From positions 1-51,286 of the forward strand of contig NIVC01004300.1 in assembly GCA_002269645.1 (NCBI GenBank): a stretch of DNA of 51,286 nucleotides, read 5' to 3'. The notes under the pieces were generated by a model. It made no database searches. It was not told the origin of the DNA and saw only the letters and a list, made by a program, of their open reading frames with translations. Source of the DNA: Macrostomum lignano (taxonomy: Eukaryota). Below are positions 1-51,286 of this stretch, piece after piece (positions within the stretch are counted from its first letter, which is position 1; each line of letters starts with the position of its first letter). The position numbers and the translations under genes are program-made.

Positions 1-47
1 ACTCCGTGCGCGCGGCTGGCGGGGAGGCGGCTGGGTGAGTCTCTTAG

Positions 48-925
<878 letters not shown>

Positions 926-1229
926 GTACACAGAGCAACACAAAAAGAAATATGAACATTTCGAGCTGAGTAAAGCGGAGTCCTGCTGATATTCGAGCAC
1001 TCACTCAGGTCTTCTCCGCAGACTGCATAAGAGGGCAGTGAAATTGCTCAATGAAAATGAGAGCAGAAAGCCACAGACAGAATTCAGTCTATAGCTGGAA
1101 AAGGACGGAAAGGCGTTGAGTCGGACAGGCAGTCATTGTGTTTTGAGCTCAGATTGTGGGTACACTGAGAGTACGGTAAAACTGACTGGCACTCGGAGTC
1201 GGAGATTCAACGAAGACGGAGAAATCTGG

Positions 1230-1253
1230 GGGGCGGGCTGCTCAGCCAATCAG
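1230..1253 (+). promoter_or_regulatory. GC box plus CCAAT box, candidate promoter of the BOK-like gene
   Basis: GGGGCGGG (1230-1237) followed by AGCCAATCAG (NF-Y consensus), about 500 nt upstream of the BOK ATG. Confidence 0.35.
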
Positions 1254-1434
1254 CTGGCCACTAAGTGCGCTCTGCCTTCATCACCCCGGCTCAGCCCTCA
1301 CCGGGACGGCGGCTTCATGCCGCCCCCCCCCCCTGTAGAAGGCCTTGAATAGCAATTTAGAGTACTTGAAGAAAAGAAATTTTTTTAATCTGCTGGTCAG
1401 TTTTGCGAGGACGAGCGAGGACTTTGGATTAGGT

Positions 1435-1746
<312 letters not shown>

Positions 1747-3332
1747 ATGCTTCGCCGCTCCGCGCTGGGTCGCCACTTCCCAGGCAGCTCGGGCGGTGCC
1801 GCAGACGGCGCAGCGACCCACGCCGGAGACGCGGAGGACGGCCCCAGCCAGGAGGAGCTGGCCGAAGAGGGCCGCCGCCTATGCCGGCGTACATCAGCCA
1901 CCGGCTGCAGCGCAGCGGCCTGCTCACCCAGAAGCTGGCAGACTCGCTTCTGTCAGCCGCCGCTGTCACGGACGGCGGCCCGGCTAGCCAGGAGCTGCGG
2001 CTGGTTGGCGAGCAGCTGGAAGCGATGTACCCCGACCTGTACAAAAACGTGCACAAGCAGCTCAACATCACCATGCACTCCGAGGATGTTGTCCGGCGCA
2101 CCTTCGCCATGTTCGCCGAGCAGCTGTGCAGCGGCGGCGTCCACTGGGGCAAAATTGTTGCGCTGTTCGCCATGGCCGGCGCCTTCGCTGTTGACTGCGT
2201 CCAGCAGGGCCGCCAGGAGTTCGTCAGCCGGATCGTCGACTGCTTTGGCGCCTTTGTGGCTGCCCGGCTGACGGACTGGCTGAGAAAGCAGGGCGGCTGG
2301 GTTATTGTGAGTGAGGCTGAGTGATTGTGAGTGAAGATGGGTGATTGTGAGTAAGGCTGGTGATTGTGAGTGAGGCTGGGTGATTGTGAGTGAGGCTGGG
2401 TGATTGTGAGTAAGGCTGGATGATTGTGAGTGAGGCTGGGTGATTGTGAGTGAGGCTGGGTGATTGTGAGTGAGGCTGGGTGATTGTGAATGAGGCTGGG
2501 TGATTGTGAGTGAAGATGGGTGATTTTGAGTGAGCCTGGGTGATTGTGAGTAAGGCTGGGTGATTGTGAGTGAGGCTGGGTGATTGTGAGTAAGGCTGGG
2601 TGATTGTAAATGAGGCTGGGTGATTTTGAGTGCCGCAGGGTGATTGTGAGTGAGTCTGGGTGATTGTGAGTAAGGCTGGGTGATTGTGAGTAAGGCTGGG
2701 TGATTGTGAGTGAGGCTTGGTGATTGTGAGTGAGGCTGGGTGATTGTGAATGAGGCTGTGTGATTGTGAGTAAGACTGGGTGATTGTGAATGAGGCTGGG
2801 TGATTTTGAGTGCCGCAGGGTGATTGTGAGCGAGGCTGGGTGATTGTGAGTGAGGCTGGGTGATTGTGAGTGAGGCTGGGTGATTGTGAGTGAGGCTGGG
2901 TGATTGTGAGTGAAGATGGGTGATTGTGAGTGAGGCTGGGTGATTGTGAATGAGGCTGGGTGATTGTGAGTGAAGATGGTGATTGTGAGTGAGGCTGGGT
3001 GATTGTGAATGAGGCTGGGTGATTGTGAGTGAAGATGGGTGATTGTGAGTGAGGCTGGGTGATTGTGAGTGCAGCTGGGTGATTGTGAGTGAGGCTGAAT
3101 GATTGTGAGTGAAGATGGGTGATTGTGAGTGAAGATGGGTGATTGTGAGTGAAGATGGGTGGTTGTGAATGCGCACAGTCTCATTGTGACAGCAACCTGA
3201 ACCCTTCTCTTGCAGCCAGAAGTGACCCGAGACGCGAAGCGCGAGAGCGACCGGACCTGGTTCTGGCTGATGCTGTCCGTGGGCGCCCTGGTGCTGTTTG
3301 TGTCAACGCTGCTCATATCTGCCTCTCTGTGA
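1747..3332 (+). CDS. BOK: BOK-like Bcl-2 family protein; exons 1747-2300 (or 2306) and 3216-3332; 1-nt frameshift near 1887
   Basis: MLRRS start; BH4-like [23 protein letters not shown]; BH3 LRLVGEQLE; [10 protein letters not shown]; BH1 [19 protein letters not shown]; BH2 [11 protein letters not shown]. The last exon after cttctcttgcag gives [38 protein letters not shown] (C-terminal TM anchor). Restoring one G after 1887 joins the two frames. Confidence 0.9.
2295..3160. repeat. 20-bp intronic minisatellite (GGCTGGGTGATTGTGAGTGA), about 43 copies
   Basis: Direct reading; fills nearly the whole BOK intron. Confidence 0.97.
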
Positions 3333-3444
3333 TCGGCTTAGGAGCCATGGCAACTTCCTGGCATGCGATGAGGGAATTCCCCAACTAAGACTCTACTGAA
3401 TATCCACTAAGAATCTGTACACTAAATATTTTTCAATCGAAATC

Positions 3445-4381
3445 ACATGGAGAGTTCAGTGGGAATCTATGGGGAATCCAACGAGAAGCTATGGGAAATC
3501 CAATGAGAATCTATGGGGAATCCAACGAGAAGCTATGGGGAATCCAATGAGAATCTATGGGGAATCCAGTGAGAATCTATGGGGAATCCAACGAGAAGCT
3601 ATGGGGAATCCAACGAGAAGCTATGGGGAATCCAACGAGAAGCTATGGGGAATCCAATGAGAATCTATGGGGAATCCAGTGAGAATCTATGGAGAATCCA
3701 ATGAGAATCTATGGTGAATCCAACGAGAAGCTATGGGGAATCCAATGAGAATCTATGGGGAATCCTGTAAGGAGGATCTATGGGTAAAATGAGAATCTAT
3801 GGGAATCCAATGAGAATCTATGGAGAATCCAGTGAGAATCTGTGGGGAATCCAGTAAGGAGGATCTATGGGGAATCCACTGAGAATCTATGGGGAATCCA
3901 GTAAGGAGGATATATGGGGAATCCAGTAAGAATCTATGGAGAATCCAGTGAGAATCTGTGGGGAATCCAGTGAGAATCTATGGGGAATCCAGTAAGGAGG
4001 ATCTATGGAGAATCCAGTGAGAATCTGTGGGGAATCCAGTGAGAATCTATGGGGAATCCAGTAAGGAGGATCTATGGGGAATCCAGTGAGAATCTATGGG
4101 GAATCCAGTAAGGAGGATATATGGGGAATCCAGTAAGAATCTATGGGGAATCCAGTAAGGAGGATCTATGGGGAATCCAGTGAGAATCTATGGGGAATCC
4201 AGTGAGAATCTATGGGGAATCCAGTAAGGAGGATCTATGGGGAATCCACTGAGAATCTATGGGGAATCCAGTAAGGAGGATATATGGGGAATCCAGTAAG
4301 AATCTATGGGGAATCCAGTAAGGAGGATCTATGGGGAATCCAGTGAGAATCTATGGGGAATCCAGTAAGGAGGATCTATGG
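3445..4381. repeat. Variable 21-27-bp minisatellite (GAGAATCTATGGGGAATCCA(A/G)T core)
   Basis: Tandem reiteration; AAGGAGGAT variants increase toward the 3' end. Confidence 0.95.
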
Positions 4382-5254
4382 AACCAAGCCAAAGTTTCTG
4401 AATATGCCACGCAAAGTATTTCATTCTTGCACACTTTTGCTTCGAATTTCGAGTGTCTTGTAAAAATTCCATTCTATTGAAATATAATTTACTCTGGTCC
4501 CTACTAAAAGTAGCGAGGCTGAGAGAGAAATTTATGCATATTTAATCCTTAATTATCTGAATAATTGACTGCACATCAAACTCCTAGCGACCACAATTCG
4601 CGTTTATAATTGCAAGCATTTCAATAGTTGCGTCGGACGACGGCAACCGAGACACAAGATACCTGTACGGAATTCATTTTTACTGTGTTTGAGCTCAAAT
4701 AAACAAAAGCCACTGGCTCAGAGTGGAAGCGGAATGAAGTCCCTGAGCAAAATCAAATCCCTTCTCGCCCGTCTCTCCTCCCCAGCTACCGTACTGCAGA
4801 GGCATTGCGACCAAGTGTACTGTGGTAAATGGCTGTACTGTGGGGGGTCTGAATGAGCCGAGGTGTACACTTAGCTGATGCCGACACTTCCACAAGCCTG
4901 CAGCCTTAATGCAGCTCATTCACTGTCTTCAAGTCTGGCGCGCCTGCCCCAGCCCTAGCGCCACCGCGCCTTCTACTTATTACTGAGTCACGCAAGGTGA
5001 ACAGAAAAATAAAAAGAGGAGACACAAACTGAGGAGGGGGGAGGTCGCAGCCGAGAACTGAGAATTGGAGGGGAAGGGGAAGTCCAGGAGGGGAGCAGGG
5101 ACAGAAACTGCACCGGGTCACCCCCGGGCGAAAACCAATCTGTGCAGTTTGGGCGCCCTGCCCACCCCCCTCTCCCTGTTCCCAGCCAGAGCCGCTCCTA
5201 TAGAACCAGGGAGCGGCCTCTTCACCTCAGCCCGGATCTGCGGACCCGACAGCC

Positions 5255-7277
5255 ATGCACAGCTCCGGCCCCAGGCAAGCTGCTTACGTCAACGCCGGCT
5301 ACTTCGCCGAACCGTCGTCGGGCGCGGAGCGGCACCCGAGCCGGCTGCACCAGACGCCGCAGGCGCAGCCTCCCCCGACAACTCTGGCCAACGAGGACGA
5401 GTACAGGGCCTGGCTGACGGCCACCTACCAGGCGGTGTTCGCGCCCTACTCTGCCGCAGGCGGGATGCCCAACCGGACTTTCTTGGAGCTGTTCGCCCGG
5501 CAGGACCTGCTGCGCAACCGGAAGCTGGCCGACCTGATGTCGAGGATCGACGCCAACAAGGACGGCCGGGTCTCCTGGTCGGAGTTCTTCAGCTTCATGA
5601 CTTACCGGCAGCGGCGCGAGGTGTCTCAGGGTCGGCGCTTTCTCAACGGTCTGGTTCGCCGCGCAGCGCCGGCAGCGGCGCGCAAAGAGCGCCAGGTGCG
5701 CGAGGACAACCAGGCGGCCGGGGAGCCGGTGCCGGGCGAGGCCTACCTGGAGTTCTACGACTGCCGGCCGCCGCCAGTCTTTGTGCCTCTCGTCCTGGTT
5801 GGCATATGGGTGACTTTCCTGGTGTACCTGGCCGAGCTGAACCGCGGGCCCGAGTGGAACCGCGTCACCTGGACTGGCGGGGTGCCCTACTACAGCCCGC
5901 TGTGCTTCTGTCCGGCCAGGCGGCAGGAGGTTTGTCCGATTTTTTTACGTCCGAGAGTGTCCGAAAAAATAGGACAGGGTGTTGCTTCATAAACCGGAAG
6001 TTTAAGATCAAGATCCTAGATCCTGAGCGGACAGGTGATATTTTATACTCTCTACTGTAAGTAGTCTGTAGAAGCATGAAAACTCCGGGATCTTCCAGGT
6101 GTGGCGATTCCTCACCTACATGCTGCTGCACGTTGGCTGGCACCACATCGTGTTCAACTCGGCGCTGACCCTGCTGCTCGGCATTCCACTCGAGCTGGTT
6201 CACAAGGCCTGGCGGGTGGCGCCCATCTTCTTGGCGGGCGTCCTGGCCGGCTCTCTGCTTTCGTCTGTGGCCGAACCTGCCGTCACCCTGCTGGGCGCCT
6301 CCGGTGGTGTCTACGCGCTGATCGGAGCCCACTACGGCCTGGTCATCATGAACTGGGAGGAGCTGCAGGAGGGCTGGCAGAGCTGGCGCAAGAATCCACT
6401 GAAGATCTTCTCTAGCGGGCTGTTCCGCCTGCTGCTGCTCACGCTGCTTGTTGCTCTGGACTTTGGAGTCGCGCTGTACAGGTCAGCTGCGGGGCATTAC
6501 TGAGCTTGTATGACCTGTATGACTGATTGTAGACTGAGAATCTATGACCTGTATGACTGATTGTAGACTGAGAATCTATGACCTGTATGACTGATTGTAG
6601 ATTGAGAATCTATGACCTGTATGACTGATTGTAGATTGAGAATCTATGACCTGTATGACTGATTGTAGACTGAGATCTATGACCTGTATGACTGATTGTA
6701 GACTGAGAATCTTTGACCTGTATGACTGATTGTAGATTGAGAATCTATGACCTGTATGACTGATTGTAGACTGAGATCTATGACATGTATGACTGATTGT
6801 AGACTGAGAATCTATGACCTGTATGACTGATTGTAGACTGAGAACCTATGACCTGCATGACTGATTGTAGACTGAGAATCTATGACCTGTATGACTGATT
6901 GTAGACTGAGAATCTTTGACCTGTATGACTGATTGTAGATTGAGAATCTATGACCTGTATGACTGATAGCAGACTGAAAATCTATGACCCTCATGACTGC
7001 ATGATATGACCGAAGGGTATGAGTATACCTATGACTCCCATCCAGACGGTACACGCTGGCCAGCCTGGAGAACTCGGTGTCCCTCACCGCCCACGCGGCC
7101 GGCCTGCTGTGCGGCATCCTGGTTGGCATCCCCTGCCTACGCAACCTGGACAAGAAGCCATGGGAGATGGTGCTGTTCTGGGTGGCCATCGGCCTGCTGG
7201 TTGTCTACATGATCTTTGCCGTGCTGTGGAACATCTTCTACATGGGCTACCCGACTGACATACCCTGTAATGTGTGA
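5255..7277 (+). CDS. Rhomboid intramembrane serine protease with N-terminal EF-hand (RHBDL1/3-like); exons 5255-5929, 6099-6481, 7046-7277
   Basis: EF-hand loop DANKDGRVSWSEF; spliced RRQE|VWRFLTYMLLHVGWHHIVFN; catalytic GASGG; catalytic His in SLTAHAAG; C-terminal FAVLWNIF. GT-AG boundaries are phase-compatible (0 and 2). Confidence 0.93.
6505..6990. repeat. 34-bp intronic minisatellite (CTATGACCTGTATGACTGATTGTAGACTGAGAAT)
   Basis: Tandem copies inside rhomboid intron 2. Confidence 0.95.
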
Positions 7278-7329
7278 GGCCTGAGTCAGCGAACTCAGAG
7301 CTGAGTTGACGAGTATATAGCTAGTAAGA

Positions 7330-7660
7330 TCGATATCTGAGTAGATAAAATCGGTATTTGAGTAGATAAGATCGATACTTGAGTGGATAAGATTAGGATT
7401 TAACTAGATAAGAATTGGGATTTGAGTAGATAGGAATGGGATTTGAGTAGATAAGAATGGGATTTGAGTAGATAAGAATGGGATTTGAGTAGATAAGAAT
7501 GGGATTTGAGTAGATAAGAATGGGATTTGAGTAGATAAGAATGGGATTTGAGTAGATAAGAATTGGATTTGAGTAGATAAGAATGGGATTTGAGGAGATA
7601 AGAGTGGGATTTGAGTAAATAAGAGCTGGATTTGAGTAGATAAGAGTGAGATTTGAGTAA
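7330..7660. repeat. 21-bp minisatellite (TTGAGTAGATAAGAATGGGAT)
   Basis: Direct reading, just downstream of the rhomboid stop. Confidence 0.95.
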
Positions 7661-8389
7661 CTCGAGACTTAATCCAAAGACAAAGCATATCTAATCAAAT
7701 AATTACAAGTACACCCGCTTTCTATGTGATCTACGAGTATCTGAGTTATAAAACCATTACTCATTAGTTCCTTAATAAGACTAATAAATTCTTTAATTAC
7801 TGGATGTTTTAGAAAAGACACTGTATTAGTGATTAAATGCACTACATAAATATGATTACACATCCCTATGCCATCACTCGTGCCCTTCTACACATGCATT
7901 GTAATTTGGATATTTTTATCTGTTTTGTACTTTTGTCTCTCCATCAGGCCGCCATTCTTAGTCACAAGCAGCCTTCATTGTGTTTCCAAGCCCAGGAGGC
8001 GGGACCTCCGAAATCAAATGTGAAACATAAAAGCTCTCTGCAGTGAAAGTTCGCCTCTGTTTTTATCTGCCCCTACTCTGACAGGAAAATGATAATATAT
8101 TATGAGCCGCCTTGCAAATTCTGAGACAAAGGAAGAAAAAACCAAGTAGCTGCGGTTGACTTTGTGGTTTTTCGCAGGGAAAATTTTTTTTGTAAATCTT
8201 ATTATATTTTGACATTGCCACGCAGTTAATGCTACTCATTAGAATTCCAGTAGAGTGATCAGGCCTTTGGCTTCAAAATATAGTTTATAATCACAGCTTC
8301 AGTCAATGTAAATAGTAAATACGAGAACTCGTAACTTAAATAAATTTTTTTATAGAAAGTAATAGGACTACGAATGGGGAATTTCAGGG

Positions 8390-8850
8390 TGCTAGGGATG
8401 ATGGGATCTAGGTGTCCTAGGAATGGGATCTATAGGTGTTAGGAATGGCCGGATCTAAAGATCTTAGAAATGGGAACTAGAGATCTTAGGAATGGGAACT
8501 AGAGATCATAGGAATGGGGATCTAGAGATCTTAGGAATGGGGATCTAGAGATCTTAGGAATGGGGATCTAGAGGTGCTAGGGATGGGGATCTAGGGGTGC
8601 TAGGAATGGGTATCTAGGGGTGCTAGGGATTGGGATCTAGGGGTGCCAGGGATGGGTATCTAGGGGGGCTAGGGATGGGGATCTAGAGGTGCTAGGGATG
8701 GGAGCCAGGGGTGCTAGGGATGGGGATCTAGAGGTGCTAGGGATGGGAGCTAGGGGTGCTAGGGATGGGGATCTAGAGGTGCTAGGGATGGGAGCATAGG
8801 GGTGCTAGGGATGGGGATCTAGAGGTGCTAGGGATGGGAGCATAGGGGTG
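8390..8850. repeat. ~23-bp minisatellite (GGATCTAGAGGTGCTAGGGATGG)
   Basis: Direct reading, immediately downstream of the C-type lectin stop. Confidence 0.93.
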
Positions 8851-8874
8851 CCCTGACAGGGGGCGCAGACGCAG

Positions 8875-10116
8875 CTATATGACGGTCGGGCACTCGCAGA
8901 TGTAGCCGGTGCTGCTGGTACACCAGAAATCGTCAAGGCCATTGCTAAAGAAACTGTACAGTGCGGCGCAGCCCTGGGAGGGGGTGCCCGAGTCCGGCTG
9001 CCCGGGCTCCCAGATGCCACGGTCGATGGCGACGCCGCAGCCGTCCCAGACCCAGTTGGCCTTCTTGTCAGCGCTGGCAGCCAGCTGGTAGCCGCCCAGG
9101 TGGTAATTGACCCCTGGCTTCCTCAGCGACATCAGCCAGCGCAGCTCGGCGAGGTCCCCGACGACTGCCAGCCTGGCGAGGCCGCCATCCGCGGCGCAGG
9201 CGACCTTGGCGGTGGACCAGGTGGCAGTGTGGGAGCTCACCACCTTGTATGAGCTGCCGTTGCTGGGGTTTGGGGGTTGTATAGGCAGTTTTTTAAGGCA
9301 TTTTAAGGCAGACTCACTGATTGGTTGGTCTTTCTCTATAAATGACTGTGCCTCTATCCTACATGTAATATACAAAGACTGCCAACTGAGAGATGGGGGC
9401 CGTAGCCCAGTGGTCTAGTGCGACGCTGTATTGTGCCAGCGGCCCAGGCTCGATTCCAAGTGCAGTCACATTAATTTGGGGTTAAATTGGAGTCTCGGCT
9501 TGGCTCTGCTCGTGCAATTAACGCCATTGAGGGCCAAACCCCTCAAGTCACACTGAAGTGTACATGCCGAACGATAAATAAAGTTAGGGCCACTGTGCAC
9601 TCCTGTGTGAGTGTGTGCCTGTGCGTATGACTGCGTACGTATCCGCGCGCTTGTGTGTCTGCTCAGGGGAGTCGGCGGAATGGGCAGTAATGCCTCTCGC
9701 TGGTTGGTGACACGCCTACAAGCCTACCGAGAGTGAGAGTATCCCACAGGACAAAGACTGCCGTGCGCCGCTCCAGGCAACCGTCGTACAAAGATCTCGG
9801 CTCGGTCATCAGAGCCACAGGCAGCCGCCGTCGGGTCGCGGACGGCGTGGCTGCAAGCGTCGAAGACAAACAGGCGGCACCGGCAGGCGGGCAGGGCTTG
9901 GAAGGCCTGGCAGCGGTCGGTGGCGGCGCAGCGCAGGGCGCAAGACTCGGCGCCGCCGCAGACGCCTGGCAGCAGGCGCTGGAACTCAGGCCGAATACCG
10001 CAGGCGCTCGCGCCTCCGGCGGCGACTCGTTCGAAGCCCGAGCAGCCACCGGAGTCAGCTAGTTGCCATGGAGACCATAGCAGGAGCAGCAATGCAACCA
10101 CGCTAACAGTGAACAT
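8875..10116 (-). CDS. Secreted PAN/apple-like + C-type lectin protein; exons 10116-9728 and 9262-8875 (258 aa)
   Basis: Signal peptide MFTVSVVALLLLLWSPW; PAN-like SCALRCAATDRCQAF..CRL. The phase-2 splice CG|gtaggc...cccag|C yields CPVGYSHSRNGSSYKV (CTLD start), then TWSTAKVAC, WEPGQPD, CAAL, LDDFWC, ICEC. Exon lengths 389+388=777 nt. Confidence 0.85.
9395..9582 (+). mobile_element. tRNA-related SINE-like element within the lectin intron
   Basis: Pol III A-box TAGCCCAGTGG (9403-9413), B-box GGCTCGATTCC (9447-9457), tRNA-like 5' GGGGCCG, and AATAAATAAA tail. No clear TSD. Confidence 0.55.
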
Positions 10117-10399
10117 TTTAAGAATCCAATGCCTACCCCATAGTTCCTTGCTAATTGGAAGTGCCTGAATTTTATACTCAAATCAACAAGTAGCGAAATG
10201 CAGCAGCACCTCACGCATACAGCTGTTCAAACAGCTTTGAGGAATTTTTTCCCGCTTGAAAAATATCCACCTGAGCAAACATCTTCGGCGAGCAACTAAG
10301 TTCTCTGTCGCCAATTTTTGATGCAATTATAATGAGCAAGTATGCTTGTTTACGAGAGCTCGATGAGAGAAGTTGTCACTCCAGATTGCATGACAGTTA

Positions 10400-11730
10400 G
10401 ATCTCCTTGTCTATGAAAACTGGGGGAGTTGCCTCTCCAGATTCCATGGCAGCTAGATCTTTTTGGCCAAATGATCGGAGAGAGGAGTTGCCGCTCCAGA
10501 TTGCATGACAGCTAGATCTCCTTAGCTGTGAGCGCTCGGGGAGAGGAGTTGCCGCTCCAGATTCCATGACAGCTAGATCTCCTTAGCTATGAGCGCTCGG
10601 GGAGAGGAGTTGCCACTCCAGATTCCATGACAGCTAGATCTCCTTTGCTATGAGCGCTCGGGGAGAGGAGTTGCCACTCCAGATTCCATGACACTTAGAT
10701 CTCCTTTGCTATGAGCGCTCGGGGAGAGAAGTTGCCACTCCAGATTCCATGACAGTTAGATCTCCTTAGCTATGAGCGCTCGGGGAGAGGAGTTGCCACT
10801 CCAGATTCCATTACAGTTAGATCTCCTTAGCTATGAGCGCTCGGGGAGAGGAGTTGCCACTCCAGATTCCATGACAGTTAGATCTCCTTAGCTATGAGCG
10901 CTCGGGGAGAGGAGTTGCCACTCCAGATTCCATGACAGTTAGATCTCCTTAGCTATGAGCGCTCGGGGAGAGGAGTTGCCACTCCAGATTCCATGACAGT
11001 TAGGTCTCCTTGGCTATGAGTGCTCGGGGAGAGGAGTTGCCTCTCCAGATTCCATGACAGTTAGGTCTCCTTGTCTATGAGTGGGGAGAGAGGAGTTGCC
11101 TTTCCAGATTCCATGACAGCTAGGTCTCCTTGTCTATGAGTGGGGAGAGAGGAGTTGCCTCTCCAGATTCCATGACAGCTAGGTCTCCTTGTCTATGAGT
11201 GGGGAGAGAGGAGTTGCCTCTCCAGATTCCATGACAGCTAGGTCTCCTTGTCTATGAGTGGGGAGAGAGGAGTTGCCTCTCCAGATTCCATGACAGCTAG
11301 GTCTCCTTGGCTATGAGTGCTCGGGGAGAGGAGTTGCCTCTCCAGATTCCATGACAACTAGGTCTCCTTGGCTATGAGTGATCGGGGAGAGGAGTTGCCA
11401 CTCCAGATTGCATGACAGTTAGATCTCCTTGTCTATGAGTGGGGAGAGAGGAGTTGCCTCTCCAGATTGGATGACAGTTAGATCTCCTTGTCTATAAGTG
11501 GGGAGAGAGGAGTTGCCGCTCCAGATTGGATGACAGTTAGATCTCCTTGGCCAAGAGTGATCGAGGAGGAGTTGCCTTTCCAGATTGCATGACAGCTAGG
11601 TCTCCTTGGCTATGAGTGCTCGGGGAGAGGAGTTGCCTCTCCAGATTCCATGACAGCTAGGTCTCCTTGGCTATGAGTGCTCGGGGAGAGGAGTTGCCAC
11701 TCCAGATTGCATGACAGTTAGATCTCCTTG
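10400..11730. repeat. 59-61-bp minisatellite, about 22 copies
   Basis: Unit GAGAGGAGTTGCCACTCCAGATTCCATGACAGTTAGATCTCCTTAGCTATGAGCGCTCGGG; head-to-tail with no unique spacers. Confidence 0.97.
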
Positions 11731-12384
11731 GCTACGAATTTGATCAGAAAATGAGCAGAAATGCTGACAAGAAGCCAACAAAGGATGCGGCAAATTTGTT
11801 AAGTTTTCTAGGAAAGAAATCCTTCAATTTTAGCTATCCAATGAGCTCTCAGCTTGGAGGCGCCACGCGTGCAGTTGCCAGTTTATTAATAATAAATTCT
11901 CGCCAATATTGATGCGCGCTCAAATTCAATGTGAATGAACTACAAATAGAAATGAAAGTACAACAGGACAGGCCGGTACACGAGAAAGTGTGGAAAAGAT
12001 AACAGAGCCAACAAATTGTTACCGCCCAGGCCAGTTATTGTATCGGAGGCGCGTGTACAGGGGCTGGCAGGCAAAAACACGCAGCAAAAGAACGTCTATG
12101 AAGTCTGACAAGGCGGCTGGGCTGGAAATTTTGTCAATCCAAGCAAGCAGTTCGGATAGCTTGTTATTGCAGCTCATCTCATTGCTCTCCCGAGGCAACG
12201 CTGGGACAAAAAATCCTCATAGAAAACGCGATGGGTAGCAACAGTAAAATCTGAGAGCTGATAATTTATATCGGGGAATTCTTTGAGCTGCGATAAAAAC
12301 TCGACTGTGCTGCATCAACCAATCCACTGAGAACATCTCTGACGCATCTCCCGACTCGGGTTGGCAGCGCATCCGCATATTCCC

Positions 12385-13260
12385 TCCCTCCATCTCTCAC
12401 CCTCCATCTTCCTCCATCTCTCACCCTCCATCTTCCTCCCTCTCTCACCCTCCATCTTCCTCCATCTCTCACCCTCCATCTTCCTCCCTCTCTCACTCTC
12501 CATCTTCCTCCATCTCTCACCCTCCATCTTCCTCCATCTCTCACCCTCCATCTTCCTCCATCTTCCTCCATCTCTCACCCTCCATCTTCCTCCATCTCTC
12601 ACCCTCCATCTTCCTCCATCTCTCACCCTCCATCTTCCTCCATCTTCCTCCATCTCTCACCCTCCATCTTCCTCCATCTCTCACCCTCCATCTTCCTCCA
12701 TCTCTCACCCTCCATCTTCCTCCATCTCTCACCCTCCATCTTCCTCCATCTCTCACCCTCCATCTTCCTCCATCTCTCACCCTCCATCTTCCTCCCTCTC
12801 TCACACTCCATCTTCCTCCATCTCTCACCCTCCCTCCGTCTCTCACCCTCCATCTCCCTCCCTCTCACCCTCCATCTCCCTCCATATCTTCCACTCCCTC
12901 CATCTCTCATCCTCAATCTCCCACCCTCCGTCTCTCACCCTCCATCTCTCACCCTCCATCTCCCTTCCTCTCTCACCCTCCATCTCCCTCCATATCTCCC
13001 ACTCCCTCCATCTCTCACCCTCCATCTCCCTCCCTCTCACCCTCCATCTCCCTCCATATCTCCCACTCCCTCCATCTCTCATCCTCAATCTCCCTCCCTC
13101 TCACCCTCCATCTCCCACTCCCTCCATCTCTCATCCTCAATCTCCCACCCTCCGTCTCTCACCCTCCATCTTTCACCCTCCATCTCTCTTCCTCTCTCAC
13201 CCTCTATCTCCTTTCGTCTCTCACCCTCCATCTCCCTTCCTCTCACCCTCCCTCTATCTC
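12385..13260. repeat. C/T-rich low-complexity tandem repeat (CTCTCACCCTCCATCTTCCTCCAT-type)
   Basis: Direct reading; essentially G-free on the + strand. Confidence 0.95.
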
Positions 13261-14059
13261 ACAGGCTACTGCAATCCCATCTAAGAGCCAGTAAGCATTC
13301 AACAGCCTTAGACTTCAACTCGCAGAAGAGTTAAACCAATCAGAAGCAGCAAAGCTGTAGTTGAAAAACAAAGCATCTGTCATAGGGGCATCAAATGGCA
13401 GTTAGAATATGCTTGCTAAAAGCTTCCGCAGACAAATTTGCAATGCCAAACTGAGGCTAACAATAAACCAGAATGAGCAGACAGACAAGAGAGAGAGATA
13501 AGCAAAACACAGCATAAAAGCGAGATGATATTGTTCAATAAATATACTAGATGAGTATTAGAATCATTGGTATTAGAATCGGCAGTTAGCAGAGCTCCCG
13601 TCACCGACTTTAGCGCGGATGGAAAAATCAAATTCTTCATTCAAAAAAATCATTACGCAGCACGCTACTCATAAAAAATAGTAGCATGAGTGGTGCAGTG
13701 CGGCTAAAAATATTAATTTTAAATCCTAATGACAATTATTTCATAAGAAAACTATTACCGTAATATATCGATATCATCGGGATCAAAGTTGGGGGAAAAT
13801 GGGGAGACAACAAGAGGCCGGCTTTAAACTCAAAGTGGTCTCAAAAATCAACTGACTACAGATCGGCTCCTAATTATTGTTAGGAGCTGCTGGATAGGAG
13901 GAGAACAGCGGGAGACGCTGGCGCACACACACAGGTAGATAGCGGAAGCACCTGACTGATAGAAATGAGCCGCACAGGATAAGCCAAGTCACTTATTTCG
14001 ACAGCTTAGAGAGAGGAAATCGAAACAGAAGCCTTCTCTACACATTTGAAGTAGAGAAA

Positions 14060-14180
14060 GAAGTTGACTCTGTGACTCAAAAACGACTAGATGTCGCGGT
14101 ACAAGTCGCTAAAAAAATTGTCAAAGAGTCGTATCTGAGGCATGTTGGAGTCGCTGTAGAATCACTGAGTTGCATCTAAA
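14060..14180. repeat. Dispersed repeat fragment; second copy at ~16950-17160
   Basis: Shared blocks such as GAGTCGTAT(C/T)TGAGGC..GTCGCTGTAGA(A/G)TCACTGA and AACGAC.AGATGTCG...AAGTCGC in the same orientation. Confidence 0.6.
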
Positions 14181-14469
14181 GTGCATTTATAGCAACTCTA
14201 TTTAGACTACTTGAGTTAGTAGAGAGTTCAGCGCTAGAACAGCTCTTGGACGACTTTTTTACGATCCTGAAACTCACGACTCAACAGTCGCCTGTCCGTC
14301 AAGAGAGTCGCTCCAAAGTCATCAATACCATTTTCAACGGGCTTAGCAGCGCTACTGATAAATTTAAGTTAGCATTGAACTCAGCATTGAACAGGAAGCG
14401 GGCACGCACAAAGTCAATAATGGCACACTAGTTGAGGAGGGTGAGGGTTGCCTGGCCGGGGATTCGAAC

Positions 14470-19818
<5,349 letters not shown>

Positions 19819-21183
19819 ATTTAACTTTACTTAATTAGGCAGTCAAAGAAAGAAGTGGGGAATATATCATTTTAAAATGTATAATATTGGTTTTCAGCTT
19901 TATATTATGAAAGCAAGACCTCTAAAGTCCTCACAGTAAAGTTCAAAATGTACTAGTAATAAACCATATATCTAAGAAAAAATGAACCTTTTCGGGCTTT
20001 GAAATCGCAATGACAACCCTGAACCTAAAAGAACAAATGTTAACTATTTGCAGCGCAGTTTAAGGCTACATAAGTAATTTTGTTTAACAATTTGAATTTA
20101 ATATGTTTATTAATTATATCAATCTTCCGTAAGCGAAATAATTCTTACATTGAGAACTCTATTTAGCCCATCAGGTTATTGACAAACTTATAAAGCTTTT
20201 ATGCTGTAAATATTCTTGTTATGTGTTCTTTAAGGCTGTAGAGTTTCGTTAACCTCTATATTTGCGATAGTTATTTAGTTTAAAGTTGTTTAGTTACTTA
20301 TGCGCCACCCGGTGTATTTTATAATTATCATCGCTCGTGTACATGCATGTTGACGTCGCATGGCAAAAATAGGTACCTCACATTAGACCGACGTTTGGTC
20401 GACGAATAGCGCCATAGACCCTTTTTCGAAGTGGTCAGGACTTCTATATTGCTAGAAGATATAACTTCTTGCGTCGTTGCGTCCGGGTACTCGGTTGGGT
20501 ATGGGCTGCATGCATGGTACAGCAGGTATTACATTCAGAATATCATATCTGCATTTATCATTTTCATGGTTCATTCTTAACTTTCCAAATTTTATTATCT
20601 AAAAATGCTGGTGACAAGCAAATCAGACAAAATTGTCTGGCAATTTAAAACTACTGTAGTTTTCAGTCTAGTTGAAGAATTTTCACTAGACGATTACTGC
20701 AGAGTATAAATTCAAACCGATTCAAGACTTGATGGCAACCACGCAGTGATATTGAACAATTGGTCAAGTTCACCTCTTCAGATTTTGTCCCCCATTCTAG
20801 CACATAGCCGTGGTTTGATTTGCCCTGTCAATACTATACATTTGCTCTTACATCGGTTAGTTTTAAGCGACGACAACTTCCTCAGTTTTAAAATATATAT
20901 ATACCACACCCTGTTATAAATTTCCAGTTTTAATACACCGTAGGTATACGGAGAAAAATGCTGCGAATAACTTAATTTAATTTTTACACGTCACTCATCA
21001 CTTTTTAAACAATGGAAAAACTTCTGCATGCTCTCGTGGCAGCTAGCTGGTGTGGTATTTAATTATTGAAAATCAGATATAATTATCAAATACAAGTGCA
21101 CATGCAAGAAGAAGCCGATACAAGCATGATATAATTTTCTGAGAAAAGTTTAGTAATTTTGGCAGTTTGAGTTGACTATCGAT

Positions 21184-22414
<1,231 letters not shown>

Positions 22415-22556
22415 TTACAATTCTGCAGTACTTTTCGCTTAACGAATGAGAAAAAATACACAATGACAAGTTTTTTATTGCTAAAGAAGGCAGTTAATAT
22501 ACTTGCTTGTGCTGGCTTGGGGATGGGAACTTGCAGACTTCATAGTTTCAGCATCA

Positions 22557-22676
22557 CCAATTATGGCAATCGATGCCACGCCTAAATCGCTCGCTTCCAT
22601 TTCCATATATGGTCATTTCTCACTTGGCCTAGGGCAGAGTTAAAGGATTGAGCGCGCGCTGGATATCCATATATGG
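22557..22676 (-). promoter_or_regulatory. Three CArG boxes (SRF sites) upstream of actin
   Basis: CCAATTATGG 22557-22566, CCATATATGG 22603-22612 and CCATATATGG 22667-22676, all CC(A/T)6GG. TATA-like TATATTAA on the minus strand near 22500. Confidence 0.85.
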
Positions 22677-24419
22677 AAATGGCTGTGCGGCCGATTCTCG
22701 TCTCATCTGAATGCGCAAAAATAACTGAGGCAAAAACGTCTGTGGGCCGTGGGAATCTCCAAAATTGAGGCCTACACATGTAGCTCTCGCGCGGCAGGGC
22801 AACTACATGTAGCCGCTTTCTGCATGTTTGTTTGGCCAACAAAGCGCAGCTAAGGGTGCTTCAAATTTATGCACTCTCCGGATAAGCTCATTTAAATATA
22901 ATCATATACTCATATTAATCATTTATACTTATATGCTTATATACTCATATAATCATAAACTCATATTCATACGAGCTATACTCATATCCTTTTATCCTCA
23001 TGACGTAACCCGGGTTGCATGAAAAGACTTGTGCAATCCCTGGCTGGGCTCTGGCGCTGAAAAGTACAGCCACCCAGGCCGATCGTCCGCTTGACTTTTT
23101 CCGCCTCTCGATGGTGCGGCAGCTGACGTTGCGACCAAGATACCATTATCTAGACAGCGGGCCCAGGTTGTTGAAGGTACACGTCAAAGACGTGGCCGCC
23201 GCCAGTCACCTGCGCAGGAATGCACCCGGTAAAAACTCCCAATAACGAGACGGGACTCCCGGTCTGTAGCAGACGAAGGTTCTTGGCCCCAACTGTACTA
23301 GAGATAGGTTGGCCGATTAAGGGAATCTATATGATCCCTCCCAAGCCCCAGGATCCCAAGAGTGGATAATCGATAACGCCATTCTCTAATTTCTTTCTTC
23401 CTAGATGGGTTCGATGCAGCAGGGGATGGGGAAGTTCAGGTCCCAGAGCACATTTTACAGGGACTTACTTAGAAATACCCTAAGCAGGGCTGCTTGGCGC
23501 CGTGGTCATCGGGTGGTCACGGTGGCGGCTGCAGTCACGGATGATCCTGGTGGCTCAACGTGGTGACCAGAAGTCCCGGATTGGGGTTTGGGCGTTAGGG
23601 GAGGTCGCATCGGGGAAGGTGAGGACAGTTAACGGATGTCTATGGAGAAGATCCTGAGTATCGGGGAGCAATTACAGTGTTTCGGGGAGATTAACTTGGT
23701 CCTAGGGGGAGATTAACTTGAAGAACTTCGGAGGGGTCCCCGGGACCGTTGGTCTCGCTCAGGGCTCAAAACGGGCTCCTATTTATAGCCCTTAACCTTT
23801 TGACCTCCAACAACAACAAGCAACCCTGATGACGTGGCGCAGCGGAGAAAATGATTTATGATGGGGGATTATGCAACAGGCAGGAAAAATCTTGGGGGAT
23901 AGGGGTCATAAAACTGTCACACGCATGAATGATTTCGAACAATAGAGCGGAAGTGGAGTTGGTGCGCAGGGGAGTCCATAGGGCTTTTGAATTAACCTGT
24001 GCTTCTTAACTGTCACAAATAGACAGTAGACAAATAAATTATAATTAATTAGGTATTCAAATGACATAAACTAATTAAAGTTACCACTAGAATACTTTAA
24101 ATTAGTCCTGATTACCAATTTAGGACAGTTAAAATTGTTTTACTGAACACAATGCGTCTCGGGGTACTCGAACGCACCCTTCAAATACGAGTACAATTTA
24201 CAATGTAAAACATGTTCTTGATACTTTACTTCCAGTAAAAATACTAGAATAATACGCGCATAAAATACTGTATCAAAGCGTTTTTATCAGCCAAAACTTT
24301 TCTACCTTAATTTCTCTGAGAAATTCAAACCTTAAATACGTCGAGCCATCTTCTAAGCAGGGTTGCGACAAGCTTTGGTTATCCACTCACTCGCAAGCAG
24401 CTCTTTGAAGACGGCTTCC

Positions 24420-25075
24420 TGCAGCTGTCAGAGGGACCTCTTTAGTCTGTGCCTCTGTAGCTGGGACCCCCTCTGTAGCTGGCGCTCCCTCTGTGGCTGG
24501 CGCCTCCTCTGTAGCTGGCTCCCCTCTGTAGCTGGCATCCCTCTGTAGCTGGCGCTCCCTCTGTAGCTGGAACCCCTCTGTAGCTGGCGCTCCCTCTGTA
24601 GCTGGCGCCCTTCTGTAGCTGGCTCCCCTCTGTAGCTGGCGCCTCTCTGTAGCTGGCGCCCCTCTGTAGCTGGCACCCCTCTGTAGCTGGCGCCCCTCTG
24701 TAGCTGGCGCTCCCTCTGTAGCTGGCGCCCCTCTGTAGCTGGGACCCCCTCTGTAGCTGGCGCCTCTCTGTAGCTGGCACCCCTCTGTAGCTGGCGCCTC
24801 TCTGTAGCTGGCGCCTCTCTGTAGCTGGCGCCCCTCTGTAGCTGGCGCCTCTCTGTAGCTGGCGCCTCCTCTGTAGCTGGCGCCCCTCTGTAGCTGGCGC
24901 CTCTCTGTAGCTGGCTCCCCTCTGTAGCTGGCGCCCCTCTGTTAGTGGCGCCTCCTCTGTTAGTGGCGCCTCCTCTGTTAGTGGCGCCTCCTCTGTTAGT
25001 GGCGCCTCCTCTGTTAGTGGCGCCTCCTCTGTTAGTGGCGCCTCCTCTGTTAGTGGCGCCTCCTCTGTTAGCACC
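24420..25075. repeat. 16-18-bp GC-rich minisatellite (CTCTGTAGCTGGCGCC(C)) with a CTCTGTTAGTGGCGCCTC sub-array
   Basis: Direct reading. Confidence 0.96.
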
Positions 25076-26415
25076 CCTTAGAAGATATTTGGGACTGGCG
25101 GGAAGGTCCTTATCCTTGAAAAATTCTTGAAAAATCAACCAACGTCTTTTGGTCCTCCCATTATTGGTCCCATGGGCTCTGATCCCAACCCCATTACTTA
25201 TTAAACATTAATTTTTTAGCAATAATATGGCCCACTATCATATCTCTGTCGGTTAATCACCTTTCTTCGGATCAGATACCTTTCGAAAGCAAGATTTTCT
25301 GCTTGAGATGAAACCTAATTCTCAAGTCTTGCATGTTTTTTATGAATAATAATCCTGGATAATGACTTTGAGGCTATTAAAAGTATGCTGCATTAAGCTT
25401 AGGTAGGGATTCCATGACTCCCCTCTGATTGAGTCAAAGTCAACATACAGGTCTAGCAGACTCTGTGAACCCTTTATCACAAGAGTCACACTATCAGTTT
25501 ACTGTTTCACTCTGCTACAGCCTACAGCAGGCGGCCGCTCTGCAATTTGGCGGCTGACCCGGCCTATTGCCAGAGCCTGTATCAGCTGTAATAGTGAAAA
25601 CCAGATAGCACCAGCTAAAGCTCTCAGTGCAGGCACTTTGTACTTTCCAATATAATTGCTTTGTGTAATGCGGCGGGCCTATACAGCCAACGGGCTGCAA
25701 CTCTCTCCCCTTTGCCAGCAGTCCAGCTCTCGAGCCCTTTCTAGTCAGAAACGCTACGGGACAGACAGGCCGAAGGAGAGGCCCGGCTGGTCCCCTGACA
25801 ACCTCCCCTCCGAATTGCCCCTGGAGAATTGCATACGTGGGGGCTGGAGACAGATATAGGGACAGTTGCAATTGTGGCGTACAGTCCAAATGAGACACAC
25901 AACCCGAACTGCTTGGTCGTTGCTAATGTGTAATCTCTCTCTCTGTGTCCAGCTGCGTGCAGTGGTTGCTTTCACCAGAAGCGACCACTTTTTTGCCCAG
26001 GGTGGAATGCGTCACAAAGCCGCATATAGTATCAGGTCTTTCTCTCTTTCCCCTCCTCCACTCCCCCCTGTTCCCGCCCGACCTGGGCGCCCATTGGTTC
26101 AGTAGAGTAGAATTTCCCTATAAAAATTCTCTGAAGCTTCCAGGCCTCACTGCCTCTCTCTGTGGAAAAGTCGCGCGATACGGTAGTACAACAATCCTTA
26201 CTCTGCAGCGCAGTCGCGTGAGCAACTTCCAAACCCTTCTCAATCAGTACAGACTTTGCAGTCAGCATAAAGGATAAGGGAAAATACCGGTGTGAGCGAA
26301 TTAATCTCCAGGTTGGCCAATGGACACACGGCGGACATGACACCTTTGATACTGAATACTCAGCCTGTGCTTGTTGGTAACCGTGTGGTGCTCAGAACAA
26401 CAGCAATGCTTTCAG

Positions 26416-27114
26416 CAGCTGCTAGCACCGCAGCTTCATCTGGCCATGCTGCTGCTCCAGCTGCCTACAAGCCGTCTCAGTCGCCAGTAAGTGCTGCTCA
26501 TATTGCTACTGTTCGGTAAACCTCTCTTGCCCTCGTTATAAAAAGTAAAGGTATTCCCGCAGCTGCCAGAACAGATGCCAAATGCTACTCAGCAGGCGGC
26601 TCCGACAACTCAAAACCTCCGGGACCAACGCCTTGACTACGTCAACCTGCGGCCGCAGCGCAGCGCAGTCCCGCAACATCATCGGGAGTACGCTAACTTG
26701 AGAGACGCCGACGCCGAGCACACGCTGTCAACGTCGTCGCTGTGCCCTCAGCCTGGCGCCGAGCTGAGCAACCCGCGGCTCAACTACATGGAGCTGGACT
26801 TCTCCTCGGGTCGAGGCCAGTCCTGCCGGCTGCAGCGAGAGCAACAGTTGATCTACGTTGAGCTCGACTTTCGCGCCATGGCCGCCCTGGCGGCAACGGT
26901 GCAGGCGGAACGCGAGCTTCCAGCCTTCGCCGCTGGCGCAGCTAGTCGTCGATGCCTCGATCGGTCGTCGAACAGCAACAGCAGCCCAGCATCGCCCGCA
27001 GCGAAGGCTTCGTCACTGAGCCGGCTGCGCACCTCCTTCGCCAAGTCGCTGTCTCGGTTCAGCCTGCGGCGTCGAGGGCGACACGAGGCGCCCGCTGCGA
27101 GCCAGGAGTTTTGA
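26416..27114 (+). CDS. 3' exons of a phosphotyrosine-motif adaptor or receptor tail (Gab/DOS/FRS2-like); exons ~26416-26486 and 26563-27114; 5' part not identified
   Basis: LDYVNL and EYANL (YxN, Grb2-type) plus the tandem LNYMELDFSSGR...LIYVELDFRAMAAL, resembling the SHP2-binding bis-tyrosine tail of Gab proteins. Acceptor ttcccgcag|CTG is in frame. Confidence 0.6.
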
Positions 27115-29109
27115 GGCGCTTGTGTACAACTTCAATTCGCGTCGTTCCCAGGCTCCGCTTAAACTCAAGGGAAACATTGGGATCGAGAAAGAGCTCGTAA
27201 AGTCTGGCTTTAATTTTGAGTTTGGAGCATCAGTTCGGCATTCGTCAGCATCTCTTTTCCGAACAGCTTTAGCCGCAACAAAACTCATGGTAGCTCTGGT
27301 TTCCATTCCTCGAATTATAATCTGCATCCTGTCTGCAGTTTCATGTTCGTCTCTCGTCTACAGAATACTTGGGCTTTTGTCATTGTGTTGGTTCGCTTTT
27401 GCACTCGACTTTCCGTGTACCTTAGAGCTGTACATTGTATTCTTTTTATATTATTATGCTTGTTTGTACATCATCATAGATCAGCTATTTAAACTAGCAT
27501 TCGCCAATGTAGGTCTGCTTGTTCTACCTCTGTTAATGCGCAGTCTCTCGAAATCTGGTCAATTTCAACTTTTATTTTTAGATTTCCAGTCGAATGAAAA
27601 CACAACAGAGGCCACTTTGGGTCTCCCAAAAATAAAATGCACCCTTATAGCTCCAGATTTCCAGCAAAGCTACAGAAATAATCCGCAGGTCTGCGTGATC
27701 GGAACGGTCTGGCTTATAGATAACCGGCGGAATTGGTGTTTGCTCAGCCAGGTTGGCAACAGACGGGGAGCAGTGCAAACAGACCTCATGGTCTTTCACC
27801 CTGCTCGGTCAACACAGCAGGGGGGGGGGTGAGATCGAATATCAGAGGGAGATTTCAGAAGTGCCCTCTGATCCTCAGATAGTGGCGCAGTTTCCTGCGG
27901 GACCGCGAGATGGGGTCAAATGGTCGCGAATTACCTGTCTGCTTTTATCAGAAGGCCGGTCTTTCCTGGCTTCACATTGGCATGGGGTTCTTTCAAGGCC
28001 TTTCCTACCTTCCCAATCTCCGTGTCTGTTGTCTCAACATTGTTTTGCGGTAGAGTCCGTTTATAGAACTAGCTTTTTTCTGTTAACAAGGAAGTAAAGT
28101 TATGGCGATGCGTTGCTCAGGAAGCTGAGTTGTTTGCTACACTATTCGCTTTAAGAATCACTGTTTATGAGCAGTCATACTTTGCAGTCCATTTTACGTG
28201 AAAATGCTTTTTGTTAGTGAGAATAGCCTATAAGTAGCACCATTGCCTCTCGGACTCAGTCACTCACATCCGGTGTTGTACCTTTTTGCTGTTTTCGCAA
28301 TTAAACTAATTGGAAAATCAAGCCCGCGCTTGGGAACAATGGGTAAAGCTATTTTTAAATGCTTAAAATGGAAAAAAGCGATCCTTAAATTTATCAGAAA
28401 GCTTTCGTCATTTTTATTGGCAATTCATTTACACTCAAGTGCAGCTTCAGAATGCTAAAATACAATTCTGTTCTACTCTCTTCTATATTCTATTTCATTC
28501 TATTTCATTCCTAAAATAGAATGGAAGGCGTTGCTCATTCGCATACTATATCAATATTACACAATTTCCAGAGCTAGGTAAAAACCCCAAGGTATTTGAG
28601 GAACTTTCGAAGAACCTTAAAAACCAAATGAAGATTCTTCAGAACCAGAAATTAAACGTCATTTAAAAATTTGAAAACGGAATTGCAAAATATATTTTTA
28701 CGTACGGATAAAATAGCTTCGCTGAAGTTTTCTGGCGATCAAAATTATGGTCCTAATAGTCATAATTTAAGTGCAGAGACTCAAACTCAGAAATTTTTGA
28801 GTGCAGACACGCGCCAACAGCTAGTAGACCCGCAGTATTCAAGTCATAAAAATTTGCCGCAATAAAGACAAAGTTTTACAACCGCCATCGATTTTGGTGC
28901 TTATGCACCAATAAACAATGGATTGGCGACGCGACTTTGCTAATTGGTTTAACAAAAAGCCAATGCATTTTTCAAGGACCATTGGTGTCTGTAGTAGAAG
29001 GACCGGGGGCACCTTGTTTCTATGAATTTTCGAGGGCTCACAGTTACCGCGGTCTCACACCCCCAGTCGGCTGAATATTGGAGCTTTGGTGCTCACTCGA
29101 ATGAGCACC

Positions 29110-30082
29110 CCGGTGCTGGCGCCCCCTGGTGCTGGCGCCCCCTGGTGCTGGCGCCCCCTGGTGCTGGCGCCCCCTGGTGCTGGCGCCCCCTGGTGCTGGC
29201 GCCCCCTGGTGCTGGCGCCCCCTGGTGCTGGCGCCCCCTGGTGCTGGCGCCCCCTGGTGCTGGCGCCCCCTGGTGCTGGCGCCCCCTGGTGCTGGCGCCC
29301 CCTGGTGCTGGCGCCCCCTGGTGCTGGCGCCCCCTGGTGCTGGCGCCCCCTGGTGCTGGCGCCCCCTGGTGCTGGCGCCCCTGGTGCTGGCGCCCCCTGG
29401 TGCTGGCGCCCCTGGTGCTGGCGCCCCCTGGTGCTGGCGCCCCCTGGTGCTGGCGCCCCCTGGTGCTGGCGCCCCCTGGTGCTGGCGCCCCCTGGTGCTG
29501 GCGCCCCTGGTGCTGGCGCCCCCTGGTGCTGGCGCCCCCTGGTGCTGGCGCCCCCTGGTGCTGGCGCCCCCTGGTGCTGGCGCCCCTGGTGCTGGCGCCC
29601 CCTGGTGCTGGCGCCCCCTGGTGCTGGCGCCCCCTGGTGCTGGCGCCCCTGGTGTTGGCGCCCCCTGGTGCTGGCGCCCCCTGGTGCTGGCGCCCCCTGG
29701 TGCTGGCGCCCCCTGGTGCTGGCGCCCCCTGGTGCTGGCGCCCCTGGTGTTGGCGCCCCCTGGTGCTGGCGCCCCCTGGTGCTGGCGCCCCCTGGTGCTG
29801 GCGCCCCCTGGTGCTGGCGCCCCCTGGTGCTGGCGCCCCCTGGTGCTGGCGCCCCCTGGTGCTGGCGCCCCCTGGTGCTGGCGCCCCTGGTGTTGGCGCC
29901 CCCTGGTGCTGGCGCCCCCTGGTGCTGGCGCCCCCTGGTGCTGGCGCCCCCTGGTGCTGGCGCCCCCTGGTGCTGGCGCCCCTGGTGCTGGCGCCCCCTG
30001 GTGCTGGCGCCCCCTGGTGCTGGCGCCCCCTGGTGCTGGCGCCCCCTGGTGCTGGCGCCCCCTGGTGCTGGCGCCCCCTGGT
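29110..30082. repeat. 16-bp (some 15-bp) highly homogeneous satellite GGTGCTGGCGCCCCCT, about 61 copies
   Basis: Direct reading; stop-free in all frames, which explains six overlapping ORFs. Confidence 0.99.
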
Positions 30083-31513
30083 GCATACAAACTACATGAA
30101 CTTTTATGTATTTATAATATAACTAATATAGACGACTTTTAGAAGGAACAAAGCCAATATAAATTTTATACCGGTATACATTAAATAAATTATTGAAAGC
30201 ACACACAAGGCCGCTTGAGAGCAATGGTTACAAGAGGCGAAAGTCGGAATAGAGGAAAAAGAAAATCAGGACACATTAATTCGCGAAAGATCCCGCATTG
30301 CGGGAAGTATATTTTCAGATATTTAAACAAAGTTTCGGGGGTTAAACGGTATACGTAAGCGTATTATAGCAATGTCTGCGCTAAAATAAATAAGAATTAT
30401 TATTAAAAAGTGATTAAACAAAAGAGCACAACCTGCCACTTGACTGTTTTAATAACTGTGACCAGACAATCAAATAAAAATGTTATACAATTTTTACAGC
30501 TACAGCTGCTAACATGAGCAGTCAATGTGTCAACACATTTAAATGTGTCAGATATTTAAATATTTATAGACTTGAGAAAGAATTGAACAAAAGAATGGCA
30601 CAGCGAATAAAGAGCGTCCTCAATCACAACAAAAACGCGCACATCGATGTAAAAAACTCAAGCATTGCGTTATCGTATTCATTTAATTATAAAAAAGTAA
30701 TTTGAAACTATCAGAGGAATATAGCAGAAGCTGAGTGCAGCTTTGCATGCAGCGGGCAAGCCTGTCCCTACCGCTAATATCTTGGGCAAGAGAATAAGCT
30801 GTACATTTTAAACAAATTTTGCGCTTTAAGTTAGCTAAGAATTCGACTTATCATTGAAAAAATTGCATACAATTATATATTTATCTTATCGCGTTTCAGC
30901 ACCGATAGGAAATTCAAATTGGTAATATTTCGTAAAAAGTTATAGAAAATTACGGATTTGTAGTACTTTAAACACATTTTATTGTATTTAATTTTTTTAA
31001 AGTCCTCTGAATACGAGTTAAATAAAATTACCAAAAAAGAATTCAGTGGAAAATTCTAATAATTGGTAAACCAAAATTATAATTTCCCGTTGCATATTAT
31101 ATTGTTTATTTAATAAAACAATTTGCGACGTTTTCTTTGATTCGATCATGCAACGCTGTTGACTGAGTCATGAACTCTTCTAAATTCCTCACTTTAACTG
31201 TGTTTGTGAAAACTCCTTTTTTATTGCACTATTGATACACTTATTGCAGGCTTTTTATTTTCTATTTTAATAAAAGTCTAAAGTAGACTTTTATTTGCTT
31301 TTTTATATTATGGCTTAGCTTAAATCACATTTATTATTTTTTTTAGATCTTGACTCCATATTTATTATAAAATAAGATTTTGCTTTTTTCTAATGATACT
31401 GATGGAATACTTCTTTTAAGAGTATTATTGCAAGCAATAAGGTGCTTTCTTTGGGCCACACAGAAATTCTGGCAAAGCTTGACCTGACCGAAGCGCGCCG
31501 CAGCCTCCGTCGA

Positions 31514-34500
31514 TCACAACTCCGAGCCTCGGCCAGCCACGGGCCCGGCCACCCAGGTAGGTCGCGGCTTGCCCGGCACCGGGAAGAAAATCCCCTTACC
31601 CTGCGGCGGCGAGGTCTGCGATTAAAAATGAAAATCAAATGAATTCAATAAAAATGAGAACTGGGCGATTGAGAATAAAGAATCTCTGTAAATAATGCAG
31701 AGACTCACCACAACCGCGGATGGGGACGAAGGAGGCTGCTGACTGTCAGATGCGGTAGCGGACGCCAGCTGAGGCGGAGTTTGCTGATGTCCGGATCGCG
31801 GAGAGGCGATCTGGAAGTCCAGCGGTCGCTGGTGTCCCAGCCAAGGGGGACCCGCGTTGGCGCCGTCAAGCAGTTGAGCGCGGCTGTACAAGCGGTGCGA
31901 AAAAAAAGCGTTCCGATTTTGATAAGCCGTCGCGTCTCCAGACAGTGTGAAAACCCTCCTCCCTCCCCTCCGACCCCCTTGTCCCTCTCCTCTCATCACA
32001 TTCTCTAGGCCAGCTCCGCAGTCTCACTCACGGGCTGAGCGGCTGGAACAGTCCACCAGAAGAAGCCGCCCCAGGTGGCGCAAGCGGCGCAGCCGGCGAA
32101 ATTCCGCTAGAAAAGCCGTTCTGCTGCTGCTGCTGCGTGGACGAGTGCGCCCGGCGCTTTGTCTTCTTCTTTTTCTTTGTTTGAGCGGTAGGGTTCGCTG
32201 ATGTCGCAGTGGAATCGCCGTTGCCAATCGGAGCTTCCGAAGCGATGACGCCAGGAAGGCGACTGCCGGGCGCCACGCCCAGCGGCTGAAGCTGCGCCGG
32301 TAGCGGGCGAGGGGCTGCGGGTGGGGAAATTGGTTGGTGTCTTTGGGTTTTGTTTGGTGTTAGTGGAAGCAAGGCAGAAGGTAGGCGATGCTGGTTGGTG
32401 TCTTGCGGGTTTTGGTTGGTGTTGGTGGAAGCAAGGCAGCAGGTAGGCGATGTTGGTTGGTGTTTCTGTTTGGTTGGGATCTCTGAACCATCTGTTAGTT
32501 CCCAAAACTTAATTATCTATCTGGTTTTATATTAGTTAAACAATGTTCCCTAATTGTTAACATTTATGCAAATTCTTACATGGCAGCACGTTTACAGGCT
32601 GTGGCTCCTCAGTGGGGTCTGCCGTGGTCGCGTCTGCAGGGCTCGCCACTTCAACCGACTCGCCCTTCAAGCCAGGGGAGCTGTCAGCCTGAAACTGCGG
32701 CGGCGGAGGCAGCAGGACGCTGTCCGACGCCGGGTCGGCTTCGTCGTGGGCCAAGATCATCGCCGGAGGATCGTCGCTTACCGCCGCGCCGTTGAGCGAA
32801 CCGGCGCTGCTTGTGGCGCCAATCAGGCCGAGCAGCGGATCTGGCGGGTTTTGAATCAGTCGGTTCCACTAAATTATAGTGCAGCATGAGCCTGACCCTA
32901 ACCCTCCCTCCAGCCAGGTACTTCTGGTCCTTATTACTTTTCTCGAGTCATGAATGCTCATTTCCTTAAAATTCGAGCTCTCACACGTACGCAGAGTCTC
33001 AGAGTGTACAAGAGCCCTTACCTTTCATCGTCAGGCATTTACAACACGTGTGGCCCTGATGAGCGGAAACGCTTTATAAGGTCTTGTTACGACTTCTCCT
33101 CTAGCGGAAGACAGTGAGCCAAGACCAACAAGGTCACATATTTGCACTCTTAGACGAGCGTCCTAATTCATCGTTTATTTATTTTTTATTTCAAGGCATA
33201 AAGCATCGCTTCTTTAGCTCATGACTGGTTGTGAGTATCAAATTTTCGCACCTGGAATTTCGGCCGACGCCACCGCCATCTCCACGCCGTCGTCTTCGCT
33301 CTCCTTCCGATCGAATCCGCCGGACGCGTCGGCCCAGTTTTCCCTGGAGCTCCGACGCGACGAAGCGGCAGCCGCGGTCGCAGTCGCCGCCGCCTCCGTT
33401 GTCGCTTCCAAGCTTCGCAATCGACGCCGAATCGTTGGCGGCGGCGTTGTCGGCGGTCTCGGCGAAATTTCCTGGAAATTTTGTTTAATTACGCTGTTGC
33501 CTTAGTATAAGTTTATTTTCATAATGTTTTTCTAAAATGGCGTGCATATCATATTGTACCATATTGTTACCACGGTGCGCGAATAGCAGAAATTGTTTTC
33601 CAAATCATTTCTATTTTTAAAAATTAACTCATCCATGGCCAAGCTAATTTTCTTATACAATAGAAGTGAAGCTGGCGTCATCGGTAGTGAGGTGGGTGCT
33701 GGGAGGGGCAGAAATATAAAACGAGAATGGGAAATGAGTGCGCTCAGTGCATTTTCTATATAGTTAGGCGAGTGACTGCGACACAAAGAGTGCATGCTAT
33801 TTAAATGAGAAAGGACAGTGGCAGAAACAGTTGTCTACAAGACTGAGACGAGGAACTTGTCCCAGATCCTCACGTGGACACTTGGCTTCCTGTCTGCGCC
33901 ATCGTTTGAGCTGCCAGCCTCATCATTGTCCGCAGACTCCGAGGCCGCATAATTTCTGTTGTATTCCGCTGGCTCGGGCGGCACTGCAAAGCCGCTCTGC
34001 TTCGTCAACTGCGCTTTCTTGGCTCGGCGCGGCGTCGGCGCCGACGGCCTGCCGGCCTCCTCGTCGTCGTCGATTTCAGCGCCGTCCGACTCGTAACAGG
34101 AGGCGTCGAGACCGATGATCGACGAAGAGTCGGCGCGTTGGCGGCTCTGCGACGGCGCTGGCTGCATCCGGGGAGTTCGCGGAGTTCGCGGAGTCCGTGG
34201 CGTCCGCGGAGTACGCGGCGCAGACGAGGTCAAATTCGAGCTGCTGGGCTGCGGCAGCGGCGGCGGCCTCGGGCGCATGGTGAACAGGTTGCTGGCCGAC
34301 CCGCCACCGGCGCTCCCACTCTGCGACTGGGATTTGGGCCCGTGCCCGGCTCCGGCAGCAGAGGATGCGGCTGCTGATGGCTGCTGCTGGGAGCGCGGGC
34401 TGGGGAACTTTGCCAGCAGCTGGCGGCGCAGGGGATGGTTAGGAGTTCGGGAGTAATTAGCTGTCACTGAGAGGAGATAAAAGCCGCCTACTGTAAGTAG

Positions 34501-37500
34501 TGTTAGTTGGAAACTCTTCAACCTGAGGTGCAGCCGGCATATCAGTTGGATTAGTGGATTGTCATAAACTGCAATCAATCAATACCAAATAAGTTGTTCG
34601 GAAGCAATTGCTTGAAAAAACAATGTCTACACATGAAACCGACCTTGCACCCTCATTCCACAACAGCCTCCAACTTCCACTCGGATTCCACAACAGCCTC
34701 CAACACACCCAATCGGATTCCACAACACCCTCCAACACACCCACTAGGATTCCACAACAGCCTCCAACACACCCAATCGGATTCCACAACAGCCTCCAAC
34801 ACACCCACTAGGATTCCACAACAGCCTCCAACACACCCAATCGGATTCTACAACAGCCTCCAACACACCCAATAGGATTCCACAAGAGCCTCCAACACAC
34901 CCAATAGGATTCCACAACAGCCTCCAACACACCCAATCGGATTCCACAACAGCCTATTACACCTCGATTCCGCTCAAGACCTGCACTACACTGGGTCACT
35001 CAATCAGCCCTCAGTTACTCAAGTGTCCCCAGGTCCCTCACCATAGGCATGGAGCCTCGAAGCTGCTCGCTCATTGAGTTCAGATCGAAGGCCGACCCTC
35101 CGGCTGCTGCGGTGGCGTCATTGTCGCGGTACCGCTGGCGGAAGTGGCTGGCGATGATCAGCTTGCAGTAGTTGAGGTGCCTCTGCTTGGCGTAGTCCCA
35201 CAGCGTGGCGTTGTCGCTGTCCCGGAGCTCCAGGTTGGCTGAGGAATGAACCGTTGCCGATCAGGCATATTTTGAATCCAATTTGTAAAAGACTACACGT
35301 GAAACCAGCCCCATACCTCCGCTGTCTAGCAGGTAGTTGAGCACCTCACCGTGACCACCCAGAGTGGCCAGGTGAGCGGCGGTCCTTTGGTCCTGATCTC
35401 GCTGGTCGATGGCTTCAACAATGGAGTCTTTGCAGGCCTCCAGGATAAGTTTGCATGCGGCCAGAGATCCTGGTTTTATTTTTTTTAAAAGTCTAAAATC
35501 AGCTCAAGTCCATCTTGCGCCGGAAAAAAGCAATTTAGATAAGATTTGACCTACCTTGCTCGGCTGCGACCATCAATGCATTTTTGCCACTGTTATCCGT
35601 GACCAGCACACTCTGAGCTGTCAGCAGGTTCTGAAGACGATGTGAAGTTACATGCAAGATTAGATTTTTAGAGGGGGTCTTTGGGGGTCCGCAGCCAGCG
35701 AGGATGATGCACGCGGACACGTACGCAGACACTCACATGGGGTGTACAGCGGCATTTTTCCTTTTTCATTTTTGGCCGGGCTTGGGGGAAATAGCTGAGA
35801 TTTTAAAGTTTTTGGGTGGAATTGCTGAGATGGCAAGACTTATTGGGAAATTGCTAAGATTTCAAAGCAAATAGGATTCACATAAATAATTTTCGTAACT
35901 TGCTTTTTGGGCGCCCCGAAGGGGGGCACTAGATTGCTAGTCCATTTACTAAAAATGGTTTGTTTCCTCTAAAAACTGCGCTTATTTTCTTAGAATTCAT
36001 CAACATGTTTTACAAGAAGTTTACACTGCGCTTACCTTCAAGCACTCTAAAGGCTCCTGTCGTCGCACTGCCCAGTGCACGTAGGTCCTCCCCAATGCGT
36101 CTCTGTCGTCCTCGCTGCCGACTGCAGAAGCAGCCGCAAGACGGGCGCTGAGCAGGGCGAAGTGGTCGACCCGGTCCAGGCGGCAGGCCCACATCGCCGG
36201 CGTGGCCTGGTCCGCGTCCCGAACCCGCGGATCCGCCCGGTGGCGCAAAAGCAGCTTCAAGCACTCGGTGCTGGTTGACGTCACCGACCAGTGCATGGGC
36301 GCCCGGCCCAGCACGTCCCGCTCGTCTGGGCTGGCTTCGTACTTTACCAGCAGCTCCGCCAGGTCCGCGTGGCCACGGCTGATCGCCACGTGAAGGGCGG
36401 TTGATCGGTCTGGAGGGTTGGGGTGGGGTGGGGCGTCTGTAGAATCAGAGTGGTCTGTTGTAGAATCAGACTGGCCTGTTGTGGATTCAGACTGGCTTGT
36501 TGTGGATTCAGAATGGCTTGTTGTGGATTCAAGAGTGGCCTGTTGTGGATTCAAGAGTGGCCTGTTGTGGATTCAGAGTGGCCTGTTGTGGATTTAGAGT
36601 GACCTATTCTGGATTCAGAGTGGCCTGTTGTGGATTCAGAGTGGCCTGTTGTGGATTCAAGAGTGACCTATTCTGGATTCAAAGTGGCCTGCTGTGGATT
36701 CAGAGTGGCCTATTGTGGATTCAGAGTGGCCTGTTGTGGATTCAGAGTGGCCTATTGTGGATTCAGAGTGGCCTGTTGTGGATTCAGAGTGGCCTGTTGT
36801 GGATTCAGAGTGGCCTGTTGTGGACTCAGAGTGGCCTGTTGTGGAATCAGAGTGGCTTGTGGTAGAATCAGAGGAGCGGATTTGAGTTTCATTTGCAAAA
36901 AAGTAGCAACCCTAAACAGACTAAATAATCAAGATACTAATAGTAGTATTCAGGTGTCGAACCGTGCGCGCAGGCGTTGACGTTGGCCCCGGAGCGGAGC
37001 AGCCACTCGGCCACGGCGAACTGGTTGTGCTGCGCCGCGTGCATCAGCGGACTGCGGCCGAAACAGTCGGGCTCGTCAATGCTGCGAGGGTCTGGAAATG
37101 AATTTGATTAGATTCTCAAGCCAATTTCGGGTCTTTTACAATGTTTGGCTTGAATATTTGTGCCTATCATGCAGTTCAAAGTCGGCAGCTGGCTAATGCT
37201 CACGATCCATCTAGAAACATACTCATCATCGCACCGAGTATGAGTAAAGCTTTACTAGGCAATTAGCTCTGTCTGATCGTCTCTCCCTTGGTGTCTCTCC
37301 AATGTGACATGAAATACTCTAGCCAAATGGACAGCGATGTATTTTAAAGGAAAGCGTATAGACGCATTGATTATGATTAGTAAGCTGGTAACACTGGTTT
37401 TGCATGTACTTTAAACAGGACAATTGAAGTACGAATACCTATACTCGAACATTATACTCGAACATTCGAAGATTATAAATTTACGGCCGCTGTACACCCT

Positions 37501-38995
37501 GAATGAGCGTGTGCACGAGTGCGTGACTGTGTACAGTATTCGCGCGCTTGTATGCGCACAGCAGTGTTGGGCACTTCCATTACCGAGTAACTTGCAAATG
37601 GTAACGCAAGTTACTTTTTCGTAAAGCGTTCCTTTTTAAAGTTACTTTTTTATTTTAGTAACGGAGTAACGGTAAGTTACTAAATTTCGAAAGTCCATTA
37701 CAGTTACTTTGCAACAATCGCAATATTTAAATTTGAAACTGAAATGCTTAGCTAGTACGCTGGTTGTCACATTTTTTTGCATTTTTCATTCCTAAATTCA
37801 AAATTAAGTGAATAGTATCATATGGTATTGCGCTTATTTAATGAAGAAATACTTGAAACATGTTTTACTTTGTTAATTTCGGTAAAATATTTTCGCCTTT
37901 CATTTTCGTTACTAAAAATTTTCAAGTTTGATTCAAACAAACAACCAAAGAAAGAAATTCACCTGTAGCCTCCACAAGTCCCTCCACTGGCACTGCAGTA
38001 CATTACACCATTTTATACGGTTCTATTTATTTTACTCTATTGAATTATTGATATTCGTTTATTTTATCATTTATAATTTTAATTAAATTGATTGCCATTG
38101 CCCATTGGTCCTTCTACTTGCCTCACATCGTGTCGCCAATTCCTGTCTCTGTCTGTTAATCGGTTAATCCCAATGCCCAATGGCAAATTTCGGTAACAAC
38201 AATGTGAAAAAATGTGCAATGTGAAAATTTTGGTAATAACATGGGTATCGGAAGTGAGTAACGGACAGTAACTTAAAAGTTACCAAGTTTTTGTCTAAAG
38301 TTACTAGGCTAACATAAGTTACTTTTTAAAAATTGGTAACTTAAGTTACAGTAATGCAAGTTGCTTTTTTGAGTAACTTGCCCAACACTGGTGCTCAGGA
38401 GTCATGTGATGGGCAGCATTGCCCCCCATTCGGTGTCGTCATCCCAAAACCACATCCCGACAGTCCTCCTGCGAGTATTTATATTAACTTTATATTTGCA
38501 GCCGATCAGGCTTTCGAAAAGCTTTGTAAACCGTAATCCCATGATGCTAGAATTCTTCTCTAGAGGAAAATATTAATTATTTTCGTTGTGGAGAAAAGTG
38601 CAGCTCACCTTTTTTAAACAGCGTTTTCAGCGTCTCGAGATCGCCATTCCGGCTGACCGTCACGGACAGCGGCGCGCCGCTCTGCATGCCGGAGTCCTGC
38701 GTTGCGGCCACGTTGCCGAATCTTCGACTGTCGACCTCCGGCCAGCGCCACTGGAACTTGTCCGGCGAGTCGCTGAACGGCGTCATCGGCGACTGCAGGC
38801 CTCGAGCCGAGGAAGCGCCGCTCTGAAGTGACGGCGTCTCCCTGCCGCGGGTCTCCACCCGCCTGCGCATGGAGCGGTAGTACTTCTGCATGTACAGAAG
38901 AGCCAGGTTGAGAGTGTCGCGAACTTCGGCGCATTCCGGCGTGAAGTCCAGCTTCAATAGGAACTGGTGAATGTAGGCCGCTGTCTTTTGAAAGT
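31514..38995 (-). CDS. Multi-exon ankyrin-repeat protein (inversin/ANKRD55-like repeats) with long low-complexity C-terminus; 5' exons unresolved
   Basis: Phase-consistent exons 38995-38609, 37091-36963, 36409-36036, 35630-35555, 35469-35317 and 35238-35042 give NGDLETLKTLFKKDPRSIDEPDCFGRSPLMHAA...DRSTALHVA...LGRAPMHWS...SGKNALMVAA...QRTAAHLA...ANLELRD. A second consistent chain is 34466-33874, 33471-33252, 32840-32580, 32314-32032, 31883-31709, 31615-31514. The join between 35042 (phase 0) and 34466 (phase 1) is unresolved. Confidence 0.72.
34645..34950. repeat. 32-bp intronic minisatellite (GGATTCCACAACAGCCTCCAACACACCCAATC)
   Basis: About 9 copies. Confidence 0.93.
36440..36870. repeat. 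21-bp intronic minisatellite (CTGTTGTGGATTCAGAGTGGC)
   Basis: About 20 copies. Confidence 0.95.
37562..38390. mobile_element. Non-autonomous hAT-like DNA transposon (829 bp)
   Basis: 12-bp TIR CAGTGTTGGGCA...TGCCCAACACTG; many subterminal GTAAC/GTTAC motifs at both ends; degenerate 8-bp TSD GCGCACAG/GTGCTCAG. Confidence 0.8.
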
Positions 38996-39282
38996 CTGGG
39001 AGCACAAAATTAAGGGTACCATTAAATTAGGGTTGCCGATTTGAAAATTGTTGAATATTACTTTTATCCTGTAATTTCTACATGTAACAAAAGTATGGAG
39101 CTTCTACTGTATGTTCAGTATGTTTTAAGCGTCAGTAATTGTTCAAATATTCGTGTAACAGAGGTCTGGTATTACAGCGAGGGCATATTCTTTATATTCA
39201 GTTTCTTCTCCTATCTGAATTCGAATTATCTAAAGAAGCATAACTTAGCTGACATTTAGACTTCAACTTTTAATGCTATGTA

Positions 39283-39668
39283 CAGGGTGTCCCATAAGTA
39301 ACTTTACAACTTGTTTCGTGAATAACTTTGTGATTAATGCTTGGATCCCCACCAGATTTTAGCATAGGAAAATATATAGAAAATGGTTTTTTTGACACCA
39401 AAAGCATGTTCATACGTTAAAAAATACAGTCCGTTCAGGGTCCTTCGATGTGGCCACCGCCGTTTGTAAGGCAGGCCTCCAGCCGCCGCGGAAAGTCCAG
39501 CAGTTGGTAAGCGTCTCAGGCGAAATCTGGGCCTGATATGAACATGCTTTTGGTGTCAAAAAATCCCTTTTCTATATATTTTCCTATGCTAAAATCTGGT
39601 TGGGATCCAAGCATTAATCACAAAGTTATTCACGAAACAAGTTGTAAAGTTACTTATGGGACACCCTG
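39283..39668 (-). mobile_element. Tc1/mariner internal-deletion derivative (386 bp)
   Basis: TA|CAGGGTGTCCCATAAG...CTTATGGGACACCCTG|TA with ~130-bp near-perfect TIRs. The core on the minus strand reads AQISPETLTNC/LDFPRRLEACLTNGGGHIEGP*, like a mariner transposase C-terminus. Confidence 0.88.
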
Positions 39669-41570
39669 TATATATTTATATAAAACAAATAAAATGTGAA
39701 TTTTTTTAAAAGCTGCATATGAAATTTGATAAATCAATTTTATAAAACTTTAAACTGGACAGCAATAATTTTACTTTTAAAAGTCATGGGAATTGTCAAT
39801 TACAGTACATAAGTCAGACACAGTCAGATAAAATCCGTAGTCTCAAAATATTGAGCGAAATTTGTCAGAAGATGCGTATGTCAGCTATAAATGCGACTAC
39901 TAAAGCATCATTGAGGTATGAACTCAATTTTAATAGATTGCATAGTAAATCAAAATAAAAACATTCGGGAGTCTAGAAGTATAGAAGCAGCATAGAAGCA
40001 GTCTGTAGAGTCTGTACGACTGTATCCCAAACTTCAGAGAACAGAAAAGCCAAAAAAGACAAAACTATGCACACTTTCAAATACTTATGCTATAAATATT
40101 CAAGAACAATAAATTTACCTTTTCTTTTAACAGTCATCATTCATTCGCTTTACTTCGCTAAAGACGATAGTAATTTTTTCATACTATGTTATTTTTCGTC
40201 CCTTTGACTTTTCGCTATAAATTCTTTGTCCAAAACCAAAGCAATAGATAAATTCGTTATCAAAGAACTAAAGAAAACTAAAAGTACTTGTTTTTTATAT
40301 AGATATATTTTAAAAGAATTTTAGAAGAGATTTTTAAAGCAAATTTTATAAAAAATAGGAAAATAAGAAAAGAAACACCTGAAGGCAGCCGGGAAAAAGG
40401 AAACTTATGGCTAATTCGAAATCTTCATCGTCAGTGTAAATACTTAAGTAACTTTAACAAATTCAACAACGAAGCAGTAATAATAGCATCTCAGGCTGAA
40501 TTGATTACGCTTTTGTTAACGATAAAAAAAATAAAATAAATATTGCCTTTCAAAAACAATAAAAAATTTCTGTTTAAACCAAGCCTGACTATTTAACTTT
40601 TCCGTGTTCTATCAATTTATAAAACGGGCGGTAAACACTTGAAGAGGGGATTCTTTAAGTTTTAGAATAAGTATCTTTATATACATACGATAATTCCATG
40701 AAGGGATTTCGCTGCAAAAAGTGAAATGGTTATTTTGTTTCGAATATAAATGCAATTTACACATTTAAACTATGCTCCTCAGACCTCAGCTCATTGACTG
40801 ACAGATCCAGAAATAGGGGCAAGAGGCCATGCTTTGTTCAGCTGAGCCAAAATTTTATTTTTATATTTTTTTGTCCTGCTCAAGAAATTTCTGGACCTAT
40901 GATACTTATTTTGTAGAAACTTAGTATTATAGGCTGTCAGAATTGTCCTACTCAATTTTTTAGGTGTAAAATAAAATATTTGTTATAGTTGTTTTAAATT
41001 TTTTTGAGATATAATATGTTTCCTATATGGAAAATTTTTTTAAGTTAAATAGAATTTTTATGTGAATATATTTGATTTCTATTGTTTTTCTAAATCTGAA
41101 AATTTGTATACAAGACAAATATTTATAGCATGATTATGCATATTATGACAAAGCCAACCTAAAAATGGAAGCAAAACAAAAAGCTATGCCTCAGATGAAT
41201 ATTCAAAATAGGTTTATAGGCAGCTATTATCATGAATTCAAGTAGCAAAAGACAAGGTAGATAATTTATAATTTAATTTAACTTTTATAGTCGATAAAAC
41301 TCTCATTTATATCCAAGTGGTTTTATCTAAACTTCATATTCAATTTTATTTAAGGATAGAATGTTTTGCTCAAGTACAAGAATATTTTTAATTTTTCAGC
41401 ATCATTTTAATCTTATATTTGGGCTAATAATATACTTACTAAATGCTAAATATTTAATTGAAGGTTCATTTAATTTCTAATCATTGTCTGTTTTACTGAT
41501 TAAAAAATCTGAATCTTTTCAAAACTGACTACTTCAGCAAGCCAGGCCAGGGCGCTACTGACTGAATAGA

Positions 41571-41969
41571 ATGCTTCGCAAAATCATTGCAACCACATCT
41601 GCTCCCGCTGCAGTTGGGCCATACAGCCAGGCAGTGCAGCTCGGCCAGACTCTGTACATGTCTGGTCAGATTGGCCTCAACCCTGCCACCATGCAGATGG
41701 CCGGGCCAGATGTTGAGTCGCAGGCTGAGCAGGTGCTGATTAACATGGCGGCTGTGCTGAAAGCGGCTGGCTCAGACATGAGCAAGGTGGTGAAGACCAC
41801 GGTGCTGCTGGCCGATATGAACGACTTTGCCAGGGTGAACGCCATCTACGCCAAGCATTTCAGCGAGCCATTCCCAGCCAGGGCCTGCTACCAGGCAGCT
41901 GGCTTGCCGAAGCAGGCCCTGGTGGAGATTGAGGCTGTAGCCGCTGTTGGCGACGTTAAAGACGAATGA
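41571..41969 (+). CDS. RIDA: RidA / YjgF-YER057c-UK114 enamine-imine deaminase, intronless CDS
   Basis: APAAVGPYSQAV, SGQIG, VVKTTVLLADMNDF..VN.IY, FPARACYQ, LP...VEIEAVA; AATAAA near 42236. Confidence 0.95.
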   Translation: MLRKIIATTSAPAAVGPYSQAVQLGQTLYMSGQIGLNPATMQMAGPDVESQAEQVLINMAAVLKAAGSDMSKVVKTTVLLADMNDFARVNAIYAKHFSEPFPARACYQAAGLPKQALVEIEAVAAVGDVKDE

Positions 41970-42299
41970 TGAAGCTTAATGAATTATGCTTGACAAAGTT
42001 GATCTAATATTGATTTGCAGTTACATCTGATTCAACACTATTGTTGTCACTAGCAATATCCAAGAATGATCCAAGAATGCTTTGGCGCCTTAATTGCTAG
42101 ACTGTCCTGGTGATTCAACTCAAAGTAGTGGCTGTTTTTACTGAGCACACGCAATCGAACACAACTGTATTCCTTTTCTAACATTAATTGTAGACACATA
42201 CAGGCATTGTTAATCATTCCTTTACACTATAAATCAATAAATTTTAGTAAGTTAATAGAAATAATAGTCTTCCAATTTCGCACTTAAATGTTCGAGGCC

Positions 42300-42569
42300 A
42301 GTAGTATAGAAAAGGACGCTTCTAGACCCAGAGCACTTTTTTAATGACCGTTTTAAGGGTCTAGAGGGGGGACACGGGGGGTAAATAAAAAAACACATCT
42401 AAACACCATTAATACATCTAATCACCCATAATCACCCCTAACAATAAAAATCACTTCCCAACACTTCCAAACACTCCCTAACACCCCCCCGTGTCCCCCC
42501 TCTTAAGACCTTACAAACGGCCATTAAAATAAGGTCTGATCTAGAAGCGTCTTTTTCTATACTACTACT
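42300..42569. repeat. Imperfect ~85-bp inverted repeat (42300-42382 / 42483-42569) around a 100-nt G-free loop
   Basis: AGTAGTATAGAAAAGGACGCTTCTAGA...GAGGGGGGACACGGGGGGT versus its reverse complement ending TCTAGAAGCGTCTTTTTCTATACTACTACT. Confidence 0.9.
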
Positions 42570-42651
42570 CTATAACCCCTTGCCCGCGCCGCAGGCGCGA
42601 AGGGTCGGAAAGAATAGAAGCTATTTATAGTCAGCTCACCTACCCACCCAA

Positions 42652-42749
42652 CATTCCATTTAGACCAGATTTTAGACCAAATTTTTGAAAACGAAAACCA
42701 AAACGATAGTCTAGTTTTGTTTGGTCTAAAATCTGGTCTAAATGGAATG
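42652..42749. repeat. Perfect 30-bp inverted repeat with 38-nt spacer
   Basis: CATTCCATTTAGACCAGATTTTAGACCAAA (42652-42681) and TTTGGTCTAAAATCTGGTCTAAATGGAATG (42720-42749). Confidence 0.95.
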
Positions 42750-42787
42750 CAGACAATCTTTTTCTGTTACTAAAAATAGAACAAAAA

Positions 42788-43186
42788 ATGACACACGTTA
42801 CACATATGCAAAATCTGAATGAATTGCAGGTAGGAGACCCAGTTGAATACCGAGGTGAGGGGCTTTTTGATGTGGTTGGAACAGCAGCAAATTTTGTTAA
42901 AGACAATATGGGGCTTATAGGGCAAGCTGGCTCTGCAGCCGGCTCTATAACAAATGCTGTAAAAGGAGGAATTGAAGCAGCTAGAGCGGCAGAAGAACTA
43001 AAGAAATTGAGAGATTTTAACGACACCCTCTCACAAATAAATGCAATAAAAGATTTAAAGCTGGCACAAGCCGCACAACCAACAGAAACCCCCACGAAAA
43101 GCGCACCAATAAGTAATAAAGATATTCAGGATTTTAATAAAATGTTAAATACTATTAAAGGTGGAAAAGGATTAAAGAAATTTTAA
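42788..43186 (+). CDS. Polinton Gly/Ala-rich putative virion core/precursor protein (132 aa)
   Basis: YRGEGLF, VKGGI and IKGGKG motifs, amphipathic helical stretch, A-rich start context. Confidence 0.6.
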   Translation: MTHVTHMQNLNELQVGDPVEYRGEGLFDVVGTAANFVKDNMGLIGQAGSAAGSITNAVKGGIEAARAAEELKKLRDFNDTLSQINAIKDLKLAQAAQPTETPTKSAPISNKDIQDFNKMLNTIKGGKGLKKF

Positions 43187-43196
43187 CAATATAAAA

Positions 43197-44157
43197 ATGG
43201 ACACAGATAACGACCGCTTATATTTTATAGGAGAAATTGTAGATACTTTAGATCTAGATGATAATAAACATAGCCACACAATGTTAAAAAGATTGGATCG
43301 ATTAGGTAAAAAGTTTGACTACGACATCGATACATTTAAACTCGCAGCAAAATATGCACAAGAAGGAAGGCCAATATCCTTTAAGAATCGCGGCAGAAAT
43401 TATAGGTTGACAGACTCCGATGTGAAATTTTTAATGGAGACTCACACTAAAAAGGACGGCGGATTACTACCCATTCTACCGCTTCTTTTAGGACTTGGCG
43501 CAGCTGGAGCAGCCGGTTTAGCCGGAAAAAGAATTCATGATAATGTAAAACAGCTAGGAGAGTTAAGAGCGAAACAGGGGGGCAATAATTTTTGCAGGAA
43601 TTGGAGCAGCTGGAGGAGTTGCTGGCGGAGCAGCTGGAATTGCAAAAGCAGTAAATGACAAAAAAGCTGCGGACGAAAAAGCTAAAAGAGAGGCCGAATT
43701 TCAAAGACAGCAAATAACGCAGGACGCACAATTTAAACAAAAACTTATCGATACAATTAATAGTAGTTCAGCAACAGCTGAGCAAAAAAGAAATGCAGAA
43801 GCTAGGTTATCAGCCGGAAAAGGTTTACTCTTGCAAGGAACAAATCACGGGAATGGTTTGGTACTAAAAGGAACAACCCAAGGAAGTGGAGTTGTCGCAG
43901 ATAAACTACATGAATTTGGCCAAACTTTAGAAAAAACGGGTGAGAAAGCTAAAGGATTTTTTGACAATATTGGATCCAATTTTAGACCAGCTGTTCAGAA
44001 AATTTTTAATAAATTAGGAAAAGATTTTAACATCATTGAAAAACACGACGGAAGCGGATTATATCTCGAAATGCGACCAAAAGCAGGTTCAGGAATTTTC
44101 TTAAATTCAAACGTTATGGGCAATGGATTGCTATTACCAAAAGCAGATCTCGAATAG
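43197..44157 (+). CDS. Polinton putative membrane-active virion precursor (~320 aa), joined across a +1 shift at the G6 run (~43577-43582)
   Basis: KDGGLLPILPLLLGLGAAG then, after removing one G, AIIFAGIGAAGGVAGGAAGIAKAVND, a coiled segment, and six G-[KNS]-G-hydrophobic motifs (GKGLLL, GNGLVL, GSGVVA, GSGLYL, GSGIFL, GNGLLL). The downstream frame is open to 44157. Confidence 0.7.
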
Positions 44158-44240
44158 GCTCCTGGGGGAGGGTCTGGACACCAAAAACACAAAATTAAAA
44201 AATCAATAATTCAAACATTATATAAATTTTATTCTATAAA

Positions 44241-47200
44241 ATGGAAGCAATTTTAGCTCAAATCGACAACCCAGAACTTAGAGCGCAATTAATAGCTCAA
44301 ATCGATGCACAACGAATTGCCGATAGGGCTGAAATAGAAGCAAGAATTAGGGCAGAAAATGAGATACGTTTAGAAAGACAATTAAATGATATTAATAACC
44401 CCCAACCACAAGTACAAAATGGAGCTGAAGTAATATATATAGATATAGATATAAATACAAATTATAAAGAATATTTTAAACAAATGAAAGATAAATTAAA
44501 GACTATATTAAACAATTATACTATAAGGCCAAATAACAAACGACAGCCAATTAAGTATAAAATAGAAGTTGAAACAGAATTTAAAAAACCAAATATTCTT
44601 AATGCAAATTCAGAAATTGAAGTAATAAATAACTTTTCACAAGAATCTATAAGACATTCTATCAATGAGAAATTACAACAATCAATTCGATCAAATAGAA
44701 GCTGAGTTTGATGAATGGATAGATAAGATGACAGAAAACGGATCTGGGTTTATATTTGTATCCTGTAATTCAGCAATAGTAAAGATTGCACCTATAGAAA
44801 TTCTTAAAGGACGATCACATATGAAGCTCAAATTTAAATCACCTATGATTATAAATCCAGACAATAAAGATAATAAATGTTTATTATGGTGTTTATTAAT
44901 TCATAAATATCACAATCAAGTAGAATCACATTAATAAAATATATAATTATAGACAATATGAGGATGAAATAATAATGAAAAACATCTCATACCCAGTAGC
45001 AATAGATGATATATATAAGATTGAAAAAATGAATGGTTTAAATATTAATGTTTTTACAATTGAAGAACCAAAGATCTAGAAGAAATTCAGCAGGTCGATC
45101 CAGAATGGTATAAGAAAAACTGTTATCTTGTTAAGCCAGCAACTGATATAACAGCACCAGATCAAATCGATCTTTTGTACATGCAGCGCGAAAATGAAAC
45201 ACATTATATATACATAAAAGATATTAGTTCTTTTTTAAGAGAAAATAGAAATAGATATCCACTATGTAGAAATTGTTTTACATTTAAAAAGGATGAAACA
45301 GCTCTTAAAAACCACCAACGATTTTGTTTAGATCACAAATTTACTAATGCTATAATGCCAGCATCTGAAGATGCAACCCTAAAGTTCCAACAACATTATA
45401 TGGCAGTTAAAAAACCAATAGTAATATATGCTGATTTTGAAGCAACAAATGTTCCCTTAAAAGAATCACAGACGGTATCTGATGGTGAATGCACAAAAAA
45501 ATTAGCACAACAGTTTCCTAATAGTTATTGTATATATGTACACTCCGTAGCTGATCATATATTTAAATCAAGGATGATTACTTACCACGGTAATGATGCA
45601 GCTAAGCACATGGCAGAATCATTAGTAAATGTATTTGAATATATTCAAAATCAATATGATAAATTATCAAAAAATATTAATATGACAAATAAGGATAGAG
45701 ACAATTATAAAAATGCAACAAATTGTTTTATGTGCAAAAGATATTTAAGTAAGAAAAATAAGATACGAGAACATTGTCATCTAACAGGAAATTATCGAGG
45801 GGCAGCATGTAGATCATGTAATGCAAAAGAAGGAAAAGGATGTAAGGAAATACCAGTATTTTTTCATAATGGTTCCGGATATGATTTTCATTTCTTAGTT
45901 CGAGAATTGCTTCATTTAGGAAAGGATGAATATGAAATAAATATATTACCTAAAACATCAGAAAATTACATATCAATAACATATGGTAAGAAATACTCCC
46001 ATCTAGTTTTTCTAGATTCCTTGAGATTCTTATCAACATCTTTAGCAAATGTTGTTTCATCATTAGTTCCAAAACCATGGGATTTAGAAATAGTAAAGAA
46101 AAACTTTCCAATCTTATTGAATCGTTTCAAAAAGAAAAACTATCCGAGGAAGAACTAATGCTATTAACTCGTAAGGGCATCTACCCATATGAATATGTAA
46201 CATCTGAAGACGTATTTTTCATACCGAATTACCCCCAATTGAAAAGTTTTATTCAACATTATCACAAACAAACATAAGTGAATCGGATTATGAACACGCT
46301 CAAAAAGTATGGAAATACTTTAATTGTAAAACATTTAAAGATTATCATAATCTATATCTTAAAGCAGATGTTCTCCTATTAGCTGATGCATTTGAAAACT
46401 TTAGGAATCATACATATGAGAATTTTAAAATTGATCCCGCATATTGTTTCAGTGCACCGGGATTAACATGGGCTTGTGGTTTGAAACATACAGATGTTAA
46501 GATTGATTTACTAACTGATCATGATATGTTGTTAATGATTGAGAGAGGAATTCGCGGCGGATTCTCGGGTGTACTAGGAGATAGATATACTAAAGTAAAT
46601 AATAAGTATCTTCCAAATTATAATAAAAAAGAAAAATCATCATATGTATTATATCTAGATGCAAACAATTTATACGGTGGTTGTATGAAACAAAAATTAC
46701 CAATAGCTGATTTCCAATGGGAAGATGACCCCGATTATTACAAAAATATTCCCGAAGGAAGGGGCTGTATCGTAGAAGTGGATTTGCAATATACTCGGGA
46801 AGCAAAAGCAAAAACATATAAATATCCTTTAGCTCCAGAGCATTGTTCAGTTAATGAAGATGATTTATCACAAACACAAAAAGATTATCTTAAAGCAGAT
46901 AATGCAAAACATCTAGCAACAAAAAAATTAATATTAAATTTACATGATAAGAAAAACTATGTAGTGCATTATAAGCTTCTACAATTTTATGAAAAACAGG
47001 GATTAAAAGTGTCTAAAGTACATCGAACAATATCGTTTATTGAGGAAGATTGGTTAGCTAAATATATTGACTTTAATTCAAATCAGAGACAGATGTCAAA
47101 AACAAATTTTGAGAAAGATTATTGGAAATTAATGAATAATGCTTTTTATGGAAAAACGGTTGAAAATATTAGAGATAGAACCCAATTCCATTTAGAAAAG

Positions 47201-48189
47201 GATATTGATAAAGCAAAGAAATATTTCTCAAAACCTAACTTTAAAGACTTTATAAAATTTGATGATAACTTTATGGGTATTCATATGAGAAATAAAACAA
47301 CAAAATTTCTTAAACCAATATTTATTGGAATGGTTGTTTTAGATTATGCAAAGCTGGTAATGTATGAATATTATTATGATGTTATAAATAAAACATGGCC
47401 AGATAACTATCCAATATATGCAGACACCGACAGTTTGGTATTTAAGGTTGAAACAGATGACGGCGAAGCCGCGAACCAAAGGTTCGATGTCTATAAAGAT
47501 ATGGAAAAAATTAAGGATACACTGGATACCTCCGACTATCCGGATAACCATCCTTTAAAATCAGATCAAAATAAAAAAGTTGTACTTAAAATGAAAGATG
47601 AATTAAATAGCAAAATCATAACCGAGTTTATAGCAATAAGATCAAAATGCTATGCATTTAAGGTTTTAGGACAGGAGGGAGAGGTAAAAAAAATAAAAGG
47701 GGTATCAAGAGCAGCAGTAAAAAAGATAACATTTGATGATTATAAAAACGTACTTTTAGATTACCTTAATACAATTGAAAATTATCATGCTCCACAATAT
47801 CGATTAAATTCAGATAAGCATCAGATGTTTGTCATCGAGACAGATAAAAAACATTAAGTCCATTTGATGATAAAAGATATTTAGATGATAAAATTAAAAC
47901 ATATCCATATGGTTTAAAAGAAGAGATAAAAAATATGATAAAAGATAAAAAACAAAAAGAAGATATAATAAGTAAATATAATGAATACAAAGCGGCAATA
48001 AATAATTATTATTACGATTGTGATTGTGAATCCGAATGTGATTGTGAATATAATACATTTCTAGAATATGAAAAAGATATAGATAATTATTATTCAACAT
48101 TTCCAAAAGAACTTAAAAAATTAAATAAGGAAAAAGTCTTGAATAACTGGAAGAGATTAACAGAAAAATTACTTATATCGCGACGTTAA
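44241..48189 (+). CDS. polB: Protein-primed family B DNA polymerase (pPolB), ~1,300 aa, interrupted by about six 1-nt indels (~44660-44700, 44930, 45075, 46140, 46220, 47850)
   Basis: ENGSGFIF; INPDNKDNKCLLWC...HYIYIKD; ExoI YADFE; CFMC...EHCHLTGNYRGAACRSCN; ExoII HNGSGYD; FLDS; RKGIYPYEY; ExoIII YLKADV; IRGG; motif A YLDANNLYG; motif B KLMNNAFYGK; motif C YADTDS; KKIKGV; LSPFDDKRY. Confidence 0.95.
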
Positions 48190-48423
48190 AAAAACTAAAG
48201 CATGTAATTGTTTGAGCATAATATCCATTTCGATTTCATATATATTGAAGCCAATTTCCTCGCAGTCATCAGGGTAACTTAAACAATCCTTTATTTTTTT
48301 CCTAAGTTTTTTTATTTTTCTAACCAATCTATCTATTTCAATTTCAATTACTATTTCAGCATAAACAATATCTTGTCTTAAAAAACGTTTTCTTTTATCT
48401 ATCTCATATCGGATGGGAAACAT
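48169..48423 (-). CDS. Small basic/coiled hypothetical viral protein (84 aa)
   Basis: ORF packed tail-to-tail with the pPolB end; no recognisable motif. Confidence 0.45.
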   Translation of the reverse strand: MFPIRYEIDKRKRFLRQDIVYAEIVIEIEIDRLVRKIKKLRKKIKDCLSYPDDCEEIGFNIYEIEMDIMLKQLHALVFLTSRYK

Positions 48424-48514
48424 ATCGTCCCATACTCATGATATTTCTGAGATATAATTATATTTATTTTTTTATTAATATCATTAAGTTCACGCTCTTT
48501 AGTGATAAGGATTT

Positions 48515-48874
48515 TTATCGTATCCATTTTCTTATAAAAAATTTACTTCGTTCGTCATCCTCCCAAACAGCCGCCAATTTTACAGTCCTATCACTCTTTT
48601 TATTATTTGTTTGTTTTAGTTTAAATTGCAATCCACCCTCGTTGCTGTATTTCATAACAAACGCTTTAGGTTTATTAATAACTAAAACAGGAAAATTTTT
48701 AACATCATCTCCGCTTAGACATAAAATTTTTTGCCCATCTAATTGTAAAAATATTGATTGAAGCCCAATAAATTTAACCTGTCTCAAACATATAATATTA
48801 TATTCTTTATTCTCCAACATATTGGGTGTGAGATAATTAATCACATTAGAATCGGTTTTGAACCAGCTCTCCAT
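48515..48874 (-). CDS. Hypothetical viral protein (~119 aa, probable start MESWF)
   Basis: Open frame with TAAAAATG start context; beta-rich composition. Confidence 0.55.
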   Translation of the reverse strand: MESWFKTDSNVINYLTPNMLENKEYNIICLRQVKFIGLQSIFLQLDGQKILCLSGDDVKNFPVLVINKPKAFVMKYSNEGGLQFKLKQTNNKKSDRTVKLAAVWEDDERSKFFIRKWIR

Positions 48875-48899
48875 TTTTAATCTAAAAAAATAAAAAAAA

Positions 48900-49064
48900 A
48901 TGAAAGACATTTATGTTTGTAATAAATGTAATGTGACTATGCACAGAGGGCAAACAGCAAACGGAGATATATATCATATGTGTTATTCATGTTCTAAAAT
49001 ATATCAATTTGAAAAAAAAAAAAGATTGAAAACTCATATTACTATTTTAAAAACACAATTTTAA
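48900..49064 (+). CDS. 54-aa zinc-ribbon protein (below the ORF-track cutoff)
   Basis: MKDIYVCNKCNVTMHRGQTANGDIYHMCYSCSKIYQFEKKKRLKTHITILKTQF*: CxxC-x17-CxxC, ATG preceded by poly-A. Confidence 0.6.
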   Translation: MKDIYVCNKCNVTMHRGQTANGDIYHMCYSCSKIYQFEKKKRLKTHITILKTQF

Positions 49065-49394
49065 GAAATCTTACAAGAGACATTTCTGATCCAATTTTAA
49101 TTCCGGAAATAATGTTTATTTATATAATAACTTTTTCCATTTAAATAAAGGAAAGGGATTAAGTTCGAAAGACTCCGAAAGGATTTTAATTTTAGTTGGA
49201 TATTATTTCAATTTTCTTATTCGAGAGAATACAAAGTTTATAAGGATAGGTAACATACCTAACGAAATGTTATTGAAAAAGTCATTGGAATTTTTATGTA
49301 TTGATAAAAAATTTAAACCTAGGATCAGAAGAGAGTTACCACTTTGGGAAGAATATATAACATATGCATTAAATAAACTAAACAACCTGAAGTT

Positions 49395-50030
49395 CTACAG
49401 TACTTCCTGACCGCGGCTTTGTGCCCCAGTAGCAATAGTTTCAGGTTTGTATTCTATAGTTTCTATCGGAGGAGCTTTGGGTTTGTCCAAACGCAATTCC
49501 TTCAATTCCATATCGGTAAAAGTTTCAACATCTAAAATTCTATTTCTATCTTTTAAATATTTTTCATATAACTCAACCGCGGTTGATAATTCATGAATCG
49601 TTATCTCTCCATCATCCAATATTTTTTGCACATATAAATATAATTGATTTTTATATTGTTTTGCAACATCTCTTAAAGATTTATATTTTTCCTTTCTTTT
49701 TTTAAGATATAATTTAATTGCTAAAAGTATTGATAAGTTTCTGATCATTTCAAAACCTGATATTGAGCCAATTGAAATACCTAAAAATAATTGAGATAAA
49801 TTAAGAGTTGGAATAGATTGTAAAATACCTAAAACGATTACACATAACATTGATAAACTTCCAAATCCAATATTGAAAAAATCCATATTTCTTATATGGT
49901 TTGAAACTCTTCTTACTTTTTTAGTATATAAATCATAATCATAGTTAATACGATCAACATTACTCAACATCTGACCTTTACGTTGGTTGAACCGGTCGCG
50001 TTCCCATTTATCTGCTTCAGATACCGACAT
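49395..50030 (-). CDS. Polinton-type two-TM membrane protein (211 aa)
   Basis: Hydrophobic pair FFNIGFGSLSMLCVIVLGIL / LFLGISIGSISGFEMIRNLSILLAI, then basic KKRKEKY and ILDDGEITIHE motif of the kind seen in Maverick accessory TM proteins. Confidence 0.65.
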   Translation of the reverse strand: MSVSEADKWERDRFNQRKGQMLSNVDRINYDYDLYTKKVRRVSNHIRNMDFFNIGFGSLSMLCVIVLGILQSIPTLNLSQLFLGISIGSISGFEMIRNLSILLAIKLYLKKRKEKYKSLRDVAKQYKNQLYLYVQKILDDGEITIHELSTAVELYEKYLKDRNRILDVETFTDMELKELRLDKPKAPPIETIEYKPETIATGAQSRGQEVL

Positions 50031-50038
50031 TCTCGTCT

Positions 50039-50339
50039 ATTTTTAATAGCACCAAAATGAATTCCCACGCTCTTTGGGGATTTGCCCGAGCTCAATAGGT
50101 ATTGTATTGGAGTTATTCTTTCTTTTTTCTCCCATTTAAATCCTATTTTCCAAAACTCTTGAAGTATAATATGATTTTTTAACAATTTAATTAATTCTTG
50201 AAGTTTCTTATTATCCTGAACATTTACAGTACTAAATAAAATTTGGTATGAGATTGAAGTTTTTATATTTGATTCTTGTTTAGGAATAGGAATAATAACA
50301 TTTATTATTTGTCTCATCGATGGGTTCTACTAAAGCCAT
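50039..50339 (-). CDS. Hypothetical viral protein (~100 aa), probably frameshifted near its start and end
   Basis: TATAAAAATG start (MALVEPIDET) at 50339 shifts into the 49964-50317 frame (INVIIPIPKQE...). Confidence 0.4.
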
Positions 50340-50454
50340 TTTTATATATAAATATCGAACCTTTGGTTCGCGACTTAGGCTTTAGCCTTAGGCGATTTCG
50401 GTTTGTGGCCGTTCCAAATATGCGGTCGCAGCAAAATCATATCCTGCTGATGTG

Positions 50455-51286
50455 CTACCACAAACGGCTGCACCGAATAAAATGTGCAGCATCCGATCCT
50501 CCAGTTCGAGCACCAAAACCCATAAGAGTCCCGTTTTATCTAAAGTTCCCAAGTTCCACTATCATATGTAAAAAAGTTTTGCCCAATTAGCGTATATGTA
50601 TTAGCTGATACATTGTATGTGCTTATTTGATACCAAACTCTTTGATTTAAAATATTAATTTCAAAAAGATGCCAATCGCCGTTATCAATATTTGCATAAG
50701 TTATCGTTTGATCGGCGTCGTTAAGAACATCATTACGAACTGTTGCTCCGTCTGATTTTATATTGCTCCAAACAACCCCAACTCTATCAGCCACTCACTC
50801 GCAAATCAAGCCGCGCGCGGGTTGTTAACCCGGATCCAAATTCACTTGTTGGCGTTCGTGACAATATGCATAAAACCAAACAGCGTCAGCACCATCTCCT
50901 GTAGAATTAGCGACTCGGAAATAGAAGGAGGCGGAGATATTACGAAAATGGGTGAAATTAAATTGCAACGCTCCAGACTGACCACTTGCTTCATCAGTAA
51001 TTCTAGCTCCATTTTGATAATCAATATAAGTACGTACCAACAAAACTTCCAGTTGGAAAAATATCACCGGCTGTGGTTGGGTTTTGATATCCAGTCCAAT
51101 TGCAAATTACAGGCTCGTACAAAGCGGCATCGATTGCAGGTATTCCATCCAATTTTATTTTATCATTAAAGACATTCGGCCATCCGCCGTTTGTGTTACT
51201 CGCGTGTCAACATAACCTTTAGTAACAACAAACTGTTATGTTTATAGTAGAGATATTAGTAATTGTATTACCCCCATATCAATTGA
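50455..51286 (-). CDS. Fibre-like protein with C-terminal L-type (legume/ConA-like) lectin domain; multiply frameshifted, 5' end outside the window
   Basis: Frame-hopping translation gives IDMGGNTITNI...VVTKGYVD (fibre shaft repeat), then RITDEASGQSGALQF, FYFRVANSTGDGADAVWFY, IDNGDWHLFEI and MGFGARTGGSDAAHFIR..LW*, in legume-lectin order. Confidence 0.65.

Follow-up and report, generated by a model that had tools for sequence, protein, structure and literature searches.

We argue that positions 42300-51286 of the window (the whole 51,286-nt stretch analysed, contig NIVC01004300.1 of Macrostomum lignano) are the left ~9 kb (8,987 bp) of an integrated Beta-class Polinton, an adintovirus-like provirus, and we put the probability of this at roughly 0.85. 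In the window an (AGT)2 end abuts host DNA past the 3' end of a RidA gene, and the terminus folds back on itself. Behind it are pX-like, polymerase, membrane and fibre-like genes (Table 1). A Polinton in an invertebrate genome is ordinary. The fold-back is possibly the important part. It is a small cis-element that lies within 300 bp of the tip, recurs in distant relatives with different end motifs and can be surveyed across genomes.

Table 1. Features of the element and of the adjoining host DNA (window coordinates)
Feature	Position	Strand	Basis
Host RidA/UK114 gene (flank, outside the element)	41571..41969	+	PF01042 E 2e-42; PDB matches
Putative poly(A) signal, ~60 nt before the element	42236		sequence
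Candidate left copy of 6-bp target-site duplication, GAGGCC	42294..42299	+	sequence; left hexamer only
Left terminus, outer arm, starts with (AGT)2	42300..42381	+	sequence
Loop of 103 nt, + strand free of G (A48 C34 T21); contains degenerate short repeats	42382..42484	.	sequence
Inner inverted copy of the terminal ~82 bp; three AGT units versus two	42485..42569	-	alignment, fold
Second subterminal inverted repeat, immediately upstream of the first ORF; two perfect 30-bp arms separated by 38 nt	42652..42749	.	sequence
132-aa ORF, G-x-G/GG motifs, amphipathic helix	42788..43186	+	ORF, motif scan
Core gene resembling protein X (mu), frame broken once near 43585	43197..44157	+	24 matches, many with PF05829; tblastn; Pfam
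pPolB gene with vOTU and endonuclease VII-like domains	44241..47915	+	motifs, homologue search, tblastn
Endonuclease VII-like (HNH) zinc domain inside the exonuclease region, C-xx-C-N-xx-E	45673..45864	+	PF02945 E 1.4e-7; T4 EndoVII matches
In-frame insertion of ~9 codons after PolC, with short GC-rich hairpin	47455..47495	+	relatives' alignment
Two short ORFs, 84 and 131 aa, no family named	48169..48910	-	ORF list, profile scans
211-aa membrane protein, helical hairpin; SLATT-like 2TM family only a lead	49395..50030	-	hydropathy, Atlas, low-confidence model
ORF of ~117 aa, no family named	49964..50340	-	ORF list, profile scans
Second copy of the polymerase-gene hairpin motif, between the fibre-like gene and the next ORF	50347..50376	-	19 nt exact; 27/30 identical
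Fibre-like gene leaving the window; fibre-type repeat then beta-rich head; ~seven frame changes	50390..51286	-	relatives P0265, P0266

The element and its boundary with the host

Since the integrase, ATPase, protease, capsids, right TIR and second TSD copy would lie beyond the window, membership of the Polinton family is argued from the polymerase, the end motif and the relatives. A preliminary description of this DNA proposed a Polinton- or adintovirus-like insertion, and the end motif, the vOTU-exonuclease-palm polymerase and the gene content of the relatives' contigs support it. It put the whole element at a presumed 15-25 kb; Polintons measure 13-25 kb, and 8,987 bp of this one are in the window. 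The AGTAGT terminus it named is present at 42300 (42300-42305) with GAGGCC directly 5', the RidA stop lies 330 nt before it, and the two convergent gene blocks meet at 48169-48189. In passages of Barreat and Katzourakis 2021 (PMC8097293) 5'-(AGT)2 is given as the commonest Maverick end, which matches the one at 42300. Two related loci, L009 and L010, have the same change from non-coding DNA to AGTAGT and then polymerase. GAGGCC does not recur after the inner arm of the fold-back. No further end motif was found upstream of the 42300-42569 unit or between that unit and the first gene, the terminal 490 bp has self-matches only, and Rfam gives 0 matches in the window.

The sharp break reported at this point holds in part. 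Gene density and codon GC3 do change: GC3 is 0.69-0.95 in host genes versus 0.18-0.27 in element genes, and AT skew differs as well. Overall composition does not, with GC of 30.5% in the flank (39000-41570) and 31.7% in the element, and a 3-mer likelihood scan has no step at 42300. The host is an animal judging by its Bcl-2, rhomboid, C-type lectin, kinase, actin and ankyrin genes and by RidA, whose top PDB matches are UK114/RidA proteins, names used for animal enzymes. The remark that such elements are little characterised in flatworms loses weight, since a preprint (bioRxiv 10.1101/2025.04.19.649669, section 10) reports insertions of Orthopolintovirales in Rhabditophora, although among the papers searched a single one mentions Polinton as well as Macrostomum, each one time.

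Among known systems the Beta adintoviruses (group 1 Orthopolintovirales), as described in passages of PMC8502044, come close. Common to both are a vOTU pPolB that PF03175 misses, the (AGT)2 end, gene blocks that converge, a core gene of pX-like type and an animal host. However, the window polymerase belongs to a separate well-supported clade and is not the terminal gene, since two pX-type/GG-motif genes precede it. The window also has a fibre with a probably lectin-like head, and those passages describe no fold-back end. The vertebrate Mavericks, in the account of PMC8097293, share 5'-(AGT)2, two gene modules and intronless genes, but the inner inverted end copy of the window goes unmentioned in its main text, where 'hairpin' and 'palindrom' have 0 occurrences.

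Two alternatives concern the element as a whole. One could imagine an assembly chimera in which a free virus was joined to a host contig, as the sequence ends before the element does and frame changes crowd toward that point. However, the join falls exactly on a canonical end motif, as it does in L009 and L010, and no repeat is common to host and element at the join. We consider this the least probable of all the alternatives. The other is that the element is no full Polinton but a relative lacking a capsid or an integrase, either something like a linear plasmid or a different midsize linear DNA virus. Pfam, PHROGs and PADLOC scans found no rve integrase, A32/FtsK ATPase, adenain-like protease or major or minor capsid in the 9 kb present and named none of the accessory ORFs, and the accessory genes have no tblastn match in any of 51 related loci. 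Gene modules are freely swapped in this group (PMC10748475, and passages of PMC8502044). The lack of capsid and integrase genes in the 9 kb, the missing tblastn matches and the module swapping would fit such a relative, but the pX-like and fibre-like genes imply a virion and the precise (AGT)2 junction implies the action of an integrase, so we regard it as highly improbable.

The polymerase and its nuclease domain

The pPolB of the preliminary description has a complete set of exonuclease and polymerase motifs, and its domain order is vOTU-exonuclease-palm as in polintons. Such polymerases are common, with thousands of relatives: 6,291 of the 8,000 scored candidates match at E<=1e-20. The N-terminal OTU-like domain is recognised at motif level: its Cys motif lies at 44869, and the spacing of a His-Tyr is that of the relatives. 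PF03175 has no match at E<=0.1 in any piece scanned and is weak in some full-length relatives. Passages of Starrett et al. 2021 (PMC8502044) describe the Beta class PolB as divergent from the pfam03175 type. The polymerase core has no PDB sequence match and no match in phages or bacterial plasmids, a plasmid set that is silent on fungal plasmids.

Polymerase relatives at 36-48% identity lie on contigs that also carry rve integrase, A32 ATPase, double-jelly-roll capsid, PLA2 and protein X; this linkage is seen among L028, L012, L010 and L005. Named relatives among the best matches come from a coral (Stylophora), an anemone (Nematostella), a crinoid (Anneissia), spiders and a mussel (Mytilus), at 42-51% identity. 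No nematode or oomycete name occurs among the named ones of the 240 matches listed. A near-identical sibling copy was not found, the best identity being 62% over part and 57% over the full piece. The contrary case would be a mitochondrial or cytoplasmic linear plasmid, with a plasmid-type pPolB and no virion genes. The window has virion-type pX and fibre genes, and the best polymerase relatives are polinton polymerases; the tree has no plasmid polymerases in it.

In that tree the window polymerase falls in a clade of 50 of the 121 sequences (support 1.0), in which a Mytilus edulis protein is the sole member with a name; Alpha-class and reference Beta polymerases (Terrapene included) are, like the plasmid ones, not part of the tree. 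The T4 EndoVII pattern C-xx-C-N-xx-E occurs in all 42 motif-matched clade members (of 49) and in 0 of 66 (of 71) outside the clade. Where T4 has Asp40, the window and 40 of the 42 carry Glu. Judged on sequence, the polymerase belongs to a distinct clade and its nuclease insert keeps the T4 endonuclease VII signature. An EndoVII domain is already noted in Sf Maverick polymerases in passages of PMC5803895. The nematode and oomycete pPolB2 Polintons (Jeong et al. 2023, PMC10748475) likewise have an HNH-type nuclease domain inside the polymerase. However, theirs are group 2 polymerases, so we rejected the label pPolB2, and the insert in the window is EndoVII-like, as in 108 of the 120 relatives.

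Two clade members, P0016 and P0036, contain inteins. A protist origin on this account is not supported since both nest with the Mytilus protein. With its T4-like nuclease signature and the two members that have inteins, the clade is a second lead. The clade polymerase P0003 and the pX relative P0127 are on contigs of 12,963 each, suggesting one contig.

The fold-back terminus

The terminus is one arm of a ~267-270 bp inverted repeat (42300-42569). The arms are identical in 75 of 86 aligned columns (87%), and the inner copy ends 267 bp inside. The folding energy is -66.6 kcal/mol (z -13.7), which 0 of 200 shuffles equalled. Mismatches are concentrated mid-arm, with one in the outer 27 bp and none in the inner 19 bp. 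The ends of the arms are conserved and the middle has drifted.

An inner inverted copy was found in three units only (the window, L009 and L005) among 706 end-motif sites in the window and 51 loci. Among the 39,654 host positions of the window, a single MITE has such a copy. The sample is tiny, as an end beside a polymerase is visible in just three related loci. L009 has a clear fold-back (129 bp, AGT type, z -11.7) that is directly followed by polinton genes, and its polymerase is 40% identical to that of the window. The hexamer 3' of the inner arm is CTAAAA in L009 and CTATAA in the window. The L005 fold-back is weaker (159 bp, AC-type end motif), and this unit may be a host MITE with no relation to the element. 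In L010 the 700 nt next to the end, a stretch that includes a 100-base gap, contain no inner copy. L009, L005 and L010 are all outside the window's own polymerase clade.

We found no description of a fold-back Polinton end in literature searches or in term look-ups in PMC8097293, PMC8502044, PMC11131425, PMC11071296, PMC5803895 and 10.1101/2022.07.12.499685; Kapitonov and Jurka 2006, Pritham 2007, Repbase and supplements fall outside this scope and may hold one. Such an end is invisible to those TIR finders which require a long loop. The coral survey, for example, set a kilobase-scale minimum loop for TIR detection (PMC11131425).

It is worth considering what the fold-back could do. Arguing by analogy with the family, we think it very likely that the general steps of insertion, priming, packaging and binding apply together. 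A retroviral-type integrase encoded further right would insert the element with a 6-bp duplication. The vOTU protease would free the polymerase's own N-terminal terminal-protein domain, which would prime synthesis at the end and use the AGT repeats to realign. Packaging would fall to capsid, ATPase and protease genes located further right, together with the pX-like core protein after its cleavage at GG, and a surface glycan would be bound by the fibre. Within this scheme the likeliest role of the fold-back, proposed tentatively, is a local panhandle origin. A single strand, displaced in replication or looped out of the chromosome, would pair its end with the inner copy 267 nt away. This would rebuild a double-stranded origin locally without waiting for the far end 15-20 kb away. 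The existing model of Polinton excision and replication, itself a proposal from sequence analysis, has a single-stranded 'racket' between two far ends (PMC4196379), and the fold-back would be a miniature of that panhandle.

Other linear genomes offer parallels. Adenoviruses and tectiviruses share protein-primed initiation on short terminal repeats and panhandle origins, but their panhandle joins two distant ends whereas the end-motif copy in the window is within 300 bp of the same end. Parvovirus and AAV termini are hairpins, self-complementary ends whose 3' terminus can pair and be extended, and the end in the window is alike. However, the window has a protein-priming polymerase and no visible Rep/NS1 nuclease-helicase gene, and its loop is 103 nt. 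Casposon TIRs are also comparable, and some hold internal palindromes (PMC4046053).

The main competitor to a local panhandle origin is a neutral scar: the polymerase would once have switched template near the end and made an inverted second copy of the terminus, which has drifted ever since with no function. Adenovirus-like strand-displacement replication exposes single strands that are able to copy back, 11 of 86 arm columns differ, the number of AGT units differs, and in L012 duplicated end motifs occur as direct repeats. Less easily accounted for are the differences that cluster mid-arm, and the same layout and a similar hexamer in L009 with so distant a polymerase, so we hold a scar to be unlikely, if a serious contender. 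The unit could also be a mini-Polinton in its own right, non-autonomous and 270 bp long, made of a left and a right end joined together and situated at the larger element's end or within that end. Like a complete element it opens with (AGT)2 and closes with (ACT)3, and its size is MITE-like. However, its flanking hexamers differ, no other end motif lies upstream or before the first gene, and the L009 unit is likewise directly followed by polinton genes; this seems to us improbable. We are just as doubtful that the fold-back is a signal for cutting, with a cruciform, extruded from double-stranded DNA with its junction at the host boundary, cut by the EndoVII-like domain for excision of the element or resolution of replication products, or for parvovirus-like 3' self-priming. 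EndoVII resolves four-way junctions, its T4 pattern is kept in all motif-matched clade members, and the extra AGT of the inner arm could be copied by a paired 3' end. Against this, a 103-nt loop makes cruciform extrusion unfavourable and the Asp40 equivalent is Glu. L009 has the fold-back with another nuclease type, which means the two do not travel together. Such polymerase inserts have also been read as homing-endonuclease relics (PMC11161782). The same doubt applies to a broader proposal, that many Beta-class Polintons have self-complementary ends in which the inner inverted origin copy at each end would let a single strand fold into an origin or junction, and that in the window's clade the EndoVII-like domain, with its T4 resolvase signature, would cut this structure at the host boundary. 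If true, this would explain how an integrated Polinton gets out of the chromosome and begins protein-primed replication, a step that is so far missing.

Remaining genes and frame changes

The G-x-G/GG motifs noted in the preliminary description were found in both left genes. The 132-aa ORF has no family match and is probably a protease-processed virion core or membrane-active protein. The pX-like gene is a single 272-319-aa protein in three relatives (P0121-P0123, tblastn); its identity comes through the PF05829 matches of relatives, the window piece itself having no direct Pfam pX match. The transmembrane protein does have one clear hydrophobic segment. Its SLATT 2TM lead comes from Atlas (score 0.82), with no Pfam or PADLOC match, a model of pLDDT 53.5 without a fold match, and no alignment with the small membrane-type ORF of L009. 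The fibre-like gene is borne out by its relatives P0265 (E 9e-17) and P0266. Its head is probably lectin-like: Atlas leads of 0.86-0.89, mostly in one clan, hint at a ConA-like lectin, and a P0265 model (pLDDT 32.7) has weak matches only (best Foldseek E 4e-3, best Z 6.1).

The polymerase segment after PolC has 35 residues versus 26-27 in 115 of the 120 relatives. The hairpin motif at this site is absent from all 51 loci, and its peptide is found there in no relative.

Mapped against relatives, three genes carry frameshifts: polymerase, pX-like and fibre-like. Each of the ~14 breaks changes the frame. The polymerase has six over ~3.6 kb, pX has one, and the fibre gene has ~seven over ~0.65 kb. 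The mapped genes have no nonsense codon beyond those explained by short frame excursions. We think most of these are probably read errors, denser toward the end of the sequence, which means this copy may be younger and more intact than it appears. The break in pX, which coincides with ~nine missing codons, has more the look of genuine damage than of a slip in the reads.

The insertion boundary and a folded end

The element itself is of an ordinary kind. Polintons have been reported from many animal phyla (PMC10748475, in part) and from Rhabditophora (10.1101/2025.04.19.649669, in part). What is of note beyond an ordinary Polinton is a recurrent fold-back end, where the terminal sequence has an inverted second copy close by, and a polymerase clade marked by its nuclease domain. 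These merit a cheap genome survey.

The AGTAGT terminus of the preliminary description is present at 42300, 330 nt past the end of RidA. Gene-dense sequence runs from there to the end of the window, in the two convergent blocks already described (+ strand 42788-48189, - strand 48169-51286). A sharp compositional break had been claimed too. The break holds for architecture but not for composition, as GC content is 30.5% in the host flank against 31.7% within the element, and a 3-mer likelihood scan finds no step at 42300. GC3 is 0.69-0.95 in three host genes versus 0.18-0.27 in six element gene pieces. The boundary contrast is architectural, not a GC step. Positions 1-37466 are host DNA dense in micro- and minisatellites (Tandem Repeats Finder lists 37 rows for the window), and among these satellites lie GC3-rich genes for a Bcl-2 family protein, an EF-hand rhomboid, a C-type lectin, a protein kinase, actin and ankyrin. 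Since these genes and the RidA matches point the same way, the host is an animal. The host MITE looks like a Tc1/mariner-derived element.

Features of the window discussed here
Feature	Position	Strand	Details
Host MITE	39277-39674		~400 bp; 138-bp arms, 97% complementary; TA on both sides
RidA (host gene)	41571-41969	+	PF01042, E 2e-42
Putative poly(A) signal of host flank	42236
Fold-back arms	42300-42381 vs 42485-42566		inverted copies; 75/86 columns identical
Fold-back loop	42382-42484		103 nt, G-free on + strand
Second inverted repeat	42652-42749		perfect 30-bp arms
pX-like gene (adenovirus protein X-like)	43197-44157		single gene, interrupted by a frame change
EndoVII-like domain in polymerase	45673-45864		PF02945, E 1.4e-7
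19-nt palindromic motif, exact	47470; 50354	+; -	twice; 0.03 expected

The fold-back arms have one mismatch in the outer 27 bp and none in the inner 19 bp, and the folding energy of the unit is -66.6 kcal/mol (z -13.7). End motifs were scanned in the window and in 51 loci with related polymerases, giving 181 (AGT)2, 238 (AG)3 and 287 (AC)3A sites. A site passes if at least 19 of 22 nt recur in inverted form no more than 700 nt away. Three units alone pass: the window fold-back, L009 5614-5742 and L005 7748-7906. The L009 unit (z -11.7) has 5.6 kb of nearly ORF-free DNA upstream and a polymerase start 150 nt downstream. It and the window unit, the AGT cases, have a similar hexamer past the inner arm, and their outer flanks differ. 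The L005 unit lies 66 nt upstream of its polymerase and has an AC-type end motif, a type reported for swamp-eel Mavericks (PMC8097293, in part). It could be a host MITE. At the (AGT)2 end of L010 no inner copy was detected within 700 nt, a region that holds a 100-base gap. Most other related loci are internal fragments. Applied to host DNA in the window, this inverted-copy test is passed by 122 of 39,654 positions, all within one MITE.

The polymerase and its nuclease-like insert

The protein-primed polymerase was correctly recognized: its vOTU cysteine motif, ExoI-III, PolA-C and C-terminal motif were all found. With eight relatives as tblastn queries, 44635-47916 is covered collinearly with changing frames, and stop-free segments give seven pieces starting at 44241. 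Among 8,000 scored long candidates, 6,291 are relatives of the 549-residue core at E<=1e-20; a set of 8,000 shorter candidates has 6,441 at E<=1e-30. No polymerase piece scanned matches PF03175. Since an OTU domain without PF03175 characterizes the Beta class of Starrett in the relevant part of PMC8502044, we assign the window polymerase to that class. The domain order TP-vOTU-EXO-PALM and its role are treated in part of PMC11161782.

A FastTree phylogeny that combines the window piece with the 120 long matches listed puts this piece, with support 1.0, into a clade of 50 sequences, and named coral, anemone, crinoid and spider polymerases among those matches fall outside. The sole named member of the clade in a larger sequence set is a Mytilus edulis protein. 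Because Alpha, plasmid and reference sequences are missing from it, this sequence tree defines the window's clade, not its root. Two clade polymerases, P0016 and P0036, carry LAGLIDADG inteins at the PolC motif, which would be unusual in animal-associated Polintons. Both nest with the mussel protein.

The endonuclease VII-like insert is common to 108 of 120 relatives and was previously noted in Sf Mavericks (PMC5803895, in part). A clade profile against the PDB reaches T4 endonuclease VII at E 9.5e-4 (E 0.1 for the single sequence). Our search pattern is matched by 42 of 49 clade members, every one with C-xx-C-N-xx-E as in T4. Outside the clade the pattern fits 66 of 71, each with H-xx-C-N and lacking the Glu. 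The nuclease signature follows the polymerase tree cleanly. Asp40, His41, Asn62 and Glu65 have catalytic roles in the T4 enzyme; the Asp40 position is Glu in the window insert. In L009 an HNH_3 nuclease is encoded by a gene of its own.

What the fold-back may do

Most likely, it was an integrase that put the element into this site immediately beyond the 3' end of RidA. Its replication would then most likely be by protein priming with realignment on AGT repeats (described in part of PMC8097293) and would most likely go through a single-stranded panhandle, as in part of PMC4196379. We argue, at a probability of about 0.4, that the fold-back acts as a local panhandle that would rebuild the duplex origin at one end. 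A rival reading is a neutral copy-back scar, and we consider this rather unlikely. That the unit is a separate mini-element seems improbable, and we are just as doubtful that it serves the EndoVII-like domain as a signal for cutting or self-priming.

Literature searches, with term look-ups in PMC8097293, PMC8502044, PMC11131425, PMC11071296, PMC5803895 and 10.1101/2022.07.12.499685, turned up no account of a fold-back Polinton end. Passages of PMC6431247 and PMC11296320 have nothing on such a structure. PMC4046053 mentions palindromes inside some casposon TIRs.

On the - strand, the loop together with the arm has six runs of at least three G. It also has telomere-like TTAGGG units, so a G-quadruplex could form there. 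Two further short GC-rich hairpins interrupt the AT-rich element at 42585-42599 and 50818-50832, the second at a frame change of the fibre gene. At a gene-cluster edge, L012 has a ~28-nt Polinton-like end motif at 241 and 393, a direct repeat 152 bp apart.

Other genes and the state of this copy

The fibre-like gene at the - strand end, as proposed, is collinear with two relatives, P0265 and P0266. The repeat in P0265 also occurs in phage proteins (PHROG E 2e-9), PDB fibre-type matches are weak, and for the head there are only lectin-clan leads. The expected membrane protein has 211 residues with one clear hydrophobic segment, and its family a SLATT lead only. Pfam, PHROGs and PADLOC give no family for the ORF at 42788-43186 or three short - strand ORFs. 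The pX-like gene has 24 matches, many with the adenovirus protein X domain, and is intact in three relatives. Its closest relatives, P0121-P0123, have two tandem GG-hydrophobic segments versus one in shorter pX proteins.

The polymerase has six frame breaks and pX has one. In the fibre gene there are about seven within 0.65 kb, of which a k-mer map gave six and one was read by eye. Stops flanked by matches occur at three sites, with the frame displaced at each. Since the frame changes come with no nonsense codons and crowd most towards the end of the sequence, we infer that read errors fit better than neutral decay. About nine codons are also missing at the pX break, a sign of at least one real lesion.

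The 51 related loci (29-52% identity, ten from one MAG) came from scanning contigs of bacterial and archaeal genomes. They are apparently eukaryote-derived or viral contigs misbinned into MAGs. Among 29 ORFs from nine related loci, rve integrase is found in four loci and A32 ATPase in five, and L028 has a DJR capsid, PLA2 and pX. None of the nine related loci placed in the tree falls inside the window's polymerase clade. At 8137-9942, L008 has a fibre-type gene whose product includes an S74 intramolecular chaperone domain.

The first copy of the 19-nt motif is inside a 9-codon in-frame insertion after PolC, where the spacing is 35 residues versus 26-27 in 115 of 120 relatives. The hairpin looks mobile; one may guess at a signal for transcript ends or a promoter. 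L009 has a GC-rich repeat at 8534, 11471 and 12015, with one copy in frame inside the polymerase gene.
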